A DNA stretch of 64,000 nucleotides, taken from positions 18,947-82,946 of the forward strand of contig JBAXUB010000001.1 of the NCBI GenBank assembly GCA_037129895.1, in the 5' to 3' direction. The notes below the pieces were generated by a model that did no database searches, was not told the DNA's origin, and worked only from the letters and a program-made list of their open reading frames with translations. A program made the translations under genes and the position numbers. Shown here one piece after another: positions 1 through 64,000 of this stretch. This DNA comes from Candidatus Tayloriibacteriota bacterium (GTDB taxonomy: Bacteria; Patescibacteriota; Minisyncoccia; Phycocordibacterales; PALSA-1337). Positions within the stretch are counted from its first letter, which is position 1. The number at the start of each line of letters is the position of its first letter.

Positions 1-103
1 AGACGGCAGAGCCTTGATTTCAGGATCCCTCGTCAAGTTTCCTATGATATATACTTTGTTTAGGTACATAATGGATATGAGAATTACTAATTGTTAATAT
101 GCT

Positions 104-607
104 CTATTTTACCTCCTTGACCATATCATCAATACTCTTGTCCATATCTTCTATAGATATTGGTGCAACGTCTTTCTTTTCATCTATTACTACCCCTGGT
201 TCCATAACACGCTTTGGCATGATTGCGGCAGCTATCTGTGATGCCCTCTTGCCCAAATATGTGTTTTCCTTGGTTGTGGAGAGAAGTATCATGCGCAATA
301 CTGTAGGAACCAACTCAACTGACTTTTTGACTGATTCTACAACGCTTGAACTCAACTCGAACTTGATCCAACCAAAGTATGCCTTGTCATATTTCTCATA
401 TGAACCAGATACTGTCTTCACCCTCATCGTATAAGCGAGTTGCTCTAGATGTGGTAACTCGTCAGCTATAACTGACGCGCCAGCTTTAGTAATGATGCTC
501 TTTACTTTCTCTGCTTCTAGAGAAACATTCTCCTCAGCAACAGAACCCGCGACCAAGTATCCTATCTCGTAGACCGATATGCGGTCATCAATATTTGTGT
601 CTTGCAT
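104..607 (-). CDS. rpsF: 30S ribosomal protein S6, with an acidic C-terminal tail. The ORF-track N-terminal extension to 982 is probably not translated; an internal Met (MQDTNIDD...) is the likely start.
   Basis: YEIGYLV...LAYTMRVKT...YFGWIKFEL aligns with the S6 pattern YEIVFMV...LAYPINK...YVLMNVE. The upstream part of the ORF is low-complexity. Confidence 0.65.
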   Translation of the reverse strand: MQDTNIDDRISVYEIGYLVAGSVAEENVSLEAEKVKSIITKAGASVIADELPHLEQLAYTMRVKTVSGSYEKYDKAYFGWIKFELSSSVVESVKKSVELVPTVLRMILLSTTKENTYLGKRASQIAAAIMPKRVMEPGVVIDEKKDVAPISIEDMDKSIDDMVKEVK

Positions 608-1045
608 ATTTTGTTTGCACTCAGTGACCCTTAAACTGGGATCCTCTATGTTTTCGACGTCGAGGAACTGACTGCGATTACTTATAATGTAATACGAGAC
701 TACCATAATATTGGCCTCTATGCAAGAGTATGACTCATTCTGGGTGCTTTTCATGCAGGTTGAAAAACACCTGTAAAAGAGGTGCCTAGACGATAGCATT
801 CCATAGATAAAATCCTGATAAAATCTGTATAAAGAAATGATAAAAAAGTAATAAAGAAAAGTATAAAGAATTAGAAATATATTTATGCCAGGGACCACAA
901 CATCTTTATTACAACTCTGCGGATGAAGGAAACTAAATATTTTCTTACTAATATGCGCACCACCAGACAGTCCTCGAGTCACAAAAAGGGTTTCTGTGGT
1001 TTTGGAACATTGGTCCTAGACCGATGGTTTTAAAACGCCAATAAC

Positions 1046-1888
1046 CTAGACATGTAACCCAAAGAAATCAACAGCATTCTTCAATAATCTAGCTGAAACA
1101 ATTTCCTCCGATTCACCGCGAATCTTGGCAATCTGTTTGACAACTTCTATAACATAAACCGGCTCATTCCTCTTGCCTCGATAAGGTATAGGAGTCACAT
1201 AAGGACAATCAGTCTCACTCATCACCCTGTCCAGTGGCACGGACTTGATCAGTTCATCATAATTCCTGGCGAATGTGATAACTCCAGTAAAGGATATACT
1301 ACACCCGATCGCCAAGGCACTATTCATATCATCCATGGTGCCAGCAAAGAAATGGAAATTTGCAGCAACTTTGGCATGTTCTTTCAAGATCGTTATAGAC
1401 TGCTTATAAGCATTCACAGGATCAGAAACACCACTATTCTTACCATTTCTCACATGCAGCATGAGAGGTTTCCCTACATTATTGGCAATTTCAATATGTT
1501 CGATGAATAGTTTCTCTTGATCTTCCATCTCCGCCGAACTCAATACACCTACCGGTGAATGCGTGTGGAAATAGTCCAGACCGCACTCTCCGATCGCTAT
1601 AACTTTTGGATTAGCGGCCAATTTCTGAAATGCCGCTTTATCGAACGGCCCCGCATGACCGTGACCTTGATCACCCCTCACTGTCGTTACATGTGTTGGA
1701 TGCATACCGATCACAGCCCACATATCATCATATTTTTCAGCTAACGTAACACACTTCTCTGACGACTCGAGATCAGTGCCGACCAGGACTATACCAACAC
1801 CAGCATCTTGTGCTCGTTTGATCACTTTTTCCCTATCTGCATCATATTCAGGGAAATTTATATGACCATGAATATCGATGTATTTCAT
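1046..1888 (-). CDS. tatD: TatD-family metal-dependent hydrolase/DNase
   Basis: N-terminal IDIHGH motif and ...GECGLDY... are typical of TatD. Confidence 0.85.
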   Translation of the reverse strand: MKYIDIHGHINFPEYDADREKVIKRAQDAGVGIVLVGTDLESSEKCVTLAEKYDDMWAVIGMHPTHVTTVRGDQGHGHAGPFDKAAFQKLAANPKVIAIGECGLDYFHTHSPVGVLSSAEMEDQEKLFIEHIEIANNVGKPLMLHVRNGKNSGVSDPVNAYKQSITILKEHAKVAANFHFFAGTMDDMNSALAIGCSISFTGVITFARNYDELIKSVPLDRVMSETDCPYVTPIPYRGKRNEPVYVIEVVKQIAKIRGESEEIVSARLLKNAVDFFGLHV

Positions 1889-1905
1889 TTATTTATCAAA
1901 ATCGT

Positions 1906-3390
1906 TTACTTCCTCAAGAACAGTGGACTCTCTGGCATCTTGTTTTCTCGTATATATGTAAGAATCTTCTCAGCGGTTTCTGGTAATAGTGGCAGCAAAA
2001 ACGTCGCAACTTCACCGAGAGATACTACCAATTCAGTTATGAGCTTTTTGCCGCCTTCTTTGTCAGTCTTCACTAGTGAAAATGGTTTTTCCTTCTGAAT
2101 CTTCTGATCGAGAACCGCTATCTTTTCCCAAACAACATTCATGGCTTTTTGGAGATTGAAGCCTTCGATTGCATCGAAATATTCCTTACTATCTAGTTTT
2201 TCATACGAAAGTGGCGCGGGCATATCAGTTTTTTCCAGATTGTCAGCCGCCATCTTCATGATCCTAGATGTTAGATTACCTATACCATTGGCCAGCCCTG
2301 CATTGTATGTTTCCTTGAATTTCTCCATAGTAAAAGGACTATCTTCGAAGGGGTGCAGCTCTTTTGTTACGAAGTACCTGAAAGCATCTGTTCCATATTC
2401 TCTGACAACATCTATAGGATCGACAGTATTACCCAGAGACTTGGACATTTTGACGCCACCCTCACCAGTTACGAAGCCATTGATGACGATAACTTTGGAT
2501 GGTGTGAGCCCCACAGACATGAGCATCGATTGCCACATTGCTGACTGCTGACGCAAGTTGTCCTTGCCACAATATTGAACGACACCACCAGTTTCATTCC
2601 ACCATTTCTTGAATGAAACCATATCATCCGGCCAGCCGATAGTTGATACATAGTTCACCAATGCATCGAACCACACATACATGACTTGAGTTGCATCATC
2701 TGGAACAGGTATCCCCCACGGCATCTTGCTAGCGAGTCTAGAAATGCTGAAATCTTCTATGCCTCTCTCAACGAAAGCACGGATCTCATTCAGACGTGTA
2801 TTCGGTATAACGAATGAATTCTTACTCTCTGCATTCGTATCAGATGAAGATCCTCGCTCATATAGATCCATGAGGGGCTTTTGATATAGACTGAAACGGA
2901 AGAAATAGTTCTCTTCATTAATTATTTCGATTTCCTGCAATGGATGGAGCGGACACCTTCCATCGACTAGTTCTGACTCGGTTTTCTCAAGTTCACATCC
3001 TACGCAATATTTAATGGAATAATTCTTCTTATAAATGAGGCCGTTCTTGTTGGCTAACTTCCAGAACTCCTGTGCCGCCATAACATGATGTGGATCGGTC
3101 GTACGAACAAACTTTATATCTGTGCTTATGCCGAGTAATGGTAATATCTCACGAAATTTATCAGATATACCGTCCACATATTTCTGTGGATCCAAATGCG
3201 CTTGAGCAGCCTTCTGGTAAATCTTTATTCCATGTTCATCTGTACCTGTATTGAAAAAAACATCATAACCCAACAGTTTCTTATACCTAGCGATAACATC
3301 CGCACGTACGAATTCCAATGCGTGGCCAACATGAGCTTCTGCATTTACGTATGGTAAAGTCGTCGTTATATAAAATGGTTTTTTTGTCAT
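1906..3390 (-). CDS. metG: Methionyl-tRNA synthetase, lacking the C-terminal tRNA-binding domain
   Basis: HIGH-region AHVGHALE and the KMSKSLGN motif are present. At 494 aa it is the short MetRS type. Confidence 0.9.
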   Translation of the reverse strand: MTKKPFYITTTLPYVNAEAHVGHALEFVRADVIARYKKLLGYDVFFNTGTDEHGIKIYQKAAQAHLDPQKYVDGISDKFREILPLLGISTDIKFVRTTDPHHVMAAQEFWKLANKNGLIYKKNYSIKYCVGCELEKTESELVDGRCPLHPLQEIEIINEENYFFRFSLYQKPLMDLYERGSSSDTNAESKNSFVIPNTRLNEIRAFVERGIEDFSISRLASKMPWGIPVPDDATQVMYVWFDALVNYVSTIGWPDDMVSFKKWWNETGGVVQYCGKDNLRQQSAMWQSMLMSVGLTPSKVIVINGFVTGEGGVKMSKSLGNTVDPIDVVREYGTDAFRYFVTKELHPFEDSPFTMEKFKETYNAGLANGIGNLTSRIMKMAADNLEKTDMPAPLSYEKLDSKEYFDAIEGFNLQKAMNVVWEKIAVLDQKIQKEKPFSLVKTDKEGGKKLITELVVSLGEVATFLLPLLPETAEKILTYIRENKMPESPLFLRK

Positions 3391-3400
3391 CTGGGATATT

Positions 3401-4501
3401 CTATACTACCTTGCCCACCTTATCTAGTGCTGCCCTCTCTGCCCTTTCGGCGTTCTTGTATTTCTCTATATCATGGATATATTCCATAAGTGCAGCCGAC
3501 AGAGGCACAGCGATGAGCGCACCCAATACTCCAGCGAGTTTCGCGCCAATAACTAAGGCAAGTATGACGACTATAGGAGAGATGCCCACGATCTTCTTGA
3601 CCACCAATGGATAGAATACTTGGCTTTCCAATTGGTAAATTATGAGATACAAGCAGACAACCAATATTCCTATACCGACTCCACGATCAGTGAAACTAAC
3701 GAGGATCGCTGGCACAGAGGAAATGATCGGCCCAAAGACCGGTATGATCTCGAGTAATGCAGCGAACAATGCCAATATGAGAGCATGTTTGACTCCTACG
3801 GATACGAGCATTATATACACGAGAACTCCGACGACTATTCCCAATATGATCTGCCCTTGTAGCCATAGAGCGATCTTACGCTGTGATCTCTTCCATAGAT
3901 CTATGATGTAATCATGATGTCTAACCGGTGCAACGATACGCAAGAAATCATCTACTCCATCCTCTTTTACAGCTAAATAGAATGACAGAACAATGATCAA
4001 AATGAAACTGAATAGACCGCCGAATATTGTACCAGCTGTTTGGAAAGCATTATCACTAGTACCGACGATCAAGGACTGTAAATAACTAACAAAATCTACA
4101 AGCGATAAAGTGTGTGAGCCGAGACCGTATGAGGATTGTCCTAGAGATACACCTGTGCTACTGATCGGACTCCACAATTCCTGCAAAGATATCGTCTCAG
4201 GTAATGACGAGACGAAGTTCATAGCATCTCGGACAATGATAGGCATGAAGAATATCAATATACCGGCCAAGAGTGCTGACGCAATGATATATACCGTGAT
4301 AACAGTGGCGACTCTATGAATCTTGCGCCTTTTCAATCGGCGGATGAGTGGCTCTATCGTCGATGCTATAACCACGGCCGCAACAACCACGAGGACGATA
4401 TCAGAAAGATAATATATAGCCGCTAGCAATATTAGAATGAGGAAAAATCTAATGATCGTTCCCGTATTTATCACGATGTGACTGTGTTTGGGAGTATCCA
4501 T
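3401..4501 (-). CDS. AI-2E family transporter (PerM-like membrane protein)
   Basis: Multi-TM protein with an LLEIIPVFGPIIS motif typical of the AI-2E/UPF0118 family. Confidence 0.75.
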   Translation of the reverse strand: MDTPKHSHIVINTGTIIRFFLILILLAAIYYLSDIVLVVVAAVVIASTIEPLIRRLKRRKIHRVATVITVYIIASALLAGILIFFMPIIVRDAMNFVSSLPETISLQELWSPISSTGVSLGQSSYGLGSHTLSLVDFVSYLQSLIVGTSDNAFQTAGTIFGGLFSFILIIVLSFYLAVKEDGVDDFLRIVAPVRHHDYIIDLWKRSQRKIALWLQGQIILGIVVGVLVYIMLVSVGVKHALILALFAALLEIIPVFGPIISSVPAILVSFTDRGVGIGILVVCLYLIIYQLESQVFYPLVVKKIVGISPIVVILALVIGAKLAGVLGALIAVPLSAALMEYIHDIEKYKNAERAERAALDKVGKVV

Positions 4502-4528
4502 AATATCTGATTATATCACACCCCTCAT

Positions 4529-5818
4529 CTATATATGAAAATACGACTTGAAGACTTCTGGATCTTTGAATTTACCGATAATGGCCATATTGAGTCCCCT
4601 ATTAACGAAAACTTCATTCGCCAATGCCTTTATATCTTCTGCGGTTACAGAATCCACCTTCTTCATGAATTCCTCCGGCGTATCTATCTTCCTCTTCAAG
4701 ATTTCCTGAAAACCACAATACTCCGCACGTGACTCCGATGTCTCAAGTTCGAGTAATGTAGTGCCGGAAATATAATCCTTGACCTTCTTCAATTCACCGG
4801 CACTGACGAGATCGGTTTTCAATATTTTACATTGATTCAATATCTCCTTTATCGCCTCCTCGACTCTGGCATTATCTACACCCGCCGAGATAGTGAGGTC
4901 TCCATGATCTGTGAACGGATCGTGTGAAGCACGAATGTAATAACATATACCGAGCTCATCTCTCATCTTTGAAAATAATCTCGAACTCATACCCCCGCCG
5001 AGCAGGGTTGTAAGTACGGTCATAGCTGGTATTCTCGGATCATTGATAGAGAACGTTCTCGAAGCAATCACGAGATGTGTTTGATCAGTTTCTTTGAATA
5101 AAGTCTTAATGGCCGGTTCCTCCTGGGACTCGACAACTGGGAGCTTCGGCTTATTAATATCGGTGGCAACAGTCGCGAACATCTTCTCTATTTTGTTGAT
5201 CGTGGCCTTTTCATCGAATGATCCGGAAACCAATACTGTCGTAGCAGAACTCACGTAATGATCCTTCCTATAGCTAACAAAATCAGCACGACCAAAAGAT
5301 TTGATATTATCCTCAGTACCCAAGACACTCCAACCTGCAGGACTATCGCCAAACATAAGCTCCGACAAGACTTCATGAACTCTGCGTTGAGGAAGATCGT
5401 TATACATGCGTACTTCTTCGATGATCACACCTTTCTCTTTGTTTATCTCTGACTCATCGAAAAGCGGATTCATATACATATCTGAGACAATATCCAATAT
5501 TTCATCCAAACGATGTGACGCCGCTTTGGCATAGTAGCCAGTGAATTCTTGAGTGGTAAAAGCGTTGTACTGAGCACCCACTGAATCTAATTCGCGAGAT
5601 ATATCGCTGGCTTTTGGTCTCCTCGGTGTACCCTTGAAAACCATATGCTCCAAGAAATGAGATATGCCATTCTGTTTCTTTGTCTCATATTTCGAGCCAG
5701 CTTCAACCATGACTAATACTGTGACCGAAGGATTCTCAGCCATTGGTACAGTAACGACTCTAAGTCCGCTTTTTAATATTGTTTTATTGAATTTCATATA
5801 TTCTAACAAACTACTCAT
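4529..5818 (-). CDS. M16-family (insulinase/pitrilysin-like) zinc peptidase
   Basis: Inverted zinc motif HFLEHMVF (HxxEH) near the N-terminus; about 430 aa. Confidence 0.8.
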   Translation of the reverse strand: MSSLLEYMKFNKTILKSGLRVVTVPMAENPSVTVLVMVEAGSKYETKKQNGISHFLEHMVFKGTPRRPKASDISRELDSVGAQYNAFTTQEFTGYYAKAASHRLDEILDIVSDMYMNPLFDESEINKEKGVIIEEVRMYNDLPQRRVHEVLSELMFGDSPAGWSVLGTEDNIKSFGRADFVSYRKDHYVSSATTVLVSGSFDEKATINKIEKMFATVATDINKPKLPVVESQEEPAIKTLFKETDQTHLVIASRTFSINDPRIPAMTVLTTLLGGGMSSRLFSKMRDELGICYYIRASHDPFTDHGDLTISAGVDNARVEEAIKEILNQCKILKTDLVSAGELKKVKDYISGTTLLELETSESRAEYCGFQEILKRKIDTPEEFMKKVDSVTAEDIKALANEVFVNRGLNMAIIGKFKDPEVFKSYFHI

Positions 5819-7151
5819 TCCCTATGCCGATTTTTTGCTTCAAATATTTGAGCAGATCAGCTTCGGTAACTCTCTCCTGTTTACCTGAATCACGATCTCG
5901 AACAGTTACACCTGTACCTTTCTCTATAGTCTCAAAGTCAACAGTGACGCAGAGTGGCGTACCGATCTCATCTTGACGACGATAACGTTTTCCTATATTG
6001 CCATTATCATCATAGTCAGTCATCGGTATCTCCTTCTGAATCGTCTTGAATATCTCCTCTGCTTTCTTTATGAGCTCCGGTTTATTCCTTAGCAACGGAA
6101 ATACGGCCACCTTATAAGGTGCTACCCTCGGATGAAGCTTGAGATATGTTCTCTTGTCACCACCTAAGTCATCTTCAGTATATGCATCACAGAGTATAGC
6201 GAGTACTGTCCTATCTAGTCCGAATGATGGCTCTATACAATGTGGTATGAATCTCTCTTTGGTTTCTTCATCATAATAGGAAAGATCAACTTTACTGAAA
6301 TCAGAATGCTGTTTGAGATCGAAATCTCCACGATAGGCCAATCCATATAATTCCTTTTTACCAAAAGGAAAATCAAACTCAAAATCGATAGTTCGTTTCG
6401 AATAGTGTGCACGGTCAGCCTGTGCCACTTCCAACTCGTGGACTTTGGAAGCGTCTAGCCCGACATCGGCCGTGAATGCGAGAACTTCTTTCCTGAAATA
6501 TTCAAATGATGTCTCCCACAGTTTTGGATTGACGAAATACTCTATTTCCATCTGTTCAAACTCGCGAGATCGGAAAAGGAAATCCCTAGGCGCTATCTCA
6601 TTACGGAAAGCCTTTCCTATCTGTGCCATACCAAACGGTAGTCTCGGATGTTGAGTGTCCAATACATTCTTGAAATTCACGAACATTCCCTGTGCAGTCT
6701 CTGGTCGTAGATATGATACCGACGAAGCGTCTTGGATAGCTCCAACATGAGTCTCGAACATCATATTGAACTTCCTCTCTTCACCCAAGTCTCCACCACA
6801 ATCTGGACACTTCTTTTTGTTAGTAGCATCACCTTCTATCTGATCGGCACGAAATCTATGCTTGCATTTCTTGCACTCGACGAGTGGATCAGCGAAGCCT
6901 GATGCGTGACCACTAGCTTGCCAGACTCTCTGATTCATGAGGATGGCTGCATCAACTCGGAACATGTTTCTCTTCCCCACAACGAAGCGGCTGTACCAAG
7001 CATCTTTGATGTTAGATTTCAACGCTTCTCCGAAAGGACCATAGTCCCATGTACCGGCTAAACCGCCATATATCTCTGAACCTTGGAATATAAAACCACG
7101 TCGCTTACAAAGTGCGACTACCGCATCCATTTTGTCTTCTTGTTTATTCAT
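5811..7151 (-). CDS. glyQS: Glycyl-tRNA synthetase, class II alpha2 type
   Basis: N-terminus ...RRGFIFQGSEIYGGLAGTWDYGPFG... is characteristic of dimeric GlyRS. Confidence 0.9.
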   Translation of the reverse strand: MNKQEDKMDAVVALCKRRGFIFQGSEIYGGLAGTWDYGPFGEALKSNIKDAWYSRFVVGKRNMFRVDAAILMNQRVWQASGHASGFADPLVECKKCKHRFRADQIEGDATNKKKCPDCGGDLGEERKFNMMFETHVGAIQDASSVSYLRPETAQGMFVNFKNVLDTQHPRLPFGMAQIGKAFRNEIAPRDFLFRSREFEQMEIEYFVNPKLWETSFEYFRKEVLAFTADVGLDASKVHELEVAQADRAHYSKRTIDFEFDFPFGKKELYGLAYRGDFDLKQHSDFSKVDLSYYDEETKERFIPHCIEPSFGLDRTVLAILCDAYTEDDLGGDKRTYLKLHPRVAPYKVAVFPLLRNKPELIKKAEEIFKTIQKEIPMTDYDDNGNIGKRYRRQDEIGTPLCVTVDFETIEKGTGVTVRDRDSGKQERVTEADLLKYLKQKIGIGNE

Positions 7152-7196
7152 ATCGCTATTCTACACTTAAAAAGGTAACAGTGACAAGTATAAATA

Positions 7197-9131
7197 CTAC
7201 TTCACCACCACACCATCTCCATCATTATATATTGGGTCTGTACTGAATCTCGTTGAGAGCTCCTCTTGTGTACTAGTCAATTGTGTTCCTGTAAACGCAT
7301 CTGCCGCAGTTAGAGATGTCTGATTGACCAGAGTTACTGGCTGACCGATCTGGTTCACCGCTGGAGTAACTGACAATTGGAATGATACTTCTCTCCTTCT
7401 CAATGAATTCAATGTATAAGTACCAACATTTCCAACTACCCAAGTGACGCGACCACTATTCGGGTCATAAGTAATATTTTCATTACTTGGATTGAAGACG
7501 TTTAACCATTTGACTGAAGGCGGTAAAGTGGTTGTAACTTGTGCATTTCCAACAGCGTTTGAAGTATTGTCTACATTCCATATTATTGTGAAAGTTGAAG
7601 GCTGTTCTACTTTCGGAGGTATTGGTCCAGTATTCACGAATGGTCCAACACTACGCACAACTCTACCAGACAGGCTCACGCTAGAAGAGACTCTGATATT
7701 ACGTGCAACCACTGAATGCAAATTACTAGAAACACTAGTCTCCTGTGTACGATCTCCAGAAACACTCGTCGATAGAGTCACCAATGGATTGGTTACAGCC
7801 CGAACCGAGGAACCGAAATCTCTTGGAGTGAGACGGAAAGATACAGTACCTTTAGACCCCGCTCCTACACTAGCGAATTCTGGATTTGTTTGTTGATTCC
7901 AGACGATCTCATCTGAACTGGAGTTAAAATATCCTCTATCAGGCGACACCTTGGTCTTGTCATATGCAGAACCAGATAGTTTCAATGTAATGATTAGATT
8001 TGATACAGATACTGGCAGATTGTTGACCCAGCTCACCTCTACCTGATCTTCTTGTCCGAACTGTCCGACATAATCACTATTTGAACTGTTACCATTTATT
8101 GACATAACCAACGATATGAAAGGCTTTTGCACGGTCATATCCTGCTCCGCTGCAACATATTGAGTCCCTATGAGCGTAGCATCTGATACACTCGTTGCTC
8201 CTGCCGTGAAGCGAAAGACTTTCGTATCACTATTTTCTCCCGTCAGTTTGCCGTGAATCGTTACTACCCTCTCCGCACCAGCTGGTATATCACCGATTTT
8301 CCATATCGTATTGTTTGTCTGTGGTTTCAAATCAGCAGATATGAAGGTGAAGCCAAATGGATACTGAGATTTCAATAATATATTTTTCAATGTTTCTTGC
8401 GAGTTTGATTTTACTTTTACGGTCATATCGAATTCTTGACCAGATGACACTTCTTTATATGAATCAACCGTTAAGCTTATCGGTGATGAGTTGATGAGGA
8501 CATCATAAGTCTTGCTCTTGGTAAAAAGTGAGTTTGATCCTTTGACTTTATACGTAACATTGACGGCGATCGTCTTCTGCATATTTTCTTCACCGAATAT
8601 TATGGCTCTAACTATTTTCTCCGACGACTTGCCAGCCGCCAAGTCACCAACCAATTCATGATAGGTCTTCATCTCCTTCGTCGAATCATTGGGGTCTGTT
8701 GTGCCTGCTGGGAAATCAACCGCCAAGTCAGCCGTCTGTAAGTCAACATTATTTCGATTCGTCACAATGACGCCGAAAGATACTGGCGTACCGCCAGGTA
8801 TAGAAACTGGACCATTGATACTGATATCTATATTGTCTGCCGAAATGAGATTGGCACCATTTAGAAACAAATATGCTCCGAGACCTATAGCGATGACACA
8901 GAATATTACTGAACCGATCAATATCTTCTTCAAATATGACATAGAGTGATCTTCGAAATTTTGGTTAAGTGTCGTCTCCACAGGCTTCTCTACCGGCTCT
9001 TCCCATGAAGTCTTCATCTCTGACGGCTTGTCATTGAAGCGCAGCTTGCGCCTAGTTCGCACGTCAGGAGCACCTCTCGAATACAGAGATTTCTTCAATT
9101 CTTCAATGTAGCTTTTATCTTCTGACTCCAC
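7197..9131 (-). CDS. Large membrane-anchored surface protein: N-in, one TM, Ser/Thr/Asn/Val-rich beta-like ectodomain. Function unknown.
   Basis: Single TM ILIGSVIFCVIAIGLGAYLFL after a charged N-terminus. The remainder is a low-complexity beta-rich extracellular region. Confidence 0.5.
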   Translation of the reverse strand: MESEDKSYIEELKKSLYSRGAPDVRTRRKLRFNDKPSEMKTSWEEPVEKPVETTLNQNFEDHSMSYLKKILIGSVIFCVIAIGLGAYLFLNGANLISADNIDISINGPVSIPGGTPVSFGVIVTNRNNVDLQTADLAVDFPAGTTDPNDSTKEMKTYHELVGDLAAGKSSEKIVRAIIFGEENMQKTIAVNVTYKVKGSNSLFTKSKTYDVLINSSPISLTVDSYKEVSSGQEFDMTVKVKSNSQETLKNILLKSQYPFGFTFISADLKPQTNNTIWKIGDIPAGAERVVTIHGKLTGENSDTKVFRFTAGATSVSDATLIGTQYVAAEQDMTVQKPFISLVMSINGNSSNSDYVGQFGQEDQVEVSWVNNLPVSVSNLIITLKLSGSAYDKTKVSPDRGYFNSSSDEIVWNQQTNPEFASVGAGSKGTVSFRLTPRDFGSSVRAVTNPLVTLSTSVSGDRTQETSVSSNLHSVVARNIRVSSSVSLSGRVVRSVGPFVNTGPIPPKVEQPSTFTIIWNVDNTSNAVGNAQVTTTLPPSVKWLNVFNPSNENITYDPNSGRVTWVVGNVGTYTLNSLRRREVSFQLSVTPAVNQIGQPVTLVNQTSLTAADAFTGTQLTSTQEELSTRFSTDPIYNDGDGVVVK

Positions 9132-9179
9132 GTGTATATTTTACAACTAATCTGGATAAATCACCAATTGTTCGACCTA

Positions 9180-9806
9180 TTACAGATGCGACTCCTGCAA
9201 CGCTTTATTGATATGTTGATTGATTATTTTCCTTTTCAAGCTTACCCGATCCAACAAATCATGAGTGATCCCGCCAAACCTGATCTCTTCACCAATATCT
9301 TGATCCTTACCAATATATCCCAATAAATGTAGGACCCTATATACAACGATCGATTCCAATGAAGCTAGACGATCAATATCTTTTCTATCAATTATTAATA
9401 TATTTAATAAAGACGATTCCAGAGAATCGAATAACTCTGGGTGTGGATCCTCGCCTTGGAGAAATCTCTTGAGTAATAGTGCAACCCTAGCTACTAGATC
9501 ACGATCACCACCTCCCTCACTACCCACTTTCTCCATTCCCTGCGCACTCGTCAATCTCCAATATTCTTTTCCCCTAACGAATGAATACACCCCCCAAGAA
9601 TAGTCCTGTATGAAATACCTCAGTTTTGATTTCTCCAATCGTATTCCTTGCGCAGTCGCAAAGATCAAACCAAAATCGCGAGTAAATATTGATAATATTT
9701 TTCCCGCATCGCCGTATGGACGTGAACCGACAACAAAACCAGCTGTAGTATGTATTGCATGCATGATGATTCTGACTTGCGACCAGACGGCTAAACCGAT
9801 AGCCAA
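9180..9806 (-). CDS. recO: DNA repair protein RecO (start may be the internal Met at 9764)
   Basis: N-terminal OB-fold pattern GFVVGSRPYGDAGKILSIFTRDFGLI resembles the RecO segment eaiVLrrrpyGEsd.il.lltre.G. Confidence 0.55.
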   Translation of the reverse strand: MAIGLAVWSQVRIIMHAIHTTAGFVVGSRPYGDAGKILSIFTRDFGLIFATAQGIRLEKSKLRYFIQDYSWGVYSFVRGKEYWRLTSAQGMEKVGSEGGGDRDLVARVALLLKRFLQGEDPHPELFDSLESSLLNILIIDRKDIDRLASLESIVVYRVLHLLGYIGKDQDIGEEIRFGGITHDLLDRVSLKRKIINQHINKALQESHL

Positions 9807-9820
9807 CTCGAACTGGCACT

Positions 9821-12800
9821 TTATCTAATATCCAACTTCACATTCAATTCACCGACAGCCTGACTCTCCCCAGTCACACTCGAGAACGATATACCTTTGA
9901 CTGAAGTAGCTGCAGAAATCGCCTTCTCATTCTTTTCAATAAATGTCTTGCCGGCTACATCCGTATCAACTATGAGAGATACCTTATCATTCACGGTAAA
10001 GCCCCTATCCTTGCGAAGATCCTGAATAACGCGTATGAGTTCACGAACTGTTCCCTCTTCTTTCAGTGCTGGAGTTATAGCGATATCTAACTCGACTTCT
10101 TGAGTGAGACCCGCCAAAAACATAACTTCCTTTACATTGACTTCATCCATGATGAGTTCACAGAACTCTGGACTGAGTCCCGCCGACTTCTCTGTATTAT
10201 TGACCGTCAATTTTGCCAAAGGTTGTCTAACGTTGATCTTGGCTTTCATACGGGCTTCGAGACCTTTCGAAGCAATGTCTCTAACTATTTGCATGTTCTC
10301 GATCAATTTCGCATCGGATTTTCCAACTTCTGGCCAAGACGTGAGATGTACGCTATTAGTAGAGCCGAACAATTCCTGATGTAGATACTCAGCATAGAGT
10401 GGAGTAAACGGCGCCATCAATCTCGCTAGAGTTGAGAGCACGTATCTAGTAGTAGATAGAGCCTGTATCTTATCTACACCATCATTCTTGAACCGATCTC
10501 TAGATCTACGCAGATACCATTGAGAGAGTTCAGCTATAAAATCACGGATCGCCCTGGTCGGTTCAAAGAATTTGTAATTGTCTAGATTTTTCGTTGTTGT
10601 TTCTATCAACTGACTTAGTTTGGCGATGATCCATCGATCCAAGATATTGGAAGACAACGATCTGTCCACTGCCCTCTTTTCTAATGTAGCATCACCCAAC
10701 TCCTCGACACTTCTATTCTCATATAGTTTATAGAATGCTGTAACATTGGATATGAGATTGAATACTTTCTTCACAACCTCATCAACAGTTTTCTCATCAA
10801 AATTCTTTGAATCTCCTGGCTGATTGACGGAATACATCCAAAAACGTAGTGCGTCTGCTCCATATTTATCCATCATATCCCAAGGACTAACGACGTTGCC
10901 GATGGACTTACTCATCTTCTTGCCTTTGGCATCCAGGATATGTCCCAAACAGATTACATTCTTGTACGCCTTACCTTTACCCATGATCGCTCCGATAGCA
11001 TGCAATGTATAGAACCATCCACGTGTCTGATCGATCGCCTCCGAGATGAAATCCGCCGGATAAGCAATGTCCCGACCGATCTCTTCATTCCCGCCCAACT
11101 CATGCTCCTGCGAAAACGGCATCGATCCGGAATCGAACCAGACGTCCAAAACTTCCCTAGCACGACTCATCGTCCCGCCACACTGGCAATCCAACTTTAC
11201 ATCATCTATGAATGGTTTATGTAGATCAAGCTCATAATCCGCATTGTGAGGCAAGATAGAAAAATCCACTGGTCGCACTTCTGCGTTTGCGATGAAATCT
11301 TCCTGCTTTCGGTAGATTCTAGCACTATCGATATCATGACCTGCTGCAGCTGCAAACAATGTATAGGCCGGAGTCTCATGAGTGACGATCAATATCGTTT
11401 TGCCCTCATATTTACTTTCCATATCATATAGGAATTCACCCATACGTCTCTTTATATCCATATAGTCTTCCCCTCCTTCTGGTTTCCATAACCATCGGTC
11501 ATTCTCGCCGCATGCACGAGCCAATTCATCCACACCCTTCCCATCGAAAATTCCCGCACCATATTCTCTGATCCGATCATCTACAATAACTCTCGACGAA
11601 TCGAGGCCGACTACATCACGTACTATCTCAGCAGTTTCTCTAGTTCGTAGGAGTGGAGATGTAAAGATAAGATCGATTTTTGATGATACCAACTTCGCAG
11701 CAGAATCACTCACGTCTTTCTCGCCTTTCTCGGTCAAGTTGATGATGGAAGTAGCCGCAGTATCTAGAATATTCCTAACATTGTTCTCTGCTTCGCCATG
11801 TCTCATGACCAAGTATTTGTTCTTCGATCTCTTGGCCAATTCAGAAACAACACCAACCACTCTAGTAGATTTACACTTCTCACATGTCCATACAGGCAAC
11901 GGCGTCCCCCAATAACGCTCTCTCGATATTGCCCAATCCTTGATCTCACGTAGCCACTCACCAAAACGACCCTCCTTGATATGTTCGGGTTCCCAATGTA
12001 TCCCCTCATTTTCCTTAACTAATGTGTCGCGCAAACTAGACATCCGCAAATACCATGAATCGCGAGCGAAATATATGAGAGGTGTATGACAACGCCAACA
12101 GAATGGATATGTGTGTTCATACTTTTCCTTGGCAAACAAAAGTTTTCGTCCAGCCAAATCCTTTATGATAGTGACATCCGTGCCAGGATCTTTGACGAAA
12201 AGACCAGCCAATGATCCGGCCTCTTTCTTGAAAGTACCATCATCATTCACCAAGTGGAATTTCGGAAGCCCTACCTTCGTCCCCAATTCAAAATCATCCT
12301 GACCATACATAACTGCTATATGAACGATTCCAGTTCCGTCAGACGTTGTAACGAACGGAGCGGCGTAGACTCTATATGCATTCGCTAGCTTCTCCTTTTC
12401 GGTACCTTGCACATTGTCCTTGAGAAAGGGATACAAAGGGTTATAGGCGAGACCTACCAATGTTCCACCTTTCACAGTTTCCAACACGCTCGCATTTTCA
12501 AAATGTGACTTCAATGCTTCGAACCTCTCTTTCGCCAAAATCACCACTTCCCCGCTTGCGACTTTTACTTTTACATATTCGATATCGGCATTAATCGCTA
12601 AACCAACATTCCCTGGCAACGTCCACGGAGTAGTCGTCCATGCCAACAAGTATGTATTAGCTTCACCAACGACTTCAAATTTTACATAAACTGATAGATC
12701 TTTGACCGTCTCATATCCTTGCGCCAATTCGTGTGAAGAAAGACCCGTCCCACAACGTGGGCACCACGGAACTACTTTGTAGTCTTTATAAAGTAGTTTC

Positions 12801-13345
12801 TTGTTTTCAGCAGTTTTGATTATACTCCAAACCGACTCTATATATTGCGACTTGTAAGTTATATATGGATTCTCTAGGTCCACCCAATAACCCATACGAT
12901 CAGTGAAGTCCTCCCATTCATGTACGTACTTCCAGACACTCGCTTTGCACTTCTCATTGAATAGGCCTATGCCGTATGACTCTATTTCTTTTTTGGACTT
13001 CAGCCCGAGTTCCTTTTCTACTTGTAACTCAACTGGCAGACCATGTGTATCCCATCCACCTTTTCGACGTACATGATAACCCTGCATCGTCTTGTATCTA
13101 GGAATTGCATCCTTGAAAGCACGCGCCTCTAGATGATGGATACCTGGTCTACCGTTAGCTGTCGGAGGTCCTTCATAAAATACGAACTCGCCCTTTGGAG
13201 ACTCCTTGCCCAATGACTTTTCGAAAACGCTATTCTCTTTCCAATACTTCAAAATCGCCTCTTCACGCAATGCATGGGGACTTTTCACTGAATTTGTTGA
13301 ATACTGGCTATTCTCTCGATCAGTTTTGTTGTTTGGAAGAGGCAT
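9821..13345 (-). CDS. ileS: Isoleucyl-tRNA synthetase with an inserted histidine-phosphatase (PGAM-like) domain
   Basis: PGIHHL (HIGH) and KMSKSIGN are present, with an editing domain. Residues about 508-700 (YLVMRHGEAENN...LIVTHETP...) form a nested RHG phosphatase domain. Confidence 0.9.
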   Translation of the reverse strand: MPLPNNKTDRENSQYSTNSVKSPHALREEAILKYWKENSVFEKSLGKESPKGEFVFYEGPPTANGRPGIHHLEARAFKDAIPRYKTMQGYHVRRKGGWDTHGLPVELQVEKELGLKSKKEIESYGIGLFNEKCKASVWKYVHEWEDFTDRMGYWVDLENPYITYKSQYIESVWSIIKTAENKKLLYKDYKVVPWCPRCGTGLSSHELAQGYETVKDLSVYVKFEVVGEANTYLLAWTTTPWTLPGNVGLAINADIEYVKVKVASGEVVILAKERFEALKSHFENASVLETVKGGTLVGLAYNPLYPFLKDNVQGTEKEKLANAYRVYAAPFVTTSDGTGIVHIAVMYGQDDFELGTKVGLPKFHLVNDDGTFKKEAGSLAGLFVKDPGTDVTIIKDLAGRKLLFAKEKYEHTYPFCWRCHTPLIYFARDSWYLRMSSLRDTLVKENEGIHWEPEHIKEGRFGEWLREIKDWAISRERYWGTPLPVWTCEKCKSTRVVGVVSELAKRSKNKYLVMRHGEAENNVRNILDTAATSIINLTEKGEKDVSDSAAKLVSSKIDLIFTSPLLRTRETAEIVRDVVGLDSSRVIVDDRIREYGAGIFDGKGVDELARACGENDRWLWKPEGGEDYMDIKRRMGEFLYDMESKYEGKTILIVTHETPAYTLFAAAAGHDIDSARIYRKQEDFIANAEVRPVDFSILPHNADYELDLHKPFIDDVKLDCQCGGTMSRAREVLDVWFDSGSMPFSQEHELGGNEEIGRDIAYPADFISEAIDQTRGWFYTLHAIGAIMGKGKAYKNVICLGHILDAKGKKMSKSIGNVVSPWDMMDKYGADALRFWMYSVNQPGDSKNFDEKTVDEVVKKVFNLISNVTAFYKLYENRSVEELGDATLEKRAVDRSLSSNILDRWIIAKLSQLIETTTKNLDNYKFFEPTRAIRDFIAELSQWYLRRSRDRFKNDGVDKIQALSTTRYVLSTLARLMAPFTPLYAEYLHQELFGSTNSVHLTSWPEVGKSDAKLIENMQIVRDIASKGLEARMKAKINVRQPLAKLTVNNTEKSAGLSPEFCELIMDEVNVKEVMFLAGLTQEVELDIAITPALKEEGTVRELIRVIQDLRKDRGFTVNDKVSLIVDTDVAGKTFIEKNEKAISAATSVKGISFSSVTGESQAVGELNVKLDIR

Positions 13346-13480
13346 GATATTGAATCACCGAATAATGGTATTTATGGCATTCATTCTAGCATTTTTTTGA
13401 TTAATTGGAATAAAAATGCTCAGAACAGCTAAAAGCGATTCTGAGCGAGTGAAGTCGAGAGACCAGTACAACATGTGTCG

Positions 13481-13921
13481 TTAAGCCGGCACTCGTAACC
13501 GTGACAAGATGCACAACACTTCATCAACGAGGAGTCTGTGTCCGGACTTGACCATCGGGATTTCGTAACGCAGACCATTTAATCCCTGGTCATGCCAGAT
13601 GCGTATCTCCATGAACTCTGCAGCTGATTCAGCCTTCTTGAGATCACAGAGGACGCTAGGATCGTATAACTCGAAGCTGGCGATCCAAGCTGCTTGCATA
13701 TGCTTAACATCAGCTGGATCGATCTTGAGACCAACCCAACACCCGGTCTGTGGTAAAGTCTTCTTCACCGGGCAACAACAACGAAATCCTGGCCGTGTTT
13801 GCTCAATGTGCGCAATTTCGATCGGAAACTCGGCCAACTCTGTATACAACAGAGGTACGGCCCTAGGTATCAATCTATTCATATGTAATTCTCCTTCTGC
13901 CGAAACTCTACCATTAAACAA
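13481..13921 (-). CDS. Hypothetical Cys-containing protein (FRCCCPV) of higher GC than its neighbours
   Basis: 146-aa ORF co-oriented with the flanking argS/ileS. No family recognised. A competing plus-strand ORF at 13599..13946 is less likely. Confidence 0.35.
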   Translation of the reverse strand: MFNGRVSAEGELHMNRLIPRAVPLLYTELAEFPIEIAHIEQTRPGFRCCCPVKKTLPQTGCWVGLKIDPADVKHMQAAWIASFELYDPSVLCDLKKAESAAEFMEIRIWHDQGLNGLRYEIPMVKSGHRLLVDEVLCILSRLRVPA

Positions 13922-13932
13922 ATATAAATCAA

Positions 13933-15666
13933 CTACATCTTCCTAGGAACTTTGATCCCCAGTATCCACAAACCGCGAGTCATGGTTTTCAAGAATGCTT
14001 TGGTAAGTTCAACCCTGTAATCAGACATGGGATCTTTTTTATCGAGAATAGTCTCCGCAGCATAGAAACTATTGAAACTTCCTGCCAATTGAACCAAATA
14101 ATTGGAAACGATCTGAGGAGCGTATTCAATATTGGCGCGCTCAGCAATATCTGGAAAACGAACCAACAATTTTTCTAGTACACCAACATGATCTGGTTTT
14201 TGTATTGCTAATGACGCAGATTTCGATCCTCCTGCCTTCTCAATGATCGAATTGGCTCGTACAGCTGAATATTGTAGATACGGACCAGAGTCCCCTTCAA
14301 ATGATATAGACGCTGCAGAATCAAATATTACATTACCACCGATCGCCTGACGCAATATCGTATATTTGATCGCTCCAACTGCTATATCTGTAGCGATCTC
14401 GTCACTTTCATCGGCAGTGAAATTTCGTTCAGCGATCCTCTCTATCACCATTTTTTTCATCTCACCGATCAATGAATCCGCAGTTATAACATTACCTGTT
14501 CTAGATGACATTTTGCCTTGAGAAAAACGCAGCATTCCATGACCGATATGGAATGTCTTTCCACCATTTTTTTCATCAATCAGAGACAAGACCTTTCTGA
14601 TGACTTTGAAATATTCATTTTGCTCATTGGCTGTCACGACGATCGATCTTTCTACATTTGGATATTTGCGAAATTTTGTAACATTCAAGCCAACATCTTT
14701 GGTCTCATAAGTTGGCAAACCGCGAGAATTGATAAATACTCTAGTATGTAAACCATACTCTTCCCCTTTGAATACAACCGCACCGTCGCTTTCCTCGAAA
14801 ACTTCGGTGGCTCCCCGTCCTTTCATATGTGCCCGAACTACTTCTAGCCCAATAGCCGCTACTTCACTCTCAAATATCTGTGTATCAAACTTTGTACCCA
14901 GAATTCCATATAGCAATTGGAAGTGATCCAAACTCCATCCCCTACCCTTGTCATACAGATCATTCACTGACTGATCAGACTTGTCATATATGACTTGATT
15001 GAGCTCATCAATCTCGTTTTTCACCGTCGGATCAGCATCATAGGCTTTTGTCCCTTCAACATACATCTTCCCCAAGAATTGCGTCCTCTCCTCGATAGGT
15101 GCAGCTTCGGATGGAATCTCTTCCAGGTGTTGTTGCATCGCCCAGATCGATTTTGCAATATGTAGACCGATATCAGACGGATAACAGATCCTAATTATTT
15201 TCTTGCCAGAAAACTCTATAAGTCTAGAAACTGATTCCCCTATCGTATTGGACATGATGTGCCCGATATGGAAAGCTTTGAAGGTATTTGGATCGGTATA
15301 TTCTATGAGTACCTCACCCGCATTTTCCTTATGATCCGCACCTACACCACCGATCACGTGATCAGTCTTTGCAATATTCAAAATCTCATCGAAGAAAATC
15401 TGATCCTTCAATTTGAAATTGATAAATCCGACTCCAGCAACCTGCACATCCACGATGAAATCAGGTCTGACATTTTTCATATCTGCTACGATTTTTTCTG
15501 CCAGAACTTTCGGTGACGTACCCAATTGTTTCGAGTAGACAAGCGCCACATTGGTCGTAAGATCACCGTGATCCATGTTTTCTGGATAATCCAACTTGAT
15601 CTGCGGCTGAGCTACACCTAGGGACCTCAGTGATTTTTCGACTAGATTTATCAGTTCTTGCTTCAT
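13933..15666 (-). CDS. argS: Arginyl-tRNA synthetase
   Basis: HIGH motif (FHIGHIMSN), length 577 aa, overall ArgRS pattern. Confidence 0.9.
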   Translation of the reverse strand: MKQELINLVEKSLRSLGVAQPQIKLDYPENMDHGDLTTNVALVYSKQLGTSPKVLAEKIVADMKNVRPDFIVDVQVAGVGFINFKLKDQIFFDEILNIAKTDHVIGGVGADHKENAGEVLIEYTDPNTFKAFHIGHIMSNTIGESVSRLIEFSGKKIIRICYPSDIGLHIAKSIWAMQQHLEEIPSEAAPIEERTQFLGKMYVEGTKAYDADPTVKNEIDELNQVIYDKSDQSVNDLYDKGRGWSLDHFQLLYGILGTKFDTQIFESEVAAIGLEVVRAHMKGRGATEVFEESDGAVVFKGEEYGLHTRVFINSRGLPTYETKDVGLNVTKFRKYPNVERSIVVTANEQNEYFKVIRKVLSLIDEKNGGKTFHIGHGMLRFSQGKMSSRTGNVITADSLIGEMKKMVIERIAERNFTADESDEIATDIAVGAIKYTILRQAIGGNVIFDSAASISFEGDSGPYLQYSAVRANSIIEKAGGSKSASLAIQKPDHVGVLEKLLVRFPDIAERANIEYAPQIVSNYLVQLAGSFNSFYAAETILDKKDPMSDYRVELTKAFLKTMTRGLWILGIKVPRKM

Positions 15667-15997
15667 GCTTCAATATTAACAGAGATACTCGAACTTCATC
15701 ATATTGACAATGTGCAGAAAAAGAGTATAATAGTAAATGGCTAGGAGGTTTTGAGGTCCAATCTCCTGTACTCGCTCTTCCTCGAGAGTCCAAACTATAA
15801 TCCCGGAATGAGTCCGTACTTAATTAGGGGTACTTTGGTTCCTCACCGACACAATGAATACTTAGGCCACCTGCCGAGTTGAACGGCGAATTCTTCATTG
15901 ACGGCCCCACACCTCAGATGCACCCTCTTCTGGTTCGAAATATCAGGAAACTCCGTAAAAAGAGTCCTGATACATTATTCACTAAAGAGGGCGCTAC

Positions 15998-16030
15998 CAC
16001 GAGTGATCCACTAGGACTTCGTGTTTTTTT
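15998..16030 (+). terminator. Hairpin (CACGA...TCGTG) followed by T7, a plus-strand intrinsic terminator candidate
   Basis: cacgagtgatccactaggacttcgtgttttttt. Confidence 0.4.
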
Positions 16031-16034
16031 ATAT

Positions 16035-16097
16035 TTACTTACAAACACTAGGAAAAACCGGCTTCTTCAAGACAGCATCGATCTTTCCTGCAATTGT
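16035..16097 (-). repeat. Degenerate copy of the glyA 3' end (encodes ..AGKIDAVLKKPVFPSVCK*), a direct repeat of 17213..17275
   Basis: About 80% nucleotide identity to the authentic glyA C-terminal codons, reading on the same strand. Confidence 0.8.
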
Positions 16098-16126
16098 TTA
16101 CTGAACGAGGCATAGCAATATAATTC

Positions 16127-16138
16127 TTGACTTGTCAA
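16127..16138. promoter_or_regulatory. Perfect palindrome TTGACttGTCAA 32 bp upstream of the sigma-factor start, a candidate -35/operator
   Basis: Seen directly in the sequence. Contains a TTGAC -35-like hexamer. Confidence 0.3.
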
Positions 16139-16169
16139 TAGTGAATATGCTAACCTCTCAACAGACAAA

Positions 16170-17138
16170 TTGATGATACTTTTTAGCAGAACTATGAAAA
16201 CTCAAAATGACGGCTCCGACCTGTTACTATACAGTCGGGCAATCCACGAACATCCCCTACTGACAGAGCAAGAGGTAGTCGAGCTCTGCAAACAGAGGAC
16301 TGCCGGAAGCCTGGAGGCATACGACAAACTAATCCTGCATAACTTGAGATTAGTGATATTCATAGCGAAAGACTTCTCAAATAGAGGACTGGAGTTGTCC
16401 GACGCGATCCAAGAAGGAATGATGGGGCTCATGATCGCTATTCAGCGATTCGACCCATCTATAGGTCTATCGCTCAGCGGTTATGCGGGCTTGTGCATAA
16501 GAAACAAGATGCATCGGGCACTTTTCAATCAAAGCCAGGGTATTCGCATTCCTGTTCACTTTCGTGAGACTTTTCACAAAATCAAACGAATCCAGGACCA
16601 ACTACTCACTGTATTAGATAGGGAGCCAACATTCGAAGAGATCGGCCACGAACTTAACAAGAGTGCCGCTTACGTTTCGAATGTTCTTGACTCTATGTTG
16701 AGGACACGTTCCACATCGATCGACGCCGAAATAGAACTCGATGGTGACACTTCTCTAGACGGCAGACACCAATCAATCGCTGACCAACAAGTCCTCGACC
16801 CGTCAATGGCACTAGATGCAAAAGAGACCTTGCATATACTGAAATCACGCCTTGAACAATTGCCTGCTGATATCACAAACCTCGACAACCTCAAAGAGAA
16901 ACACCGAGAAGTGTTCCGGATGCGATACAATTTTGATCACCAGTATACACCTCTTGTCAGTCTCGTAGATATAGCGAAAGAGTTTGACATGAGCAAACAA
17001 AGAATCCAACAGAGTCTCTGTTTCACCTGGCGCAAATTGAACAAGACCGGTGTACGAGGTTCTGACCGTTGGGTCGTCACCACGCTCGACCGGATCGATG
17101 AGCTAGAGTCGATCGTCGCTGCTATTGAAAACAATTGA
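16170..17138 (+). CDS. RNA polymerase sigma factor, sigma-70 family (regions 2, 3 and 4 present; no region 1.1)
   Basis: Region 2 DAIQEGMMGLMIAIQRFDP and a region 4 HTH (LVSLVDIAKEFDMSKQRIQQ). Confidence 0.85.
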   Translation: MMILFSRTMKTQNDGSDLLLYSRAIHEHPLLTEQEVVELCKQRTAGSLEAYDKLILHNLRLVIFIAKDFSNRGLELSDAIQEGMMGLMIAIQRFDPSIGLSLSGYAGLCIRNKMHRALFNQSQGIRIPVHFRETFHKIKRIQDQLLTVLDREPTFEEIGHELNKSAAYVSNVLDSMLRTRSTSIDAEIELDGDTSLDGRHQSIADQQVLDPSMALDAKETLHILKSRLEQLPADITNLDNLKEKHREVFRMRYNFDHQYTPLVSLVDIAKEFDMSKQRIQQSLCFTWRKLNKTGVRGSDRWVVTTLDRIDELESIVAAIENN

Positions 17139-17167
17139 GCCACGAAAATCGACCTACAACAATACAC

Positions 17168-17200
17168 AACCAGACCAATTAAGCGGTCTGGTTTTTTATT
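17168..17200 (+). terminator. Intrinsic terminator of the sigma-factor gene
   Basis: aaCCAGACCaattaagcGGTCTGGttttttattt. Confidence 0.7.
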
Positions 17201-17212
17201 TAATGATGCAAA

Positions 17213-17275
17213 CTATTTGCAGACCTGAGGAGAAACCGGCTTTTTCAAAACAGCATCGATCTTTCGAGCAATCTT
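17213..17275 (-). repeat. Authentic glyA 3' end; direct-repeat partner of 16035..16097
   Basis: See the paired repeat feature. Confidence 0.8.
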
Positions 17276-18430
17276 TACAAAATCTTTCTCTTTCCTACCA
17301 CGAGTAGTCTCTGCGGCGGTGCCAAGTCGTATGCCTGACGGGTCAGCTGGTGGACGTGTGTCGAAAGGAATGGCGTTCTTGTTGACGATGATACCTGCTT
17401 GTTCGAGTCTAGTACTAGCCTCTTTACCAGTAACTCCGCCAGCACCATTTTCATTCACATGACCGTCATGCCAAGTATCTACCAAAACTAGATGACTATC
17501 CGTGCCACCAGAGATGACCCTCCAACCAAACTTTCTCAGGTGTTCCGCCAAAACTGCAGCATTCTTCACAACTTGTGCAGCGTATTTCTTGAATTTTGGA
17601 CTAGCTGCTTCTTTGAGTGCCACTGCAACAGCAGCAATCTGATTTATATGTGGTCCACCCTGTAGTCCAGGAAAAACTGCCTTGTCTATCTTCTTGTCCA
17701 ATTCCCTATCATCGCGTCTCACGAATATGAGAGCTGCGCGTGGGCCACGGAGAGTTTTGTGTGTAGTCGTCGTAACAATATCAGCATATGGAAAAGGTGC
17801 AGGATATGCACCACCAGCTACCAATCCAGCGATATGAGACATATCAACCATGAGTAAAGCCTGAGCCGCGTCCGCAACTTCCCTCATCTTGACCCAATCA
17901 ATAATACGAGGATAGGCCGTATAGCCAGCAACTATGATCGCCGGCTTTTCTGCCACAGCCTTTTCTCGAAGCTGATCGTAATTCAATACTTCAGTTGTCT
18001 TATCTACACCATATGGCACCTGAGTCCAAAACTTTCCTGTAGCAGAAACTTTGTGCCCATGCGTAAGGTGTCCTCCTTGATCGAGTGACATCCCCATGAT
18101 CTTACCGCCTTGTGGGACTAACGCGGTATAGACTGCCAGATTCGCTGGTGAACCCGAGAGAGCTTGCACGTTTACATGCCACTTATCATGATCGAGCCCG
18201 AATAATTCTAACGCCCTTTCCATACACAGACTCTCTATCTTATCTACTATCTCATTACCCCCATAATATCTCTTTCCCGGATAACCCTCCGCATATTTAT
18301 TGGTAAGTTCTGAGCCAAGTGCCTCTAACACATCATTCGAAACATAATTCTCCGAAGCTATCAGGTTGACGACTTTTTTCTGTCTATTCTTTTCTGACAA
18401 TATTAATTTTTTTATTTGTTTATCTTTCAT
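17213..18430 (-). CDS. glyA: Serine hydroxymethyltransferase (start at internal Met MKDKQIKK)
   Basis: LIASENYVS...YAEGYPGKRYYGG signature; PLP-lysine region present. Confidence 0.9.
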   Translation of the reverse strand: MKDKQIKKLILSEKNRQKKVVNLIASENYVSNDVLEALGSELTNKYAEGYPGKRYYGGNEIVDKIESLCMERALELFGLDHDKWHVNVQALSGSPANLAVYTALVPQGGKIMGMSLDQGGHLTHGHKVSATGKFWTQVPYGVDKTTEVLNYDQLREKAVAEKPAIIVAGYTAYPRIIDWVKMREVADAAQALLMVDMSHIAGLVAGGAYPAPFPYADIVTTTTHKTLRGPRAALIFVRRDDRELDKKIDKAVFPGLQGGPHINQIAAVAVALKEAASPKFKKYAAQVVKNAAVLAEHLRKFGWRVISGGTDSHLVLVDTWHDGHVNENGAGGVTGKEASTRLEQAGIIVNKNAIPFDTRPPADPSGIRLGTAAETTRGRKEKDFVKIARKIDAVLKKPVSPQVCK

Positions 18431-18751
18431 ATGTATATCGTAACATAACATACCGCCTACAAAAAATGGTCCGCTACACCCAGTGTGTAACGGACCACCA
18501 ACCACCCATACAAAGGGAAGAAATCAACGACACACGACGCGACTTTAGTGACAAAATAGAATTTGTCCAATCCTTAGCCACTCATACGGTGATATGTCGT
18601 TTTTGTTTGACCATTGAAGGTCTGCGAGCCAAATGGCCCAGTACGGGACGCGAACTCATAGTTCGAATCTCTGATGAAAAGATTACTCCTCGTCCGCAAT
18701 TAATGCAAGCTAGTTATACACACGTTATCCACAGGCTATTCCGTGACTCGT

Positions 18752-19402
18752 CTACTTGAGCAGTTTGCGCATCTCCTCCAAGAAATCACTTTTCACTTCC
18801 TCGAAAGGCCTATTGGCGTCTATCGTAACATGCGGCACTTTCTTCAGAAATTTCAAATACCCCTTCCTCACCTTTTCGTGGAATATGATCTTTCTATTAT
18901 CGAAATGATCATACTTGGTAGTATTTCTGTTCGACTCATTGCGAGATCTCGCACGACGCAGACCAACCAGAGGATCCACATCCACAAACACATAGAGATC
19001 TGGGACATGTACCAACTTGTCACGAAGTAACCAGAAGATTTCCTCGAGATCGCCATTTGTTTGAGCTGCGACTTGATATGCAAAAGAAGAACCATCAAAT
19101 CTATCGGCCACCACCGACATTCCCGATTTCAATGACGGCTCGATCACATTCACCACATTGTCGAAGCGGGCGGCAAACATAAGACACAGTGTCGTCTCAG
19201 CCGGCGCAGTCTTCGCTAGAGGATTCTTGAGTGCAGCATTCCTGATGATCTCCGCATAAGGCGATCCTCCAGGTTCACGAGTTATGAGAGCAACACCCGG
19301 CATCTCCTTCGCGAGAGCGGCCATGAGTGAAGATTTACCGGAACCTTCTCCACCTTCAACAGCGATGAACATCGGTCTCTTTTTATTTCTCAATTTTTTC
19401 AT
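18752..19402 (-). CDS. tmk: Thymidylate (dTMP) kinase family dNMP kinase
   Basis: P-loop FIAVEGGEGSGKSS and TREPGGS motifs. Confidence 0.85.
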   Translation of the reverse strand: MKKLRNKKRPMFIAVEGGEGSGKSSLMAALAKEMPGVALITREPGGSPYAEIIRNAALKNPLAKTAPAETTLCLMFAARFDNVVNVIEPSLKSGMSVVADRFDGSSFAYQVAAQTNGDLEEIFWLLRDKLVHVPDLYVFVDVDPLVGLRRARSRNESNRNTTKYDHFDNRKIIFHEKVRKGYLKFLKKVPHVTIDANRPFEEVKSDFLEEMRKLLK

Positions 19403-19447
19403 GATTTTACTTTCTACATCACTTATACCAGAGAGAGATGACAGCGT

Positions 19448-19930
19448 CTACCTCTTCCTTGTGAATAACTCAGTCGCTCCTTCGACTAGGAAGACTCTAC
19501 TTATCCCCGCTTTGATCATTCGATCCCAGCAAGGCTTGCAACACCACCAATGACCATACAGGTATAGATCGGCTCCCCTGACTTTACCGCCACCATGTCT
19601 CGATATAGCATCCTTGACCGCCCTTGATTCTGCATGTTGTCGACAAGAAGCACAACCTGGACAAAGCCAATACTTCTGTCCTGATGGTATTTTCAACAAT
19701 CTTCTCACACAAAACCTTTCCTTATGAAAAGTTAGCAGTTTACTGTTCTTGATTGCTGACTGATTGGCACCTTTTCCTAGAATAACACCATCCCTGACGA
19801 CGACAGCACCCGTCGGGTGTTGTGTATCCGTTGACTTTTCCTCGCATAGCTTCATCGCCTCCTTCATATACAGATTGTTCGATGATACATATTCAACACT
19901 CCTGCCTTCTGGCATATATGGATAATTCAT
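19448..19930 (-). CDS. dCMP deaminase family protein (zinc-dependent CDA fold)
   Basis: HAE zinc motif (CRQHAESRAV) and PCxxC (CCKPCWDRM), plus an additional CPGC zinc site as in dCMP deaminases. Confidence 0.75.
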   Translation of the reverse strand: MNYPYMPEGRSVEYVSSNNLYMKEAMKLCEEKSTDTQHPTGAVVVRDGVILGKGANQSAIKNSKLLTFHKERFCVRRLLKIPSGQKYWLCPGCASCRQHAESRAVKDAISRHGGGKVRGADLYLYGHWWCCKPCWDRMIKAGISRVFLVEGATELFTRKR

Positions 19931-20006
19931 TTTGATAAATCCGCATTAAGAACCATTAACTAATAATTGTAAACTGTTTACTATTTCTTTAATTATATAT
20001 AATAGA

Positions 20007-20849
20007 ATGATTATGACCAAGTTTGACCAAATATACCAAGACATTGTGAAAAACATTATGAAGAAAGGCATGGTCGAGTTCAGTGAGAGAACTGGACACG
20101 AAACGAAAGTTCTAGTCGGTGTACATTTCCAAGTCGACATAGAGAAAGACGGCTTCCCCATCCTCACACTCCGCAAGTCGCCGATAAAGATGTTCGTCGC
20201 GGAACAAGTATGGTTTTTGTCTGGATCTAGAAAGCCAGAGGACTTCCTCCGAAATTATACGCACATATGGGATGACTTCACCAATCCAGGCGATGTCGTC
20301 ACTGTCGCATACGGATATAGATGGCGTAAACATTTTGGCAGAGACCAGATAGGACTATTAGTCGATCTATTAAAAAAAGAACCAAGCTCTAGACAAGCTG
20401 TCGTAGTAACATGGGATCCTGCACAGGATGGATTATCTATCGTAAAAAAGAAAAATGTTCCTTGTCCATATACATTCACCGTTAATATCGTTGCTGGCAG
20501 ATTGCACCTGCACAATATAGTCAGATCCAACGATGTAATGCTCGGATTCTCAGCGGATGTCCCAGGATTCGCACTACTCCAATGTATTCTCGCTCAAAAG
20601 CTAGGGGTGAGACCTGGTATATACTCTCACTCGATTTCCAATGCTCATATATATGATACACATTATGACGGTGCGAAAGAGTTGATCAAGAGGAAAAACA
20701 AACACAAGAAGATAACCCTGACTTTACCTAAGGACGCCTTTGACAGAGCAGAAAAGAAAGATCCGACACTCGTCGACCAGATAGTGGAAAACCTCGGAAA
20801 ACAATATAAACCGATGGAACCGATAAAGGGCTTGAAATTAATATTATAA
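20007..20849 (+). CDS. Thymidylate-synthase-fold (ThyA family) enzyme with Asp at the Asn177-equivalent. Possibly a dCMP methyltransferase or hydroxymethylase rather than canonical TS.
   Basis: Gap-free by-eye alignment to E. coli ThyA: ERTGHET, GFPILTLRKS, VWFLSGS, the VPCP nucleophile and VRSNDVMLGFSADVPGFALL. Confidence 0.8.
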   Translation: MIMTKFDQIYQDIVKNIMKKGMVEFSERTGHETKVLVGVHFQVDIEKDGFPILTLRKSPIKMFVAEQVWFLSGSRKPEDFLRNYTHIWDDFTNPGDVVTVAYGYRWRKHFGRDQIGLLVDLLKKEPSSRQAVVVTWDPAQDGLSIVKKKNVPCPYTFTVNIVAGRLHLHNIVRSNDVMLGFSADVPGFALLQCILAQKLGVRPGIYSHSISNAHIYDTHYDGAKELIKRKNKHKKITLTLPKDAFDRAEKKDPTLVDQIVENLGKQYKPMEPIKGLKLIL

Positions 20850-20861
20850 CCAACACACCCA

Positions 20862-21491
20862 ATGTCTATCATCACAAAAACTGAAATAGTAGAACTGATA
20901 AAGAATGGTGTACTTTCCATACGACCAGCTCTGGATAAGTTCCAATTACAAGAACACTCTATAGACCTACGTCTCGGCTATACTTTCATGATACCAAAGA
21001 TGTGGCACATGACTCCGAAAGGCCGTGAATCATTGGACATCACCCATTTCGATAAGCGTAACCATGAATACTTCGAAGTTGTCGAACTCGAACAAGGACA
21101 GTATTTCGAATTATTACCGCAGGAATACATCCTCGTCTCAACCTTAGAGACGATAAAGATGCCTAACAACTTGATGGGCGTTCTCTACCCGAGAGCTTCG
21201 ACCAATCGAAAAGGGCTTTCATTGGACCTTTCAGGAATAATAGATGCTGGCTATGACGGACAGTTAGTATTGCCTATCAGGAACAATACCCGCTCTCAAG
21301 CTATCAGACTATTCCCTGGCGAACGCCTATGCCAAGTTGTTTTCCAGGAGTTGAAAAGTTCTGTTACACCGAAACCAGGCAAATATCATCAGCGAGACAT
21401 CATCGAGGGTGTTGTCACTGAAAATAGAGAGGAGGCTGATCTCATATCCAGTGGCGATATTAAAGTGTTAAAGGAAAAGTTTAAGGTGTAA
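20862..21491 (+). CDS. dCTP deaminase/dUTPase-superfamily protein. Motif III is dUTPase-like and lacks the Dcd catalytic Glu.
   Basis: Dcd-like N-terminus. GIIDAGYDGQLVLPIRN...FPGERLCQVVF closely matches dUTPase motif III. Confidence 0.7.
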   Translation: MSIITKTEIVELIKNGVLSIRPALDKFQLQEHSIDLRLGYTFMIPKMWHMTPKGRESLDITHFDKRNHEYFEVVELEQGQYFELLPQEYILVSTLETIKMPNNLMGVLYPRASTNRKGLSLDLSGIIDAGYDGQLVLPIRNNTRSQAIRLFPGERLCQVVFQELKSSVTPKPGKYHQRDIIEGVVTENREEADLISSGDIKVLKEKFKV

Positions 21492-21520
21492 AATTACTGA
21501 ACGTATATTAATAATCGGCT

Positions 21521-21632
21521 TCGTGGGAAGTTTCCCCTCACGACTCTGCGGAAGGAAGGAAATGACACATTTTCTGATAAATAACCTCCCCATCATCGCA
21601 GTCCTCGAGTCGTTCGAGAAAACTTCCCACGA
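21521..21632 (+). promoter_or_regulatory. Structured leader candidate upstream of the DHFR gene
   Basis: 13-bp inverted repeat TCGTGGGAAGTTT/AAACTTCCCACGA encloses nested CGACTC/GAGTCG and CTGCG/CGCAG helices. Confidence 0.35.
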
Positions 21633-21664
21633 AACCGAAATAATCACAACAAATAATCACCACC

Positions 21665-22165
21665 ATGAAATGCTTCATAATCTCATGTCTCACAGCTGAC
21701 GGCTATATAGGGAAACATTCCACTCACGCAGCGATGTGGACGAGTAAAGAGGACAAGAAACGCTTCATCGAACTAACGAAGAAGGCCGGTGTGATCGTCA
21801 TGGGTCAAAACACTTGGACAACCCTCGGTGGCAAACCATTGAAAGACAGACTCAATATCGTGTACTCACCTACCCCGCTCGAACCTGTCGCAGGTATGGA
21901 AGTCACGACCAAGGATCCTGTGGAATTACTGCGTGACCTAGAAGCTCGAGGCTTCAAGGAAGTTGCCATATGTGGAGGTTCTCAGATATACACAATGTTT
22001 ATGAAAGCTGGCCTCGTCGATACTCTCTACCTCACTATTGAACCGATAGTATTCGGCGATGGTATGAGACTGTTCAAAGAGGATCTAAATAGTAAATTGA
22101 CACTGACTGAATGCACGAAGACAGACGGCGGGACATTGCTTCTAACATATTCTGTGATCAGGTAA
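21665..22165 (+). CDS. folA: Dihydrofolate reductase family protein
   Basis: 166 aa with DHFR/RibD-C-like pattern (IVMGQNTW..GKPL..R.NIV.S). Sits beside the thyA-family gene. Confidence 0.6.
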   Translation: MKCFIISCLTADGYIGKHSTHAAMWTSKEDKKRFIELTKKAGVIVMGQNTWTTLGGKPLKDRLNIVYSPTPLEPVAGMEVTTKDPVELLRDLEARGFKEVAICGGSQIYTMFMKAGLVDTLYLTIEPIVFGDGMRLFKEDLNSKLTLTECTKTDGGTLLLTYSVIR

Positions 22166-22225
22166 AAGGCACCGGATTATGGCAGTGACAGGTAAAGCAT
22201 TTGAAACTGCAGCGGTTTTTGTATT

Positions 22226-22253
22226 AAAAAAATCGCACCCAATATGAGTGCGA
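22226..22253 (-). terminator. Intrinsic terminator after the 22277..22783 gene
   Basis: Minus strand reads TCGCAC-loop-GTGCGA followed by TTTTTTT. Confidence 0.6.
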
Positions 22254-22276
22254 CAACACGAACATAAAAGAACAAT

Positions 22277-22783
22277 TCAAAATGTAGAGAGTTTCCCTCT
22301 ATTGGACTCTATCGAACGTGACAGACTACTAACACATTCGACAAGCTCGTCCAACTTTCTGAAATTGAAATGCCGTACCAAGTCCGGCCTGTCCAGATGA
22401 GCAAACTTGATCGACTCTAGAAACGAGATCGTCCGATTGGCTTGTGCATGGTCACCTAGAGTGAGTCCAACCAGGAGAGGCTTGCGAGCTTTCGCACGTG
22501 CCTCGACTTCTTGCACACACCGAGGGGTTGAGCACACTGACAACCAGATCATGAGATCACAAGTCTTCACAGGATCACTGATCCGAGGAACTTCGACAGG
22601 TAGATCATCCGTGATCTTCAAGACCGGCTCCACCGCATATACGTGGAATCCGGGCAGCTGTCTCAGTTTTTCCAAGAAATACAATACGTCCGTGAACAAA
22701 AAACCATCCGGAATACCCGGGGCCAACGCCAAGGGAAAAGTTACATATGTTTTCATAATCAGCTCTGAAACAAAGCCTACCAT
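22277..22783 (-). CDS. Hypothetical protein of higher GC than its neighbours
   Basis: 168-aa ORF. No motif recognised. Local GC is near 50% against about 40% around it. Confidence 0.5.
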   Translation of the reverse strand: MVGFVSELIMKTYVTFPLALAPGIPDGFLFTDVLYFLEKLRQLPGFHVYAVEPVLKITDDLPVEVPRISDPVKTCDLMIWLSVCSTPRCVQEVEARAKARKPLLVGLTLGDHAQANRTISFLESIKFAHLDRPDLVRHFNFRKLDELVECVSSLSRSIESNRGKLSTF

Positions 22784-22819
22784 TTACAATCCATTTCGCA
22801 AGTCACTGCCCTGCTGCAT

Positions 22820-22865
22820 AGGTCAGACCTATACAAACATGTAGAGGTCAGACCTCTACATGTTT
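22820..22865. promoter_or_regulatory. Two copies of the palindrome AGGTCAGACCT. The second lies in a 31-bp perfect palindrome that overlaps the rplK stop.
   Basis: AGGTCAGACCT at 22820 and 22845. aaacatgtagaggtc-a-gacctctacatgttt spans 22835..22865. Confidence 0.45.
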
Positions 22866-23286
22866 ACTTTACATCAACTCCCATCGATCGTGCTGTTCCA
22901 GCGATGATCTTTGCGGCCTGATCTATTGTATTTGCATTGAGATCTCCCATCTTCTTTTCGGCGATCTCTCTAGCCTGAGCTTTAGTGATAGTTCCGATCT
23001 TCTTTGTATTTGGCTTACCTGAACCCTTTTCTTGCTTCAAGGCTTTCAGAATCAAACTAGATGCTGGAGGAGATTTGAGTTTGAAATCGTAAGTACGGTC
23101 TTCGTAAACTGTGATAACAACAGGGATCATATCACCCATCATACCTTTCGTAGCATCATTGAACTTCTTTGTGAAGTCACCTATATTGACGCCAGCCTGA
23201 CCTAGTGTAGGGCCCAATGGAGGGGCAGGAGTAGCTTTCCCTGCTGGAGCGATAACCTTGACTTTCTTTATGATTTTCTTTGCCAT
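22864..23286 (-). CDS. rplK: 50S ribosomal protein L11
   Basis: [14 protein letters not shown] and the overall L11 sequence. Confidence 0.95.
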
Positions 23287-23334
23287 AGTAGTGATTTTGA
23301 GTCTAAACTAATAAATGATATTTGTAAACCTCGC

Positions 23335-23880
23335 TTATACTTTCTTTACTTGTAAGAAATCCAACTCAACAGGTGTCTCACGACCGAACATAGACACCAA
23401 TACTTTGATCTTGCCTCTCTGTGTATCAACTTCAGCGACCTTACCTTCGAAGTCCTTGAACGGTCCATCGGCAACTTTGACGAGGTCCCCGATCGAAAGG
23501 TCGATAGCATGCTGTGTATCACCCTTCTGCATGCGAGCAAATAGTGTTTCTACTTCTTTCGCATCCAATGGTACTGGCGAAACACCTGCACCCACGAAAC
23601 CTGTAACTCTAGGTGTGTTGCGAACAACATACCATGAGTCATCAGTGACGATCATATCTACGAGAACATAACCTGGGTATATCTTTTCTTCCTCTTCTAC
23701 TCTCTTGCCTGATTTGACCTTGATCTTCTTCTCTGTAGGGACGATAACATTGAATATCTTGCCTTCCATAGCGAGAGACTCAATACGCTGTTTCAAATTT
23801 CGAGCAACCGCATTTTCATAGCCCGCGTATGTATGTATCGCGTACCAATTACGTTCACCAGTTATTTGTTGTTTGGTCAT
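23335..23880 (-). CDS. nusG: Transcription termination/antitermination factor NusG
   Basis: NGN domain WYAIHTYAGYENAV and a C-terminal KOW (KIKVLVSMFGRETPVELDF). Confidence 0.9.
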   Translation of the reverse strand: MTKQQITGERNWYAIHTYAGYENAVARNLKQRIESLAMEGKIFNVIVPTEKKIKVKSGKRVEEEEKIYPGYVLVDMIVTDDSWYVVRNTPRVTGFVGAGVSPVPLDAKEVETLFARMQKGDTQHAIDLSIGDLVKVADGPFKDFEGKVAEVDTQRGKIKVLVSMFGRETPVELDFLQVKKV

Positions 23881-23913
23881 AATATTTTGAATAAATTAAA
23901 ATAGAATTGAAAT

Positions 23914-24093
23914 TTAGAATAGAAGAGTCAAAAGTTTAGCAAATACGAAGTCCGAAAAACCTAGAATAGCTGCCGTAGCTATAGACACCAATATAACCAA
24001 CACTGTAAAACGTATCGTCTGATTGCGAGTAGGCCAATTGACATGGACCATTTCTGCGCGTGTATCTTTGATGTAATTTGTAAGTCTGGACAT
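23914..24093 (-). CDS. secE: Preprotein translocase subunit SecE. This 59-aa gene is not in the ORF track; it was found by reading the frame upstream of nusG.
   Basis: MSRLTNYIKDTRAEMVHVNWPTRNQTIRFTVLVILVSIATAAILGFSDFVFAKLLTLLF: single TM with the conserved SecE N-terminus, in the secE-nusG-rplK order. Confidence 0.8.
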   Translation of the reverse strand: MSRLTNYIKDTRAEMVHVNWPTRNQTIRFTVLVILVSIATAAILGFSDFVFAKLLTLLF

Positions 24094-24104
24094 ATATTTT
24101 CTTT

Positions 24105-24128
24105 TTTATTAAAAAACCCCGCCTGGGG
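24105..24128 (-). terminator. Weak hairpin plus U-tract immediately upstream of secE
   Basis: Minus strand reads CCCCAGGCGGGG followed by TTTTTT. Confidence 0.3.
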
Positions 24129-24165
24129 ATAACATGTGTATAATATACCCAATATTCACCAAAGT

Positions 24166-24190
24166 CAAGGCCGTGAATAACACGGCCTTG
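24166..24190. repeat. Perfect 10-bp inverted repeat CAAGGCCGTG-aataa-CACGGCCTTG
   Basis: Seen directly. No U-tract on either side. Confidence 0.4.
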
Positions 24191-24220
24191 TAGCACATTT
24201 GGCGACCAATTAGAGCCCTA

Positions 24221-25006
24221 CTACTTTATCTCGTAAGTTATACTCACACTACTCGTGATTTTCTGCTCACCAACAGATATCTCTGGAGCGACTGCAGCAC
24301 CGGTAGCCATCATCTTGTTAGAAGTATCCATGGCGTACATGAGAGGTCTCGGGCTACTACCATTCTCAGAAAAACTGATCACACGAACGATACTAACTCC
24401 CAATTGGCTCGCTAGTTCTCTGGCTTTTGCCTCAGCGTTTGTTATAGCGATACCGCGTGCTTTTGCCTGGATTGACTCCGGCTTATCAACAGAGAAAGAC
24501 AGACTATTCACATTTTCTACATTGAGGGAACCGATGGAAGCAAACAATGCGCCAGCCTTACCTAGATCACGAACCTTGACCTCGGTAGTTTGGCTCACAT
24601 CATAGCCAGTTAGAACTGACTTGCCTGGCCTACAATTGCCATTAGCAGAACAAACTGAGCTCTGATATTCATAATGAGGATTGATGTTATATGAAGTCGT
24701 TCGAATATCCTTGTCGGCTACTCCACCGTCTCTAACAGCTTTCAGGGCCGCATTGGCCTGGTCTGTTGCTTGCTTCTGTGCTTCTACTACTGTAGCTGCT
24801 GTCTTGTTAACTGTGAACGAGAAAGTTGCAATATCAGGAACTGCCATAGCGTCCCCTGTTCCATCAACTGAGATAGTGTTGACTATCTGATCACTTTTAC
24901 CGACATAACCGATCATCTTTATTTCTTTAATAGAAAGGACTAGCAACAATACTGTGAGTAATGCTAGAGCGCCTATCGCTGTACTCCAAAATTTTTGTGG
25001 GATCAT
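24221..25006 (-). CDS. SIMPL/DUF541 domain periplasmic protein
   Basis: N-terminal TM/signal followed by the ..ISVDGTG.A.VPD.A.FSFTV... SIMPL pattern. Confidence 0.6.
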   Translation of the reverse strand: MIPQKFWSTAIGALALLTVLLLVLSIKEIKMIGYVGKSDQIVNTISVDGTGDAMAVPDIATFSFTVNKTAATVVEAQKQATDQANAALKAVRDGGVADKDIRTTSYNINPHYEYQSSVCSANGNCRPGKSVLTGYDVSQTTEVKVRDLGKAGALFASIGSLNVENVNSLSFSVDKPESIQAKARGIAITNAEAKARELASQLGVSIVRVISFSENGSSPRPLMYAMDTSNKMMATGAAVAPEISVGEQKITSSVSITYEIK

Positions 25007-25074
25007 TTTATTTATATTAATTAATAATTATTAAATACGGAACGTAAAGCAAACACGAGAATACACTGTAAATA

Positions 25075-25908
25075 CTACCTTCTCGTATCACACAAATCAA
25101 TCAAGTTTTCGAATAACGCGAGAACTGTCATCGCCCCTACCCCACCAGGAACTGGTGAAATCGCCCTGACTACTCCTGAAACTGCAGCAAAATCAACATC
25201 CCCAACCAATCTCTCAGTGCCTATACGAGAAATGCCAACATCTATAACGACCTGATCAGGATTGACGTGCTCAACTCTTATAAGTCCAGGCTTTCCAGTC
25301 GCCACTATCAATATATCTGCTTCCTTTGTACCAAAAACCAGATCGGCTGTCTGACTATGACAAACCGTCACTTTCGCACCAGCGGTCTCACACATTGCGG
25401 CAATAGGTTTTCCAACTAGATCAGACCTACCAACAACTGTTACATTCTTTCCTTTGAGTAAAAATCCGTAACTATCCAATAATTCCTTTATACCCCTAGC
25501 TGTTGCTGGCATTATACCCTCGCCGTGTGACCATTTGGCAACGTTCGCTGACGTGAGAGCATCAACGTCCTTATCTGGATCTATAGCCTCGATCACTGCA
25601 AATTTATCAATGCTTGAAGGCAGTGGAAGCTGAACGATGATGCCATTTATACTGTCGTCGTTATTCAATGATTCTATATGATCTAGGAGTTCTCGTCGTG
25701 ATATACCTTCACTAAACTGTTTGTGGAGAACATCTACACCGATTTTCTCTGCAAACAACTTTTTTGCACGGATAAATGATGTCGAATCAGCCCTTTCACC
25801 AACTTGAATGATGGCCAATTTTGGCATAAAGGAAAGTTTCGCGACCCCATTTTTCAATAGAGGAAGCCTCGTTTCCCTAGTTTTTCGGCCATCAATAATG
25901 ATAGTCAT
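25075..25908 (-). CDS. folD: Bifunctional methylene-THF dehydrogenase / methenyl-THF cyclohydrolase
   Basis: MTIIIDGRK... start; LAIIQVGERADS and PGGVGAMTV motifs. Confidence 0.9.
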   Translation of the reverse strand: MTIIIDGRKTRETRLPLLKNGVAKLSFMPKLAIIQVGERADSTSFIRAKKLFAEKIGVDVLHKQFSEGISRRELLDHIESLNNDDSINGIIVQLPLPSSIDKFAVIEAIDPDKDVDALTSANVAKWSHGEGIMPATARGIKELLDSYGFLLKGKNVTVVGRSDLVGKPIAAMCETAGAKVTVCHSQTADLVFGTKEADILIVATGKPGLIRVEHVNPDQVVIDVGISRIGTERLVGDVDFAAVSGVVRAISPVPGGVGAMTVLALFENLIDLCDTRR

Positions 25909-26008
25909 GATATGAAGAGCATACCATAGAAAATTACCAAACAGGAAATCGTAGGAACTACTCGTACACATAACTAAATCAATATTGATATATTCAACTC
26001 ATACATCT

Positions 26009-26902
26009 CTACCTACTCCATCTAGCGAATATCCCCGCCGGTAATAGCCTCCCCGATCGTTCACTTATCGCCAATTCTCCTATCTCTATCTTCCCACCAA
26101 ACTTTTCCACGAGTGGAATCAGAATATTCTCATACGCTATCGCTGAATATCCAGCAGAATATCCATTTATCAAGAAAAATAGTGGCTTGTCTTTCAATAA
26201 TTGAATACATTGACCAACGAGTGGTAGGAAATGTTCCTCTATTTTCCATAACTCACTCTCTGGACCATGACCGAATGATGGTGGGTCCATGATGATACCG
26301 TCATACTTATTGCCGCGTTTGACTTCCCTGCGCACGAATTCACGGGCATCGTCGAGTATCCAGCGAACTGGTTTGTCTTTGAGTCCTGAAAGTTCTGCAT
26401 TATCTCTAGCCCATGTTATTGCAGTCTTCGAACTGTCGACGTGTACCACACTTGCTCCCGCTTTCGCACAAGCTAACGTCGCACCTCCGGTATAACCAAA
26501 TAGATTGAGTACCTGTATTGCATCGTTCTCTCCCCCCTCATGAGAGTGGAGAGAACTCTGAATGATATCACCGAGCCACTCCCAGTTTGTTGACTGCTCA
26601 GGAAATATGCCGACGTGTTTGAACGACGATGGTTTCACCCAGAACTTGAGCCCAGCCGCCTCTATCGGCCAACGGTCAATTTTCCCATTCTTCATCGTCC
26701 ATACACCATCATTACCTCGTCTATCGAAATGTCCTATAGCTTTCTTCCATTCATCTTGTGAAAGACTCTTTTGCCACAGAGACTGCGGGTCAGGCCTAGA
26801 CAATACAACCTCGCCGAATCTTTCGAGTTTCTCCCCTTCGCCAGAATCGATCAACTCATAATCCTTGCTCGGTTCTGTTATTTGGATAATTGATGATTTC
26901 AT
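26009..26902 (-). CDS. Class I SAM-dependent methyltransferase (RlmI/YccW-like, no PUA domain)
   Basis: Rossmann GYTGGATLACAKAGA plus a DPPSFG-type motif, as in RlmI-like rRNA m5C methyltransferases. Confidence 0.6.
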   Translation of the reverse strand: MKSSIIQITEPSKDYELIDSGEGEKLERFGEVVLSRPDPQSLWQKSLSQDEWKKAIGHFDRRGNDGVWTMKNGKIDRWPIEAAGLKFWVKPSSFKHVGIFPEQSTNWEWLGDIIQSSLHSHEGGENDAIQVLNLFGYTGGATLACAKAGASVVHVDSSKTAITWARDNAELSGLKDKPVRWILDDAREFVRREVKRGNKYDGIIMDPPSFGHGPESELWKIEEHFLPLVGQCIQLLKDKPLFFLINGYSAGYSAIAYENILIPLVEKFGGKIEIGELAISERSGRLLPAGIFARWSR

Positions 26903-26940
26903 TTATTTTTATTGGCCACCCTAACTTATACTATTCTACA

Positions 26941-27438
26941 CTATTCAGAAATTCCTGGATGGAACTTTCTCATTATAACCACGGTCATGATACACAATAT
27001 AGTCGTGATGACTGCTGATCCTAGACAATATATACAATATGAGTGTAGAACGAACATCTGCAAACCAGTGAACCAGAGAGACGCCAACAAACCTGGAATA
27101 GTGAGGAACAGTGCGAATTTCAAGAATTCAGTTCTATGAACAGCGAGTCGAGTTATATGCTTTGATTCTAAGAAAATGATACAACCTATCGCGATCAATA
27201 GATAGTATATCGAACCGGTGAGAGAAACTGGTATACCGAACACGCTAGAATATGAACTAGTTAATACTTTTTCACAACCACCAGTCACTGAACATGGTGG
27301 TATCACTCCACTATAATGCTCAACGGTTAGATACGTAGCATCAGCGAATCCTATAACCGCGATAACGAGCACCAATATCACCAACCTACTGGATAGTGCT
27401 TGAAGCGGCCTCGTCCACAAGTTTTTTAATTTCTTCAT
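26941..27438 (-). CDS. Vitamin K epoxide reductase (VKOR) family membrane protein. It overlaps the upstream dsbA-like gene in another frame, so the true start is uncertain.
   Basis: Multi-TM protein with conserved Cys pair C..GGC and active-site CIYC. Confidence 0.65.
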   Translation of the reverse strand: MKKLKNLWTRPLQALSSRLVILVLVIAVIGFADATYLTVEHYSGVIPPCSVTGGCEKVLTSSYSSVFGIPVSLTGSIYYLLIAIGCIIFLESKHITRLAVHRTEFLKFALFLTIPGLLASLWFTGLQMFVLHSYCIYCLGSAVITTILCIMTVVIMRKFHPGISE

Positions 27439-28048
27439 ATGAATATGACTCAGAATTAACTTCTTTACCATTGATAAAGAACGTAGGAGTATGATCAATA
27501 CCGATCTTCACACTCTCTTGTTGTTGCGCTGTAACCTTGGCCAATGTAGAACTACTAACTCGGTCAGATTTGAACATGGCAAGATCCATTCCTAGAGAAC
27601 CAGCATAGCCATCAAAGATCGCTTCGGCCTCGGAGTTCGACTTCTCAGCCCAATCACTCTGATTGGCGTATATGAGACTATACATCTGCCAGAATTTGCC
27701 CTGATTGGTAGCTGCTTCAGCTGCAGTAGCCGCAGGAATAGCATTTGGATGTTGTAAGAGTGGAAAATGACGGAAAACCATACGTAGAGTAGTCGATGAC
27801 TCATTGAATACTTTCTCAATGACTGGGAAATACACGGCACAGGCTGGACATTGGAAATCCTCATATTCGATAAGTGTTACGGGAGCATCTATATTTCCAC
27901 GAATGTGATCTAGAGAAGTAACCTCTGCTGGAACGAGTGACTTCGTCAACCTATTCGGATCTTTATTCATAGCGACGATGAGACCCCAGACAATGAGGCC
28001 GAGCACGATGATAAAACTCACCCAAAAAATGATTCTTTTTGTATTCAT
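27386..28048 (-). CDS. DsbA-family thiol:disulfide oxidoreductase (thioredoxin fold)
   Basis: Signal anchor plus CPAC active site (YEDFQCPACAVYFP). Confidence 0.8.
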   Translation of the reverse strand: MNTKRIIFWVSFIIVLGLIVWGLIVAMNKDPNRLTKSLVPAEVTSLDHIRGNIDAPVTLIEYEDFQCPACAVYFPVIEKVFNESSTTLRMVFRHFPLLQHPNAIPAATAAEAATNQGKFWQMYSLIYANQSDWAEKSNSEAEAIFDGYAGSLGMDLAMFKSDRVSSSTLAKVTAQQQESVKIGIDHTPTFFINGKEVNSESYSYEEIKKLVDEAASSTIQ

Positions 28049-28067
28049 AGGAATTCAGTATATATGT

Positions 28068-28850
28068 CTATAAACCCTGAGTCAACGATACGATCTTGTA
28101 GCCTTTGTTTTCAATATCAGTAAATACTTTGTCCAATACATTACCTGTTATATCATCACCGATATGCATCAGATATATATTACCTGATGCTAGATTGGAC
28201 ATGATACGATCGATGACCTCTTGCTCCGTTACACCGATCGACTGTTCCCAATCGTGCGCGTCAACAGTCCACATTACAGATTGATACCCTGCCCTGGCCG
28301 CCACTCCCCTCACACGTTGGTCGCCATCACCATAAGGCAATCGAAAGAACGGCTTCGATGATGTTCCTAATGTAGCTTTTAGTAGCATGTCCATTCTATT
28401 CAACTCCTTGATAATTTCCTCACCTTTCATGACTGGCAAGTGCTGGTGATCATAAGTATGATTGAATATTTCATGACCTCCGGCGTTTATCTCTTTTACA
28501 AGTGCTTGATTTTCTCGAATGAACTTACCTGTGATGAAAAAAGTTCCCTTCACATGATGTTTGGCTAGTATTTGCAATATTTTCTCGCCGGATTGTGCTG
28601 TTGATCCTCCGTCAAATGTGAATACGACCTGCTTTTTACTCTGATCTCCATGAGTAATCTCTCTCGATGAGACTCCTAATCCAACATCGACCGGTATAAT
28701 ATCTTTTTTCCCATTATCGAGAATACTACCGATCACTACCAATACACATATGAGCAATATCACGACACCGATCCCCTTCACTATCGGAAACCGCTCTAGT
28801 GTGAAGCCTCTACCTGGAATCATGTTGCTGAGAAATTTATTTATTTTCAC
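28068..28850 (-). CDS. Polysaccharide deacetylase (NodB homology domain)
   Basis: VVFTFDGG...GTFF...H..DH. motifs. Confidence 0.8.
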   Translation of the reverse strand: MKINKFLSNMIPGRGFTLERFPIVKGIGVVILLICVLVVIGSILDNGKKDIIPVDVGLGVSSREITHGDQSKKQVVFTFDGGSTAQSGEKILQILAKHHVKGTFFITGKFIRENQALVKEINAGGHEIFNHTYDHQHLPVMKGEEIIKELNRMDMLLKATLGTSSKPFFRLPYGDGDQRVRGVAARAGYQSVMWTVDAHDWEQSIGVTEQEVIDRIMSNLASGNIYLMHIGDDITGNVLDKVFTDIENKGYKIVSLTQGL

Positions 28851-28974
28851 CGCATTATTATATCACGTTGATAGATGACATTTGTACCGAGATATATACG
28901 CAAGTAATAAAAAAGTGACCACCCCCCGAAGGAAGTGGTCACATTGAATTTTTACCAGACTGGGCGACTGGCGG

Positions 28975-29271
28975 CTACCGGCGATGGTAGCGCCAGGCAC
29001 GACCATCGTGCCACCGTACCACTCCCGGCGAGTGGTAGTAGAATACCACGCCTGGTGGCGGCGCCTGGTATATCATGGGCGGGCCGTAATTTGCAAATGG
29101 CAACGGTGGCCCTGGCGGCGGACCTTCCACGTAAACGGGCTCCACATAGACGGGCGACGGAGATGACATAAAAGTCATTTTCGTCTTTCCGACTTGGAAA
29201 GCACAACCCGAGAACAGGCCGACCACCAGTAGCGCCACCGACACCAACACCGACATATTTTTCGTTTTCAT
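28975..29271 (-). CDS. Small proline-rich lipoprotein in a GC-rich patch (lipobox LFSGC)
   Basis: MKTKNMSVLVSVALLVVGLFSGC signal. The mature part is P/G/Y-rich. Local GC is about 60%. Confidence 0.5.
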   Translation of the reverse strand: MKTKNMSVLVSVALLVVGLFSGCAFQVGKTKMTFMSSPSPVYVEPVYVEGPPPGPPLPFANYGPPMIYQAPPPGVVFYYHSPGVVRWHDGRAWRYHRR

Positions 29272-29390
29272 AATTCTGGCTCCAAATTTATGAGGAAACA
29301 TATCCCCATATCTACCCTGTATTATACTACAAATCACCCATAAGTCAATACCTATGGAAATGGCCGGGTTACGGCGTATTATGACTTCTA

Positions 29391-29606
29391 TTACAATCCG
29401 AGAGTAGTACTATTCAATAATCCTGAGTAAGTACTCATGAATGACGGTATGACGAAGGCCAGAGCGATGAGTGGTAGAACGAAGACGATGACAGTCCCCC
29501 ACATCGTCCATAGATAATACTTTCTAGTCTTTTCAACAGAAACGAATATCTGATCTATGATCTCTCTTTGCTCACGAATTTCTTTTTCTATAGCTTGAAG
29601 GTCCAT
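29391..29606 (-). CDS. Small hypothetical membrane protein
   Basis: 71 aa with one or two TM segments. Confidence 0.35.
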   Translation of the reverse strand: MDLQAIEKEIREQREIIDQIFVSVEKTRKYYLWTMWGTVIVFVLPLIALAFVIPSFMSTYSGLLNSTTLGL

Positions 29607-29632
29607 GGATGAATTATATCATTATAAGATAA

Positions 29633-30490
29633 TTAACGCGCTACCCAGAAATATATGAGGATCAATACGCCGAGAACTATTCTATAATAACCAAACAGTT
29701 TGAAATCGTGACTCTGTATGAACTTCATTATAAACTTGATAACGACTAGTGCTACGAGAAATGCTGTGACGAACCCGACCACCAGCAATACTATTTCCGA
29801 TCCACTGATCGACGCACCATGTTTCAATAAACTATAACCGGAAGCGGCGATCATCGTCGGTATAGCCAGGAAAAATGAGAACTCTACAGCCACTGACCTC
29901 GAGGCACCAAGCATCATAGCCCCTATGATGGTAGCGGCAGCTCTAGATGTCCCCGGAACCATCGATAGACATTGGATGAGCCCGATATAGAATGCCGTCA
30001 TATATGAAATATCTGCAACTGATCGGATCCTAGATTCTATCTGCTTTCTCTCTATGTATATGAGAATGATACCGCCAACGATGAGTGCTCCAGCAACCAC
30101 CCATGGACTGAATAACTTATTTTCAATGAAACTACCGAGTAGGCCCCCGATCAGTATTGCTGGGATGACACCGACGATAGTTTTCTTCCAAGTATTGAAT
30201 ACTTCGGATCTAGTCGTAGTTTGCACTCCAGTCGAAAGATCTGTCTTACCGAATGGCCAAAGCTTCGCCCAAAAAAATATGATAACTGCCAAAATCGCAC
30301 CGAGCTGGATCACCACATCGAACATCTTTGTAAACGACTCGCCAAAATTGACCCATTGATTGATGAGGATGAGGTGCCCTGTCGAAGAGATCGGCAAGAA
30401 TTCTGTGATTCCCTCCACAACACCGAGTATTAATGCTTTTATTATTGGTATGAACATGGCGGTTATTTTTTTATAATAGTCATAATACAA
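29633..30490 (-). CDS. uppP: Undecaprenyl-diphosphatase
   Basis: VEGITEFLPISSTGHLIL signature. Confidence 0.9.
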   Translation of the reverse strand: MYYDYYKKITAMFIPIIKALILGVVEGITEFLPISSTGHLILINQWVNFGESFTKMFDVVIQLGAILAVIIFFWAKLWPFGKTDLSTGVQTTTRSEVFNTWKKTIVGVIPAILIGGLLGSFIENKLFSPWVVAGALIVGGIILIYIERKQIESRIRSVADISYMTAFYIGLIQCLSMVPGTSRAAATIIGAMMLGASRSVAVEFSFFLAIPTMIAASGYSLLKHGASISGSEIVLLVVGFVTAFLVALVVIKFIMKFIQSHDFKLFGYYRIVLGVLILIYFWVAR

Positions 30491-31098
30491 TCAGGATCTG
30501 CACCATTACCCATCGGACGATCACGCATTTCGACTCTATGACCATCCTGCTTGAGCGTCTCTAAATAATCCATGAATCCTTTCACCCCATCTTCTTTCTT
30601 TTGGAATTTCTCGAAGCCCTTGGGATCAATGTCTTTCATCCCCTGTTCAATATTTGCTTTATTGAAAGCTGTATAAATTTCTGGAGTAAAAATGTCTGCC
30701 ATAAACTTTCCGCCAGTCTTCAAGACTCTCAACATTTCATCTAACATTTTCTTACTATGATCAATGTCTTGAACATCCATAGGTAATACATGCTTGGCTG
30801 TTATAATGTCGAATGTTTCATCATCGAAATGTAGATCGTCTGCATTTTCATTGAACAACCCGTCTCGTTCTACCGTAAAGAACTTCTCACTTCTTTCTAC
30901 ACCAAAGGCGTTCTTGTTACCTCTAGCTTGTCTCAAATACAAGATGAAATCCCCCCTAGCAGTCCCAACATCCAATATCGACTTCTGTAAATCCTCTGGC
31001 GTCAATCCGAAATATTTGACATATTTATTAAATTTCTCCTCGTATTGCTGTACATTCTCTGTTTGTGTATCTATGATATTTTCTGGTGAATTACTCAT
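30463..31098 (-). CDS. Class I SAM-dependent methyltransferase
   Basis: Motif I ILDVGTARGDF. Confidence 0.7.
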   Translation of the reverse strand: MSNSPENIIDTQTENVQQYEEKFNKYVKYFGLTPEDLQKSILDVGTARGDFILYLRQARGNKNAFGVERSEKFFTVERDGLFNENADDLHFDDETFDIITAKHVLPMDVQDIDHSKKMLDEMLRVLKTGGKFMADIFTPEIYTAFNKANIEQGMKDIDPKGFEKFQKKEDGVKGFMDYLETLKQDGHRVEMRDRPMGNGADPDCIMTIIKK

Positions 31099-31149
31099 GT
31101 TTGTATTTTAATAATAGGATTATAGCAGAAATTTCCTTGACCATATTTA

Positions 31150-31917
31150 TCAACTTATGAGAGTTACCACCGCCGCCTTGTATATATCCATTTTCACTGA
31201 CTCTCTTTCAGTTTTCTGACTAATATGACTCTCATCACCCACAGTCTGACCATTGATAAGATTGTCACTAACATATAACAGTGCAGCACTTGGCACATTC
31301 TGTTGCTTAGAAACGGAAAATAAAGTCGCTGTCTCCATCTCTACACCAAAATATCCATCTTTTGACCATGACTCAATATGATCCCACGTCTCCCCCATCA
31401 TAGCCTGATTGCTAATAATCGGACCAGCCCAGACTTTGTTTTTCCCAGAATAATTACTTACCAACTGTTTACGTAAAGTATCATTAGAATAATGTCTATA
31501 ATCTTTTGCATTTGGTTCATACGTTCTCGTTGTACTTTCATTACCATAACTCCAAGATGGCGAAATTAACTCCATATCTCTAATATTAGGATTGAGTCCT
31601 CCACAGCTGCCAATATGAATATTCTTTTTTGATCCAAATAGGCTTGCCAGGTGTATCATCTCCGAAAGAAGTGCTCCACCATACATTACGACAAACCAAT
31701 ACTTTTTACTCTTAATATCTAATTCAAGTACATATGATAGAAAACCCTGACGTTTTATGATGGAATATTCAATTCCCAAATCCTTCAATGTTTTCTGGAT
31801 ATTCGAATCATGCTTTGCCCTATCCCAGGCACCATAGGATAAGAAGGCCTCCACGACATAATCATCCGGTAGATCAAACATATTAATAAAATCTTTGCGG
31901 GTAAAAGCTTTGTACAT
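31150..31917 (-). CDS. Nucleoside phosphorylase family protein (PNP/UDP/MTAP fold)
   Basis: GVEMETATLFSVS, like the GxEMEsaAL motif of phosphorylase family 1. Confidence 0.6.
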   Translation of the reverse strand: MYKAFTRKDFINMFDLPDDYVVEAFLSYGAWDRAKHDSNIQKTLKDLGIEYSIIKRQGFLSYVLELDIKSKKYWFVVMYGGALLSEMIHLASLFGSKKNIHIGSCGGLNPNIRDMELISPSWSYGNESTTRTYEPNAKDYRHYSNDTLRKQLVSNYSGKNKVWAGPIISNQAMMGETWDHIESWSKDGYFGVEMETATLFSVSKQQNVPSAALLYVSDNLINGQTVGDESHISQKTERESVKMDIYKAAVVTLIS

Positions 31918-32005
31918 ACCAAAAGTCTATCAGGATAAGACATAAATGTCATCGCACACAACATAACCCTACCCCACCACACCACTTTGTGATAACATTC
32001 AAATC

Positions 32006-32365
32006 ATGGAAGGACCAAATGTAGAAAAATACGAAGCCGAAAACCTTATAAAGAAGACAGAACATGAAGATAAGATTGACGTTTCTAGCATAAAGATCGG
32101 CGATGAGATATTAATAGAAACTGGTGGATCAAAATACACTCTCGAACATAGAGAAGATGGCTTCTATATTTCTGGAAACCCCAAATACTGTCCAACACCA
32201 ACTAAAGTGATCATCCAAGGCTGCACTTGGGGTGGCTCAATGCTCATGAAAGACGTGATATCCGAAGGAATGCGTCTCGAATTCTCGATTATTGACACAA
32301 ACAAAACAGTAACAACCTCAGCGATCAAAAAGATTACAAACGGCTCACAGTCCATAGCCGAATGA
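32006..32365 (+). CDS. Hypothetical protein
   Basis: 119-aa ORF, no motif recognised. Confidence 0.35.
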   Translation: MEGPNVEKYEAENLIKKTEHEDKIDVSSIKIGDEILIETGGSKYTLEHREDGFYISGNPKYCPTPTKVIIQGCTWGGSMLMKDVISEGMRLEFSIIDTNKTVTTSAIKKITNGSQSIAE

Positions 32366-32405
32366 TGAATAGTCGATCCTACGATACATCCAAGCCCAAT
32401 TAGAT

Positions 32406-33965
32406 CTAATTACGCAAGAGTGGCAAACTCACCACGAACGAAGTACCCCTACCCTCACCGCCAGACTCAACTCGGATTTTGCCGCCATGTTTTCCTACGA
32501 TCTTCTTTGACAGGAACAAACCGATTCCCATACCCTCCGTATCGGACTTCATTGCTTTTTCTGTTCTATAAAACTTCGTGAATATATATCCTAGATCTTC
32601 CTTGCTTATACCGATACCCGTATCAGAAACTCTGATCGTCACGAATCTATTGTCATCGATCGTCTCAATGGAGATCCTGCCACCACTCGGTGTATATGTG
32701 ACTGCATTATCGATAAGTGTTTGAAAGACAAACTGTATTTTGTTCGTATCAACAGAGACCAACCCTTTCGACTGGAGCATCGTCTCGAAGTGGATATTCT
32801 TTGCCTTGGCCCTACTATTACAATTCTCACAGACAATTTTGATCAATTTGTTAACCTCAGTTGGTGCTAGCCTATACTCATAACTCTTGTCACTGGGATC
32901 AGCTAGGTTGACTAGGAGATTTGTGAGGTCGATCAATCTCTCATTGGCTCTCTGTATATGTTCGACATCAGGTTTGAGATTGGCTGGAACACCTTTCGCT
33001 AGATTATCCACGGACCATTTGACCCAGGTGAGAGGCGTACGGAATTTGTGTGTAATTACACTGATGAACTCATACTTCAAGACATCGGTTTCCCTGATCC
33101 TTCTCCAGACAATGAGAACAGCGACAGCTCCGATCATAGCCAACACGAGAGATGTCAGCCAATTCGGGAACAATGGAGAACTCTGAATGATCAGACTGTT
33201 GATATAGTTCAAGAATATGAGCGCTATACCGATCACACCCGATACTATTGCGTAAATAAACGCCCTCTTCGCCACAATGTTGATATTCATCAATTCAAAA
33301 TTTAGAGCGGCGTATGTAAACGGAATACAATAGAAAGGCACGAACAGGAATCCCCATACTGGATCGATAGGAATATTGTATATCAAAAGAAAATCGATCG
33401 ACCCAATCGTATACCCAAGGATCAAAGCAATAAAGAAATATTTCATTCTATTTTTCTCAATTATACTTGCTGCCAGATAAAGTTTTCGCATCTGGTAGAA
33501 CATGTACAAGACAACCCCAAAGAAGAACAGGAGCATCACCCAATAATATGGCCCAGGCTCATAATAATTCGGGAAGTACAATTTTGGAACAGATTCAACT
33601 AGGAAAAGCCTCGGATTAATGATGAAAAATGCGAGAAGACCGACACCAATAACGTACAACAGGGTTATTGTTTTCCTATATTCAATATGTTTACCGAGTA
33701 AAGCTAAAATACAATGGATCCCAAAGACTGGCAAAAATATATCCACCAAGTTGAACATCAGTATACGTCGTGACAATTCACTATCTTCAACACTGACACC
33801 GATAGCGTGTGATGTGATGAATATGGTAACGCCAGCATACAGCAAGAGTAATATGACCTTAGCAATATTATTCTTGGCCTTGACCAAAGCGAACAATGAA
33901 AAAAAGATCATGAGCAAAATGTCGATAGAATATACAATGTCATGAATTAGTAGATGAATATTCAT
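32406..33965 (-). CDS. Sensor histidine kinase (polytopic N-terminal membrane domain + HisKA + HATPase_c). No cognate response regulator is adjacent.
   Basis: H-box ITHKFRTPLT; G-boxes DTGIGI and GMGIGL. Confidence 0.85.
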   Translation of the reverse strand: MNIHLLIHDIVYSIDILLMIFFSLFALVKAKNNIAKVILLLLYAGVTIFITSHAIGVSVEDSELSRRILMFNLVDIFLPVFGIHCILALLGKHIEYRKTITLLYVIGVGLLAFFIINPRLFLVESVPKLYFPNYYEPGPYYWVMLLFFFGVVLYMFYQMRKLYLAASIIEKNRMKYFFIALILGYTIGSIDFLLIYNIPIDPVWGFLFVPFYCIPFTYAALNFELMNINIVAKRAFIYAIVSGVIGIALIFLNYINSLIIQSSPLFPNWLTSLVLAMIGAVAVLIVWRRIRETDVLKYEFISVITHKFRTPLTWVKWSVDNLAKGVPANLKPDVEHIQRANERLIDLTNLLVNLADPSDKSYEYRLAPTEVNKLIKIVCENCNSRAKAKNIHFETMLQSKGLVSVDTNKIQFVFQTLIDNAVTYTPSGGRISIETIDDNRFVTIRVSDTGIGISKEDLGYIFTKFYRTEKAMKSDTEGMGIGLFLSKKIVGKHGGKIRVESGGEGRGTSFVVSLPLLRN

Positions 33966-34077
33966 TGGTAGAACAACTTAAATCTTGTATCAATTATACC
34001 AGAGATATATGTTTTAGAATATTGTATAAGTAAAAGAAAGTCCTGACCGTAGCCAGAACTCTCTTGTTCCGCCACGA

Positions 34078-34512
34078 TCAGGACTGTTTGAAGTTGTCCT
34101 CGACTATCACAAAGAGTGTTTGCCTATCGAACAACCCGTGTGATGGTAAATGGAAGCCGCACGTCCTCAACATATTGAAGTCAACCGATAATATCGACTC
34201 CAAGCTGGTAACCAGGTCATCGATGGTGCTTTCGACGAATGCCAATGAAGAGGAAACGATCATACGGTACCCAAATCGTCCTTCCCCATCTACGTCGACA
34301 TAGACGTCGACAATCTCGGCCCCCTGCGGACCAGCGTCTGGCATAGATATCTTCATCCCTTTGGGTGGAAGAGCTGGAAGTGATATGTTGCCCTCGAAGA
34401 TATATGCAGGCAGTTCTGCCCACCGAGTCTCTCCTGGTAAAGATTCCTTTTGGAGACCTATTTTCACCCCATAATTCCACTGAACAGACATTTTCATAAC
34501 TTCTTCCTTCAT
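34078..34512 (-). CDS. Hypothetical protein (GC-rich island)
   Basis: ORF of about 140 aa in a region of about 49% GC. Confidence 0.45.
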   Translation of the reverse strand: MKEEVMKMSVQWNYGVKIGLQKESLPGETRWAELPAYIFEGNISLPALPPKGMKISMPDAGPQGAEIVDVYVDVDGEGRFGYRMIVSSSLAFVESTIDDLVTSLESILSVDFNMLRTCGFHLPSHGLFDRQTLFVIVEDNFKQS

Positions 34513-34647
34513 CGATTTACTATCCGAGACAATCTATGTCTCCTAGGTGCTTGTGTCGACAAGCATTTATCACCTAGCTCGAAATGAGAAAGTTCAATCT
34601 TCTGAGATTCGAACATATATTTCTGTATTTTGCAAGGTGGATTCACT

Positions 34648-34674
34648 GGGTCCACTATTGGATAGATTTAGAAC
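34648..34674. repeat. Conserved 27-mer gggtccactattggatagatttagaac (copy 1), preceded on the minus strand by a terminator hairpin
   Basis: Near-identical to 35105..35131. Confidence 0.7.
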
Positions 34675-34680
34675 TTGTTT

Positions 34681-34719
34681 GGGATAAAAGAATAACCACC
34701 TAGTCTCTACTCAGGTGGT
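34681..34719 (-). terminator. Intrinsic terminator of the 34719..35063 gene
   Basis: ACCACCT-loop-AGGTGGT followed by TATTCTTTTAT on the minus strand. Confidence 0.6.
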
Positions 34720-35063
34720 TACTGTGTTCCAAACCTATTCTTCTGTTCCGCTGGCCAAAGCGGACAATGCGCGACAAATGTCGCTATCATCCCATTGGTT
34801 ATGTGGTACCAAAACAGCTCTCCGCAACCCGGACACTTCGCTACCACTGCCAGATTAGCTCCGGTCGCGTCTGAGCTGGTGGCATGCTTGGTAAAACCAA
34901 CAACCATGCGCGCCATCCGGCGGATGTTGCCAGATGGATAGATGCGTGTGTCTTTACAGTCTTCCGTACACATATAAACACACATACGGTCTTGAGCTTT
35001 GTCAGCATCAGTCCACTTAAGTCCCCAATCGGAAACAGCTTCTCCTGTTTCGTATTCGTTCAT
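34719..35063 (-). CDS. Hypothetical Cys-rich protein (CPGC, CxxxC) in the GC-rich island
   Basis: 114-aa ORF. A TGcTATAAT extended -10 lies just upstream. Confidence 0.45.
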   Translation of the reverse strand: MNEYETGEAVSDWGLKWTDADKAQDRMCVYMCTEDCKDTRIYPSGNIRRMARMVVGFTKHATSSDATGANLAVVAKCPGCGELFWYHITNGMIATFVAHCPLWPAEQKNRFGTQ

Positions 35064-35104
35064 AAATAAAAAGGGCTTCGCACTAATTATAGCACAAATA
35101 ACAT

Positions 35105-35131
35105 GGGTCCCCTATTGGATAGATTTAGAAC
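35105..35131. repeat. Conserved 27-mer (copy 2) gggtcccctattggatagatttagaac
   Basis: Near-identical to 34648..34674. Confidence 0.7.
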
Positions 35132-35196
35132 CTGCTACGGGTAAGAAAAGAGCCCACAAGGTGAGATGTAAACTCCTTCCTCGTGAGCCTTTGAAA

Positions 35197-35772
35197 CTAA
35201 TCAGTCTTCCGCACCTGAATCGGGTATTTCGAAGCCCAATACTTCGTGAGCTCCACCCACTTATCGCCTGACAGGACAAATGTGGTCTTGTGAACAGTCA
35301 TTGCCTCGGCGAGCCATCCCCCCTTACTTGCTCCCAGTGCGATAGCGAGTGACGACACAAGCCTGATGATCGTTTCGCAGAATCCGACCTTTCCAATTGG
35401 TCTGACCAGAACCCAAATATTTCCATACTTGAGTTCTTCTTCCGTCTTAGGTCCGCTGACAATAACGTCAATGTTTCCATTCAACCACTCATTTACGACC
35501 GGCACTATTTCTTTCAGGTCATCTTCTTCGGGAGCGCGGAGGCGGATATCTTCCACTCTGCAAGAGAGCACCCCTTCTTTTCCGTTCTCCGAATGGGCCT
35601 CGACACGCCACAAGAAGAATGGACTAGCTAGCGTGCCACTATTAAGGGCCTTCGTGTGCGCAGTGAACCGTGTCCTGCAGAGGGCTATTGAACGACCCTC
35701 ACTATTTGTTTTACGCCACCATACGAATGTATCCTGCCTGGTGGGAGGCAGTCTTTTTCGTCCTCTTTTCAA
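35197..35772 (-). CDS. Hypothetical protein (GC-rich island)
   Basis: 191-aa ORF, no family recognised. Confidence 0.45.
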   Translation of the reverse strand: MKRGRKRLPPTRQDTFVWWRKTNSEGRSIALCRTRFTAHTKALNSGTLASPFFLWRVEAHSENGKEGVLSCRVEDIRLRAPEEDDLKEIVPVVNEWLNGNIDVIVSGPKTEEELKYGNIWVLVRPIGKVGFCETIIRLVSSLAIALGASKGGWLAEAMTVHKTTFVLSGDKWVELTKYWASKYPIQVRKTD

Positions 35773-36044
35773 TTTTCCTTTCCCTGTCTACTATCCTTGC
35801 CACGTTATGCGACAAGCGGCCAATAATCAATCAGCACGTTATAAGACAGTTCTAAAATTAGCCTACAATCATTAAGTTGTTTTGTCAAGCTGGGTGCCGT
35901 CGTAGAGGTTATTAGAACTATTTTTGAGAGGAGGAATGATGTGACGATTTATATTCCTGCATTCTGCCCCTCGCTTGAGTTCACTATATAAAAGGCAAAC
36001 CGCAGAGATTGCTCCCTGCGGCTGTTTGAAATTGACTCAAGGAC

Positions 36045-36383
36045 TTACTTTTGCTTTAACTCGTTCGTCTGCGAGTCCCACTCGAATTGGTGCAAACATT
36101 CCTTGACACACGTGACGCTGAAGATGATATTGGCCTTACCCCCGTAGGTGCCGTCTGGAGCTGGAGACAGGATGACAGTACCGTACACATCAAATTCACC
36201 TTGACTACCAGTTTGAAACGCCATCTTTCCGTCGAAGTTTATCGTCTTCTCATCAGCTTCGTTTGCGCTCTTGAGGTTGACTTCGTGTTCACCGAAACGA
36301 ACCTTACGATTTACTACGAGTTCCACAGCTTCGACTAACAGAGAAGTGGCCAGAGCGGTTGAGGCGAATATTTTGATTTTCAT
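36045..36383 (-). CDS. Hypothetical secreted protein (signal peptide)
   Basis: MKIKIFASTALATSLLVEA signal. Confidence 0.5.
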   Translation of the reverse strand: MKIKIFASTALATSLLVEAVELVVNRKVRFGEHEVNLKSANEADEKTINFDGKMAFQTGSQGEFDVYGTVILSPAPDGTYGGKANIIFSVTCVKECLHQFEWDSQTNELKQK

Positions 36384-36523
36384 ATGTACTCCTTTGAGCT
36401 ACTCTAGGCGCATCCTAGAAAGACTCTAAACTGGGCATTTGCCCGCTGGTTCGAGCTGAAGTGCCAAACCTAGCAGTTTTGAATCTTTATGTATTATACA
36501 CCTCTTATAGTGTATTGTCAAGC

Positions 36524-36598
36524 TGGGTGACTAATGGGATTCGAACCCATACTGCGGCTTTCACAGAGCCGAGTGCTAACCATTACACCATAGCCACC
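36524..36598 (-). tRNA. tRNA-His (GTG) with the extra 5' G
   Basis: GGTGGCTATGGTGTAATGGTTAGCAC-TCGGCTCTGTGAAAGCCG-...TGGGTTCGAATCCCA; anticodon loop CTGTGAA. Confidence 0.9.
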
Positions 36599-36627
36599 AT
36601 ATACCCCAAACCTTTACCTACACCAAA

Positions 36628-37179
36628 CTACTCATAAGTCGGGGACTCCTCATTTATACCAGATTTATGGTTAGTAAGTCGAGCCATGGCATAGAACAAC
36701 GAAGAAAGCCTGTTCATGAACGCCAGTGTCTCCTTACCAACTTTTATCTCCCCCTTCTCCTCTCCCGCCACTATTCTACGCTCTGCCTTGCGTGCCATCG
36801 TACGTGAAATATCTAACATTGCAGCCATCTCTGTGCCACCAGAAACAAAAAACGTTTTTATTGGTGGCATCGCTTTCTCCATAGCATCAATCCATGTTTC
36901 CATCTTTTTGACCTTATTTCCATCGATCGTTTTCTCGGCACCAGCTACTTCTGCTTGGACGATGAATAGGCCATTCTGAGCCCAATCGATCATTTGCTCA
37001 ATTTTCATTCCATCCACTTTCCATCTGAACGATTTTGACCTGACCTTGACCATACCTAGAAAAGAATTGACCTCGTCCAAAGTTCCCAAAGCTTCGGCTG
37101 TCATAGAATTCTTGGACATTCTCTGATCACAACCAAATTTCTTTGTTTTTCCATCATCGCCTTTTCTCGTGTATAACAT
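36628..37179 (-). CDS. ATP:cob(I)alamin adenosyltransferase, PduO type
   Basis: MLYTRKGDDGKT... N-terminus typical of PduO/MMAB. Confidence 0.7.
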   Translation of the reverse strand: MLYTRKGDDGKTKKFGCDQRMSKNSMTAEALGTLDEVNSFLGMVKVRSKSFRWKVDGMKIEQMIDWAQNGLFIVQAEVAGAEKTIDGNKVKKMETWIDAMEKAMPPIKTFFVSGGTEMAAMLDISRTMARKAERRIVAGEEKGEIKVGKETLAFMNRLSSLFYAMARLTNHKSGINEESPTYE

Positions 37180-37180
37180 G

Positions 37181-37265
37181 TGCGCGAGAGAGGACTTGAA
37201 CCTCCAAGCCCATAAGGGCACATCCACCTCAAGGATGCGTGTCTGCCAATTTCACCACTCGCGCG
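37181..37265 (-). tRNA. tRNA-Leu (GAG), class II with long variable arm
   Basis: GCGCGAGTGGTGAAATTGGCAGACACGCATCCTTGAGGTGGATG...GGTTCAAGTCC...CTCGCGCA. Confidence 0.9.
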
Positions 37266-37282
37266 TCTTTTTGTCAACTACA

Positions 37283-37957
37283 TTAACCCTCAAGACTCTT
37301 TAACGTTCTTACTATAGCTAATATAGCTTCAAATTTCAACTTCTTTCTAGTTAAATACAGAATCTCTCCACCCATGTATAAATGAGTCATAATCTTTTCC
37401 GCTTCACTTTTAGCGTATTTTAATTGGAAACATGAACTATTTTTGCTTTTTGTAACATGACCTTTGACGTTGATGCGATTCAACAGTTCCCATCTTATCC
37501 AACTTAGAAACACTGGACTTGCCGAACAAAATCCTAAATACCAAAGGAACGATACTTTCCACCGCCTATCATAATATGAATGTATATAACCATCTCCATC
37601 GAATACACCACGAAGAAAATGAAAGAAGTACTCCGAGGGTATCGCTATCTCTTTTAATACTTTAGACTTCGCAGGGCCAATACCAATCTGAAGTAGGAAC
37701 TTAACAAAATTTACGTCGCCAATTTGGATCCGATAAGTGTGACTGAACTTATAACCACTATAATTGTGACCAATGTTGCTGTGGATATTCAAACATCTCA
37801 TAATGTTTCTTATTTGTTCGAAATCCTTTGAGACAAAAGATACATGCCTCCTATCTCCATATACACACCCATCTGTAACAAATAGTCCGATAGCATATGC
37901 AAAATTTGCTGACCACTCGATTTTTACTTTTCCTTTTGGTTTTGGTCCTCTTTTCAT
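37283..37957 (-). CDS. Free-standing two-motif LAGLIDADG homing endonuclease, directly 5' of tRNA-Leu
   Basis: Motif 1 FAYAIGLFVTDGCV; motif 2 FLRGVFDGDGYI. Confidence 0.85.
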   Translation of the reverse strand: MKRGPKPKGKVKIEWSANFAYAIGLFVTDGCVYGDRRHVSFVSKDFEQIRNIMRCLNIHSNIGHNYSGYKFSHTYRIQIGDVNFVKFLLQIGIGPAKSKVLKEIAIPSEYFFHFLRGVFDGDGYIHSYYDRRWKVSFLWYLGFCSASPVFLSWIRWELLNRINVKGHVTKSKNSSCFQLKYAKSEAEKIMTHLYMGGEILYLTRKKLKFEAILAIVRTLKSLEG

Positions 37958-38062
37958 AATGTTTTGTTAATCAATTATTAACTTTATGTACTCAAAAAAC
38001 AGGCCCTATTGGCTCTGTCTTTTGTTATTATTGAATTTTCTTGTCGTATCGGGAGGAACTTG

Positions 38063-38503
38063 TTATTTCTTCCCCTCTTCTACAGTTTCTTTCTTTTCTT
38101 CTATAACCGGAGCTACACCATCTGTACTAACAACCTTCTCCTCCCTAACCGCCATGATGCGACGCATCTGGTGACGAATCTCCTTGGCAGCCTTCCTGCG
38201 GATGAAGTATAGTTTACCGCGGCGAACCTTAGACCTACGAATAGTCTCTATCTCATCGATCATAGGAGAATACAATGGGAATATGCGCTCTACTCCGACA
38301 CCATCAATAACTTTTCTAACAGTGAAAGTAGCGCCAGCTTGGTGGCCATGTTTGGTAGCCAAAACTAGACCTTCGAATGCCTGAAGACGGAATTTACCCT
38401 TGTCTTCCTCAATCTTCTGCCATACACGAACGAGATCACCTGAACGAATGTCCATTTTCTCGCGTTCAGCTATATTTGCAGTTGTAATTACCTTGGTAGC
38501 CAT
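38063..38503 (-). CDS. rplS: 50S ribosomal protein L19
   Basis: ...FEGLVLA...FTVRKV.DGVGVERIFPLYSP... with a lysine-rich C-terminal tail. Confidence 0.9.
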   Translation of the reverse strand: MATKVITTANIAEREKMDIRSGDLVRVWQKIEEDKGKFRLQAFEGLVLATKHGHQAGATFTVRKVIDGVGVERIFPLYSPMIDEIETIRRSKVRRGKLYFIRRKAAKEIRHQMRRIMAVREEKVVSTDGVAPVIEEKKETVEEGKK

Positions 38504-38518
38504 AGTGGGAATACATTA

Positions 38519-39277
38519 TCACAAGGGCAGCTTTAAATCAAATTTTGAAACCGCTTTCTTGAAATCGGTAGGTAATGGGGCCAAGACTTTGATCTTCTTA
38601 CCTTTTGTATCGGTAAACTCTATAGAATATGAATGCAGGGCCAATCTCTCGAAACCAAGGGCCATAAGTCGTCTCGGTGCGTACAAACTATCACCTACCA
38701 CTGGATGATTGATAGCGCTGAAATGCACACGTATCTGATGAGTCCTGCCCGTCTTTGGTTCTACTTCAACAAGTGAGAACTTCTCATTATCAGTTTCAAA
38801 ATTCACAATACGCGTCCAATAAGTTTGAGCTTCTCTGATCTCCCCTCTCGCTGTTGGGTATGCTGACCACTTTCTAAAATCACTATTACTCCTCCCTATC
38901 GGTCTGTCGATCGTTCCGAACTCTTCTTTCATCTCTCCCCAAACAAAAGCCAGATATTTCTTGGCAATTGTTCTATCTTTGAATTGCTGTTTCAGACTCG
39001 CGTGGCCCGTTTTTGTTTTTGCAATGATGATCACTCCGGAAGTTTCTCTATCCAATCGATGAACTATACCCGCTCTGTTCAATGGATTACCTTCAGAATC
39101 ATTCATCGGATCTCCAACATTCTTGGCCTTTGGATAATTTTCCAATACCCAATCAGCGAGAAATGGCCCCTCGTTCTTGCCATCAGAATGCACCATTAGA
39201 CCGGCTGGTTTACTGACAACCAGACAGTCCTTGTCCTCATATAGGACTTTGATGCTATTTAGCAGTTTCTTGCTCAT
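38519..39277 (-). CDS. RluA-family pseudouridine synthase (start at internal Met MSKKLL)
   Basis: LVVSKPAGLMVH and HRLDRETSGVIIIAKT catalytic Asp motif. Confidence 0.85.
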   Translation of the reverse strand: MSKKLLNSIKVLYEDKDCLVVSKPAGLMVHSDGKNEGPFLADWVLENYPKAKNVGDPMNDSEGNPLNRAGIVHRLDRETSGVIIIAKTKTGHASLKQQFKDRTIAKKYLAFVWGEMKEEFGTIDRPIGRSNSDFRKWSAYPTARGEIREAQTYWTRIVNFETDNEKFSLVEVEPKTGRTHQIRVHFSAINHPVVGDSLYAPRRLMALGFERLALHSYSIEFTDTKGKKIKVLAPLPTDFKKAVSKFDLKLPL

Positions 39278-39385
39278 ATCATGAATATACGCTAATCTAT
39301 TAGCGTATACAAGCGCACTTAGCTGTCTTGGTAGGTAAAGACCAAACCTAGTGGTGCACAGAGTATATTTAAAAACAAAACACAT

Positions 39386-39458
39386 GCGCCCTTAGCTCAG
39401 TTGGTAGAGCGACCCCTTTACACGGGGAAGGTCAGGAGTTCGAATCTCTTAGGGCGCA
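39386..39458 (+). tRNA. tRNA-Val (TAC)
   Basis: GCGCCCTTAGCTCAGTTGGTAGAGC-GACCCCTTTACACGGGG-...GGAGTTCGAATCTCT...AGGGCGCA. Confidence 0.9.
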
Positions 39459-39513
39459 CAATTCTATATTTGTCTGCTATAATTCATAGTACTTATTATA
39501 AGTACCTATAATT

Positions 39514-40620
39514 ATGAATACAAAAAAATCACTTTCAGTTGTCACAGTAATTGCTGCTTCATTAGTTCTAACACTGATCACTACGAAACCAGCAACGGCA
39601 CAACTAGGACTCCCTTCTATTTTACCTATCGTACCGATATCATTTTCATTCCAGTCAAATCTACAGTACGGCGAAACAAAATACCCGGATGTGAATTATC
39701 TGCAGACATTTTTGAATCAGGATTCCAGAACAGCTGTTAGTGATGCTGGCCCAGGATCGATGAATGAATTAACTTCATATTTCGGCCAAAAGACAAAAGA
39801 AGCTGTAATGAGATTCCAACAACTTTTTGCCGCCGACATACTAGCACCGGCCCATCTAACTCAACCAACCGGAATATTCGGACCACTTTCTAGAGCAAAG
39901 GCCAATAGTATACTATCTAGTCAACGAAGTGACCTGACGAATATTCAACTACCTCTAGGTATCAGTACCCCATTTTCATCTGGTGAATCTTTCGGTCAAG
40001 CACGACCTATACTATCTCCATTCAATGTTGGAACTGCTTCAGGATCAAGTTCCGGCTCAGTTGGTGGCATATCATCCCCTATTTCAGGCCTTACTGGCTC
40101 AACAGGCGGCACCTCTGGTAGTAGTGGTTCATCTGGAGGTGTTGGAGCTGGCATAGCAGGTGGCCTAGCAGGAGGAGTGATCGGTGGTGCAGCTGGAGGA
40201 TTGACTGGTGGTCTCACTGGCGGCCTCACAGGGAGCGGATCGACAGGTGGAGTCACTGATGCAGGAAATGACCCGGCCTCACAAGATCTATTTGATTATC
40301 AAACTGGCGGAAGCAGTAGTGGAACTAGTGGCGGAATGACTTCATATTTTGGAGGGCGAATAACAAGGGTAACATATTGTTGCACTGGTGATATCGCTCT
40401 CGATATTATGCCCGTAGGTAACGGTGGACAGCTTACACTTCTATTCCAACAGGGACAAAGTAAACTTTATGAGAGCTACAATATTTTCATTTCTGGAGCC
40501 AATGTTCTAGGTAGCTATTCACAAGGTGGAGGCGGATCGTGTGAGACACTCGATTCTGAGTGTGAATCAACAGTGAGCACACGCGGCACGATAAAAATGA
40601 TCGGTACTTCAGCTATATAA
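39514..40620 (+). CDS. Secreted Gly/Ser-rich repetitive protein (signal peptide, GGLTGG repeats, Cys-containing C-terminal domain)
   Basis: Signal TKPATAQ. Low-complexity G/S repeats. The antisense Pro-rich ORF is a mirror artifact. Confidence 0.6.
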   Translation: MNTKKSLSVVTVIAASLVLTLITTKPATAQLGLPSILPIVPISFSFQSNLQYGETKYPDVNYLQTFLNQDSRTAVSDAGPGSMNELTSYFGQKTKEAVMRFQQLFAADILAPAHLTQPTGIFGPLSRAKANSILSSQRSDLTNIQLPLGISTPFSSGESFGQARPILSPFNVGTASGSSSGSVGGISSPISGLTGSTGGTSGSSGSSGGVGAGIAGGLAGGVIGGAAGGLTGGLTGGLTGSGSTGGVTDAGNDPASQDLFDYQTGGSSSGTSGGMTSYFGGRITRVTYCCTGDIALDIMPVGNGGQLTLLFQQGQSKLYESYNIFISGANVLGSYSQGGGGSCETLDSECESTVSTRGTIKMIGTSAI

Positions 40621-40627
40621 GAATTAT

Positions 40628-40665
40628 TGTCCCCTCGGTTGGAATCGAACCAACATCAACGGCTT
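40628..40665 (-). repeat. 38-bp direct duplicate of the 3' half of tRNA-Arg(TCT), an att-like scar
   Basis: tgtcccctcggttggaatcgaaccaacatcaacggctt is identical to 40694..40731. Confidence 0.8.
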
Positions 40666-40695
40666 CATGTTCCTGTAGGATATCTAACGTATTTG

Positions 40696-40767
40696 TCCCC
40701 TCGGTTGGAATCGAACCAACATCAACGGCTTAGAAGTCCGCTGTTCTATCCATTGAACTACAAGGGG
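40696..40767 (-). tRNA. tRNA-Arg (TCT); the anticodon stem has one A-G mismatch at 31-39
   Basis: CCCCTTGTAGTTCAATGGATAGAAC-AGCGGACTTCTAAGCCGT-TGAT-GTTGGTTCGATTCCAAC-CGAGGGGA. Confidence 0.75.
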
Positions 40768-40820
40768 ATAGCACACCAACAAGTTAACACAAATCGGAGC
40801 GACAGACCAATTTCTGGACA

Positions 40821-41150
40821 TCATCTGGACGGATCACCAACGATTACTGGATCACTAACTATCGAGGTCCGGTTGATCTTGTGTTTTACTTGTAGAGCAA
40901 CAGCCTCATCCAATGCACTCTGTTCGAATGGTAATTTTGCTACTGCGGATTGTATAGAAGCGTCATTCACACCAGAAATCGTAGTCTGATATATCGAGTA
41001 ATCAAAGAATACAAGTCCAATCGTCAATAAACATGTCCCAACAACTATGAACACCCAATCGATGTGCGGATCTCTACTCAGATAATGCTTGTTTGTTGGA
41101 ATTTTCATCATATTGATTTTACACCACTTAGATTGAAACCGAGTGACCAC
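40821..41150 (-). CDS. Small membrane protein, last gene of the pilM-N-O cluster (possible PilP-like)
   Basis: Single TM VFIVVGTCLLTIGLVFF; operon position after the pilO-like gene. Confidence 0.4.
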   Translation of the reverse strand: MVTRFQSKWCKINMMKIPTNKHYLSRDPHIDWVFIVVGTCLLTIGLVFFDYSIYQTTISGVNDASIQSAVAKLPFEQSALDEAVALQVKHKINRTSIVSDPVIVGDPSR

Positions 41151-41653
41151 ATGGTTGATGACTTACCATCAGCAGGACCTATCGCATCGAAACGAACCCC
41201 GTCGATAAATACTTTATACGCCATATTTTCTGCCAACATCAACGTCTTGAAAACCGATGACCATGATCCTTGAGCTGATACCCTCGCACTCATATAACCA
41301 TTGACTGCCAAATCCCCTTCCGCTGATGCCATATTATCTATCGAACTTATCGCTATCGTACTGCCAGATGCACTCCCTAGAGATTCCAGACTTTCGATAA
41401 AAGAGATGGAGGCATCAGGCTGTATGAATTCTTGATAGAGTTGATTCCAGCTATTTTCGACATTATCATTCAGATTCTTGATCTTTGCTGCTTCATTTTG
41501 CATAGCTATCAATGACCCGGATTCTGCTCTCGCATTCACCGTATCCTGTGTCATACTCGTGATCGCAAACTTCATATAGGAAAATATTGAAGCGACCAAG
41601 ATAGTAACTGTTATAGAGAGAGTCAAGAGAAAGATATGATGAGTATTTTTCAT
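41108..41653 (-). CDS. pilO: Type IV pilus assembly protein PilO-like
   Basis: N-terminal TM plus coiled-coil periplasmic domain, after pilN. Confidence 0.55.
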   Translation of the reverse strand: MKNTHHIFLLTLSITVTILVASIFSYMKFAITSMTQDTVNARAESGSLIAMQNEAAKIKNLNDNVENSWNQLYQEFIQPDASISFIESLESLGSASGSTIAISSIDNMASAEGDLAVNGYMSARVSAQGSWSSVFKTLMLAENMAYKVFIDGVRFDAIGPADGKSSTMWSLGFNLSGVKSI

Positions 41654-42198
41654 GGTGTTTGATCGTTAGTTACCGAAAGAGAAAATGAAATATTCTTGCT
41701 CTTTGCCAACAATGAAACTGGAACATCTACTTTATTACCCAATTTGCCGAGGATCAGCTTGTTCTTCAATGCCAACAATTCCTCGCGATTGGGTGACATA
41801 CCGACGATAGTCGTAACCACGGTTGTTGGAGAAGTTCTCGCTACAGATATAGAAGTGATCGTAGACTTACCTCTGGCATCTAGAATACCTTTCACTATAC
41901 TCGAATACTCCGTCTTACCTTTCGGTGAGCTTGCCAAGATCTTGATGATATTTGCCTTCTTCAATAAGTCAGACTTGGAATTACTCTTCCCGCTTTTTTC
42001 TGCTGCCGCCTTGAGAGGTGCGAGCTCTGCATATGCAGCACTCTTGTCCAAAGCAGCATGAATGAACGATGGCAACAGTAACACTGCTCCTATTATGAAT
42101 GCGGTAGAAATCATGAAGAGAAATACGATGAAAGCACGTATCCTATATTCATGACGCAGTGACTTCCTCAATGTTATTGGTATCAATGTGTGTCTCAT
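41650..42198 (-). CDS. pilN: Type IV pilus assembly protein PilN-like
   Basis: Short cytoplasmic N-terminus, one TM, periplasmic domain, directly downstream of pilM. Confidence 0.55.
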   Translation of the reverse strand: MRHTLIPITLRKSLRHEYRIRAFIVFLFMISTAFIIGAVLLLPSFIHAALDKSAAYAELAPLKAAAEKSGKSNSKSDLLKKANIIKILASSPKGKTEYSSIVKGILDARGKSTITSISVARTSPTTVVTTIVGMSPNREELLALKNKLILGKLGNKVDVPVSLLAKSKNISFSLSVTNDQTP

Positions 42199-42202
42199 AT
42201 AT

Positions 42203-43138
42203 TTATAGATCCAATGCCAGACCAGCTACTACGATGTAATCTAGCGACTCGACTTTTGGTATATTCGGTGTGTACGAATCTAGATTCAATGAATTCTGCC
42301 AAGTGTTAGCGATACTCACAGGACACTTGTCTTTCTCATTGAGAGAAGCAGCTATCTGATCTTCGAACTCCGGTGCCCTACTGCCAGCAAGCAAGATCTC
42401 GTCTATGTGTCCCCCGGGTCTACTAGACCAGTATGTTAGTGAATGGTTTATATTTTGCGCCAATGAATTACCATCGCCATGACCGACCGTAGAAGTGAAA
42501 CAGACTACGCCTGCAGAAACTATATATATACCTATCTTACTTTTCATTACATGTACAACCATGGACGTCTTCTTCGGATCACAACTCAATGCCGCTCTGG
42601 CGATAGACTTTGGTGCAACTTCGAAAGCGACTGGGAAGACACCGGCGCTCTGTAGCAACGAGATCTGCTTTTCCACATAAGTACGCGGAACGACTGATAC
42701 ACTTGCGCGCAGTATTCCTTCGGTGACTTCAATCGGCATGAGATCAAAATAGAAAACGGCATCTTTCGCCAACAATGGAACGTTCTCTTCCAACTTGAAT
42801 TCGATGTTCTGCGCAATATCCTTCTCACTCTCTCCTACAACATCTGTCTGGAATAGATAAGCCTTTTCTTCTGGGATAGAGACACTGACATAATTGAGAT
42901 TATTCTTTTCATCAAATTTCTTCAATAGATCGACGAACACCACTTCGTTCTTTATATCACCACCCAATATAGTATCGTCCGGCAATAATACCTGATCATA
43001 TTTACTGATGATTTGGCCACGGGAACTCGGAGAATATTGTAGACAACGTATAGCGTCATCAGATATCTCCAATCCGGCAAATCTCATGGACATATATTTT
43101 GGTGGAGGAAACGCCTTGAAGAACAATGACTGATGCAT
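42203..43138 (-). CDS. pilM: Type IV pilus assembly ATPase-like protein PilM (actin/FtsA fold)
   Basis: About 300 aa in a PilM/FtsA-like arrangement, followed by pilN/pilO-like genes. Confidence 0.65.
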   Translation of the reverse strand: MHQSLFFKAFPPPKYMSMRFAGLEISDDAIRCLQYSPSSRGQIISKYDQVLLPDDTILGGDIKNEVVFVDLLKKFDEKNNLNYVSVSIPEEKAYLFQTDVVGESEKDIAQNIEFKLEENVPLLAKDAVFYFDLMPIEVTEGILRASVSVVPRTYVEKQISLLQSAGVFPVAFEVAPKSIARAALSCDPKKTSMVVHVMKSKIGIYIVSAGVVCFTSTVGHGDGNSLAQNINHSLTYWSSRPGGHIDEILLAGSRAPEFEDQIAASLNEKDKCPVSIANTWQNSLNLDSYTPNIPKVESLDYIVVAGLALDL

Positions 43139-43195
43139 GTCACATATTATACAGCAGAGATCAATTATTGGATATTGGAAAACTAATTGTACTTG

Positions 43196-43813
43196 CTACA
43201 CCTTTTTCAGAGATTTCAAGTATTCTTGAACGACCTTATAGACTGCAGGAGCAGCTGAGATAATGATGATAACCAATACTAGCGGGATGATATACCTGTC
43301 TGGATTTGGGACGACTGATCCAAAGACGTAACCAATGAGCAACATTCCCCAAGTCCATATGAATCCGCCGATCAGATTATATGTGAAAAAAGTCTTGTAT
43401 TTCATATTCCCTATTCCAGCGACGATAGGTGCGAATGTACGAATAGCTGGGATGAATCTCGCGATGATGATAGTTTTTCCTCCATGCTTTTCATAGAATT
43501 CCTGCGCACGTATGATGTATTTCTTATTGAAAAATAGAGAGTCCTCTTTATTGAATATCGCTGGCCCAACTTTCTTGCCAAATGCATAGCCAGTACTATC
43601 ACCGAGCACTGCTGCGATAAATGTAAATATGAGTAATATGATTATCGGCAAATGCCCTTGTGAAGCGAGGTAACCAGCAGTAACCAACAATGAATCACCT
43701 GGAAAGAAAAATCCAAAGAATGCACCAGTTTCCAAATATATAATAGCGATAACACCGATCACACCGAGTGTCGATATTAGAAATTGTGGATTTAGTAAGT
43801 CGGTTATATTCAT
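43196..43813 (-). CDS. DedA/SNARE-associated family membrane protein
   Basis: ...GDSLLVTAGYLAS...ARFIPAIRTFAPIVAG... pattern. Confidence 0.75.
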   Translation of the reverse strand: MNITDLLNPQFLISTLGVIGVIAIIYLETGAFFGFFFPGDSLLVTAGYLASQGHLPIIILLIFTFIAAVLGDSTGYAFGKKVGPAIFNKEDSLFFNKKYIIRAQEFYEKHGGKTIIIARFIPAIRTFAPIVAGIGNMKYKTFFTYNLIGGFIWTWGMLLIGYVFGSVVPNPDRYIIPLVLVIIIISAAPAVYKVVQEYLKSLKKV

Positions 43814-43820
43814 ACTTTAT

Positions 43821-44267
43821 CTATGCAGCTATAGTTCCTGCAGGAATCGTATCGTTCGGTTCAAGTAGAGAAAAACCGCCTTCTGGAGTTGATACAGCAA
43901 AGAGCATGCCATTACTATCAGAACCTTTGATCTTACGAGGTTCTAGATTTGTAACAAACATGCAAGTCTTGCCGACGAGGACAGCAGGATCTGGATATCG
44001 TAAGGCTATTCCAGAGACGATTTGCCTCGGAACATTTACGTACTCTTTGATAACCTCAGTTGTCGGGGTCACGGTATTTGCCTCTGTAGGACTTACCAAC
44101 ACCTTATCCACAGGAGCTGATACCTCACCCTCTTTCTTTACTTCAACTTTTTCGCCAAAATCAACCATGAGTTTCAGTAGTTTATCTGTATCAGGGATTT
44201 TCTCAGCTGATAATATTTTACCAGCCCGAATCTCTACTTTCTTGAATTCGTCATATGAAATAGACAT
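43821..44267 (-). CDS. Stand-alone tRNA-binding domain protein (CsaA/Trbp111/MetRS C-terminal type OB fold)
   Basis: FKKVEIRAGKILSAEKIPDTDKLLKLMVDFGE...GMLFA pattern of the EMAP/tRNA-binding domain. Confidence 0.7.
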   Translation of the reverse strand: MSISYDEFKKVEIRAGKILSAEKIPDTDKLLKLMVDFGEKVEVKKEGEVSAPVDKVLVSPTEANTVTPTTEVIKEYVNVPRQIVSGIALRYPDPAVLVGKTCMFVTNLEPRKIKGSDSNGMLFAVSTPEGGFSLLEPNDTIPAGTIAA

Positions 44268-44299
44268 GTTTTTATTAAAATAATAATATAAATAAATTC

Positions 44300-44683
44300 T
44301 TACTGATTCTTACTACGATCTAGATAGCTCTGCAGGATGATAGCCGCGGCCGAAGCATCCGTGAGAGCCGTCTTGCCTTGCCAACGCTCAGCCTGAATAC
44401 TGCTCATGAATTCTGCCTCTAGGTATACAGTGAAGCCTCGTGCTTCGAGCTCATCTTTCAAGTCCATGCTGTCCAACAATATCTCGTTTGGTTCACCTTT
44501 GTAATTACGTGACTCACCCATCACGATCTCCTTTGTTTCGTTATCAATGGCGATCTTTTCGATCTCTTCTAATAGGGTTGGTGTATTCAAAATAACCGAA
44601 ACTGGTAAGGCAAACTCGCGTTTCTCATCTGAAACAGCTACCCCCACCCTCTTTGATCCGTAATCGATACCTAGTATACGCAT
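44300..44683 (-). CDS. ruvX: Putative pre-16S rRNA nuclease / Holliday junction resolvase-like protein YqgF/RuvX
   Basis: MRILGIDYGSKRVGVAVSD. Confidence 0.85.
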   Translation of the reverse strand: MRILGIDYGSKRVGVAVSDEKREFALPVSVILNTPTLLEEIEKIAIDNETKEIVMGESRNYKGEPNEILLDSMDLKDELEARGFTVYLEAEFMSSIQAERWQGKTALTDASAAAIILQSYLDRSKNQ

Positions 44684-44725
44684 GAATAGAGCATACCATG
44701 TTAAGTAAAATGCTATAATAGAAGT

Positions 44726-45748
44726 ATGCTTCAGCAGTCTAATGATAAAAGAGTTAAATTTCAACCGGGTGAACAAGCAAGGTTTCTCGTGCGTGTAATC
44801 AATAAACTGTGCATTACGCAGACAACTCTTGCAACCATGGCGGGCATAAGTGTTCGACGTATTTCCGATTGGAAAGCAGAAAAAAGTACGATGCCATTAT
44901 CAGTTGTGAATTTACTATCAAAAAAATCTGGACTCAACTTACCGCACGGTATTCACTACATAGATCGATATGCCCATACGAGAGCGGCCGGAAAAAAAGG
45001 TGGAAAGGCAACTATAGAGAAATACCACGGTTTCCCCGACCCAAATAGGACACGCCTTTCTGCATGGAAAAAATGGTGGGAAGAATCTGGACGAGAAAAA
45101 ACTATCACCGCATCAACAAAGCCTGCGAGAATCCCGAATGATTCTTCCAACCTGGCGGAATTTACAGGAATAATGATGGGAGATGGCGGAATTTCAAAAT
45201 ACCAAATAAGTGTGACTCTAAACAAAATTGATGACTATGACTATTCATTGTTTGTACGTAACCTTATGAATAACCTTTTCCAAGTGGTTCCTTCGTTAGT
45301 CAAAAAACTAGATGAAAAAGCACTCATTTTGAATATATCACGACTTCAATTGGTCAGATTTTGTAATGATCACCTCAATCTACCAACTGGACACAAGATT
45401 CGTCATGGATTATATGTTCCTTCGTGGATAATGAAGAAAACCGTCTATAAAAGATCATTTCTCCGCGGACTTTTTGATACTGATGGTTGTGTAGTTATAG
45501 AAAAACATAAGGTCGACAAAGTGGTGTACTCTTATGCTCGCCTAAACTTCACGTCATATTGTCCAATATTATCGAAGTCCACATTCCAAATATTGACCGA
45601 GCTTGGATATACACCGAGGGTGCGTAGAAAAGAAAGATCAATACAACTTGAAAATTATGACGAAATATGTGATTATTTCAGAGTTGTAGGAACGCACAAT
45701 CCTAAACACACGGAACGTCTGAGGAAAGTCGGAATATTCCGTTCGTAA
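44726..45748 (+). CDS. LAGLIDADG homing endonuclease with an N-terminal HTH, directly 5' of tRNA-Ser
   Basis: Motif 1 LAEFTGIMMGDGGI; motif 2 FLRGLFDTDGCVVI; XRE-like HTH near the N-terminus. Confidence 0.85.
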   Translation: MLQQSNDKRVKFQPGEQARFLVRVINKLCITQTTLATMAGISVRRISDWKAEKSTMPLSVVNLLSKKSGLNLPHGIHYIDRYAHTRAAGKKGGKATIEKYHGFPDPNRTRLSAWKKWWEESGREKTITASTKPARIPNDSSNLAEFTGIMMGDGGISKYQISVTLNKIDDYDYSLFVRNLMNNLFQVVPSLVKKLDEKALILNISRLQLVRFCNDHLNLPTGHKIRHGLYVPSWIMKKTVYKRSFLRGLFDTDGCVVIEKHKVDKVVYSYARLNFTSYCPILSKSTFQILTELGYTPRVRRKERSIQLENYDEICDYFRVVGTHNPKHTERLRKVGIFRS

Positions 45749-45757
45749 GAATCCAAA

Positions 45758-45844
45758 GGAGGAGTGGCAGAGTGGTCGATTGCACCGCTCTTGAAAAGCG
45801 GAACCTGGGAAACTGGGTCGTGAGTTCGAATCTCACCTCCTCCG
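45758..45844 (+). tRNA. tRNA-Ser (TGA), class II
   Basis: GGAGGAGTGGCAGAGTGGTCGATTGCA-CCGCTCTTGAAAAGCGG-long variable arm-GTGAGTTCGAATCTCAC-CTCCTCCG. Confidence 0.9.
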
Positions 45845-46130
45845 CAAATGATCTAAAGAAATCTCTAATAGTCCTTATAACAGGACATCGATTTTTTGAC
45901 CATTACTGAAACCAGAAATGCACAATTCCCGCCATATTTAGGATGAATACGAAAAACGTGAGCATGCAGAACATGATCAGGCCGCCGAAGGTGAATACTT
46001 CTAATACGAATTCTTTCATATATTAATAAAAGCATACAATCAATATTTTAACTACTCTGAGGACTCCCTACTATTAACTTATAAACATCGTCACGGTACA
46101 TTCCCCTGCGAGGAATGCTATAATTCTCAC

Positions 46131-46595
46131 ATGGCTACAGAAGCATTAATTTCTTGGAACGCTCCAGAGCACTTCTATGTGGAAAAACATCAGGATTGGT
46201 ACTGGGCAGTTGGGATAGTCACTCTCACCCTGGCAGCGGTATGTTTCATACTAGGAAGTATCATCCCTGGGATATTCGTTGTAGTAGCTGCTGTCGCACT
46301 AGTCGTACACGCTTCTCGTCCCCCACGCATAGTCACTCACGAAGTCAATGACCGTGGTATCGTCGTAGACAACGTCCTGTATCCATTCCTTACCTTAGAA
46401 TCTTTCTGGATACCGCATGATGAACCAATTCCCAAGCTGATAGTAAAATCCCGAAAAATGTTCATGCCTTTCATCATCATTTTCATCGAAGAAGTTGACC
46501 CCGAACAGGTCCGCGAAGTTATGTTGCGGTACATTGCTGAAACTGAACATCAGGAGTCTCTACTCAAGCATATTCTCGAATGGTTTGGGTTTTAG
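46131..46595 (+). CDS. Hypothetical membrane protein
   Basis: Two TM segments near the N-terminus; no motif recognised. Confidence 0.45.
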   Translation: MATEALISWNAPEHFYVEKHQDWYWAVGIVTLTLAAVCFILGSIIPGIFVVVAAVALVVHASRPPRIVTHEVNDRGIVVDNVLYPFLTLESFWIPHDEPIPKLIVKSRKMFMPFIIIFIEEVDPEQVREVMLRYIAETEHQESLLKHILEWFGF

Positions 46596-46622
46596 GAAAA
46601 ATATGATAATGTGTCCATACCT

Positions 46623-46697
46623 GCCCTCGTCGTTTAATGGATAGGACGCAGGATTGCGGATCCTGCAATCGAGGTTCGATTCCTCGCGGGGGCACCA
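46623..46697 (+). tRNA. tRNA-Arg (anticodon GCG as read); the only tRNA here that encodes CCA
   Basis: GCCCTCGTCGTTTAATGGATAGGAC-GCAGGATTGCGGATCCTGC-AATC-GAGGTTCGATTCCTCG-CGGGGGCACCA. Confidence 0.7.
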
Positions 46698-46799
46698 GAA
46701 CCAAAAACTGCCAGCTCTCGCTGGTTGTTTTTGTGTAGCTCGGTTTACGTAATATGCTATAATTTTTTATATTTATTAGATTAATTCCAAGCAACTAAC

Positions 46800-47615
46800 A
46801 TGGAAAATGTTCCGCTAAATGATACCGCGCCAATATACGCACCTTCCCCAGAACCTGCAGTTCCGATGTCGAATGGAAAATTCTATAGAAGCAAACTTTT
46901 CATAGGTATTGCAGTAGCTCTCATAGTCATACTCGGTATCGGTATATATCTCATATCACAGGGATCAATAAAGAAACTATTCTCAACCGAAACAAGTGGC
47001 AAGATCCATATAACATTCAAGAAAGACGTAACCGCCGCAACAGCAAACGCAGAATTCCAGACGATTGGCATCCCCGTTTCCGAGTCAATGTTCAAATCAG
47101 ACAGAACTCTAGTCGCTACACCGCACCGTGGCGACGCGAAACTATACGGAAAACAACTAGAGAAAGACCCTCTAGTAAAAAGTGTCGACTATAGCAATAC
47201 CGATGATAACTTGAAGCAATACAAAGAAAAGATCAAGGAGGATACAGCCTACCTATATGTGACATTCAAGCAACCGATGAGCAGCGATGAAGTATTGAAG
47301 TGGGAAAAAGAAAAATTTCCGAAACTAGTTGATGTTAGTTTGAAAGACAAAAGTAATACTATGGGCCAAAATTCCAATGGTCTAGTAACCGTTATCAATA
47401 CAGAAAACGGCCAATTGTCATACGGTGGTACAAATCCGTGGGCAGAAACATTGAGTCAAACTGTTATGGTAGCCAAGGGCAAGGAAAAAGAGATGCTAAA
47501 GAAAATACTAACTTTCTCGACAGTCGAAAAAGCAGAGATTGCAAAGGTAGAAAATACAGACTGCAAGGATGGACCATGTCCTCCAAATAGACCTGGGATG
47601 CCAAACTTACCCTAG
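46800..47615 (+). CDS. Hypothetical membrane-anchored protein
   Basis: N-terminal Pro-rich segment, one TM (LFIGIAVALIVILGIGIYLI), then a 200-aa ectodomain. Confidence 0.5.
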   Translation: MENVPLNDTAPIYAPSPEPAVPMSNGKFYRSKLFIGIAVALIVILGIGIYLISQGSIKKLFSTETSGKIHITFKKDVTAATANAEFQTIGIPVSESMFKSDRTLVATPHRGDAKLYGKQLEKDPLVKSVDYSNTDDNLKQYKEKIKEDTAYLYVTFKQPMSSDEVLKWEKEKFPKLVDVSLKDKSNTMGQNSNGLVTVINTENGQLSYGGTNPWAETLSQTVMVAKGKEKEMLKKILTFSTVEKAEIAKVENTDCKDGPCPPNRPGMPNLP

Positions 47616-47870
47616 CTTCTTCAATGATGCCATCGCTCGAGATTTGAGTCTTGATGATGTATTGGCCTTGATATACCCAGTCTTTACTGCCTTATCTAGG
47701 GCTTGATATAGAGAAGAAACCAGCTTATTTGCACCTACCTTGTCTTTTGCTAGTACTGTCTTTCGGAATTCCTTTAGCTGATCATCGATCGTAGCTTTGC
47801 GACGGAGATTGAAAACACGCTTCTTCTTTGAGGCGCGTAGTGCTTTCTTTGCTGATGAAGTGATAGCCAT
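47607..47870 (-). CDS. rpsT: 30S ribosomal protein S20 (start at internal Met MAITSSAKKAL)
   Basis: MAITSSAKKALRASKKKRVFNLRRK... matches the S20 N-terminus (SAKKR..Q.EK.R..N...). Confidence 0.8.
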   Translation of the reverse strand: MAITSSAKKALRASKKKRVFNLRRKATIDDQLKEFRKTVLAKDKVGANKLVSSLYQALDKAVKTGYIKANTSSRLKSRAMASLKKLG

Positions 47871-47995
47871 ATGTGTTGTGCTGCATAACTTAACATGTCC
47901 GAGGAGAAAAGTAAAGCGTGTGCAACCCAACCTTGAACACATATTGATGATCTACTCAAATAGAAATCTGACCTATTCTCTTGTATGATGTAACC

Positions 47996-48580
47996 ATGAT
48001 AGCCAGCTTGAAGGGCACAATCACATACACAGACGCTAAGTACGCCATAGTTGAAACGGGTGGAGTTGGCTACAAGGTGTTTCTAACAGCTGATAATATT
48101 CACAACCTGAAGATCGGCAGTACCTCTTCCCTATGGATACACATGGTAGTTAGAGATGATGCGATGGATCTATATGGATTTGGCTCAAAGAAAGAAAAAG
48201 ATTTCTTCGAATTACTCATATCAGTTTCCAGTATCGGACCAAAGTCCGCCATCAATATTCTCGGACTGGTACACATAGACACTCTAGCGAGCGCCATAAG
48301 GAGTGGCTCAACAACACACCTAGTCAAAGTCTCGGGTATTGGCAGAAAGACTGCAGAAAAGATAGTGATGGAATTGCAAGACAAGCTCGGCGGTATAAGT
48401 AGCGACGGTGGTGCAGAATCAGTCGCGGGCATGTCTAGTGATATGGACGCTATCGAAGCCCTGAAAGCACTTGGTTATGAAGCCGACGAAGCTCGTGAGG
48501 CATTGAAGAAAATAAGCAAGGAGATTGAAGATACTGGCCAGAAAGTAAAAGCGGCACTGAAACTTCTAGGTAGACATTAA
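47996..48580 (+). CDS. ruvA: Holliday junction DNA helicase RuvA
   Basis: MIASLKGTI...VETGGVGYKVF... Confidence 0.85.
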   Translation: MIASLKGTITYTDAKYAIVETGGVGYKVFLTADNIHNLKIGSTSSLWIHMVVRDDAMDLYGFGSKKEKDFFELLISVSSIGPKSAINILGLVHIDTLASAIRSGSTTHLVKVSGIGRKTAEKIVMELQDKLGGISSDGGAESVAGMSSDMDAIEALKALGYEADEAREALKKISKEIEDTGQKVKAALKLLGRH

Positions 48581-48604
48581 TCATTATCTATAAATACAAA
48601 CTCC

Positions 48605-49918
48605 ATGATCGACAACATCCTACACAAAATACGCAGCTATATCATTCCGGACAAGGTATTCAACTTCTTTCAGCCGATATACCACTGGAAACTATCACTT
48701 CTCGCGGCTATCTGGTATCGCTTCCCTTCTAGAAAGATAAAGGTGATAGCGGTAACTGGTACAAAAGGTAAAAGTTCAACCGTAGAGATAATAAACGCGA
48801 TATTAGAAGAGGCTGGCTATAAGACCGCCGTATCAAACACTATCAGATTCAAAGTTGGTGATGAGTCTTGGGATAATCTATACAAAATGAGTATGCCTGG
48901 AAGATTCGCAGTTCAGAAACTCATCCGCAAAGCGGTCCGAGCTGGTTGTAACTATATAATTATCGAGATGACTTCTCAGGGAGCATTATTATACAGGCAC
49001 AGATTCATAGAATTGGACGCTCTCGTATTTACCAATATTTCTCCAGAACATATCGAGGCACATGGTTCTTATGAAAATTACCTATTCTCCAAGCTTTCGA
49101 TCGCCCAGAATATGGGCCGTTCCAAGAAGAAAGATCGCGTCATCATAGCGAACGCCGATGATGAGGAAAGTAGTAAATTCCTAGAAGCCCCAGTTGATAG
49201 AAGGATGACTTTCAGTGTGAAAGATGCAGAACCTTATGAAGTTAACAAGGAAGGTTTGAATTTCACATTGGCCGGCAAGCCAGTTCATTCTCATTTATCC
49301 GGTTTATTCAACCTTTACAATATCTTAGCGGCAGTCGCTGCGGCTCACAGCCAAAATGTTTCTGACAATGAGATCGCTCGAGCCTTGGACGGCTTCACTG
49401 GCATCCCAGGAAGAGTGCAGAAAATCGAAGTTGACTCATCAGATTTTCCACAAGAAAGTATCGGCACTACAAAGAAGCAAGATTTTACTGTAATAGTTGA
49501 CTACGCGCATACAGCAGATTCGCTAGAAAAGCTTTATCAGGTTTTCCAATCTTCTAGAAATATCTGCGTACTCGGTGGAACAGGTGGTGGCAGAGACACA
49601 TGGAAACGCAAAGAAATGGGCACAATCGCTGATAAATATTGCGAGGAAATCATTCTCACAGACGAGGACCCTTATGATGAAGACCCAGCGAAAATCGTCG
49701 CCGACGTTGCAGCTGGTATCAGTTCTCAAAAGCCAACCATCATCATGGACCGTCGCGAAGCCATCCGTGAAGCCGTAAAGCGTGCAAAGACTGGAGATGC
49801 TATCCTCATAACAGGTAAAGGCACTGACCCATACATCATGGGTGCCAAAGGTCTGAAAACCCCTTGGTCTGACGCGAAGGTCGCCAAAGAAGAGCTAGTC
49901 AAAGCATTGGTCAAGTAG
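48605..49918 (+). CDS. murE: Mur ligase family protein (MurE-like, lacks the N-terminal domain)
   Basis: VIAVTGTKGKSST P-loop; DYAHTADSLEKL; C-terminal Mur ligase domain. Confidence 0.55.
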   Translation: MIDNILHKIRSYIIPDKVFNFFQPIYHWKLSLLAAIWYRFPSRKIKVIAVTGTKGKSSTVEIINAILEEAGYKTAVSNTIRFKVGDESWDNLYKMSMPGRFAVQKLIRKAVRAGCNYIIIEMTSQGALLYRHRFIELDALVFTNISPEHIEAHGSYENYLFSKLSIAQNMGRSKKKDRVIIANADDEESSKFLEAPVDRRMTFSVKDAEPYEVNKEGLNFTLAGKPVHSHLSGLFNLYNILAAVAAAHSQNVSDNEIARALDGFTGIPGRVQKIEVDSSDFPQESIGTTKKQDFTVIVDYAHTADSLEKLYQVFQSSRNICVLGGTGGGRDTWKRKEMGTIADKYCEEIILTDEDPYDEDPAKIVADVAAGISSQKPTIIMDRREAIREAVKRAKTGDAILITGKGTDPYIMGAKGLKTPWSDAKVAKEELVKALVK

Positions 49919-49972
49919 AATTTTGATTGAATAGAGTGACAGATATACTCCTCCCCCATTTTCCTCCCTACA

Positions 49973-51244
49973 TCAAATTACTAAACTAATTCCAAACTTG
50001 GAATTAAGTACGCTACGCGTCTTCGGCCCCACTATTCCCTTTTCGCCGGTAATGTCATATTTATTTTGAAATTCTTCCAATGCTTTCATCGTACACGGAC
50101 CAAACGATCCAGTACGCGGGCAATCATTCATTTTCTTATCTTTTGGTGGATATACACCATCAACAACAAACGCTGTCTGTAAAGCGTATATTTCGGAAGA
50201 AGAACCTGTAGTCATGGACGATGTATCTCTCCATTCGTATGGCAATAGCAACGTATCATATGATAGAGACTTGCTAACAACCATGTTCTTGTCGAAAAAA
50301 TCTTGCAGTCCTAAATATGTTTGGAAAGCCAAGTCCACTATCGAAGCCTTGCGCAGATCGTCCTTTACGAATTGCGGTTCATATATATAACCATATTCAA
50401 TGAGCATGCTAGCGGCATCAGAAGTATTATAAGCCCCGATAGCGATGAGATCTGGTTCTTCGACAATACCAGTCGATTCTCCGGGGAGATCACTCACTGG
50501 ATTGAATCTAGACAACCTCTTGAAGACGCTTTCTGCAACAGCGAGAGTTGTCGTACTATTGTAATATTGTTTTTCTGGCACATAGATAGCGATACCTGAA
50601 TATTTTCCAGGAGTATTAGGACCGTGTCCAGGATTATCATTGAAATGAATGTGAATGATGATATCTACATCGTTTTCATTGGCCCACTTGGTCATACCGA
50701 AAAGTCTGTAAGCCACATCCGTCGGTGCTTTGTTATGAATGACAGTCGGCACCACCGGCTTGATCGAACCGACCGATATTAGTTGCGTCATTTCTTCGTG
50801 GTGAGCTTTTGTCCACGTAACTATATCCTGCCAGCCGGTCGCGAAATATGTATCGAAAACTGGATTCCATGATTTTTCACTCCTAGTTACAAATACTTGG
50901 AAATGTTCATTGCTCTGTAATAGTTTCTGCAAATTGTTGGCGAGCTGGATATTCAGATCCCGCTCCTTGAGACTACCGAATTCTGCGCCACCATAGTTGG
51001 CTTCGTGACCAGGCACGATCAATATACTAACTTTCCTCGATGGTGTACTCGTATTCGAAGCTAGATATTTGGATTTTATCTGCTCTACCGTCTTTGGGTT
51101 ATGAGATAGTATAACTAAAGCAACCTGATCGCTGGTATCAGAGACACTGATCAAGAAATTGCGGAATTGATCCGGATAAGTCAGAGCGTACCACGGTGCA
51201 CCGAGGCCAAATACTGCTAGAAAAACAGCTAGATAATAACGCAT
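49973..51244 (-). CDS. Cell-wall amidase (Amidase_3-like) with a C-terminal peptidoglycan-binding domain
   Basis: ILIVPGHEANYGG...DLNIQLA and a second metal site (DIIIHIHFND). The C-terminus (ALEEFQNKYDITGEKGIVGPKT) is PG_binding_1-like. Confidence 0.55.
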   Translation of the reverse strand: MRYYLAVFLAVFGLGAPWYALTYPDQFRNFLISVSDTSDQVALVILSHNPKTVEQIKSKYLASNTSTPSRKVSILIVPGHEANYGGAEFGSLKERDLNIQLANNLQKLLQSNEHFQVFVTRSEKSWNPVFDTYFATGWQDIVTWTKAHHEEMTQLISVGSIKPVVPTVIHNKAPTDVAYRLFGMTKWANENDVDIIIHIHFNDNPGHGPNTPGKYSGIAIYVPEKQYYNSTTTLAVAESVFKRLSRFNPVSDLPGESTGIVEEPDLIAIGAYNTSDAASMLIEYGYIYEPQFVKDDLRKASIVDLAFQTYLGLQDFFDKNMVVSKSLSYDTLLLPYEWRDTSSMTTGSSSEIYALQTAFVVDGVYPPKDKKMNDCPRTGSFGPCTMKALEEFQNKYDITGEKGIVGPKTRSVLNSKFGISLVI

Positions 51245-51313
51245 GAGTTTATTATAGCATTTGATTAATGTATTTTGTTTAGTTATTGTGAATTAATTGC
51301 AGATCCAAACAAT

Positions 51314-52252
51314 ATGCCAGAACTTCCAGAGGTACAAACAACGGTAAACGGGCTCAGAGATCACATCGTAGGGCTCACGGTGAAAGATGCATGGTCCAAT
51401 TATGATAGTCCATATTACAAAGGATCAGAAACCATCAAGGATCCCCTATTTTTCAAGTACTTCAGATCTACTGTACACGGAAAGAAGGTGATCTCTGTCG
51501 AGAGGCGCGCCAAAAATATACTCATCAACGTGACTGGCGGCAAAACCATACTCGTTCATATGAAAATGACTGGCCATTTATTATATGGACTTTACAAATT
51601 CAACAAAAGCGAGACTGCGGAAATAAAGAGGGACCCGTGGGAACCGATAAGTCCCAGTGGTTTGAAAGATCCATATAATAGACGTGTTAGGTTCGTGATC
51701 ACATTCACCAATGGTAAACACATGGCCCTTTCAGACACACGCAGGTTCGCGAAGGTTACCCTAGTCGATACAAGAACTGTCCATGAATCAGAACACTTGA
51801 TCGGTGTTGGTCCTGAACCACTGGATGATGCATTCACATTTTTCAAATTTAATGAGAGGATCGATCTACGGCCGACTGGGAAAATAAAGCTCGTTCTATT
51901 GGACCAAAACATCATTGCGGGTATTGGAAACATATACGCAGACGAATCTCTGTGGCGTGCTGGCATTCACCCACTTAGAACAGTTAATTCTCTAACTTCC
52001 ACTGAGAGAAAACTAGTATTCAGAGCGATCAAGCACACACTATCGCATGGAATAGATTTTGGTGGTGATTCGATGTCAGACTATCGCAATGTCATGGGCG
52101 AAAGAGGAAAATTCCAGGACGAACACATGGCCTATCAGAGAACTGGAGAAAAGTGCGGGAAACCTCGCTGTAGTGGCACGATAATACGTATCGTCGTCGG
52201 TGGTAGAGGAACACATCTCTGTGATACACATCAGATCAACCCAGCTTCTTGA
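51314..52252 (+). CDS. mutM: Formamidopyrimidine-DNA glycosylase (Fpg/Nei family)
   Basis: MPELPEVQT N-terminus. C-terminal zinc finger CGKPRC..C...C. Confidence 0.85.
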   Translation: MPELPEVQTTVNGLRDHIVGLTVKDAWSNYDSPYYKGSETIKDPLFFKYFRSTVHGKKVISVERRAKNILINVTGGKTILVHMKMTGHLLYGLYKFNKSETAEIKRDPWEPISPSGLKDPYNRRVRFVITFTNGKHMALSDTRRFAKVTLVDTRTVHESEHLIGVGPEPLDDAFTFFKFNERIDLRPTGKIKLVLLDQNIIAGIGNIYADESLWRAGIHPLRTVNSLTSTERKLVFRAIKHTLSHGIDFGGDSMSDYRNVMGERGKFQDEHMAYQRTGEKCGKPRCSGTIIRIVVGGRGTHLCDTHQINPAS

Positions 52253-52276
52253 GGAATGATGACCGTGTCGGCCATA

Positions 52277-52747
52277 CTATCTATTGAATAGAACGATCCC
52301 GGCAGTTACGGAGACATTCAAGGACTCCTTCTTCCCTTTCATGGGGATTTCGATAACAGTATCCGCCAATTTAATGAGGAATTCAGATACACCCTCGACT
52401 TCATTACCCAGAATGTACACAACTTTTTGACCTCGCTCGAACTCAGAAATGTCCCTCGAGTTGGCAGTCTGTTCGACAACAACAACTTCGAAACCGTCTT
52501 TATGCAATTGCTTGATACATTCTATGACATCGGATTTGGTAGCTAGATGTTCCCAAGCAACCAGATCTTCAGATCCCAACCCAACTTTTGCTAAATCCTT
52601 CCTCTTGCGTCCAAAACGGTCTATCGGCACAGGGGTTGTCTCCGTGCAATAGATTCTAGATACTCCCGCACATTCAGCTGTACGAAAAATAGAGCCTACA
52701 TTATGTACACTTCGAATATTGTCCAGTAATATGCGCGTTTCTTTCAT
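52277..52747 (-). CDS. SpoU/TrmH-family tRNA/rRNA 2'-O-methyltransferase (TrmL-like)
   Basis: LDNIRSVHNVGSIFRTAECAGV. Confidence 0.8.
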   Translation of the reverse strand: MKETRILLDNIRSVHNVGSIFRTAECAGVSRIYCTETTPVPIDRFGRKRKDLAKVGLGSEDLVAWEHLATKSDVIECIKQLHKDGFEVVVVEQTANSRDISEFERGQKVVYILGNEVEGVSEFLIKLADTVIEIPMKGKKESLNVSVTAGIVLFNR

Positions 52748-52786
52748 GATATAATGAGTACATTATCATACTAATCATATAATTCT

Positions 52787-53149
52787 ATGCTTACTGTTTT
52801 TCCAAATCTATTATCATATAACCAATTGTCCCCTTTCCTCATACGCGTAACCCTCGGTATTATCATGGTTTATTGGTCATATATATCGATACGTGAGCAA
52901 AACAAGCATGCCGGTAAACTCTCTGTCGGTATCGTTGAGGGCATCTCCGGAATTCTACTCATCATCGGCCTATGGACTCAAGTCGCTGCCTTGGTTATAT
53001 TCGTTGACCTCGCTATTCGAACTGTTCAGAAAATCATGAAGAAATCATTTCTAACGGATGGAGTCAATTACTACTTCATACTCCTCATCATGGCGGCGTC
53101 TCTCGTTTTCATGAGTGCTGGATTACTAGCTTTCGATCTACCTTTATAA
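52787..53149 (+). CDS. DoxX-like small membrane protein
   Basis: Three or four TM segments, 120 aa. Confidence 0.45.
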   Translation: MLTVFPNLLSYNQLSPFLIRVTLGIIMVYWSYISIREQNKHAGKLSVGIVEGISGILLIIGLWTQVAALVIFVDLAIRTVQKIMKKSFLTDGVNYYFILLIMAASLVFMSAGLLAFDLPL

Positions 53150-53166
53150 ATATAATATAAACTACT

Positions 53167-53484
53167 ATGGATATGCACCAAGGGGCTTCTGCCGACGCGT
53201 TAAAAAAACTAGAAACAGAGATGCTTATCGAAAACAAATCGATACAAAGCAAAGATGCAGACTTGAAAAAGAAAATGGCCGAGATAGAAACCAAAAAGAC
53301 AGAATTAAAAAACGAGACCGCCAAGATAGAAACCAAGAAGACCGAACTTACTAGACTTGAAAATGACGCAAAATTGCTTCAGATGGATCTAGACAGGATA
53401 AAACATCAGCGATCTGAAAATGAACAAAAGATAAGACAGGTATCATTGGATCTACAGAAATTAATAAAGGGTGAACACAAATAA
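53167..53484 (+). CDS. Coiled-coil protein with the internal repeat IETKKTEL
   Basis: Charged heptad-like repeats; no enzymatic motif. Confidence 0.45.
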   Translation: MDMHQGASADALKKLETEMLIENKSIQSKDADLKKKMAEIETKKTELKNETAKIETKKTELTRLENDAKLLQMDLDRIKHQRSENEQKIRQVSLDLQKLIKGEHK

Positions 53485-53538
53485 TTAGTACCAACCGCAA
53501 AACAATATTTAATCTATTAAAAACATAATTTTATATAT

Positions 53539-55785
53539 ATGATATATTTCATTGTTATCGTCTTTATCATCTACACACTGTATCGACTAAACACTATAGA
53601 CAAGAATATATCTGATATAAAAAATGCCTCTAGTACGATCAAACCATCTATCAGTAACGCCCATGTAAATGCTACTCTAGATAATATCGAAACACCAATA
53701 AAGAACACCCCGGAAATTGTAACGAAACAAACGTCAGACTCGACACCTCTAGTTTCTCGACCAACAGAAAAACTAGCAACGGAAAACCGCACAGCTTCGA
53801 TTCCAACTAACAAACAAAGTAATTCTGACACAGAATTCAAACTTGGCGGCAAGGTATTCACTGGTGTAGGTGTAGTTGCTGTTCTATTGGGTGTTGGATT
53901 CTTCCTGCGCTACGCATTCGAAAATAACCTTATTTCACAAGGCGCTAGAGTATTTATCGGTTGCATATTCGGAGCTATCCTGATCGGAATAGGCCACTAC
54001 CTACGCAAAAAATATGCATCTTACGGAACATCTCTCATTGGTGCTGGTCTCGGTATGTTTTATCTATCGATATACGCGGCATATAGTTTCTACCAATTGA
54101 TCGACCCATTTCTAGCGTTTGTATGTCTCACAATGATAACTGCAGCAAGTGTATGCCTGGCACTTTGGTATGATTCAAAACCACTTATCGGATTCTCCTT
54201 TGCTGGTGCCTTCATCATGCCGTTCCTCTTACCATTTTCAGAAAACATGAACACTCTCTTCGTCTATATCATAGTCGTGAACGCTGGCGCACTATTCATT
54301 GCACGTTATAAGGTCTGGCCGGTACTAACGATCGGCAGTCTCATTGGCACCTCTCTTATATATGTAAAATGGTTATCTGGTCCTTATACTGACGACCTCT
54401 TCACGCCTACTATTGTCTACTGTACCATCATTTTCCTCTCTTACTTTACGACCAGTCTACTCAATTTTATTTACAGAGACAGAAACTACCAAGGGGTCGA
54501 CGCTTTCTTGCTCTACGCAACACCGATCGCCTATTTTCTATTGAATCTCCAGATTATGAAGACACAAGACAGCATCGCCCTTCTCGCCTTCGTTATTGGC
54601 ATGTTCAATTTCATCATGTTTTGTATCATCAGGTTTGGATTCAGTCACATCGGTGATCTCAAAAAATTCTCCGAGGGTATCTTGTTTATGGCAACAATAT
54701 TTATTGCAGGAGCTGTCGGTCTACACTTTGAAGGATCTACGCTCACGATCATGTGGACATTGCAGGCTGCTGCGATGACATATATTGGATATATACTGAG
54801 AAGCAAGATCAACTCACTATTGGGTGTTGGTATGTCGGTACTTGTTGGTCTCAAAATTCTATTTGTCGGAGTAACTTTACCAGATGGTGCTGTTGCAATA
54901 TTCAATGGTCGCGGAATCACCCTTCTATTGGTAACTATTATGTATATAGCGATCTGGGCTATATTTCATTACGAGATGCTAAAATCTGAAAACGACTCGT
55001 ATATCAATAAGGACGAAGGTACGGCATCAAAAAACATTGCGATCGTCGGTACCTTAGGTACGATCTTGCTGTGGATCAATCTAGAGGCTTACGGTTTTAT
55101 CACGGACTACCTATCATATATGCCATTATTGTGGATACTATTCGGAATAGTGGTCATATCTGTTTCATTCTTTATAAGGGAGAAACTACCGCGTTTCTTG
55201 GCCTATCCTGTTATCATAACAGCTTTCATAGTGATGATATTCGATCAGTGGCACATCGACCCGGTCAATTATCCACTATTCTTCAATACTAGACTTTTAA
55301 CCGCTGTCGTACTGGCTATTGTTTGTGGCGTTATAGTCAAACTAATGAAAATATATTCTTCGCAATTGGCAGAAGGAGAAAAAGGTATTCGTCTCACATT
55401 CCTTCTTCTAGGCAATCTCGCAGTTATCTGGGCTGGAACATTAGAGATACTGACTTACTTCAACCAGCAACTGATTGTATTACCAGATCAAACAAGTGTG
55501 ATTATAGAGAATACGAAGCGTGTTACCCTATCCATCTTCTGGTTACTATATGCGCTCGCTGGGCTCGGTATAGGAATATTCATGAGGTCAGTATTCGCTA
55601 GATATTTCTCAATCTGCCTATTTGGTATCACTATATTCAAAATATTCCTTTACGACACCGCAAATTTGAGTGACGTATACCGCTTCGTCTCATTCATCGT
55701 CTTAGGTATAATCCTTCTCATTGTCGGATTCTCATACTACAGATTCAAGGACCGAATAGAACAATTCGTTAACGCGTCAGAATAA
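53539..55785 (+). CDS. Large polytopic membrane protein (DUF2339-like)
   Basis: 748 aa with more than 15 predicted TM segments following a hydrophilic N-terminal region. Confidence 0.6.
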   Translation: MIYFIVIVFIIYTLYRLNTIDKNISDIKNASSTIKPSISNAHVNATLDNIETPIKNTPEIVTKQTSDSTPLVSRPTEKLATENRTASIPTNKQSNSDTEFKLGGKVFTGVGVVAVLLGVGFFLRYAFENNLISQGARVFIGCIFGAILIGIGHYLRKKYASYGTSLIGAGLGMFYLSIYAAYSFYQLIDPFLAFVCLTMITAASVCLALWYDSKPLIGFSFAGAFIMPFLLPFSENMNTLFVYIIVVNAGALFIARYKVWPVLTIGSLIGTSLIYVKWLSGPYTDDLFTPTIVYCTIIFLSYFTTSLLNFIYRDRNYQGVDAFLLYATPIAYFLLNLQIMKTQDSIALLAFVIGMFNFIMFCIIRFGFSHIGDLKKFSEGILFMATIFIAGAVGLHFEGSTLTIMWTLQAAAMTYIGYILRSKINSLLGVGMSVLVGLKILFVGVTLPDGAVAIFNGRGITLLLVTIMYIAIWAIFHYEMLKSENDSYINKDEGTASKNIAIVGTLGTILLWINLEAYGFITDYLSYMPLLWILFGIVVISVSFFIREKLPRFLAYPVIITAFIVMIFDQWHIDPVNYPLFFNTRLLTAVVLAIVCGVIVKLMKIYSSQLAEGEKGIRLTFLLLGNLAVIWAGTLEILTYFNQQLIVLPDQTSVIIENTKRVTLSIFWLLYALAGLGIGIFMRSVFARYFSICLFGITIFKIFLYDTANLSDVYRFVSFIVLGIILLIVGFSYYRFKDRIEQFVNASE

Positions 55786-55975
55786 TTAAGTCATTGATGA
55801 AAAGACTCATAAAGAACTCGAGGAAAGGATTGTGAAGCTCTGCCAAGGGAAGTAGATATGTCAGAAGCGGCATTTCTGCCGCTCCGAGGCCGAAGCCGTT
55901 TGTACCTATAAACTACCATAATGGCTAAAAATTACAAGTTTTTGAAACTATTTTTAATTGATTGAAAATCATCTG

Positions 55976-56048
55976 TGCGCCCAGTTGGATTCGAACCAAC
56001 GACCCACTCCTTAAAAGGGAGTTGCTCTACCACCTGAGCTATGGGCGC
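55976..56048 (-). tRNA. tRNA-Lys (TTT)
   Basis: GCGCCCATAGCTCAGGTGGTAGAGCA-ACTCCCTTTTAAGGAGT-GGGTC-GTTGGTTCGAATCCAAC-TGGGCGCA. Confidence 0.9.
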
Positions 56049-56070
56049 GTGCTGAAACCTTAACACGAAA

Positions 56071-56748
56071 TTACAACTGTAGCAAAAGTTTCTCTGTCCC
56101 CAGTTCCATATCGATCAATCCCCTATGTCCATCATGGTATAGGCGAACTATACTAGTCAACAACTTCTCTAGTTCAACTTTCGAATACTTGGTCGACCCT
56201 TTGCCACCACTAGAGACGATCATTGTCTTCACCTTCCAGAACAACGTACCCAATATACTCTCTGATCCGATACCACAATCCACCGCCTGCCTATAAATTG
56301 TCCAAGAACTAGCTCTATTACGACTAGCGACAGCGTCCCCTAGTGCAAATACATTGAAATCCGAGCCGCCCCCGAACACTTTACCCGCAGCGACTAGATC
56401 CGTTACAACGACTTTCTCCGCACCTTCATCAAATGCTTTTTTCAGACTAGTGAGCAGTTTTCCTTCGAGAACGACAAAGATATTACTAGACTCATTCATA
56501 GGAGAAACCATGTCCCCGATCTGCTCTTTCGCATCTGCATTCTCAGTAACTCTGTCTAGAAAAACTATATACTTATTGGAAAACAAACCTTGCCCACCGA
56601 GATGCTCCTCGATAATAGAAGTATTCCAACCGTCGGCATTGATGGGCACATATGACGCATCCGGCTTCCTGGCACGCAGAGATTCTACGAGCTTGTGCGC
56701 CTTGTCTCTGGATCTACCTATATCTGTTCCATGATAAACGTAAAGCAT
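56071..56748 (-). CDS. holA: DNA polymerase III delta-subunit-like protein
   Basis: MLYVYHGTD... start and a LFS.KYIVFLD pattern resembling the delta N-terminal domain. Adjacent to polA. Confidence 0.45.
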   Translation of the reverse strand: MLYVYHGTDIGRSRDKAHKLVESLRARKPDASYVPINADGWNTSIIEEHLGGQGLFSNKYIVFLDRVTENADAKEQIGDMVSPMNESSNIFVVLEGKLLTSLKKAFDEGAEKVVVTDLVAAGKVFGGGSDFNVFALGDAVASRNRASSWTIYRQAVDCGIGSESILGTLFWKVKTMIVSSGGKGSTKYSKVELEKLLTSIVRLYHDGHRGLIDMELGTEKLLLQL

Positions 56749-56749
56749 G

Positions 56750-59173
56750 TTATTTTAACTCCCCCCAATTCTTGCCTACTGCGTATGAAGCCTTGAGTAC
56801 CACACCACTCACTTCTTTCGGATCAATGACGGACTCCATGATCTTTTGTATCTGTGGGGCAACTTTCTCTACAGCACTCTCTCGCATTTCATATACGAGT
56901 TCATCGTGAACTTGAAGTGTTAGGAAAACATCCTCCTGAAGGCCTTCTTTTTCAATATACCGATCAACCTCTGAGATCGCAAGCTTTATGACATCCGCCT
57001 CAGTTCCCTGTATCGGAGCGTTGATCGCCATACGCTCAGCTCCCGCACGAATATACGGAATTTTTGACTTTATACCCTGGAAATACCTGCGACGGCCAAA
57101 ATATGTCTCAGTGAAGCCCTTCTGTGCTGTCTCAGACTTTATCCTATCTAGATATTTTGCCAAACCAGAAAACGTCTCGAAGTATTGATTCAGATAATTC
57201 TGTGCCTCTTCACGAGTACTGCCCAGATTTTGTTTCAAAGCCAATACTCCCATTCCGTACATAATCCCAAAATTGATAACTTTTGCCTGACGTCGCATGT
57301 CTTTGGTAACTTTGTCCTGCGGAACTTTGAATACGAACGAAGCGACTGATGTGTGTACATCTTCTCCCCTATTGAATATACCGATGAGCTTCTCGTCTCC
57401 AGATAGGAATGCAGCTATACGCAATTCCATCTGAGAATAATCGAATGCACCTAGGAGGAAACCCTTTTCGGCAATGAATGCGTCACGAATCTTCTTTCCA
57501 TGGTCTGACTTTATGGGGATATTCTGCAAATTTGGATTCTGTGAAGCCATACGACCTGTCGTTGTGCCAGCAGGTATGAACTCCGCGTGTAATCGTCCAC
57601 CATCATCCAACAATGGCGGTATCGCATCTATATATGTAGAGAGAAGTTTTTGTAATTCCCTATATTCAAATATATTCGGAACGATAGGATGCAGATCTCT
57701 CAGTTTTTCAAGCTCTGACTCACGAGTGGATCTAGCCCCTCCAGCTGTTTTCTTCATATTCTTGGCTTCGAGTCCGAGTTTGTCGAACAAAACCTCACCG
57801 AGTTGTTTCGGCGAATTAATATTGAACTCCATACCCGCATCTTTCCATATCATTTCCTCCAATGAAGAAAGAGTTGCATGGTACTCCTTGGACAAGTTCT
57901 GCAATATTGCACGATCTATCTTTACTCCCTTTTCTTTCATTTTGTGCATGATGGGGATGAGTGGCAACTCTATCTTTTCATATAGATTTCTCAAACCTAG
58001 TTTATCTAGATCGTCGAAAATCTTTTTCTTGGCGGATTGAAAATCATCAACGTTGGCATAATTCATAATATCCTCTATCTTTGGATTGGTTATATCCGAA
58101 TTGATGAGCCACAAAGCAACTGCGGTTATCTCTAATTCACCTGCCGGGACGGCCTGGAATAATGCGGTCTGACTAGTTTGTACTTCCGTCTCATCCTGAA
58201 CTCTGTTTTGTGGTTTTGCCCCAGAAACGGCCTTTTCTAGTCTCTGCGTCAATGTCCTGAACTCCAATTCCGTCCATAGAGCATTGGCTTTCTTCACATC
58301 TAAAGCCTCCTTGAATGTCTTCTCTGGTAACTTGAACTCGATCGGTGCGTCTCGACGTATCGTTGCTAACATCTTACTGAATTCAGCTTCCTCTTTATTA
58401 TCCTTCAATAATTGAATGATCCGAGGCGTAATTCCCGCTTTCTTGAAGGCTTCCTCATGGCCAGCTTCCAGCTCTTTGTAAATATTCTCTATAGTACCGA
58501 AAGTGGTGATGAGAATCGTCGCTGTTTTTTCACCTATCCCCTTTACACCAACAATGTTGTCAGATGGGTCTCCACGCAAACCTTTGTAATCAGGTATAAG
58601 CAGCGGACCGAAACTGAACCGTTCCATCACAGCTTTCTCATCATAGATGATCGTATCCTTTATACCTTTCTTCAGTGTGTATACTTTCACATCTTCGCCT
58701 CTCACTAACTGCAACGTATCCATGTCTCCAGAGGCGATCACGACTTCTGTATTAGCGGACGAATCTTTCACTATTTGTTCCACAATCGTTCCTAACATAT
58801 CATCCGCCTCGAAGCCGGCCTTTTCATAAATTGGAATATTCATGGCACGATAAACATCATAAGACCTCTTTATTTGCATAATAAGGTCATCCTCAGTCTT
58901 TTGCCTGCCGGCTTTGTACTCCTTATATGCTTCATGTCTATAAGTTGGCGCGGCCATATCATAACAAGCAACCACATAATCAGGCTTCAGATCCTCAACG
59001 ATCTTGATGATCATAGTAGAGAGACCATACAGTGCCCCTGTTGGCTCACCTTTCGCAGTAGAAAAGTCAGGTAATGCATGATAGGCACGATGCAAAATAG
59101 CATGAGAATCTAACAATACTAGCCTTTTCTGCTTTTCTTCAATATTTTTTACCATATATTCGTATTGTAACAT
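56750..59173 (-). CDS. polA: DNA polymerase I (5'-3' exonuclease + polymerase domains)
   Basis: LVLLDSHAILHRAYHA (5' nuclease); RRQAKVINFGIMYGMG; LQVHDELVYE. Confidence 0.9.
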   Translation of the reverse strand: MLQYEYMVKNIEEKQKRLVLLDSHAILHRAYHALPDFSTAKGEPTGALYGLSTMIIKIVEDLKPDYVVACYDMAAPTYRHEAYKEYKAGRQKTEDDLIMQIKRSYDVYRAMNIPIYEKAGFEADDMLGTIVEQIVKDSSANTEVVIASGDMDTLQLVRGEDVKVYTLKKGIKDTIIYDEKAVMERFSFGPLLIPDYKGLRGDPSDNIVGVKGIGEKTATILITTFGTIENIYKELEAGHEEAFKKAGITPRIIQLLKDNKEEAEFSKMLATIRRDAPIEFKLPEKTFKEALDVKKANALWTELEFRTLTQRLEKAVSGAKPQNRVQDETEVQTSQTALFQAVPAGELEITAVALWLINSDITNPKIEDIMNYANVDDFQSAKKKIFDDLDKLGLRNLYEKIELPLIPIMHKMKEKGVKIDRAILQNLSKEYHATLSSLEEMIWKDAGMEFNINSPKQLGEVLFDKLGLEAKNMKKTAGGARSTRESELEKLRDLHPIVPNIFEYRELQKLLSTYIDAIPPLLDDGGRLHAEFIPAGTTTGRMASQNPNLQNIPIKSDHGKKIRDAFIAEKGFLLGAFDYSQMELRIAAFLSGDEKLIGIFNRGEDVHTSVASFVFKVPQDKVTKDMRRQAKVINFGIMYGMGVLALKQNLGSTREEAQNYLNQYFETFSGLAKYLDRIKSETAQKGFTETYFGRRRYFQGIKSKIPYIRAGAERMAINAPIQGTEADVIKLAISEVDRYIEKEGLQEDVFLTLQVHDELVYEMRESAVEKVAPQIQKIMESVIDPKEVSGVVLKASYAVGKNWGELK

Positions 59174-59221
59174 GTTATCCCCATAATATTTTAGTTACGC
59201 TACTTACTTGATGCTATAATC

Positions 59222-59590
59222 ATGAATGAAATGACTGATACTTTTTTCTCTACACAACTACTAGATGGTAAGCCTCCTCACAAAGAAAAACAACACCATC
59301 TGGCAGTACTATTCATAATAATCACTATAATCGGCATCTGTTTTGCCATATATTTGTCTTCTTACCTGCGCCCAGTAGAAATCCAAATTTCTGGCCCCAC
59401 TGATGCTGCCTTACAAGCCCAAATGCACGAGGCCATCATCGCACAACTAAATCAGCAATTACAAGCTCCAACTGCAACAGAACAAAGTGCTATCGATGCC
59501 CAACTCAGGAACAAGCCCAGTACAGCAACGCCCGAAGAACAGAATGCGATATCTAACCAACTTATTTCCGTGAGTGCTTCAGAAATTTAA
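59222..59590 (+). CDS. Hypothetical small membrane protein (Gln-rich)
   Basis: One TM (LAVLFIIITIIGICFAIYL). Confidence 0.4.
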   Translation: MNEMTDTFFSTQLLDGKPPHKEKQHHLAVLFIIITIIGICFAIYLSSYLRPVEIQISGPTDAALQAQMHEAIIAQLNQQLQAPTATEQSAIDAQLRNKPSTATPEEQNAISNQLISVSASEI

Positions 59591-59619
59591 TAAAATATTA
59601 ACCATTAATAAACATTACC

Positions 59620-60219
59620 ATGAACAAAACATCATTGATCAATCGCATCGTCACTGTAACAGGCCTAGCTCTCGGAGGATTCGCACTGTCTGTACTCGCC
59701 GCAACAACTTGGACAGCACCCTCCACACCTCCACCAGGAAATAATGTCGATGCCCCCATCAATGTTGGCGCCTCTACACAGAAGAAAGCTGGTGCTTTGG
59801 GTATAGGAAGTGGCACAATGCCTGGAGGAACCACAATTTTTGATGTTTTCGGTACTGCTGTGATCAATGCTCTACAAACAGCGAGTATCAATGTACAAGG
59901 AACCCCTGGAAGCCTCACGGTTTCTGGCCCTACAACACTGAATGGTCCGGTCAGGTTGACCAGTGGTGCATCGGCCAATGTTGGCAAGTATTTGCAAATG
60001 GCAGATGCTAGTGGAAATGTGACATGGGGTTCGCCGACATCAGGAACACCTGGTGCCGCACCAACAGTTACCGTAACAGCTGAAGCAACATATACCGTCG
60101 CCCCGAAAAAATTTAAGTGTCCTCCAGGACAAGTTATGACAGGTATTGCTTACCTAACCACAACGCCAGGCAACGTAACTGCTGTTTGCGACGAGCTGAG
60201 TGCGGTCGTAAGCTACTAA
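59620..60219 (+). CDS. Hypothetical secreted protein (signal peptide; Thr/Gly/Pro-rich)
   Basis: Signal ...LALGGFALSVLAATTW. No pilin-type N-terminal motif. Confidence 0.5.
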   Translation: MNKTSLINRIVTVTGLALGGFALSVLAATTWTAPSTPPPGNNVDAPINVGASTQKKAGALGIGSGTMPGGTTIFDVFGTAVINALQTASINVQGTPGSLTVSGPTTLNGPVRLTSGASANVGKYLQMADASGNVTWGSPTSGTPGAAPTVTVTAEATYTVAPKKFKCPPGQVMTGIAYLTTTPGNVTAVCDELSAVVSY

Positions 60220-60738
60220 CTAGACCTCCTTTATATTGTATTTATCATCAACAATCTCAAACCCCAACTCAATGAGTTCGGGGTTTTTGTTTCTATCTAT
60301 ACCAGCATTCTCCGGCCACTCAACGATGATGAGGTTGCCCGCGTCGGCAATTAACTGTTCCCAACCCAGCACCTCCAATTCCTCATATTTTTCTAAGCGA
60401 TAAGCATCGATGTGTACCAAACGTTTCCATGGATATGGGATGCTCTCAATGCTGGATTTTACAGTTGAATATCGTTTGTTGATGCCATACATCTTCATGA
60501 TGACGTACGTAGGACTGGTTATTTCACCCTGAACACCCAACACCTTCGCAATAGACTTCACAAATGCAGTCTTCCCCGCCCCGAGATGGCCGGATAGACC
60601 AACCAGTGTAGCCTCTCGCTCTAAACCACTATTCAGATTGATACTTCTAGAATTTTCCACGGAATTCGCCAGCCCAGATAACCATTCAGTTGCTATCTCC
60701 GTTGTTTGTTCCAGGGAATTAGATACATGTATCTTCAT
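60220..60738 (-). CDS. tsaE: tRNA t6A37 biosynthesis ATPase TsaE (YjeE)
   Basis: LVGLSGHLGAGKTAFVK P-loop and ...SPTYVIMKMY... . Confidence 0.8.
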   Translation of the reverse strand: MKIHVSNSLEQTTEIATEWLSGLANSVENSRSINLNSGLEREATLVGLSGHLGAGKTAFVKSIAKVLGVQGEITSPTYVIMKMYGINKRYSTVKSSIESIPYPWKRLVHIDAYRLEKYEELEVLGWEQLIADAGNLIIVEWPENAGIDRNKNPELIELGFEIVDDKYNIKEV

Positions 60739-60803
60739 GTGTCTACTATAGCAAATATTTATCCAGATTCGTATATTCGCATCGTTGTTGATATAATATC
60801 TAC

Positions 60804-62477
60804 ATGACATTGCAGTTTGACGAAGACAAACAAAATAGGAAAATATCAGACCTCCTACACAAAGAAGAGGAGGAGCTCGTGCAGATGTTAGCTGGAAAAT
60901 ATTCAGTTGAATATATCAACCTCCAAGCTACCCCTGTTAGCTCTGACGCCCTACGTCTCATAGAAGAAAAAACTGCCAGAGAGGCCCTACTCGCTGGATT
61001 CGCTCTCACGGACAAGAAGGTCAAGATTGCTGCCAGAAACCCTGAAGACCCGAAGGTTCTAGAAGTATTCGAAACACTCAAAACAAAAGGCTACATACCT
61101 GAATTATATATCTGTTCAACACTCAGTCTAGAAAAAGCATGGAAAACATACAAAGATATGTCATTCGCCTACGAGAGCAAAGCCGGCTCACTAGAAATAT
61201 CCAGCGAAGAGATCTCCGCTATCATAGACCAAGCAAAAAGTCTGCCAACGATCGTCTCTATTCTGGAAAATACCATGTCTGCCAACAAGAGTTACAGGGT
61301 TTCCAGAATACTCGAGACTGTAGTAGCGGGAGCACTGGCCATAGATGCTTCAGACATACACCTAGAGCCAGAGGAAAAGTATGTCCAACTCCGATATCGT
61401 CTAGATGGTGTGCTCCAAGAAGTTACGAGATTTGATACGGAGACATATGGACTCCTTCTCTCTAGGATCAAACTCATATCTGGGATGAAATTGAATATAA
61501 AGAAAGATTCCCAAGATGGTCGCTTCAGTATCCATCTAGCTATCGGTCAGATAGAAGTCCGTGTATCCATACTACCAGGCGCTTATAACGAATCAGTAGT
61601 TATGCGTATTTTGAATCCAAAGTCTATTAACGTCAGTCTGGAAGATCTGGGCATACATGAAAAATTGCTGGCCATCCTTCTCAAAGAAATGGACCGCCCA
61701 GACGGCATGATATTAACAACAGGACCGACAGGATCAGGTAAAACAACCACCCTGTACGCCTTTTTGAAGAAAATCCACAATACTCAAGTCAAGATCATCA
61801 CCATCGAAGACCCTATCGAATACCACCTCCCTGGAATCGTGCAGACACAGGTCAATGACAAGGGCTACAACTTCCTAGAAGGTCTACGAGCAGCAGTTAG
61901 ACAAGACCCTGACATCATCATGGTCGGTGAAATCCGAGACAACGAGACCGCTGACATTGCTATCAATTCTGCTCTAACTGGTCACTTGGTTTTCTCTACA
62001 TTACACACGAACGATGCCGCAGGTACATTCCCCCGTTTGATCGATCTAGGAGTAAATTCAAAAGTTATTACATCAGCGCTACGTGTGGCTATGGCTCAGA
62101 GACTTACACGAAGATTGTGCCAGTTCTGTAAAAAGGAAACTCTTCTCGAGGGCGACGAAAAAACACAGATCGAGGCAGTGATAAGTTCAATAGAGGACAA
62201 ATCTCTGATACCGGCTGAGAGATCAAAGATGTGGATAGCGGCTGGTTGCGAAAAATGTAACAAAACGGGTTATAAAGGTAGAATAGGTGTATATGAGGCA
62301 ATACTGACAGACCAAAAAGTTGAGGATGCTGTAGAAAGCAACCCCAGTGAACGTGAAATATGGAACGCGGCCAAAGGTCAAGGAATATTGACCATGAAAC
62401 AAGACGGTATCATCAAAATATTGAAAGGTATGACTTCTCTATCAGAACTGCAAAGGGTTATTTCTCTTGAGGATTGA
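60804..62477 (+). CDS. pilB: Type IV pilus assembly / type II secretion ATPase (PilB/GspE family)
   Basis: Walker A LTTGPTGSGKTTTL. Asp box, His box and a C-terminal tetracysteine motif CQFC...CEKC. Confidence 0.9.
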   Translation: MTLQFDEDKQNRKISDLLHKEEEELVQMLAGKYSVEYINLQATPVSSDALRLIEEKTAREALLAGFALTDKKVKIAARNPEDPKVLEVFETLKTKGYIPELYICSTLSLEKAWKTYKDMSFAYESKAGSLEISSEEISAIIDQAKSLPTIVSILENTMSANKSYRVSRILETVVAGALAIDASDIHLEPEEKYVQLRYRLDGVLQEVTRFDTETYGLLLSRIKLISGMKLNIKKDSQDGRFSIHLAIGQIEVRVSILPGAYNESVVMRILNPKSINVSLEDLGIHEKLLAILLKEMDRPDGMILTTGPTGSGKTTTLYAFLKKIHNTQVKIITIEDPIEYHLPGIVQTQVNDKGYNFLEGLRAAVRQDPDIIMVGEIRDNETADIAINSALTGHLVFSTLHTNDAAGTFPRLIDLGVNSKVITSALRVAMAQRLTRRLCQFCKKETLLEGDEKTQIEAVISSIEDKSLIPAERSKMWIAAGCEKCNKTGYKGRIGVYEAILTDQKVEDAVESNPSEREIWNAAKGQGILTMKQDGIIKILKGMTSLSELQRVISLED

Positions 62478-62606
62478 TAAAAAGTGTTATCCAATTCGTT
62501 ATCCACAAAAAAATCATTGCTTTTTCTACTACCCAGAGAGTAGTATGGCATTAGTGGTGAGTTCCAATAAATTTTGATTTCAAATACAGGAATCTCTAAG
62601 CAAAAT

Positions 62607-62669
62607 CTTGTCGCGTGATGCGATAAGCGAGGTAGAGTCCCGAGGATAATTACAGTAAACTACGACAAG
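62607..62669. ncRNA. Candidate structured RNA element in the 320-bp pilB-ruvB spacer
   Basis: Nested inverted repeats: CTTGTCG ... GTAG ... TCCcgaGGA ... CTAC GACAAG. Confidence 0.2.
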
Positions 62670-62798
62670 CGTAGCAACCAGAATGTCCTTAGCACTATAC
62701 CCAAACCTGGGAAGGCCCTTGCTTAGAGATTCTTGTCTTCGAAAGTGAAATCTAGCTAATTTAATGCTTCACCGATATCTTAGCATATACATAATCAA

Positions 62799-63809
62799 AT
62801 GTCAATAGCATCCAACAAAACTACACCTGCTGAGAAGGATTTGGGGTTTCTCGATCAAACTCTTAGGCCTTCACATTGGAATGAATACATCGGTCAGCAA
62901 AACATAAAGAACAATCTACATATACTCCTTACAGCTGCGAAAGAACGCGAACACCCTCCAGAACATATACTTTTCTATGGTCCACCAGGGCTAGGCAAGA
63001 CGACACTTGCACATCTCATCGCCAAGGAAACAGGTGCTCAGATGAGAGTTACTTCTGGACCAGCGATCCTCAAGGTTGGTGACCTAGCTTCAATTCTAAC
63101 CAATTTGTCTAATGGGGACATACTGTTTATAGATGAGATACACCGACTGAACAAAGCTATAGAAGAGATCCTCTACCCCGCTATGGAAACAGGTAAGCTA
63201 GATATCATCATCGGTAAAGGTCCATCTGCTCGAACTATACAATTGGACCTTCCGCCATTTACTTTGATAGCTGCGACAACTCGTATAGCGATGATCTCTG
63301 CGCCTCTCAGGTCTCGATTTTCTGGTGGTGTTTTCAAACTAGAATTTTATTCTGACCGAGAGATCGCTGATATAGTCAAACGATCATCGAAAATCCTAGG
63401 AACTGACATTGATGAAGATGCTGTGAGCGAAATCGCTACTCGTTCTAGATTCACACCACGTACTGCCAACTATCACCTAAAGAGGTGTCGTGATTATGCA
63501 CAGATAAACAAGACCAAGTTATCAAAGAGCATTGTTACCAAAGCATTGGAAATGCTAGGTGTAGACACGATCGGTCTAACAGCCGCTGATCGAGACATAA
63601 TCAAGGTGATCATAAACAAATTCAGCGGTGGTCCCGTTGGTTTGAATACTATTGCCGCTGCACTATCTGAAGAGCAGGCTACTATAGAAGAAGTCTATGA
63701 ACCTTACCTCATACAACTAGGTCTACTCGAACGTACCCCTCGCGGTAGGATTGCCACTGATAAAGCTTACGCGCACCTAGACATAAAAGGTGCAAATAAG
63801 TTGTTGTAA
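62799..63809 (+). CDS. ruvB: Holliday junction DNA helicase RuvB
   Basis: LFYGPPGLGKTTLAHLIA Walker A; sensor motifs; winged-helix C-terminus. Confidence 0.9.
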   Translation: MSIASNKTTPAEKDLGFLDQTLRPSHWNEYIGQQNIKNNLHILLTAAKEREHPPEHILFYGPPGLGKTTLAHLIAKETGAQMRVTSGPAILKVGDLASILTNLSNGDILFIDEIHRLNKAIEEILYPAMETGKLDIIIGKGPSARTIQLDLPPFTLIAATTRIAMISAPLRSRFSGGVFKLEFYSDREIADIVKRSSKILGTDIDEDAVSEIATRSRFTPRTANYHLKRCRDYAQINKTKLSKSIVTKALEMLGVDTIGLTAADRDIIKVIINKFSGGPVGLNTIAAALSEEQATIEEVYEPYLIQLGLLERTPRGRIATDKAYAHLDIKGANKLL

Positions 63810-63861
63810 GCTAGTTTGTATTTTCATCAATATTGGTATACATTAGTTATGTAATAATAAC

Positions 63862-64000
63862 AAAAAAACCATGTCAGGACACAATAAATTTTCGAAAATC
63901 AAACACTTGAAGGCCAAGAACGACGCACAAAAGAGCAAAAACTTCGGGAAACTGGTACGTCTGCTAACAGTAGAGTCAAAGAAAGCTCACGGAAATCTAA
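63862..64000 (+). CDS. yebC: YebC/PmpR-family transcriptional regulator (5' partial; runs off the window)
   Basis: MSGHNKFSKIKHLKAKNDAQKSKNFGKL resembles [28 protein letters not shown]. Confidence 0.75.

Follow-up and report, generated by a model that had tools for sequence, protein, structure and literature searches.

By sequence and predicted fold, the product of a Dcd-like gene in this Patescibacteria genome belongs to the trimeric dUTPase superfamily, in its Dcd branch, and has a proline in the place of the catalytic glutamate of dCTP deaminases. We consider it probable (roughly 0.85) that the protein is a pyrimidine dNTP pyrophosphatase and not a deaminase. That dCTP is its physiological substrate, and that it serves a route through 5-methyl-dCMP, we would put at about even odds. 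The window, by which we mean the whole 64-kb stretch of DNA that was analysed, comes from the core of a cellular Patescibacteria genome and not from a phage.

A Dcd-like protein with proline at the glutamate position

The open reading frame is intact, begins with ATG and contains the peptide GIIDAGYDGQLVLPIRNNTRSQAIRLFPGERLCQVVF given in the original prediction. The gene and two of its codons are placed as follows.

20862..21491, plus strand: Dcd-like gene (Pro-type subfamily), 209 aa, assigned by Pfam DCD (1e-32), TIGR02274, alignments and AF2/Foldseek
21195..21197, plus strand: codon GCT of Ala112, aligned with S111 of E. coli Dcd and S72 of Dut; the change from Ser is lineage-specific
21273..21275, plus strand: codon CCT of Pro138, which pairwise, multiple and profile-profile alignments all set against the catalytic Glu

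The expectation that the N-terminus would resemble dCTP deaminase was borne out by Pfam DCD (PF22769; 113.8 bits over residues 3-163) and by TIGR02274 (dCTP deaminase), the NCBI model, which the protein passes with 116.4 bits (cut-off 92.8). NF002598 (archaeal dUTPase), TIGR00576 (Dut) and NF001862 gave 49.3, 39.9 and 38.1 bits, below their cut-offs of 130, 102.55 and 103. The AF2 model (pLDDT 91 from a 104-sequence alignment; 37 with 28 close homologues) is mostly beta-strand and has the Dcd fold. Its top Foldseek matches were Dcd and Dcd:Dut structures (E ~1e-15, target TM 0.76-0.86), with E ~1e-11 to 9ln0 and 8y1w and ~1e-7 to canonical Dut. The protein shares with Dcd and Dcd:Dut the fold, the N-terminal arm, the R..SS..R motif, ID.G with the hydrolytic Asp and the C-terminal KY tail, together with a probable place in thymidylate supply from dCTP. 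It differs from them in having Pro for Glu, PRS instead of GRS, Tyr instead of Phe/Trp and 'GER' instead of 'GMR', and in a conserved C-terminal helical extension of ~25 residues, seen in the AF2 model and the family alignment. It also stands in a separate clade, which held 19 of 20 Pro-type sequences in a single crude neighbour-joining tree without support values. The family is distinct, with E <= 1e-30 for only 15 of 4934 matches. The key residues are P110, R111, A112, R116, D128, Y131, P138, E154, Q158 and K174-Y175, and the C-terminal tail is conserved, with E191 and G198.

The catalytic Glu, which activates the water attacking C4, is E138 in E. coli Dcd, E129 in the M. tuberculosis enzyme and E145 in that of M. 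jannaschii. In the phmmer alignment, 'GQLVLPIRN' of the Dcd-like protein stands against 'GQITLELFN' of 4xjc, the best match (4e-18) among four solved Dcd and Dcd:Dut chains, and against 'GHITLELSN' of 2qlp, 2qxx and 4a6a. A MAFFT alignment of about 150 representatives has Glu in this column in 105 and Pro in 22. The original prediction held that the Glu was absent with Pro in its place, and named a profile comparison as the check. We ran that comparison with hhalign (Pro-family against Glu-family profile; probability 100, E 1.7e-48), and it sets 'G~L~iPi~N' over 'GqITLEl~N' and does not restore the Glu; the pairwise and multiple alignments agree.

Pro138 is found in 120 of the 120 nearest protein clusters (67-97% identity) and in all 78 readable related Patescibacteria genome loci, and the alignments place no acidic residue close to it. 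The family alignment (29-86% identity) keeps R111, R116, D128, G133, N141 and R155 invariant along with P138. Because the Pro is fixed and these residues are invariant, the change from Glu is under selection and not a product of decay. A pseudogene or sequencing error was rejected, as the frame is unbroken, all relatives share the fixed Pro and Ala112 is also present in an independent assembly.

The residue pair that a bifunctional dCTP deaminase:dUTPase (EC 3.5.4.30) has is incomplete, Asp128 being invariant and the Glu replaced by Pro. Because the catalytic Glu is absent, the name 'dCTP deaminase' that relatives carry in public records is very probably wrong, and a nucleotide pyrophosphatase (dUTPase and/or dCTPase), as originally proposed, is the sensible alternative. 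If true, hundreds of public Patescibacteria annotations name the wrong reaction, an error that propagates because the current NCBI model passes Pro-type proteins. If the protein is merely a second dUTPase, the result is a modest annotation correction.

It is most improbable that the protein is still a dCTP deaminase or deaminase-dUTPase working through another acidic residue, or a non-catalytic nucleotide-binding regulator of its neighbours. The score above the NCBI dCTP-deaminase cut-off and the invariant R116 (E. coli R115) would fit such a role, as would the invariant E191, since it is part of the C-terminal tail, which in the dUTPase superfamily folds over the active site. However, every member has Pro in the Glu column with nothing acidic nearby, E191 aligns with an acidic position also present in Glu-type Dcd tails, a zinc deaminase has its own gene close by, and the strong conservation of the residues for hydrolysis and phosphate binding argues for catalysis. 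Defence-type dCTP deaminases belong to the zinc-deaminase family; an enzyme of this type was rejected, the only NF041025 match being weak and falling on the neighbouring deaminase.

Dut-like residues and the dUTPase alternative

Four residues that set the Pro family apart from Glu-type Dcd (P110, Y131, L135 and E154) are each the residue of E. coli Dut, and E154, within 'GER', is also found in the Glu-less Pyrococcus dUTPase. These residues give real substance to the Dut-like flavour noticed in the original prediction, but its description of a match to dUTPase motif III 'almost residue for residue' was overstated. Over the 37-residue segment that it quoted, identities number 14/37 with E. coli Dut, 16/37 with B. 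halodurans Dcd:Dut and 11/37 with E. coli Dcd. Motifs II-IV resemble Dut; with canonical Dut (PF00692 / TIGR00576) the protein shares the superfamily, P-R-S, I-D-x-x-Y-x-G-x-L and P-G-E-R-x-x-Q. It differs in that motif V (RGxxGFGS[TS]G) is absent from the C-terminus, and in that many of the same clusters have a separate gene for a true Dut. The residues that serve to bind the triphosphate and to hydrolyse at the alpha-phosphate are retained or more Dut-like: the PRS motif, R116, D128, Y131, 'PGER..Q' and K174-Y175.

The serine of the PRSS motif is conserved in 119 of 120 clusters and in 78 of 78 genomes; the motif reads PRAS in the Dcd-like protein and in P0001, a protein of 97% identity encoded in another assembly. 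S111 and R115 of E. coli Dcd (RSSxxR motif) assist deamination. The equivalent of R115 is invariant, and that of S111 is Ala112 in these two proteins and Ser in all other relatives. The replacement may weaken catalysis in this genome, and to that extent it counts against our main reading.

Precedent for a Dcd fold that lacks the Glu comes from the Thermococcales dUTPases of P. furiosus (P45, 9LN0) and T. pacificus (8Y1W), which share the 'GER' of motif IV with the Dcd-like protein. P45 is an efficient dUTPase with no dCTP-deaminase activity (PMC5122711), and such enzymes prove that the Dcd scaffold is able to serve as a pure pyrophosphatase, which favours our main reading. The Thermococcales enzymes differ from the Dcd-like protein in sequence (~27-32% identity), in length (156 against 209 aa, the latter with an internal insert and the C-terminal extension) and at the Glu column, where P45 (PDB 9ln0) has Met and not Pro. 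They differ in context as well: the partners of the Dcd-like protein are an Asp-type ThyA and a deaminase, and a canonical Dut is often present as well. The 'dUTPases' of rudivirus and STSV1 keep the Glu (VDAGFEGQLTIEL) and were dropped as Glu-less comparators.

It is possible, though we think it unlikely, that the protein is a plain dUTPase of the Pyrococcus/Thermococcus kind, acting on dUTP only to give dUMP and PPi and keeping uracil out of DNA. P45 is such an enzyme with Met at the Glu column, the four residues above are those of Dut, and in the same neighbour-joining tree without support values the Pro clade adjoins P45. Against this, the score with the archaeal dUTPase model is only 49 bits for a cut-off of 130. 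The pyrophosphatase acting on dCTP has its own difficulties: base specificity is not readable from sequence, and the characterised Glu-less Dcd-fold enzymes are dUTPases only, the convergent residues being Dut-like. Glu mutants of the bifunctional M. jannaschii enzyme reportedly keep dUTPase activity, and we know of no report of dCTP hydrolysis by them, which also weighs against dCTP as the substrate.

The gene cluster and a possible route to dTMP

The Dcd-like gene has the following neighbours.

17213..18505, minus strand: serine hydroxymethyltransferase (SHMT), Pfam SHMT 9.1e-161, syntenic
18752..19402, minus strand: thymidylate kinase (Tmk), Pfam Thymidylate_kin 3.6e-34, syntenic
19448..19930, minus strand: dCMP/cytidine-deaminase-family zinc enzyme (HAE...PCxxC), Pfam dCMP_cyt_deam_1 5.6e-15
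20007..20849, plus strand: ThyA-like gene, 12 bp upstream of the Dcd-like gene, Pfam Thymidylat_synt 2.4e-53
21665..22165, plus strand: DHFR / RibD_C-like reductase, downstream of the Dcd-like gene, RibD_C 3.5e-19 and DHFR_1 1.1e-16

The conserved order runs SHMT, Tmk, dCMP-deaminase-like and then ThyA-like, Dcd-like, DHFR. The zinc deaminase gene is divergent from the ThyA-like gene and syntenic in nearly all related loci, and DHFR is syntenic in most, either before or after the Dcd-like gene. Aminoacyl-tRNA synthetases, L11, NusG and SecE flank the cluster in 79 genomes, and Pol I is also in the window. Since tblastn on a phage collection gave only relatives of <36% identity, we rejected the idea that the Dcd-like gene came recently from a phage. 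No relatives were found in viral contigs with the window protein, P0129 or P0136 as query.

The ThyA-like protein keeps the catalytic Cys153 and has Pro154 where the E. coli enzyme has H147, and Asp184 (20556-20558) where that enzyme has N177; the alignment to solved thymidylate synthase structures sets 'sadv' over 'pfni'. The adjacent gene does, then, carry the cytosine-specific signature that had been ascribed to it, and the same Asp and Pro are found in the ThyA-like protein of all 72 readable related genomes. An Asn-to-Asp change at N177 switches thymidylate synthase to dCMP in place of dUMP, and the roles of N177 and H147 have been described (PMC8670742). By this signature we predict that the ThyA-like protein is a dCMP methylase (5-methyl-dCMP synthase). 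Among phages, its best relatives come from 5mC phages such as PaMx74 (39.5% identity, E 7.5e-61, same P147/D177), and the presence of DHFR implies that its reaction yields dihydrofolate, a reductive methylation and not a hydroxymethylation. Experiments have shown that phage deaminases linked to ThyA(D) act preferentially on 5-methyl-dC nucleotides and produce thymine nucleotides (bioRxiv 10.1101/2024.12.05.627091), and the zinc enzyme at 19448..19930 is a candidate 5-methyl-dC nucleotide deaminase.

In the reading that we prefer, the Dcd-like protein would have lost its deaminase chemistry and would convert pyrimidine dNTPs to dNMPs and PPi, with dCTP, giving dCMP, as its main substrate. The Asp-type ThyA would then convert dCMP to 5-methyl-dCMP and methylene-THF to DHF, which DHFR and SHMT would recycle. 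SHMT supplies methylene-THF. The deaminase would turn the 5-methyl-dC nucleotide into a thymine nucleotide for phosphorylation by Tmk, and canonical Dut, where present, would sanitise dUTP. The deamination of the Dcd:Dut-type step from dCTP to dUMP would thereby be shifted to after methylation, and because of this shift the Glu would no longer be needed and dUMP would be bypassed.

Besides the P45 precedent, this reading is favoured by the Asp-type ThyA next door, which is of that type in 72 of 72 genomes and closest to 5mC-phage ThyA, and by the preference of ThyA(D)-linked deaminases for 5-methyl-dC nucleotides. The linkage to an Asp-type ThyA also tells against the plain dUTPase: such a ThyA should not use dUMP, so dUMP would be a dead end. 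Moreover, a canonical Dut with motif V is present in the same cluster of at least 28 of the 79 related genomes, which argues that the Dcd-like protein is not simply the cell's dUTPase. For this genome, however, a dUTPase role is harder to dismiss, because no canonical Dut was found within the 64-kb window.

To our knowledge, thymidylate synthesis via dUMP is regarded as universal in cells. We raise tentatively, at somewhat less than even odds, the broader idea that an entire class of cellular bacteria, Paceibacteria and related Patescibacteria, makes thymidylate without dUMP, from dCTP through dCMP and 5-methyl-dCMP to dTMP, with a new dCTP/5mdCTP pyrophosphatase that arose on a Dcd scaffold when the catalytic Glu was lost. 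If true, the conserved pairing in the core genome of an Asp-type ThyA with a deaminase of 5mC type and a Dcd that no longer deaminates suggests a cellular dUMP-independent route, and a route known to date from phages only gains a cellular counterpart. Metabolic reconstructions of the ultra-small Patescibacteria symbionts would change, and the question would arise of who invented the 5mC-phage module. The protein would also be a possible new enzyme for handling dCTP or 5mdCTP, and a natural case in which the Dcd / Dcd:Dut / Dut scaffold switched chemistry as deamination moved to a later enzyme. Our literature searches, incomplete in coverage, found no description of a cellular 5mdCMP route or of a Glu-less Dcd in Patescibacteria.

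Phage modules and distant family members

The module of PaMx74, an Xp12-like phage, consists of a nucleotide pyrophosphohydrolase (PRA-PH), ThyA(D), a dCMP deaminase and DHFR. The window cluster matches this phage-type module, with the Asp-type ThyA (D184, P154), the deaminase, DHFR and a putative NTP pyrophosphatase. The correspondence of the four functions, with the Dcd-like protein in the pyrophosphatase slot, favours our main reading. The Dcd-like protein shares with T4 gp56 and the PRA-PH/MazG-like enzyme of PaMx74 the proposed job of converting dCTP to dCMP for a dCMP-modifying enzyme of the ThyA family. It differs in family, gp56 being PF08761 (dUTPase_2) and the PaMx74 enzyme PF01503, with sequence similarity to either undetectable, and in belonging to a cell and not a phage. 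The label 'T4 gp56-like' in the original prediction holds as a functional analogy only: the Dcd-like protein, with its mostly beta-strand Dcd fold, does not match PF08761, and BLASTP found no similarity between the two proteins (E = 1).

The cytosine of PaMx74 is entirely replaced by 5mC (bioRxiv 10.1101/2024.12.05.627091), and the match of the four-function module could mean that the Dcd-like protein is a dCTP-excluding dCTPase/dUTPase for a genome of this kind (Xp12/PaMx74; functionally T4 gp56). We find this hard to credit. The cluster lies in a cellular core genome, with its synthetase, L11, NusG and SecE flanks in 79 genomes; Tmk, the deaminase and DHFR suffice for a role in making dTMP; gp56 homology is missing; and literature searches gave no report of such replacement in Patescibacteria. 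The original prediction had reasoned from modified cytosine that dCTP must leave the pool. This is not required, because a cluster with a dCMP-deaminase homologue, Tmk, DHFR and SHMT fits conversion of 5-methyl-dCMP to dTMP at least as well as cytosine-modified DNA. The extreme version, in which the chromosomal cytosine of Paceibacteria and related Patescibacteria is itself largely 5-methylcytosine, seems highly improbable.

A pyrophosphatase could also act later in the same context, returning over-phosphorylated 5mdCMP from 5mdCTP, so that 5mC would be excluded from DNA and the base routed to the deaminase; human DCTPP1 would be a functional analogue. The genomic context supports this as it does our main reading, a hydrophobic Pro by C4/C5 of the base might suit a 5-methyl group, and sanitation of 5mdCTP would account for coexistence with Dut and, in the phage-like contig L093, with a MazG-like gene directly beside a Dcd-like family member. 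Nevertheless, no sequence feature points to 5-methyl recognition and the source of dCMP for ThyA is left unexplained, and we judge it rather improbable. The side-by-side genes of L093 also mean that the MazG-like enzyme and the Dcd-like protein need not be interchangeable.

The grouping recurs around distant family members in different gene orders, and this recurrence favours our main reading of a dCTP pyrophosphatase. L084 has ThyA(D), Dcd-like(P) and the deaminase; L090 has ThyA(D), DHFR and Dcd-like(P), adjoining Tmk; and in L092 a deaminase-ThyA(D) fusion, whose fused domain is homologous to the cluster deaminase, lies beside Dcd-like(P). L083 and L085 hold family members without ThyA nearby, which counts against the main reading. 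Another family member adjoins cytidylate kinase, a neighbour that speaks for it.

One further gene of folate one-carbon metabolism lies nearby, and its tie to the cluster is looser.

25075..25971, minus strand: FolD (methylene-THF dehydrogenase/cyclohydrolase), Pfam THF_DHG_CYH domains, in the same position in the related locus L001

Proline in the catalytic column of a Dcd-fold family

Within the trimeric dUTPase superfamily, the Dcd-like protein clearly belongs to the Dcd branch. The gene and the codons discussed in this section are:

20862-21491, + strand: Dcd-like gene, an intact ORF of 209 aa that contains the peptide quoted in the original prediction
21195-21197: Ala codon replacing the first Ser of the PRSS motif
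21273-21275, + strand: CCT codon of Pro138, in the catalytic Glu column in all alignments tried

Profile scores bear out the predicted Dcd-like N-terminus, with 113.8 bits for Pfam DCD across residues 3-163 (45.5 bits for the dUTPase model) and 116.4 bits for NCBIfam TIGR02274, "dCTP deaminase", which exceeds its cut-off of 92.8. The model for archaeal dUTPases gives 49.3 bits and those for canonical dut about 40, far below thresholds of 130 and about 103, and unlike canonical Dut the protein has no motif V. An AlphaFold2 model built from a 104-sequence alignment was confident (pLDDT 91.1). Its top Foldseek matches were the Dcd:Dut enzymes of M. tuberculosis and B. halodurans and E. coli Dcd (E ~1e-15), followed by a second tier of Pyrococcus P45 and Thermococcus dUTPases (~1e-11) and a third of canonical Duts (only ~1e-7).

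Although it shares a structural family with dCTP deaminases and Dcd:Dut, the protein fails their defining catalytic feature. Pro138 falls in the catalytic Glu column when aligned by phmmer with four solved Dcd or Dcd:Dut chains, by MAFFT with about 150 representatives, and by hhalign of Pro-type against Glu-type profiles (probability 100, E 1.7e-48, 'G~L~iPi~N' over 'GqITLEl~N'). The loss of the glutamate, as originally proposed, therefore withstands even profile alignment, the comparison that might have restored it. There is no acidic residue near Pro138, and Glu191, invariant in the C-terminal tail, pairs with a position that is acidic in Glu-type Dcd tails too. An "almost residue for residue" match to dUTPase motif III was an overstatement, as the quoted segment is identical at 14/37 positions to E. 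coli Dut, 16/37 to B. halodurans Dcd:Dut and 11/37 to E. coli Dcd. The Dut-like impression was nevertheless right: among the positions that set the Pro family apart from Glu-type Dcd (P110, Y131, L135, P138, E154), P110, Y131, L135 and E154 each match the E. coli Dut residue.

Proline in this column is a family trait, not an accident. It occurs in 120/120 of the nearest protein clusters (67-97% identity, from Patescibacteria MAGs), whose source names, where given, are nearly always "dCTP deaminase", and in all 78 readable loci from 79 related species-level genomes labelled Taylor-, Kaiser-, Colwell-, Parcubacteria or Paceibacterota. Searching 1.8 billion representatives exhaustively gave 4934 matches, of which only 15 reached E <= 1e-30. 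Among the 136 usable sequences of the MAFFT alignment (representatives, three references and the query), the column holds Glu in 105 and Pro in 22. A single neighbour-joining tree without support values, built with the diagnostic column removed, placed 19 of the 20 Pro sequences retained in a pure clade adjoining the Glu-less Pyrococcus enzyme. Across the family (29-86% identity), R111, R116, G125, D128, G133, P138, N141, G153, R155 and E191 are invariant, a set including the arginines and Asp that serve triphosphate binding and alpha-phosphate hydrolysis in the superfamily, as in the Dut and Dcd:Dut mechanisms. A C-terminal helical extension of about 25 residues (E..LI..G....LK..F/Y) is family-typical. 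The Ala in the PRSS motif recurs in a 97%-identical protein from a different assembly; Ser is otherwise universal. We conclude, with a probability of about 0.85, that the Dcd-like protein is not a deaminase and is probably a dNTP pyrophosphatase.

A thymidylate cluster with an Asp-type ThyA

The window is cellular rather than viral DNA, encoding IleRS, ArgRS, MetRS, a sigma-70 factor, L11, NusG, Pol I and a Mur ligase, and its neighbourhood is found again in a 618-kb contig. The Dcd-like gene lies in a conserved cluster of SHMT, Tmk and dCMP-deaminase-like genes on the minus strand and ThyA-like, Dcd-like and DHFR-like genes on the plus strand, with FolD nearby:

19448-19930, - strand: dCMP-deaminase homologue with a Cys-rich insert
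20007-20849, + strand: ThyA-like gene, Asp at E. coli N177 and Pro at H147

In the ThyA-like protein the catalytic Cys is retained, Asp184 corresponds to Asn177 of E. coli TS and Pro154 to His147. Asn177-to-Asp is the classic switch of TS from dUMP to dCMP, and it is at positions 177 and 147 that phage enzymes modifying cytosine differ most clearly from ordinary TS (PMC8670742). The nearest phage relatives of the window protein are the ThyAs of 5mC phages of the Xp12-like kind; that of PaMx74 shares 39.5% identity (E 7.5e-61) and has P147/D177 too, a better match than any solved canonical TS gives (8e-34). On these residues and matches, it is probably a dCMP methylase within a cellular genome. 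In PaMx74, consecutive genes encode a nucleotide pyrophosphohydrolase (PRA-PH), ThyA, dCMP deaminase and DHFR; the window cluster has these four functions in common, the place of the pyrophosphatase being taken by the Dcd-like gene.

The Pro-type gene adjoins an Asp-type ThyA in 72/72 genomes in which both are readable, and the combination of Asp at N177 with Pro at H147 is likewise conserved in 72/72. The ThyA, Dcd-like and deaminase trio is also robust to divergence, as seen at loci whose family members share only 38-44% identity with the Dcd-like protein of the window. One (L084) carries all three in the same direction; another (L090) has Asp-type ThyA, DHFR and the Pro-type gene adjoining Tmk; in a third (L092, 6672-7973, - strand) a single 433-aa deaminase-ThyA fusion, with Asp-type ThyA and a deaminase domain homologous to the window's, adjoins the Pro-type gene. 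A further member (L083) neighbours cytidylate kinase, and two have no informative neighbours. A phage-like contig (L093; helicase, primase-polymerase) encodes the window's deaminase subfamily 3 kb from its Pro-type gene:

L093 5685-6588, + strand: MazG-like gene (PF18909, dGTP diphosphohydrolase N-terminal domain) directly upstream of the Pro-type Dcd-like gene

Directly 3' of the Pro-type gene in L090 lies a 345-aa protein without a Pfam match (6659-7696, + strand). Its 'SSRRAITPSF' stretch recalls the TS 'SRR..' motif, and the protein is possibly another, highly diverged enzyme of the TS fold.

Candidate substrate and pathway

On sequence alone, the default reading is that the Dcd-like protein is a dUTPase. 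The precedent is P. furiosus P45 (identical to PDB 9ln0), a Dcd-fold enzyme with Met in the Glu column that acts efficiently as a dUTPase and lacks deaminase activity (PMC5122711). The Thermococcales Glu-less dUTPases are alike in principle, but the Dcd-like protein forms a separate clade with other motifs, length and partners. Against a dUTPase stand its constant partner, a ThyA expected to take dCMP rather than dUMP, and the canonical Dut with motif V that 28 or more of the 79 related genomes carry within the same cluster, which makes the Dcd-like protein an extra enzyme there:

L004 8115-8537, - strand: canonical Dut within the thymidylate cluster
L013 8139-8558, - strand: canonical Dut within the thymidylate cluster; about 26 other loci likewise
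L001 11358-11960, + strand: divergent 200-aa Dut-like gene 3' of DHFR

This divergent gene also follows DHFR in L042 and L077; no canonical Dut was found within the 64-kb window.

Where organisms have Dcd:Dut, it is this enzyme that carries the dCTP to dUMP flux for ThyA while Dut sanitises (PMC5519681). Asp-type ThyAs of phage type make 5mdCMP, and ThyA-linked "dCMP deaminases" favour 5-methyl-dC nucleotides, yielding thymine nucleotides (bioRxiv 10.1101/2024.12.05.627091). We read a ThyA whose substrate is now dCMP, a zinc deaminase for a later step, and a Dcd scaffold minus its deaminase residue as co-adaptation. The Dcd-like enzyme would stop at dCTP to dCMP + PPi; dCMP would then pass through 5mdCMP to dTMP and on to Tmk, with folate recycled by DHFR and SHMT. 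All steps past "pyrophosphatase" we infer, and this substrate and pathway form a well-motivated hypothesis to which we give roughly even odds. A role as 5mdCTP sanitiser would suit this context almost equally well, and so would specificity for both dCTP and dUTP, like that of T4 gp56. The original prediction favoured a dUTPase or gp56-like enzyme; its case against a deaminase, from the proline, stands, but there is no sequence similarity to gp56 (PF08761; BLASTP E = 1). That these cells have 5mC-substituted DNA is improbable. An incompletely covering literature search found no description of the Pro-type subfamily or of a cellular 5mdCMP route. It is the pathway implication, rather than the enzyme itself, that makes the Dcd-like protein worth experiment.

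Other features of the window

Between DHFR and L11 lie a strong terminator-like hairpin (22232-22254) and a 168-aa ORF (22277-22783, - strand) with no Pfam/NCBIfam match and no homologue among the 79 related loci. With folate genes present in the window, a Mur-ligase-family protein (48605-49918, + strand; Mur_ligase_M + C) might be FolC instead of a ligase of the cell wall. In IleRS (9821-13345, - strand) a histidine-phosphatase domain (PF00300) forms an insertion at about residues 511-675, an architecture shared with L001.

Follow-up and report, generated by a model that had tools for sequence, protein, structure and literature searches.

Genomic Context of the rplK Locus

The window, i.e., the whole 64-kb stretch of DNA analyzed here, is part of a Candidatus Taylorbacteria (Parcubacteria, CPR) MAG contig. 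On its minus strand, secE, nusG and rplK are followed, in this order, by two palindromes, a hypothetical gene and a canonical intrinsic terminator (22254-22225), with rplK being the final gene of the secE-nusG-rplK operon (Table 1). The locus is embedded in a thymidylate/folate cluster comprising tmk, the dCMP deaminase gene, thyA, dcd, folA and folD. For comparison, a set of 80 rplK loci from other species was used. The encoded L11 protein ends in ...GVDVK* at the same position as in the 80 relatives. Neither the window nor any of the related rplK loci (n = 80) gave a tblastn match to rplA, rplJ or rplL. A preprint notes, with reference to Brown et al. (2015), that a group of Parcubacteria has no L1. 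The absence of rplA from the vicinity of rplK is consistent with, though not proof of, the organism belonging to this L1-lacking group.

Table 1. Coordinates of the features located at the rplK 3' end and around the downstream gene.
Feature	Position in window	Strand	Description
Core motif AGGTCAGACCT, copy 1	22845-22855	either	inside hairpin 1; exact match
Core motif AGGTCAGACCT, copy 2	22820-22830	either	inside hairpin 2; exact match
Hairpin 1	22835-22865	-	perfect 31-bp palindrome, AAACATGTAGAGGTC-A-GACCTCTACATGTTT; 15-bp arms + 1 central base
Hairpin 2	22815-22835	-	21-nt palindrome; 10-bp arms with 9 Watson-Crick pairs + one G.U
rplK (ribosomal protein L11, 140 aa)	22864..23286	-	Pfam Ribosomal_L11_N + Ribosomal_L11, E 1e-26 to 1e-28
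Downstream gene (159 aa)	22277..22756	-	ORF call of 168 aa from ATG 22783; NCBI annotation is the 159-aa form
Predicted -35, TTGCGA	22796..22801	-	downstream gene's own promoter; 13 nt past hairpin 2
Predicted extended -10, TGG TAGGCT	22774..22782	-	overlapped by ATG 22783
Canonical intrinsic terminator	22225..22254	-	10-bp stem + T7; dG -13.2; T-tail score 4.4

Several other structured sequences were observed in the window. An element of 124 nt, whose 32-nt terminal inverted repeats are 84% complementary, occupies positions 21513-21640 in the dcd-folA spacer, with AATAATC on each side, and has the appearance of a MITE-type insertion. It is missing from L001, a relative from a Logan assembly described below, where the dcd-folA spacer is 46 nt long compared to 173 nt in the window, and no further copy of the end of the element was found within the window. 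A hairpin with perfect 10-bp arms and no U-tract (CAAGGCCGTG-AATAA-CACGGCCTTG, 24166-24190) follows a SIMPL/DUF541 gene; it overlaps a good sigma-70-like secE promoter (TTGACT-17-TATTAT, 24168..24140) and is partly degraded in L001. At 17168-17193, between the convergent genes 16170-17138 (plus strand) and 17213-18505 (minus strand), a 9-10 bp stem flanked by an A-run and a T-run forms a typical bidirectional terminator. Since dnaN and dnaA, followed by rnpA and yidC, are situated just outside the window (L092 15330-17919, about 5-7 kb past window position 64000), the chromosomal origin region is probably near its right end.

Two Related Palindromes Downstream of rplK

An earlier note on this DNA had described two identical 11-bp palindromes 25 bp apart, the second of which forms the core of a 31-bp palindrome with 15/15 symmetry that overlaps the rplK stop codon. 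All of these observations were confirmed: the two AGGTCAGACCT copies are exact, their start-to-start spacing is 25 nt, and the copy closer to rplK (copy 1) is the center of a perfect 15+1+15 palindrome, which takes in the final two bases of the stop codon TAA (22866..22864, minus strand). This is the longest perfect palindrome of the 64-kb window, while in shuffled sequence the arms did not exceed 9-10 bp. Hairpin 2 is a paralogous copy lying 25 nt downstream of hairpin 1, with 86% identity between the 21-nt units. The duplication is too short to be scored as a tandem array (21-nt units at a 25-nt offset) by TRF.

When one mismatch was allowed, AGGTCAGACCT was scored six times in the window compared to 0.92 expected, a number reached in none of 100 dinucleotide shuffles, although four of the six matches are two sites counted on both strands. 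The remaining two 1-mismatch matches are both located within long ORFs. The motif search that the earlier note had proposed at the genome scale was carried out on the window plus ∼19 kb of flanking contig (∼83 kb in total), 17 kb of L001 and the 80 rplK loci. No further copy of AGGTCAGACCT, and specifically no further non-coding one, was found in these sequences.

Variants with C or G at the central position, AGGTC(C/G)GACCT, were observed at four sites in other Paceibacteria (L017:4931, L051:337, L057:1937-1958 and L058:5139), in each case 8-14 nt downstream of a stop codon. The four sites follow an NDT-like gene, precede folD, precede secE-nusG and follow dut. The L057 site is a canonical terminator with a 12-bp stem, and the L051 site has an interrupted T-rich tail resembling that of the window. 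A metagenome scan for the palindrome beside an rplK-like 3' end returned a single match, which was rejected as a chance occurrence at an unrelated locus behind a YajQ-like gene. In a viral scan, TAGAGGTCWGACCTCTA was found four times, at or below chance by a rough estimate, and an exact-protein look-up of L11 retrieved the same contig family only.

The Downstream Gene Has Its Own Conserved Predicted Promoter

In 17 of the 18 loci, the orthologous gene is closely preceded by the pattern TTGnnn-N13-15-TGnTAnnnT, compared to a mean of 0.17 and a maximum of 2 in shuffles, and the 28-nt promoter match from TTGCGA through TAGGCT is identical in the window and L001. A search of metagenomes for the conserved 25-nt promoter word found no match. 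As ATG 22783 falls within the conserved -10 element, the gene probably starts at ATG 22756, in which case the leader ahead of the start codon would be about 10 nt long. The earlier note had placed a higher-GC gene at 22277..22783; the GC content is indeed elevated (0.485 compared to 0.425 for the window), and it is the upstream boundary that most likely has to be moved.

The predicted promoter also changes the assignment of the palindromes. The earlier note had put them both at the 3' end of rplK and in the 5' region of the downstream gene. The former placement agrees with our analysis. The latter does not: because the conserved predicted promoter lies downstream of the palindromes, they would fall outside the downstream gene's own transcript and occupy the rplK 3' UTR. 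Two further arrangements were considered and dropped. A promoter within the palindrome itself was rejected, as there is no -10 at the proper spacing, and so was stop-codon read-through, as the 29-codon in-frame extension crosses the promoter.

Iterative HMM searches grouped the window gene with the ORFs occupying the same slot, between rplK and the convergent folA and on the same strand as rplK, into one fast-evolving family with 18 slot members in 18 genomes. The slot-gene loci besides the window include L004, L010, L011, L013-L015, L017, L018, L025, L026, L028, L042, L044, L047, L053 and L054; one more family ORF was found outside the slot, in L010. The members are only 9-23% identical to the window protein, although the flanking L11 proteins are 80-96% identical. 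The window protein on its own has no Pfam match. PF05014 matches three of the 18 family members (best E 2.5e-5), and PDB entries of Rcl/DNPH1 are matched over the catalytic-Glu motif with E values of 0.03-0.05, which points to a weak similarity of the family to nucleoside 2-deoxyribosyltransferase/DNPH1. A profile search of a database of 5.8 billion proteins retrieved only five family members, none of them annotated.

The higher GC content of this gene, together with its absence from some relatives such as L005, might suggest that it had been inserted, and that the palindromes represent one end, or one copy, of an associated mobile or repeated element (REP/MITE-like, an IS200/IS605-type hairpin, or attC-like). 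A weak match, both inverted and direct, between CTCTACATGTTT (22854-22865) and AAAATGTAGAG (22279-22289, the 3' end of the gene) could be read in the same way. We regard this as very improbable: the flank match is missing from L001, no transposase or integrase is encoded nearby, and the gene occupies an orthologous position, with a conserved promoter, in 18 genomes rather than being a recent insertion. Moreover, the motif is confined to a single locus in about 83 kb, whereas REP or MITE elements occur as dispersed copies. An attC site or IS200-type end was rejected on the same grounds of a missing integrase or transposase and of the positional orthology. A CRISPR repeat was also discarded, since there are only two units and no spacers, as was a dif/Xer site, for which a perfect palindrome is atypical and which is not accompanied by a skew switch.

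The Palindromes as Predicted RNA Hairpins

In the predicted fold of the minus-strand RNA, the palindromes form a pair of adjoining hairpins with stems of 13 and 9 bp, and the 131-nt region has a z score of -3.7. Hairpin 1 has a stem of 13-14 bp with a CUG loop; its 5' side starts inside the stop codon of rplK, and GUAU follows it. With dG estimates of -16.7 to -18.5 and of -17 to -20 kcal/mol, hairpin 1 is among the strongest 3'-end hairpins of the window; the dG of hairpin 2 is -9.2. A hairpin of -10 kcal/mol or lower lies within 70 nt of the stop codon at 11 of 69 gene ends in the window, compared to 2% of intragenic controls, and several of these 11 have poor U-tracts.

Differences among the three known copies of the motif (copies 1 and 2 of the window and the copy in L001) keep or improve the pairing. 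Relative to copy 1 and L001, copy 2 carries a change of a paired G-C to U-A, and in copy 1 a U.G pair is replaced by U-A. As a covariation signal over only three copies (two pairs changed on both sides, 88% of cells paired), this is not significant, with 52 of 500 shuffles reaching as high a score. In a search of Rfam 15 at gathering scores, tRNAs alone passed in the window and no family was assigned to the palindromes; a permissive local E-value scan gave at best 22.7 bits, compared to a gathering score of 70.

Hairpin 1 is a stable, GC-containing stem-loop just past the gene that closes a transcription unit. At neither hairpin is the stem followed immediately by an uninterrupted U-rich tract of about 6-8 nt, and a terminator consensus scan did not report the site of the palindromes. 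The T-tail score of hairpin 1 is 0.9 for the full stem and up to 2.6 for truncated stems, while it is 0.01 for hairpin 2, which has no U-tract, and 0.38 for the L001 copy, compared to 4-5 for the terminators of relatives and for the window's own downstream terminator. The window hairpins are therefore unlikely to bring about efficient intrinsic termination, which in L001 is essentially excluded. These scores bear out the view of the earlier note that the structure is not a canonical intrinsic terminator. Its statement that no U-tract follows applies to the full-length stem; the inner 8-13 bp stem of hairpin 1 is, in contrast, followed by an interrupted T-rich tail, (A)TGTTTGTAT. From the T-tail scores, hairpin 1 would be a weak terminator at best. 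A terminating ribosome would have to melt hairpin 1, as the stop codon lies within its 5' arm.

The terminator at 22225-22254 presumably ends both the downstream gene and any transcript reading through from rplK. Its stem and T-run are kept in L001, where a single compensatory change affects the base.

Relationship to the rplK Terminators of Other Species

A strong hairpin followed by a T-run is present within 126 nt of the rplK stop codon in 38 of the 80 loci, or in 43 if cases with T = 5 are counted. Among the other loci with a downstream gene on the same strand, at least 12 of 16 carry a strong terminator in this slot. These terminators typically have a symmetric arrangement of A-run, stem and T-run, such as AAACAAAAACCGAC...GTCGGTTTTTGTTT in L070.

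Hairpin 1 keeps the architecture of the relatives, including a GC-rich core, while its A- and T-runs are symmetrically interrupted and absorbed into the 13-15 bp stem. Its outer arms AAACA...TGTTT match the arms in L070 and mirror the A-run and T-run of the relatives; matches were also found between its tail CATGTTTGTA and the T-tract CATTTTTGTA of L052 and L025, as well as between TGTAGAGGTCT of the window and TGTAGAGGCCT of the L004 terminator. Continuity with the orthologous terminators is thus apparent in position (38-43 of 80 loci) and in matches of 10-11 nt, the latter being short-match evidence of homology only. This suggests that hairpin 1 descended from an rplK terminator whose A- and T-runs became interrupted symmetrically.

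Compared to intrinsic terminators of the A-tract/GC-stem/T-tract type, the structure has the same location, immediately behind the operon's final gene and ahead of the next promoter, and the same GC-rich stem within a palindrome extended by an A-rich 5' flank and a T-rich 3' flank. It differs in that its U-tract (AUGUUUGUAU) is interrupted and for the most part taken up by pairing within the stem, and hairpin 2 and the L001 version lack any U-tract. There is also a shift in position: the terminator stems of relatives start 20-70 nt past the rplK stop codon, whereas the window stem starts inside it.

The Hairpin Core Is Conserved in the Only Relative Sharing the Motif

L001 is the only relative that shares the motif. 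Its single copy reads TAG-AGGTCTGACCTCT-GCAT; the stop codon lies within the 5' arm, and there is no U-tract. The L001 and window proteins are 99% (L11) and 92% (downstream gene) identical, whereas the DNA identity is about 84% by blastn and 62% at four-fold degenerate sites (298/479). Against this background, the core and flanks of copy 1, TAGAGGTCTGACCTCT, are identical at 16 of 16 positions. The probability of such a match is about 5e-4 at an identity of 0.62 and about 0.02 if the rplK-local rate (0.79) is used. The rest of the spacer up to the start codon is identical at 67 of 70 positions, indels aside.

The spacers differ by indels of 8, 22 and 7 nt, which alter the number of hairpins and the distance between the motif and the -35 element, the window spacer being longer by 31-37 nt. 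The L001 version is single, shorter and imperfect, and its 3' flank is orthologous to that of hairpin 2. The distance from the motif center to the -35 element is 19 nt in L001 compared to 23 nt in the window. Since it is identical at all 16 positions compared to 62% at four-fold sites, the hairpin core appears to be constrained, while its phasing relative to the promoter does not. With two states to compare, the change may have been either a gain in the window or a loss in L001.

The single, shorter and imperfect L001 version and the 31-37 extra nucleotides of the window would also fit a functionless mutational by-product. In such a case, the rplK terminator would have decayed, with read-through into the next gene being tolerated, and a 25-nt slippage duplication plus a template-switch "perfecting" of a quasi-palindrome would have generated the symmetry. 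A symmetry of 15/15 is the immediate yield of a templated event, the U-tract is degenerate, and another lineage-specific palindromic insertion not present in L001, the 124-nt element at 21513-21640, lies 1.2 kb away. The conserved core argues against a purely neutral relic, as 16 of 16 positions were retained compared to 62% at neutral sites. Other non-coding sequences changed far more between L001 and the window: the spacer between the 159-aa ORF and folA is just 57% identical outside the terminator stem and T-run, and four of 20 nt differ in the SIMPL hairpin. That the differences among the three motif copies keep or improve the pairing also stands against this explanation, which we consider rather unlikely.

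Binding Site or Hairpin

The 16/16 conservation concerns sequence, beyond what pairing demands, and a sequence-specific binding site therefore fits as well. The earlier note had put forward a tandem operator for a dimeric regulator, i.e., two AGGTC-N-GACCT dyads in DNA that would activate or repress the downstream promoter, with site centers about 58 and 83 bp upstream of the predicted transcript start. The part of this proposal that holds is the perfect dyad symmetry, present in two copies just upstream of a conserved predicted promoter. The unchanged 16-nt core in a relative with 62% four-fold-site identity indicates constraint at the sequence level, and it makes an operator function possible. 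The four recurrences of C/G-centered AGGTC-N-GACCT in other Paceibacteria, some beside genes of dNTP or folate metabolism (an NDT-like gene, dut or folD), may be counted in its favor, but all of them lie 8-14 nt past a stop codon, which suits 3' hairpins.

Further sites and a regulator are what the proposal lacks. No non-coding copy with up to one mismatch was found in the 64-kb window, in the ∼19 kb of flank or at the promoters of the other genes of the thyA/dcd/folA cluster, and the neighboring genes encode L11, NusG, the NDT-like protein and DHFR, none of them a regulator. The number of sites is one in L001 compared to two in the window, and the 25-bp spacing of the centers does not correspond to whole helical turns. 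Finally, the 4-nt shift between the motif and the -35 element means that a bound protein would be rotated by about 135 degrees. With no other sites in the ∼83 kb of contig, in L001 or in the 80 loci, no adjacent regulator gene and variable phasing, we consider a DNA operator unlikely.

A similar arrangement of two dyad sites upstream of a promoter in a thymidylate/folate cluster is seen for NrdR boxes of dNTP-metabolism clusters. The cluster in the window has no other such sites, the phasing is not conserved, and the motif, as far as we are aware, is unlike the NrdR-box consensus. Both an NrdR box and mimicry of the L11 rRNA site were dropped, as we take neither to resemble the window motif in sequence.

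A variant of the binding-site idea is that the conserved AGGTCUGACCU, as a hairpin or a DNA duplex, is a candidate sequence-specific site at the rplK end for a novel protein, which would couple the fate of the L11 mRNA or the expression of the nucleoside-salvage gene to a new regulator. We consider this reading, set in an L1-less Parcubacteria lineage that would have lost the classical L1-mediated control of the L11 operon, quite improbable. If true, the overlap with the stop codon would tie hairpin formation to rplK translation.

A Model for the Origin and Function of the Palindromes

The explanation that we favor, and to which we give about an even chance of being correct, is that the palindromes are RNA 3' hairpins derived from an rplK terminator and duplicated at a 25-nt offset, which serve as a weak terminator and/or a protector of the 3' end. 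They would act as RNA, in the form of tandem 3' stem-loops on the rplK transcript, and would represent a lineage-specific derivative of the terminator closing secE-nusG-rplK in related Paceibacteria/Taylorbacteria. Hairpin 1, with its tail AUGUUUGUAU, may still terminate a fraction of transcripts, possibly aided by NusA or NusG. Both hairpins may block 3'-to-5' exonucleases, and this block would stabilize the rplK mRNA once termination has occurred, or once read-through transcripts ending at 22225-22254 have been processed. An RNA stability hairpin had been the other option offered by the earlier note. This option comes close to the reading favored here, in which weak termination may also play a part.

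Stabilizing 3' stem-loops are known from polycistronic mRNAs, e.g., the REP hairpins between malE and malF of Escherichia coli. The likeness lies in stable, U-less hairpins that separate a highly expressed gene from the gene downstream of it, and by analogy a block to exonucleases would be expected here too. The difference is that REP elements form multi-copy families, whereas the window motif occurs at a single locus.

As for the origin of the structure, templated mutation, in the form of slippage or intra-strand template switching in a quasi-palindrome, is the simplest explanation for both the perfect symmetry and the 25-nt duplication, and we prefer it to stepwise selection. Ripley-type quasi-palindrome correction, or template-switch mutation, is a known mechanism. 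The contrast between the imperfect short palindrome of L001 and the longer perfect one of the window with its 25-nt offset duplicate would fit it, although such correction accounts for origin and not for function.

The feature is real and mildly instructive, but of an ordinary kind, and the palindromes open no new question. By-products of the analysis are maybe more useful for annotation, namely the corrected start codon, the conserved extended -10 promoter and the fast-evolving NDT/DNPH1-like gene family in the thymidylate/folate cluster. If the terminator reading is right, the locus would provide a small worked example of the decay and remodeling of an intrinsic terminator in a reduced CPR genome, in which the A- and U-tracts were absorbed into the stem, the hairpin was duplicated and the stem shifted onto the stop codon, while the core is still constrained. 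Since U-poor 3' hairpins seem to be common in Patescibacteria, such an example would be of use when terminators are predicted and operons called in this group.

Follow-up and report, generated by a model that had tools for sequence, protein, structure and literature searches.

Serial integration at a single tRNA gene, with newcomers displacing older elements outward, has been described for the tycheposons of Prochlorococcus (10.1101/2020.12.28.424599). The tandem ssrA islands of Dehalococcoides have 20-bp repeats that start in the T-loop, with a conserved motif just upstream of the repeat, and a large serine recombinase, and some of their units have no integrase (PMC3146451). Units in such tandem tRNA or tmRNA islands measure kilobases to tens of kilobases. 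The genomes of CPR bacteria (Patescibacteria) are very small, and the ways in which strain-specific genes are acquired and shed in this group are poorly understood.

We analysed a 64-kb stretch of DNA (hereafter the window) from an uncultured bacterium that was assigned to Candidatus Taylorbacteria (CPR/Patescibacteria) from NCBI protein names. The window lies in a 137-kb metagenome contig (ENA ERZ27300156 k141_672758). The genes around the locus are all on the minus strand, in the order L19, a LAGLIDADG ORF, tRNA-Leu, a PduO-type adenosyltransferase, tRNA-His, o112, o191, o114, o144 and a histidine kinase. Within the island that follows tRNA-His, two near-identical repeats of 28 nt (the 28-mers J_a and J_b; Table 1) lie on either side of o114. 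We propose, with a probability of about 0.5, that the 28-mers are att-like boundary repeats that result from serial insertion of promoter–gene–terminator cassettes at tRNA-His. On this proposal, a 28-mer closes each of two, and probably three, single-gene cassettes stacked downstream of tRNA-His.

As in tandem tRNA and tmRNA islands, the variable region begins exactly at the tRNA 3′ end, and the units follow one another head to tail in the orientation of the tRNA, separated by short direct repeats whose 3′ end resembles that of the tRNA. The repeats here start with a T-loop-like GTTCNAA, as those of Dehalococcoides start in the T-loop. The cargo varies between strains and includes a defence gene in a relative, and units without an integrase are known from the described islands as well. 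Unlike in those islands, each unit here holds one gene in 457–787 bp, far below the size of known integrative elements, and no unit carries an integrase or integrase fragment. The repeat also shares just ACCCA and a degenerate T-loop motif with the tRNA, and exceeds the matching tRNA segment by 5 nt. By analogy, the locus resembles tandem tRNA-anchored islands or cis-mobilizable elements on a miniature scale, with putative mobility; its units are integrase-free and its repeats resemble a tRNA 3′ segment only in part.

Integron arrays offer a second comparison. In both, single-ORF cassettes share one orientation, a recombination-site-like repeat follows each cassette and the cargo consists mostly of ORFans, and entry at the proximal site would apply here too. 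The present array differs in having no IntI and no attI, in being anchored on a tRNA gene, and in cassettes that carry promoter-like and terminator-like signals of their own. An integron attC was ruled out: with C at position 4, GTTCTAA fails the GTTRRRY core (R′ being GTTRRRY and R″ RYYYAAC), and neither J_a nor J_b has an inverted partner at attC spacing, their self-complementarity being weak. Xer-dependent modules (IMEX elements and the pdif modules of Acinetobacter plasmids) are likewise small, with 28-bp sites and a trans-acting host recombinase, whereas the 28-mers here are direct, not inverted, repeats. A dif/Xer site was also ruled out, given that on either strand only 4–11 of the 28 positions agree with dif of E. 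coli and of B. subtilis, and that the 28-mers have no 11-6-11 dyad.

Table 1. Features of the tRNA-His slot in the window strain. Positions are those of the window.
Feature	Position	Strand	Remarks
tRNA-His (GUG)	36525–36597	minus	ARAGORN and Rfam; ends in ...GTCACCCA (A at 36524), which forms the proximal border of the variable slot
D5a	36511–36529	minus	CACCCAGCTTGACAATACA; last 6 nt of the tRNA region and first 13 nt of unit 1
o112	36045–36383	minus	Cargo of unit 1; 112 aa, hydrophobic N terminus, no family match
Hairpin past o112	36023–35998	minus	Strong, terminator-like
J_c, junction element	35891–35957	minus	Ends in the 28-mer GTTCTAATAACCTCTACGACGGCACCCA (35918–35891)
D5b	35878–35896	minus	CACCCAGCTTGACAAAACA; runs from the end of J_c into unit 2; followed by TTGACA-17-TAGGCT
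o191	35197–35772	minus	Cargo of unit 2; TTG start; small uncharacterised protein family
Hairpin 2	35189–35150	minus	GGCTCACGAGG-17 nt-CCTTGTGGGCTC; terminator-like end of unit 2; then T-tract TTTTCTT (35149–35143)
J_b, junction 28-mer	35104–35131	minus	GTTCTAAATCTATCCAATAGGGGACCCA; second copy of the earlier note plus 1 base
TGcTATAAT	35094–35086	minus	Unit 3 start; extended −10-like box, read from the sequence; 12 nt past J_b
o114	34719–35063	minus	Cargo of unit 3; 114 aa, Cys-rich ORFan
Hairpin 1	34720–34693	minus	AACCACCT-11 nt-AGGTGGTT; overlaps the stop codon of o114; then T-tract TTCTTTTAT (34692–34685)
J_a, junction 28-mer	34647–34674	minus	GTTCTAAATCTATCCAATAGTGGACCCA; first copy of the earlier note plus 1 base
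Leader upstream of o144	34537–34603	minus	67 nt; 67/67 identical in relative L030
o144	34078–34497	minus	Probable start ATG at 34497, giving 139 aa; then terminator-like hairpin at 34065–34034

A repeat pair brackets the o114 unit

An earlier note on this DNA had described two spacers with the same minus-strand organisation, in which a stem-loop and a T-rich tract precede a near-identical 27-mer, GTTCTAAATCTATCCAATAG(T/G)GGACCC. Our analysis bears this out. The 27-mer is present in exactly two copies, both on the minus strand, at 34648–34674 (T variant) and 35105–35131 (G variant), which match at 26 of 27 positions and differ only at the T/G; matches at ≤3 mismatches appeared in none of 100 dinucleotide shuffles. 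We found that the identical block in fact includes the next A and thus spans 28 nt of the form GTTCTAA-N16-ACCCA, over which J_a and J_b agree at 27 positions. The 5′ flank, taken through the T-tract, is only weakly similar (15 of 26 nt identical, giving 80% over the whole 51 nt), and in the 3′ flank identity drops off right past ACCCA (3 of 15 nt beyond). The contrast between the block (27/28) and its adjacent flank (15/26) shows that the 28-mer is either constrained or recently copied, whatever its purpose. The distance from the upstream hairpin stem to the 28-mer is constant at 19–20 nt in both copies, whereas that from the 28-mer to the next start codon is variable (41 nt for o114 and 120–135 nt for o144). 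As direct repeats, J_a and J_b bracket a 457-bp unit that contains o114.

A wider search for copies of the 27-mer, which the earlier note had suggested, yielded nothing beyond chance matches. With up to 10 mismatches allowed, the 64-kb window contained no third copy, and neither did the contig for 10 kb past either end of the window (84 kb examined altogether). A scan of GTDB representative genomes with an 18-mer returned 20 matches, all with unrelated flanks and at chance level, and a 22-mer scan of JGI metagenomes returned none. Scanning IMG/VR gave one chance match for the repeat and no match for the J_c pattern.

Several other identities of the repeat were considered and rejected. A dispersed intergenic repeat (REP/MITE-like) was ruled out, as the only two copies in 84 kb are both located in the island and share one strand, and no inverted copy is present. 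A CRISPR repeat was rejected, as was a sigma-54 or ECF promoter. We also rejected a coding repeat, as the copies fall in different frames of overlapping spurious ORFs. An assembly artefact was rejected because the repeat does not reach the length of the assembly k-mer and because a different assembler produced a 100% identical sequence (Logan SRR7053653), though from the same reads.

The hairpins that precede the two copies have long loops, and a consensus terminator scan flagged only a short version of hairpin 2 because the loops exceed the length that the scan allows. Folding of the 104-nt hairpin 2 region gave z = −2.8. The −10-like box that the earlier note had placed after each copy is clear past J_b, where it reads TGcTATAAT; past J_a there is just TTGCAAAAT (34635–34627), 14 nt from the repeat, with CAAAAT as its hexamer (34632–34627; TAAAAT in relative L030). 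The implied −35 geometry is not the same for J_a and J_b. All three units start with promoter-like sequence, namely TTGACA-17-TATAAT (12/12; unit 1), TTGACA-17-TAGGCT (unit 2) and TGcTATAAT (unit 3), and all close with a hairpin that is followed by a T-tract and then by a boundary sequence. The array reads tRNA-His...CACCCA / GCTTGACAATACA-o112-J_c / GCTTGACAAAACA-o191-J_b / TGTTATTTGTGCTATAAT-o114-J_a / leader-o144-kinase. With a hairpin and T-tract for each small gene and a promoter-like element after each repeat, the island therefore has the appearance of separate expression units in series, consistent with the modular layout noted before.

Both 27-mers are on the coding strand, directly past leaky-looking long-loop hairpins, as might be expected if they formed a repeated RNA element, carried by a 3′ UTR or by a transcript that reads through, such as a processing or stability signal or a small RNA. 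We consider such an element, which the earlier note had raised as its alternative, highly improbable. The 27-mer alone gave z = −0.44, the copies fold differently in context with no stable or shared fold, and a search of Rfam returned no match even at E ≤ 5. The element is also not conserved in L030, and there were no compensatory changes available to assess.

Similarity between the unit joints and the tRNA-His end

The pentamer ACCCA that closes the 28-mers is also the final pentamer of the tRNA-His gene. We observed a second, distinct repeat pair at this end of the island, D5 (CACCCAGCTTGACAA(T/A)ACA), whose copies D5a and D5b are identical at 18 of 19 positions, against a chance expectation of ~0.0015 such pairs over the 3.8 kb covered. 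The first 6 bases of D5a form the end of the tRNA region, so that the D5 pair brackets the 633-bp o112 unit as the 28-mers bracket the 457-bp o114 unit. D5a contains the −35 of the perfect TTGACA-17-TATAAT promoter-like site (36521–36493).

The junction element J_c lies at the joint between o112 and o191 and is directly followed by GCTTGACAAAACA, which reproduces the 19-nt junction between the tRNA end and unit 1. Its 28-mer has the same length as J_b, matches it at 18 of 28 positions and shares its first 7 and last 5 bases. J_c is thus a possible diverged third copy of the 28-mer. Its link to J_a and J_b rests on these shared ends, on the length and on the position at a break in homology, and it is statistically marginal, given that the overall identity of 22.5/44 is equalled at ~7 other places in the window.

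Pattern searches of the window returned the same arrangement. GTTCTAA-N14-18-ACCC had three matches, each of which falls within the island, has the orientation of the tRNA and shows a spacing of N16. The looser GTTCNAA-N10-17 followed by the terminal pentamer of tRNA-His also gave three island matches, again all on the tRNA strand and all N16; the same pattern with the terminal pentamers of the window's other six tRNAs gave no matches. Among all 1,024 pentamers, ACCCA was the best-scoring tail.

The start of the 28-mer, GTTCTAA, is T-loop-like, and tRNA-His has GTTCGAA. A gapped alignment (three gaps) of the 28-mers with the last 26 nt of tRNA-His gave p ~0.007 for J_a and J_b in a test that was chosen post hoc; the same alignment was not significant for J_c, and neither was local alignment of the 28-mers to tRNA-His. 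The idea of a pseudo-tRNA end is therefore a lead only. The core that the 28-mer and tRNA-His have in common is just 5–6 nt, and we rejected a true partial tRNA, as the 28-mer has no T-stem pairing. Another T-loop-like sequence, GTTCGAATC, is found at 34607–34615 and is not conserved in L030.

Comparison with related strains

We recovered the loci of relatives by exact-protein and 90%-cluster look-ups, and the evidence base comprises one strain and three informative relatives (L030, L034 and L048). The four loci are 85–92% identical up to ...GTCACCCA (CACCCA) at the tRNA-His end and unrelated right after. In L030, the closest relative (kinase 89% identical), ~130 nt separate tRNA-His from a hairpin, past which come a T-tract and a diverged 27-mer and then the leader, a homolog of o144 and the kinase. 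L034 has tRNA-His, a 97-aa membrane protein, a conserved segment and a SoFic-like Fic gene (PADLOC 5e-44) before the backbone, with no o144 and no kinase, and in L048 the sequence past tRNA-His is different again. A fifth strain (ERZ1426855), represented by a gene list only, has other genes past PduO, and there a gene for a 503-aa large serine recombinase and one for a Rep protein adjoin the neighbouring tRNA-Leu. Because four strains all break at the tRNA-His end, we regard the 3′ flank of tRNA-His as a hypervariable slot, the island being the content of this slot in the window strain.

Some elements at the unit boundaries were shared between strains with different cargo. A 67-nt segment that ends in J_c is kept in L034 (score 47, 0/300 shuffles), where its neighbours are the 97-aa protein and SoFic, as against o112 and o191 in the window, and its homology ends at ...GGCACCC in the window and L034 alike. 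L030 retains the T-tract and J_a region without o114. In L034, a match to GGGACCCAnGTT past the Fic gene was not significant.

The orthologous site in L030 bears on the function that the earlier note had suggested for the repeat, a shared operator that places the island genes under common control. For such a shared cis-regulatory site, a transcription factor would bind the 27-mer over the −35 or upstream region and co-regulate o114 and o144. Like shared operator or activator sites, the identical 27-bp block lies 12–14 nt upstream of the −10-like hexamers of two genes. It contains the dyad CTAT-CCA-ATAG, and its much higher identity than that of the 5′ flank suggests constraint on the block. 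However, the L030 ortholog of copy 1, upstream of the o144 homolog, reads GTTAAGAACCCATTCAACAG: it is identical at only 13 of 20 positions, has an 8-nt deletion, is missing TGGACCCA and does not have the ACCCA end. The T-tract before this decayed 27-mer and the sequence past it are 81–90% identical, and the adjoining 67-nt leader is 100% identical. Decay of the 27-mer beside a leader conserved at 67 of 67 positions counts against an operator, which would be expected to persist at the orthologous promoter of so close a relative.

Other observations point the same way. The small palindrome that the earlier note had seen in the 27-mer does exist, but it amounts to 4+4 bp only; the −35 geometry differs between the copies; the repeat's position tracks the terminator; no more copies were found in 84 kb of the contig or in the collections scanned; and the island encodes no recognisable DNA-binding protein. 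A regulatory site also leaves the shared ACCCA end, the D5 repeat and the fixed terminator spacing unexplained. We therefore judge a shared operator unlikely, and weaker than the reading of the 28-mers as cassette boundaries.

Proposed serial insertion of single-gene cassettes

Under the cassette-boundary reading, cassettes would enter by site-specific recombination at the tRNA-His 3′ end (...CACCCA), with the crossover in the ACCCA with which both the tRNA and the terminal 28-mer of the cassette finish. Serial integration of this kind is the simplest route to the observed order of units. A crossover in this shared pentamer would place each newcomer next to the tRNA, so that older units would be shifted outward and a 28-mer would be left at each joint. 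Because no recombinase is encoded in the window or in 10 kb on either side of it (84 kb), the enzyme would act in trans. The near-identity of J_a and J_b would follow if units 2 and 3 belonged to the same element family. The repeats would then be att-like joints, possibly relics by now, rather than regulatory sites, and as direct repeats J_a and J_b could still permit precise loss of the 457-bp o114 unit.

The abrupt end of identity at ACCCA and a 28-mer position that is fixed relative to the upstream hairpin argue for a cassette boundary. So does the retention of boundary elements under changing cargo, as seen for J_c in L034 and for the T-tract and J_a region in L030. The break in homology at the tRNA end, the restriction of the motif to this tRNA and this island, the D5 sequence at the o112/o191 joint, the foreign look of the cargo and the precedents in other bacteria also speak for it. 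Against this reading stand the lack of a nearby recombinase and the presence of only two near-identical copies, together with a core of just 5–6 nt shared with the tRNA, an L030 ortholog without the ACCCA end and a 28-mer without dyad symmetry. We saw no excision product, circle or empty site for the o114 unit. In addition, if strains exchanged the slot by homologous recombination, the same pattern among them could arise with no site-specific step.

One alternative is that the repeat is a one-off by-product, in which illegitimate or short-homology recombination, or a gene-conversion patch, duplicated ~30 bp when o114 was inserted and no site-specific system was involved. The likeness of J_c and of the tRNA end would then be coincidental, and the slot would vary by homologous segment swaps through its conserved flanks. 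Such an origin would fit a repeat with just two copies in this strain only, the marginal similarity of J_c and the lack of a recombinase nearby. The PNP_UDP_1 gene (31134–31966) is another strain-specific single-gene indel, and it has no clear flanking repeats. The window also encodes PilM-like and T2SSE/MshE-like proteins, and CPR bacteria are thought to import DNA via such pili. A by-product does not readily explain, however, why the same 2.6 kb contains two distinct pairs of direct repeats, D5 and the 28-mer, with exactly one gene unit between the members of each pair, why both repeats end with or contain the terminal (C/G)ACCCA of the tRNA, why four strains break exactly at the tRNA end, or why boundary elements are kept between differing cargo. 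For these reasons, we hold this alternative to be improbable.

A more far-reaching version of the cassette-boundary reading is that the slot is an integron-like capture platform without integron parts. Self-expressed cassettes would enter at tRNA-His through a 28-nt site resembling a pseudo-tRNA end, with a recombinase supplied in trans from elsewhere or by a transient element. We regard this version as doubtful. If it were true, tiny genomes could sample ORFan and defence genes singly; the relative L034 holds its SoFic defence gene in the equivalent slot.

More generally, serial insertion would mean that genes accumulated one at a time beside a tRNA gene and left joints that can be recognised, and these joints would offer a substrate for testing candidate recombinases. 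GTTCTAA-N16-ACCCA near tRNA-His would then also be a searchable signature in other Taylorbacteria. Plausibly, the locus represents a known way of acquiring genes in a new, small-scale form, within a phylum that is poorly understood. If the cassette reading is wrong, the repeat pair amounts to no more than a small local duplication within accessory DNA.

Cargo genes and the o144 leader

The four proteins o112, o191, o114 and o144 gave no matches in Pfam, PHROGs, NCBIfam or PADLOC. We found that o191 is a real gene, with 12 matching clusters among 1.8 billion representatives and an AF2 model that is confident along all 191 residues; a structure search with it returned no informative neighbour. 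The database search with o114 returned itself as the sole match, and its AF2 model was unusable (pLDDT 43). Searches of the island DNA against phages and of o191 against plasmids gave no match. The cargo ORFs have 47–50% GC, compared with 42.5% for the window, and with this raised GC and their status as ORFans or members of rare families they look foreign. If serial insertion is the correct explanation, o112, o191 and o114 are recently acquired accessory genes.

o144 is common to the window strain and L030 (76% identical) and absent from L034, and searching its alignment in IMG/VR and JGI identified no relatives. Its leader contains an inverted repeat, TGCTTGT-CGAC-ACAAGCA (34565–34548), over a TCGACA-17-TAGATT promoter-like site (34559–34531), which makes the leader a better candidate control element for o144 than the 27-mer. 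We also observed that the start codon is the only difference between P0144 and o144.

Repeats at tRNA-His and contents of the tRNA slots

We observed a 19-nt direct repeat, CACCCAGCTTGACAA(T/A)ACA, whose first copy spans the 3′ end of tRNA-His and whose second copy lies 633 bp downstream (Table). A perfect promoter-like site, TTGACA-17-TATAAT, begins 3 nt past tRNA-His and includes part of the first copy. In the related-strain locus L034, the tRNA-His slot is occupied by a SoFic-like Fic defence gene, with a PADLOC E-value of 5e-44. In the neighbouring slot, at tRNA-Leu, L036 has a second L19 copy and a RhuM-family gene, and strain ERZ1426855, according to its gene list, has a 503-aa serine recombinase and a Rep protein.

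The joint formed by the second repeat copy and J_c, a possible diverged third copy of the 28-mer, is bracketed by the arms of a perfect 8-bp inverted repeat, AGTTCTAA / TTAGAACT, which lie 56 nt apart. The other two joints, J_a and J_b, lack a counterpart to this inverted-repeat partner. Additionally, a perfect 20-nt palindrome, CCTGCCTGCCGGCAGGCAGG, interrupts the L034 version of the J_c 28-mer.

A conserved block in the leader of o144

The 67 nt located 5′ of the small cargo gene o144 are 100% identical between the window and the related-strain locus L030, against ~82% in the flanks. This block, which is likely to be an operator or a 5′-UTR element of o144, contains the inverted repeat TGCTTGT-CGAC-ACAAGCA, enclosed by CTAGG...CCTAG and overlapping a promoter-like site, TCGACA-17-TAGATT. 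The leader also carries GTTCGAATC, which resembles a T-loop and, when its flanks are included, agrees with the T-arm of tRNA-His in 14/17 positions. GTTCGAATC is not conserved in L030, and its T-loop likeness is probably due to chance.

Other genes of the window

A PNP_UDP_1 phosphorylase-family gene, missing from the same position in both L030 and L034, is a further strain-specific insertion of a single gene; direct repeats are not apparent at its flanks. Two LAGLIDADG_3 homing-endonuclease-like ORFs, both free-standing, adjoin tRNA genes; the one beside tRNA-Leu has a counterpart in L030 and none in L034. The 1174-aa isoleucyl-tRNA synthetase contains an inserted histidine-phosphatase (His_Phos_1) domain (~residues 505-673), which separates the halves of its catalytic domain.

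Table. Positions of the features described (window coordinates unless L034 is named)
Feature	Position	Strand	Remark
Direct repeat, first copy	36511-36529
Direct repeat, second copy	35878-35896
8-bp inverted repeat, arms	35848-35855; 35912-35919	+; -
Palindrome	~12606-12625		L034
SoFic-like Fic gene	12764-13825		L034
o144 leader block	34537-34603	-
o144 leader inverted repeat	34565-34548
T-loop-like sequence	34607-34615
PNP_UDP_1 gene	31150-31917		segment 31134-31966
LAGLIDADG_3 ORF	37283-37957		adjoins tRNA-Leu
LAGLIDADG_3 ORF	44726-45748		adjoins tRNA-Ser
Isoleucyl-tRNA synthetase	9821-13345	-

Follow-up and report, generated by a model that had tools for sequence, protein, structure and literature searches.

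The 64,000-nucleotide stretch of Candidatus Tayloriibacteriota DNA analysed here (the window) carries a gene that probably encodes an intact, free-standing LAGLIDADG homing endonuclease. It belongs to a family that dwells at tRNA-Leu genes and that probably spreads by cutting canonical tRNA-Leu(GAG) genes, bringing along a co-converted, immune version of the tRNA. Most known homing endonucleases of bacterial chromosomes come from introns and inteins, and those of CPR bacteria from rRNA introns. The family documented here stands alone at tRNA-Leu genes, has members in at least 577 genomes at species level, of which most are Paceibacteria (CPR), and has a sister family in another phylum. The features of the locus are collected in Table 1.

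Table 1. Features of the endonuclease locus in the window, with the evidence for each
Feature	Position	Strand	Evidence
Free-standing single-chain LAGLIDADG homing-endonuclease gene, 224 aa	37283..37957	-	ORF list, Pfam, PDB match, AF2, Foldseek
LAGLIDADG motif 1, AIGLFVTDG, with catalytic-position Asp29	37868..37894	-	Translation; alignment
LAGLIDADG motif 2, LRGVFDGDG, with catalytic-position Asp122	37589..37615	-	Translation; alignment
Basic N-terminal arm MKRGPKPKGKVKIEW, conserved, predicted to be disordered	37913..37957	-	Alignment; pLDDT
tRNA-Leu(GAG), endonuclease-linked non-canonical allele	37180..37264	-	ARAGORN; Rfam; allele comparison
Spacer of 18 nt between ORF stop (37283) and tRNA 5′ end (37264)	37265..37282	-	Sequence
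Promoter-like site TTGAAA-17-TATAGT, dual-coding, within the last ORF codons (L207-K208 ... A214-I215-V216)	37311..37339	-	Consensus scan, 10/12
rplS terminator hairpin and U-run	37993..38024	-	Fold of -16.1 kcal/mol, z -5.3
rplS (ribosomal protein L19), conserved upstream neighbour	38063..38503	-	Pfam Ribosomal_L19; synteny
Cob(I)alamin adenosyltransferase gene, downstream; its ATG begins at the base next to the tRNA 3′ end	36628..37179	-	Pfam Cob_adeno_trans, E 4e-43

The reading frame opens with an ATG codon in the ORF list, and its product matches the Pfam family LAGLIDADG_3 with an E value of 1.4e-10 and 41.7 bits, above the cut-off of 22.5. This is the only Pfam match to the protein, with no HTH domain and no Hint or intein flanks, and an NCBIfam search of the same protein gave nothing meaningful. 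The preliminary description of this DNA had reported two intact LAGLIDADG motifs, and the analysis bears this out. Each motif carries an acidic residue at its eighth position, as in two-motif single-chain enzymes, and these two residues (D29 and D122) are invariant in an alignment of 34 family members, as are G30 in motif 1 and G117, D120, G121, and G123 in motif 2. Decayed catalytic residues, which had been named beforehand as evidence that would speak against homing, were found in none of the 34. The AF2 model (pLDDT 91.1, pTM 0.88) contains two repeats, each composed of a helix and four strands, in the pseudo-dimeric alpha-beta-beta-alpha-beta-beta-alpha fold of LAGLIDADG enzymes. All of its top Foldseek matches are enzymes of this type (2dch, I-AniI, I-SceI, and I-DmoI); the best is 2dch (E 2.2e-12), and TM scores to 2dch and I-DmoI are 0.63-0.69. 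The best match in a sequence search of the PDB is likewise I-Tsp061I (2dch), with an E value of 1.3e-5. The protein presumably cleaves DNA; site-specific double-strand cleavage of a target of ~20 bp, as expected of such enzymes, has indirect support from the tRNA allele patterns described below. Its N-terminal arm has near-invariant residues in the 34-member alignment (R3, G4, P7, K8, G9, K10, V11, I13, and W15), and residues 1-10 have low pLDDT in the model. This segment might serve as an extra DNA-contacting arm, a reading prompted by the HTH domain that the sister family carries at the same position.

The gene was described earlier as ending 18 bp before tRNA-Leu(GAG) on the same strand, in a setting free of introns, rRNA, and inteins, and both statements hold. 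At the gathering score, Rfam detected no rRNA or intron family in the whole window, and at E<1 it returned tRNAs only for the region 36400-38600. The tRNA itself reaches 48.3 bits, well over its gathering score (29), but was detected only under permissive filters and missed by the default ones. Together with the Pfam result, these data place a lone LAGLIDADG domain upstream of a complete tRNA, outside any detected intron or intein.

Homologues were drawn from metagenome-assembled genomes and metagenome contigs, many of which are short. There are 572 full-length homologues with 50-64% identity, and 80 loci from different species were compared. In all 75 informative loci, a tRNA-Leu gene lies directly downstream on the same strand, either 0-33 nt from the ORF or overlapping its end. 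Because 75 of 80 loci from different species share this arrangement, and because the other five are uninformative on account of contigs that end less than 85 nt past the ORF, the adjacency is not due to chance. Occurrence in unrelated contexts with no link to tRNA genes, the other observation named beforehand as counter-evidence, was not encountered at any informative family locus. The isoacceptors seen next to the gene are GAG, CAG, and CAA. The distant, HTH-fused sister family is located upstream of tRNA-Leu(CAA) in seven of seven informative loci and occurs in Rokubacteria-like bacteria. A more distant homologue with a double HTH domain (P0230) has no adjoining tRNA within its short contig, so the association with tRNA genes does not extend to every member of the superfamily. 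This large family of free-standing LAGLIDADG genes at tRNA-Leu loci has been undescribed until now.

Presence and absence were sampled independently of the endonuclease by anchoring on rplS. This approach yielded at least 24 empty loci, in which rplS is followed directly by tRNA-Leu(GAG), along with 13 filled loci and three or four decayed ones that carry a frameshift, a deletion, or a truncation. Two further copies with internal stops are present in the first locus set. Closely related hosts carry a mixture of filled and empty alleles: flanking identity is 94-97% in the filled/empty pair L117/L118, 95% in the pair L136/L106, and 88-90% when L095 or L091 is compared with L087. Both L087 and L091 come from the metagenome Ga0182011. 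Comparison of the same locus in related genomes, which the preliminary description had proposed, hence reveals the present, absent, and decayed states that mark a mobile homing-endonuclease gene, and does so even between near-identical genomes. The gene is not fixed in its hosts and is dispensable, because close relatives do without it. The 572 homologues and the universal tRNA linkage had at first given the impression of an essential domesticated gene, which is ruled out by the empty sites in close relatives. The empty sites retain DNA that still encodes the C-terminal peptide of the ORF; they could be deletion scars, or the retained DNA could simply be an ancestral promoter. Individual events may have been gains or losses of the gene.

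The segment that differs between filled and empty alleles is limited to the ORF of ~670 nt and a portion of the tRNA; it contains neither an integrase nor any other gene of a mobile element. This composition speaks against cargo of a phage or integrative element that has its attachment site in tRNA-Leu and brought the gene in, an explanation that we regard as extremely unlikely. It would account for the variable distance from tRNA-Leu to the next conserved gene and for the many contigs that break at the tRNA, and tRNA genes are common integration sites. However, the ORF is located upstream of the tRNA and not at its 3′ end, and none of 2.9 million viral contigs contains a relative of the protein.

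Sequence differences between alleles extend from the gene into the tRNA. Between L117 and L118, they span the region from just past the rplS terminator to the T-arm of the tRNA, which has ~15 substitutions and an indel in its first ~58 nt and no differences in its last 27 nt. Between L095 and L087, the tRNA-Leu sequences cannot be aligned, whereas the flanks and the next tRNA can. Flanking sequence has been replaced along with the endonuclease gene in both pairs, as is characteristic of co-conversion. In near-isogenic filled/empty pairs, similarity is lost right after the equivalent of the rplS hairpin, so this hairpin can be taken to bound the variable cassette on the left. A terminator scan gave no result for this bulged hairpin, which was established by folding. 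On the other side, the cob(I)alamin adenosyltransferase gene is part of the right-hand homology.

A canonical sequence of the D-arm and anticodon arm (at most one mismatch) is present at none of 81 filled loci compared to 16 of 24 empty ones, a contrast that is partly confounded by phylogeny, as the filled set is broader. The rplS-anchored set alone gives 0/9 filled versus 16/24 empty loci (Fisher p = 9e-4), and only three close, independent comparisons have a visible tRNA. Non-canonical tRNAs also occur at some empty sites (L100, L103, L113, L118, and L122). The endonuclease-linked tRNAs retain 99-100% pairing in each stem, with the changes concentrated in the D-stem and the anticodon stem. 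That of the window has nine differences from the canonical sequence of these arms, including a compensatory change from C-G to U-A in the D-stem. The resident allele thereby differs from the allele expected to be sensitive. Co-conversion and target immunity would be expected to leave just these marks, a replaced tRNA 5′ portion and linked tRNAs that are never canonical. The target of the endonuclease is probably the tRNA-Leu gene, the sequence differences presumably confer resistance to cutting, and the tRNA allele of the window is probably an immune version of the homing target. Intronless homing next to a conserved target, as originally proposed, is thus supported by the polymorphism of the locus, the exclusive linkage of the gene to tRNA-Leu, the replacement of the tRNA 5′ part, and the intact catalytic residues.

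The tRNA gene apparently has its own promoter. The TTGAAA-17-TATAGT site within the final ~15 codons of the ORF is probably the promoter of tRNA-Leu, with a transcription start predicted ~7 nt past TATAGT and still inside the ORF, and an equivalent site is present in most homologous loci as well as in empty sites. Codon usage at this site departs from the background, with Leu207 encoded by TTG in 54 of 57 cases (background 23%) and Ile215 by ATA in 42 of 49 (background 35%). The embedded promoter is therefore constrained at the DNA level, and the codons of one gene carry the promoter of its neighbour. A scan of the window for a promoter or Shine-Dalgarno sequence of the ORF itself found none that is convincing. 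A TTGACA motif in the spacer (37272-37277), present in 24 of 81 filled loci versus 2 of 24 empty sites, was considered as a -35 element of the tRNA and ruled out by its distance just upstream of the tRNA. Read-through co-transcription of the ORF and the tRNA is possible. The alternative offered in the preliminary description, a domesticated endonuclease that is co-transcribed with the tRNA, finds little support given the close relatives without the gene and the apparent tRNA promoter.

In 60 of 80 relatives, the ORF is preceded by a conserved copy of the 5′ part of the canonical tRNA with one extra T. This element corresponds to tRNA positions ~14-43, ending at the anticodon arm, and in these 60 loci it overlaps the -35 element and spacer of the ORF promoter in the manner of an operator. 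It did not arise by recent duplication of the tRNA in its own locus, as it resembles the canonical tRNA more closely than that resident one and the extra T is shared; the strict pattern for the element gave no match to any functional tRNA. In locus L040, the fragment is kept from tRNA position +1 with a promoter of its own and constitutes an orphan tRNA fragment. The window has no match to the element at up to three mismatches, and its sublineage, which also includes L081, L082, L085, L091, L095, and L117, lacks it.

An element that ends at the anticodon arm might recall an intron, and the gene could in principle be the leftover of an intron-encoded endonuclease; its closest match by structure is an archaeal enzyme of that kind, and group I introns with HNH endonucleases have been reported in the anticodon loops of tRNA genes (tRNA-Asn and tRNA-Asp) in Patescibacteria (PMC13011429). 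Like the family described here, those introns are mobile elements that make use of tRNA genes in this phylum. We nevertheless consider this origin very improbable. The reported introns interrupt other tRNAs and encode HNH rather than LAGLIDADG proteins, and the searches that were applied to the window and its 36400-38600 region recovered no intron RNA. Moreover, a complete and fully paired tRNA-Leu is located downstream in every locus, and therefore nothing requires splicing; the ORF of the window does not lie inside a ribozyme that splits the tRNA.

A different proposal is that of a non-mobile accessory host gene, in which an anciently acquired LAGLIDADG protein regulates its own promoter and/or tRNA-Leu transcription, and the patchy distribution results from repeated loss only. 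A precedent for such a protein is WhiA/DUF199, a domesticated transcription factor with a LAGLIDADG fold that no longer possesses the catalytic acidic residues and that has a C-terminal HTH domain. The fold is shared with the protein of the window (Foldseek 3hyi and 3hyj), and by analogy a WhiA-like DNA-binding role at the upstream element is conceivable. The order rluA-rplS-ORF-tRNA-Leu is kept in hundreds of species, and the ORF is under purifying selection, with dN/dS values of 0.05-0.14 that are similar to those of rplS, are limited to close pairs as distant pairs have saturated dS, and are approximate because dS is near saturation even here. A benefit to the host could lie behind both this strong selection and the occurrence in at least 577 species. 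The operator-like element, the tRNA promoter inside the ORF, and the ORF-tail-like DNA at empty sites, which is compatible with deletions, also fit this proposal.

Even so, we judge the accessory-gene proposal unlikely. Both catalytic aspartates are invariant, although a protein that merely binds DNA, like WhiA, has no need of them, the protein of the window has no HTH domain, and the gene is dispensable and patchy rather than part of a conserved core, with close relatives managing without it. The tRNA 5′ part is swapped along with the gene in near-identical genomes, and canonical linked tRNAs are never seen. Divergence of the endonuclease appears uncoupled from that of the host: pairwise identities of the endonuclease and of rplS give a Spearman coefficient of -0.02 (identities saturate near 50%), close hosts carry endonucleases that are only 51-57% identical, and in some outlier pairs endonuclease identity exceeds rplS identity. 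Finally, the ORF is AT-rich, with a GC content of 0.356 compared to 0.425 for the whole window and 0.43-0.45 for the flanks.

Under the homing interpretation, the enzyme would cut an endonuclease-less canonical tRNA-Leu(GAG) gene somewhere from the D-loop to the anticodon arm, and the broken chromosome would be repaired off an endonuclease-bearing allele. Repair would introduce not only the ORF but also the 5′ two-thirds of the donor tRNA, whose compensatory substitutions would preserve function and prevent cutting. The right-hand crossover would fall in the conserved T-arm and acceptor end of the tRNA, and the left-hand crossover past the rplS terminator. For most family members, the left crossover may instead fall in the conserved canonical-like tRNA fragment that precedes the ORF and that the extra T disables. 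The element would not silence the tRNA because the tRNA promoter is encoded in the ORF itself.

We also tentatively raise a broader possibility, which we hold to be somewhat doubtful, that the family represents a new kind of self-contained, tRNA-flanked homing cassette comprising a disabled 5′ target copy, the ORF, the in-ORF promoter, and the immune tRNA. The tRNA-derived ends might act as portable homology arms, the upstream copy perhaps also being an autoregulatory operator, so that the cassette could move between distant bacteria into any tRNA-Leu gene. The cassette might also drive a long-running arms race that would diversify the D- and anticodon stems of an essential tRNA in entire phyla.

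Free-standing homing endonucleases that carry out intronless homing are familiar from the Seg and Mob proteins of T-even phages, which are GIY-YIG or HNH enzymes; SegB is located in the tRNA gene cluster of T4. Like these genes, the gene of the window lies outside any intron or intein and adjoins its presumed target, the resident allele is unlike the sensitive one, and flanking markers, here the tRNA 5′ two-thirds, are co-converted. Unlike them, the family consists of single-chain LAGLIDADG proteins of bacterial chromosomes without viral-contig relatives, is tied to one tRNA species, has the tRNA promoter inside the ORF, and in most members is preceded by a disabled copy of the target. Integrative elements that target tRNA genes rebuild the tRNA they split, using integrases and replacing the tRNA 3′ end. 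The family resembles them in that incoming DNA supplies a replacement tRNA part that keeps the gene functional and leaves an orphan fragment, as in L040, but there is no integrase, the 5′ end is replaced, and repair of a break is implied.

Among LAGLIDADG enzymes, the archaeal, intron-encoded I-Tsp061I and I-DmoI are the best matches in sequence and fold and share the single chain with two motifs and the length of ~200 aa. Identity to them is ~20%, the genomic context and target are different, and the family has in addition the conserved basic arm at its N-terminus and a C-terminal helix whose coding DNA is also the probable promoter. In CPR bacteria, LAGLIDADG endonucleases are encoded in insertions and group I introns of 16S and 23S rRNA genes (PMC11270868). 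The phylum and superfamily are the same and highly conserved structural-RNA genes would again be the targets, whereas the gene of the window is free-standing, upstream of an intact tRNA, and without detected intron RNA.

Public data hold natural before and after alleles of the locus, and therefore homing, co-conversion, and target immunity are directly testable. The compensatory stem changes suggest that an essential tRNA owes part of its sequence to a selfish nuclease. The proteins are also compact meganuclease scaffolds (~220 aa) whose target is highly conserved and can be guessed. In addition, the family explains the recurrent annotation of hypothetical or LAGLIDADG proteins at this locus in CPR assemblies, as well as the frequent contig breaks there.

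The window contains a free-standing gene whose stop codon lies 18 nt from the start of a tRNA-Leu(GAG) gene on the same strand. Its product matches the Pfam family LAGLIDADG_3 (E 1.4e-10); the sequence also matches I-Tsp061I, an enzyme from an archaeal intron (2dch; E 1.3e-5), and the translation carries the motifs AIGLFVTDG and LRGVFDGDG. The AlphaFold2 model, for which 34 homologues served as input, is confident (pLDDT 91.1, pTM 0.88). Its best fold matches in the PDB are LAGLIDADG proteins throughout, with 2dch (E 2.2e-12) followed by I-AniI, I-SceI, I-DmoI and WhiA. The tRNA gene is missed by a default-filter Rfam scan of the whole window and scores 48.3 bits (gathering score 29) with permissive filters. 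Together, the Pfam match, the motifs, ARAGORN and Rfam confirm the two-motif LAGLIDADG gene abutting tRNA-Leu that was reported in the preliminary description. A Candidatus Taylorbacteria MAG has an annotated protein identical to this one. At a GC content of 0.356, versus 0.43-0.45 in its neighbours, the ORF is AT-rich; it is preceded by rplS and a pseudouridine synthase gene.

Features at the tRNA-Leu locus and nearby in the window
Feature	Position	Strand	Basis or remark
Endonuclease ORF	37283-37957	minus	224 aa; ORF list
tRNA-Leu(GAG)	37180-37264	minus (same as ORF)	ARAGORN
Junction of tRNA-Leu 3ˊ end and adenosyltransferase ORF	37160-37180	minus	no encoded CCA
Adenosyltransferase start codon	37179	minus	ATG; base directly past tRNA 3ˊ end
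Promoter-like TTGAAA-17-TATAGT	37339-37311		within last ORF codons; consensus scan
TTGACA(AA)	37272-37277	minus	near tRNA 5ˊ end
rplS terminator	37993-38024		left boundary in window and its sublineage
tRNA-Val(TAC)	39385-39459	plus

A word-indexed search returned 572 homologues, the best 120 of which are all full length (216-262 aa, 50-64% identity), and an exhaustive profile search gave 279 cluster representatives at E<=1e-30. A 34-sequence alignment has 38 invariant columns, including D29/G30, G117/D120-G123 and a basic N-terminal arm. With each species represented by a single genome, at least 577 genomes have a relative, and 80 loci (L001-L080) were fetched from this set as a linkage sample. 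A same-strand tRNA-Leu gene (74 GAG, one CAG) follows the ORF in 75 of the 80, either starting 0-33 nt past the stop codon or overlapping the end of the ORF; the remaining five contigs stop less than 85 nt after the ORF. The usual gene order is rluA-rplS-ORF-tRNA-Leu-(tRNA-His/adenosyltransferase). Homologue-bearing contigs are mostly 1-4 kb long; about 21 of the 80 terminate at the tRNA-Leu itself or no more than 250 nt beyond it, and about five begin just upstream of the ORF. The ends at the tRNA are probably assembly breaks caused by strain-level heterogeneity in the presence of the gene or by shared tRNA k-mers.

Distant relatives outside the CPR, whose named members are from Rokubacteria, are about 300 aa long and combine an N-terminal HTH domain (HTH_24/AsnC type) with LAGLIDADG. 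In all seven informative loci of this sister family (L141, L142, L144, L145, L147, L148 and L149), a same-strand tRNA-Leu(CAA) gene with a varied D-arm lies 8-34 nt downstream or has its start overlapped, and the tie to tRNA-Leu thus predates the Paceibacteria family. Among bacterial tRNA-Leu, conservation of the D-arm sequence AATTGGTAGACGC is widespread, which would suit it as a homing target. In five of the seven loci, which are P0190-like (L141, L144, L145, L148 and L149), the codons for the conserved C-terminal GW(L/V)YNV, or for its equivalent, contain an extended −10-like box, (T)GTA(C/T)A(A/T)T, in the form TGTACAAT or one close to it. The tRNA-Leu(CAA) is usually followed by tRNA-Ala(GGC). 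In the short contig of a further relative, whose HTH domain is doubled, no tRNA adjoins the gene.

Because the gene had at first looked like a conserved host gene, loci were also sampled independently of the endonuclease, using the window rplS as an anchor to collect 59 metagenome loci (rplS 65-89% identical). The gene is present between rplS and tRNA-Leu (filled) in 13 of these loci. In at least 24, it is absent (empty), and tRNA-Leu(GAG) follows rplS after about 100-170 nt, or about 390 nt in one case. Decayed copies include a frameshift (L110), a 29-aa deletion with a frameshift (L114) and truncation to residues 1-124 (L083/L135), and two loci of the linkage sample (L017 and L038) have internal stops. 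In L083/L135 (4550-6614), about 1.6 kb separates the truncated copy from tRNA-Leu, which may be a secondary insertion or rearrangement.

Filled and empty states are intermixed among close hosts. For example, filled locus L117 and empty locus L118 share kilobases of flank at 94-97% identity; filled L136 and empty L106 share 95% identity across 336 aligned nt of the rplS region (96.7% in rplS itself); and filled L091 and L095 are 88-90% identical to empty L087, with L087 and L091 deriving from one source metagenome. Hosts can therefore do without the gene, and its polymorphism is that expected of a homing-endonuclease gene cycling through gain, decay and loss. A fixed, conserved host gene is ruled out by the empty sites in close hosts of the rplS-anchored sample, and the mobile gene proposed in the preliminary description is supported.

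An accessory gene that does not move, serving as a regulator, could also be present in some hosts and missing from others, a reading to which we assign a low probability. Across 39 loci, endonuclease and rplS identities are uncorrelated (Spearman −0.02). Where rplS identity between hosts is 85% or more, that of their endonucleases is often only 51-57% (0.92 for rplS and 0.56 for the endonuclease between the window and L082), and in a few pairs endonuclease identity exceeds that of rplS (L005/L064, 0.72 versus 0.65). These identities, which saturate near 50%, would fit several endonuclease lineages moving among hosts. For the closest endonuclease pairs, dN/dS is 0.05-0.14 versus 0.03-0.09 for rplS, values that are approximate because dS is about 1 or more.

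Alignment of L117 with L118 locates what differs between the two states. Similarity stops directly after the rplS terminator and restarts at the T-arm within the tRNA, which has about 15 differences and an indel in its first ~58 nt and is identical over its last 27 nt. The filled allele thus has the ORF and also differs in the 5ˊ two-thirds of its tRNA. The left boundary is likewise the rplS terminator in L136/L106, and between L095 and L087 the tRNA-Leu is unalignable while the next tRNA and the flanks align.

Most empty sites share the D-arm and anticodon-arm sequence GGCGAAATTGGTAGACGCACTACCTTGAGGTGGTAGCGCC, termed canonical here. At most one mismatch to it is found in 16 of 24 empty sites versus none of 81 tRNAs linked to the ORF (minimum two mismatches, typically 8-17). 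The filled set is the broader of the two, so phylogeny is a partial confounder of this contrast. Within the rplS-anchored sample only, the counts are 16/24 empty versus 0/9 filled (Fisher p = 9e-4), and three independent close contrasts (L136/L106, L117/L109 and L095/L087) agree in direction. The window tRNA-Leu is a variant allele with nine differences from canonical. In the least-altered linked alleles (L024, L082, L006 and L059), differences are confined to the D-loop and D-stem. Changes in linked tRNAs are compensatory, mostly in the D-stem and anticodon stem, with standard pairing of 99-100% in every stem; the canonical C-G pair of the D-stem, for instance, is U-A in 41, C-G in 31 and A-U in nine. 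This pattern would be the product expected of selection that alters a DNA recognition sequence and preserves the RNA.

At four rplS-anchored loci (L090, L096, L097 and L115), the tRNA-Leu(GAG) downstream of rplS, canonical or with at most one mismatch, is encoded on the opposite strand. Its distance from rplS is 112-290 nt in three of them and about 3.4 kb in L090, and the arrangement suggests local inversions.

The promoter-like site within the last ORF codons recurs in most homologous loci, and empty sites have a promoter of like kind at an equal distance from the tRNA. Leucine at the −35 position is encoded by TTG in 54 of 57 cases versus a 23% background; an invariant leucine five codons upstream shows roughly background usage (TTG in 14 of 85 sequences). 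At the −10 position, isoleucine is ATA in 42 of 49 (background 35%) and the preceding alanine is GCT in 27 of 35 (background 29%). Codon choice at the putative embedded promoter shows constraint at the DNA level. We infer that transcription of tRNA-Leu starts within the ORF, so that insertion of the element would leave the tRNA joined to its promoter. Read-through from the ORF is predicted as well, with the tRNA likely freed by RNase P. The DNA around the promoter at empty sites still translates into the C-terminal peptide of the family (e.g. LLSTGKLKVMKILGIVGESL in L124), reflecting either deletion scars or an ORF that once extended into a pre-existing promoter.

The sequence TTGACA(AA) lies at −13 to −8 from the tRNA in many loci and is enriched in filled loci (24/81) versus empty sites (2/24). 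It is too near the tRNA to be its −35 element.

A second tRNA-like sequence, AATTGGTAGACGCTAnnnnCTTGAGG, precedes the ORF in 60 of the 80 loci; a TATAAT box comes after it, 6-9 nt upstream of the ATG. The sequence corresponds to the D-loop through the anticodon loop of canonical tRNA-Leu with a single T added after GACGC, a match that is exact in L040 and L112. In L040, the element begins at tRNA position +1, after its own TTGAAA-17-TATAAT promoter and a leader. The element resembles the canonical tRNA more closely than it does the tRNA of the same locus. A strict pattern matches it once per locus and never matches the functional tRNA, and four variable bases lie between its two conserved blocks. 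These features mark it as an old element under selection. We think that it represents the 5ˊ half of a formerly invaded tRNA gene, possibly kept as the source of the ORF promoter, as a putative uncuttable binding site (operator) or as a left homology arm for homing. A search found no such element in the window or in its sublineage (L081, L082, L085, L091, L095 and L117).

By sequence, fold and population distribution, the window gene qualifies as a mobile LAGLIDADG homing-endonuclease gene, with cleavage predicted. We consider it quite probable that this free-standing endonuclease has the adjacent tRNA-Leu gene as its target, in which case the element would travel with an immune 5ˊ portion of the tRNA and carry the tRNA promoter within its coding sequence. 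The main interpretation of the preliminary description, a homing-endonuclease gene beside its target, is in this respect upheld. Seg and Mob are free-standing endonucleases of T-even phages and are the closest analogues in mechanism; the viral contigs searched contain no relatives. LAGLIDADG genes of the CPR have been described previously within rRNA introns (PMC11270868), and Patescibacterial tRNA genes are known to contain group I introns, a few of them with HNH endonucleases (PMC13011429). Rfam detects neither an rRNA nor an intron family at the window locus, in agreement with the context first described, and readings of the gene as an intron remnant or part of an integrative element share the small probability that is left. 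A full-text literature search found no account of a free-standing LAGLIDADG gene at tRNA-Leu.

Downstream of the window tRNA-Leu, a cob(I)alamin adenosyltransferase ORF begins without any intervening base, and 3ˊ processing of the tRNA would give this gene an essentially leaderless mRNA. In relatives, the distance between the tRNA and the next gene varies between about 15 nt and over 2 kb. The window has seven tRNA genes, each alone among protein genes, and the first base of tRNA-Val(TAC) adjoins the longest possible start of the divergent pseudouridine-synthase ORF.
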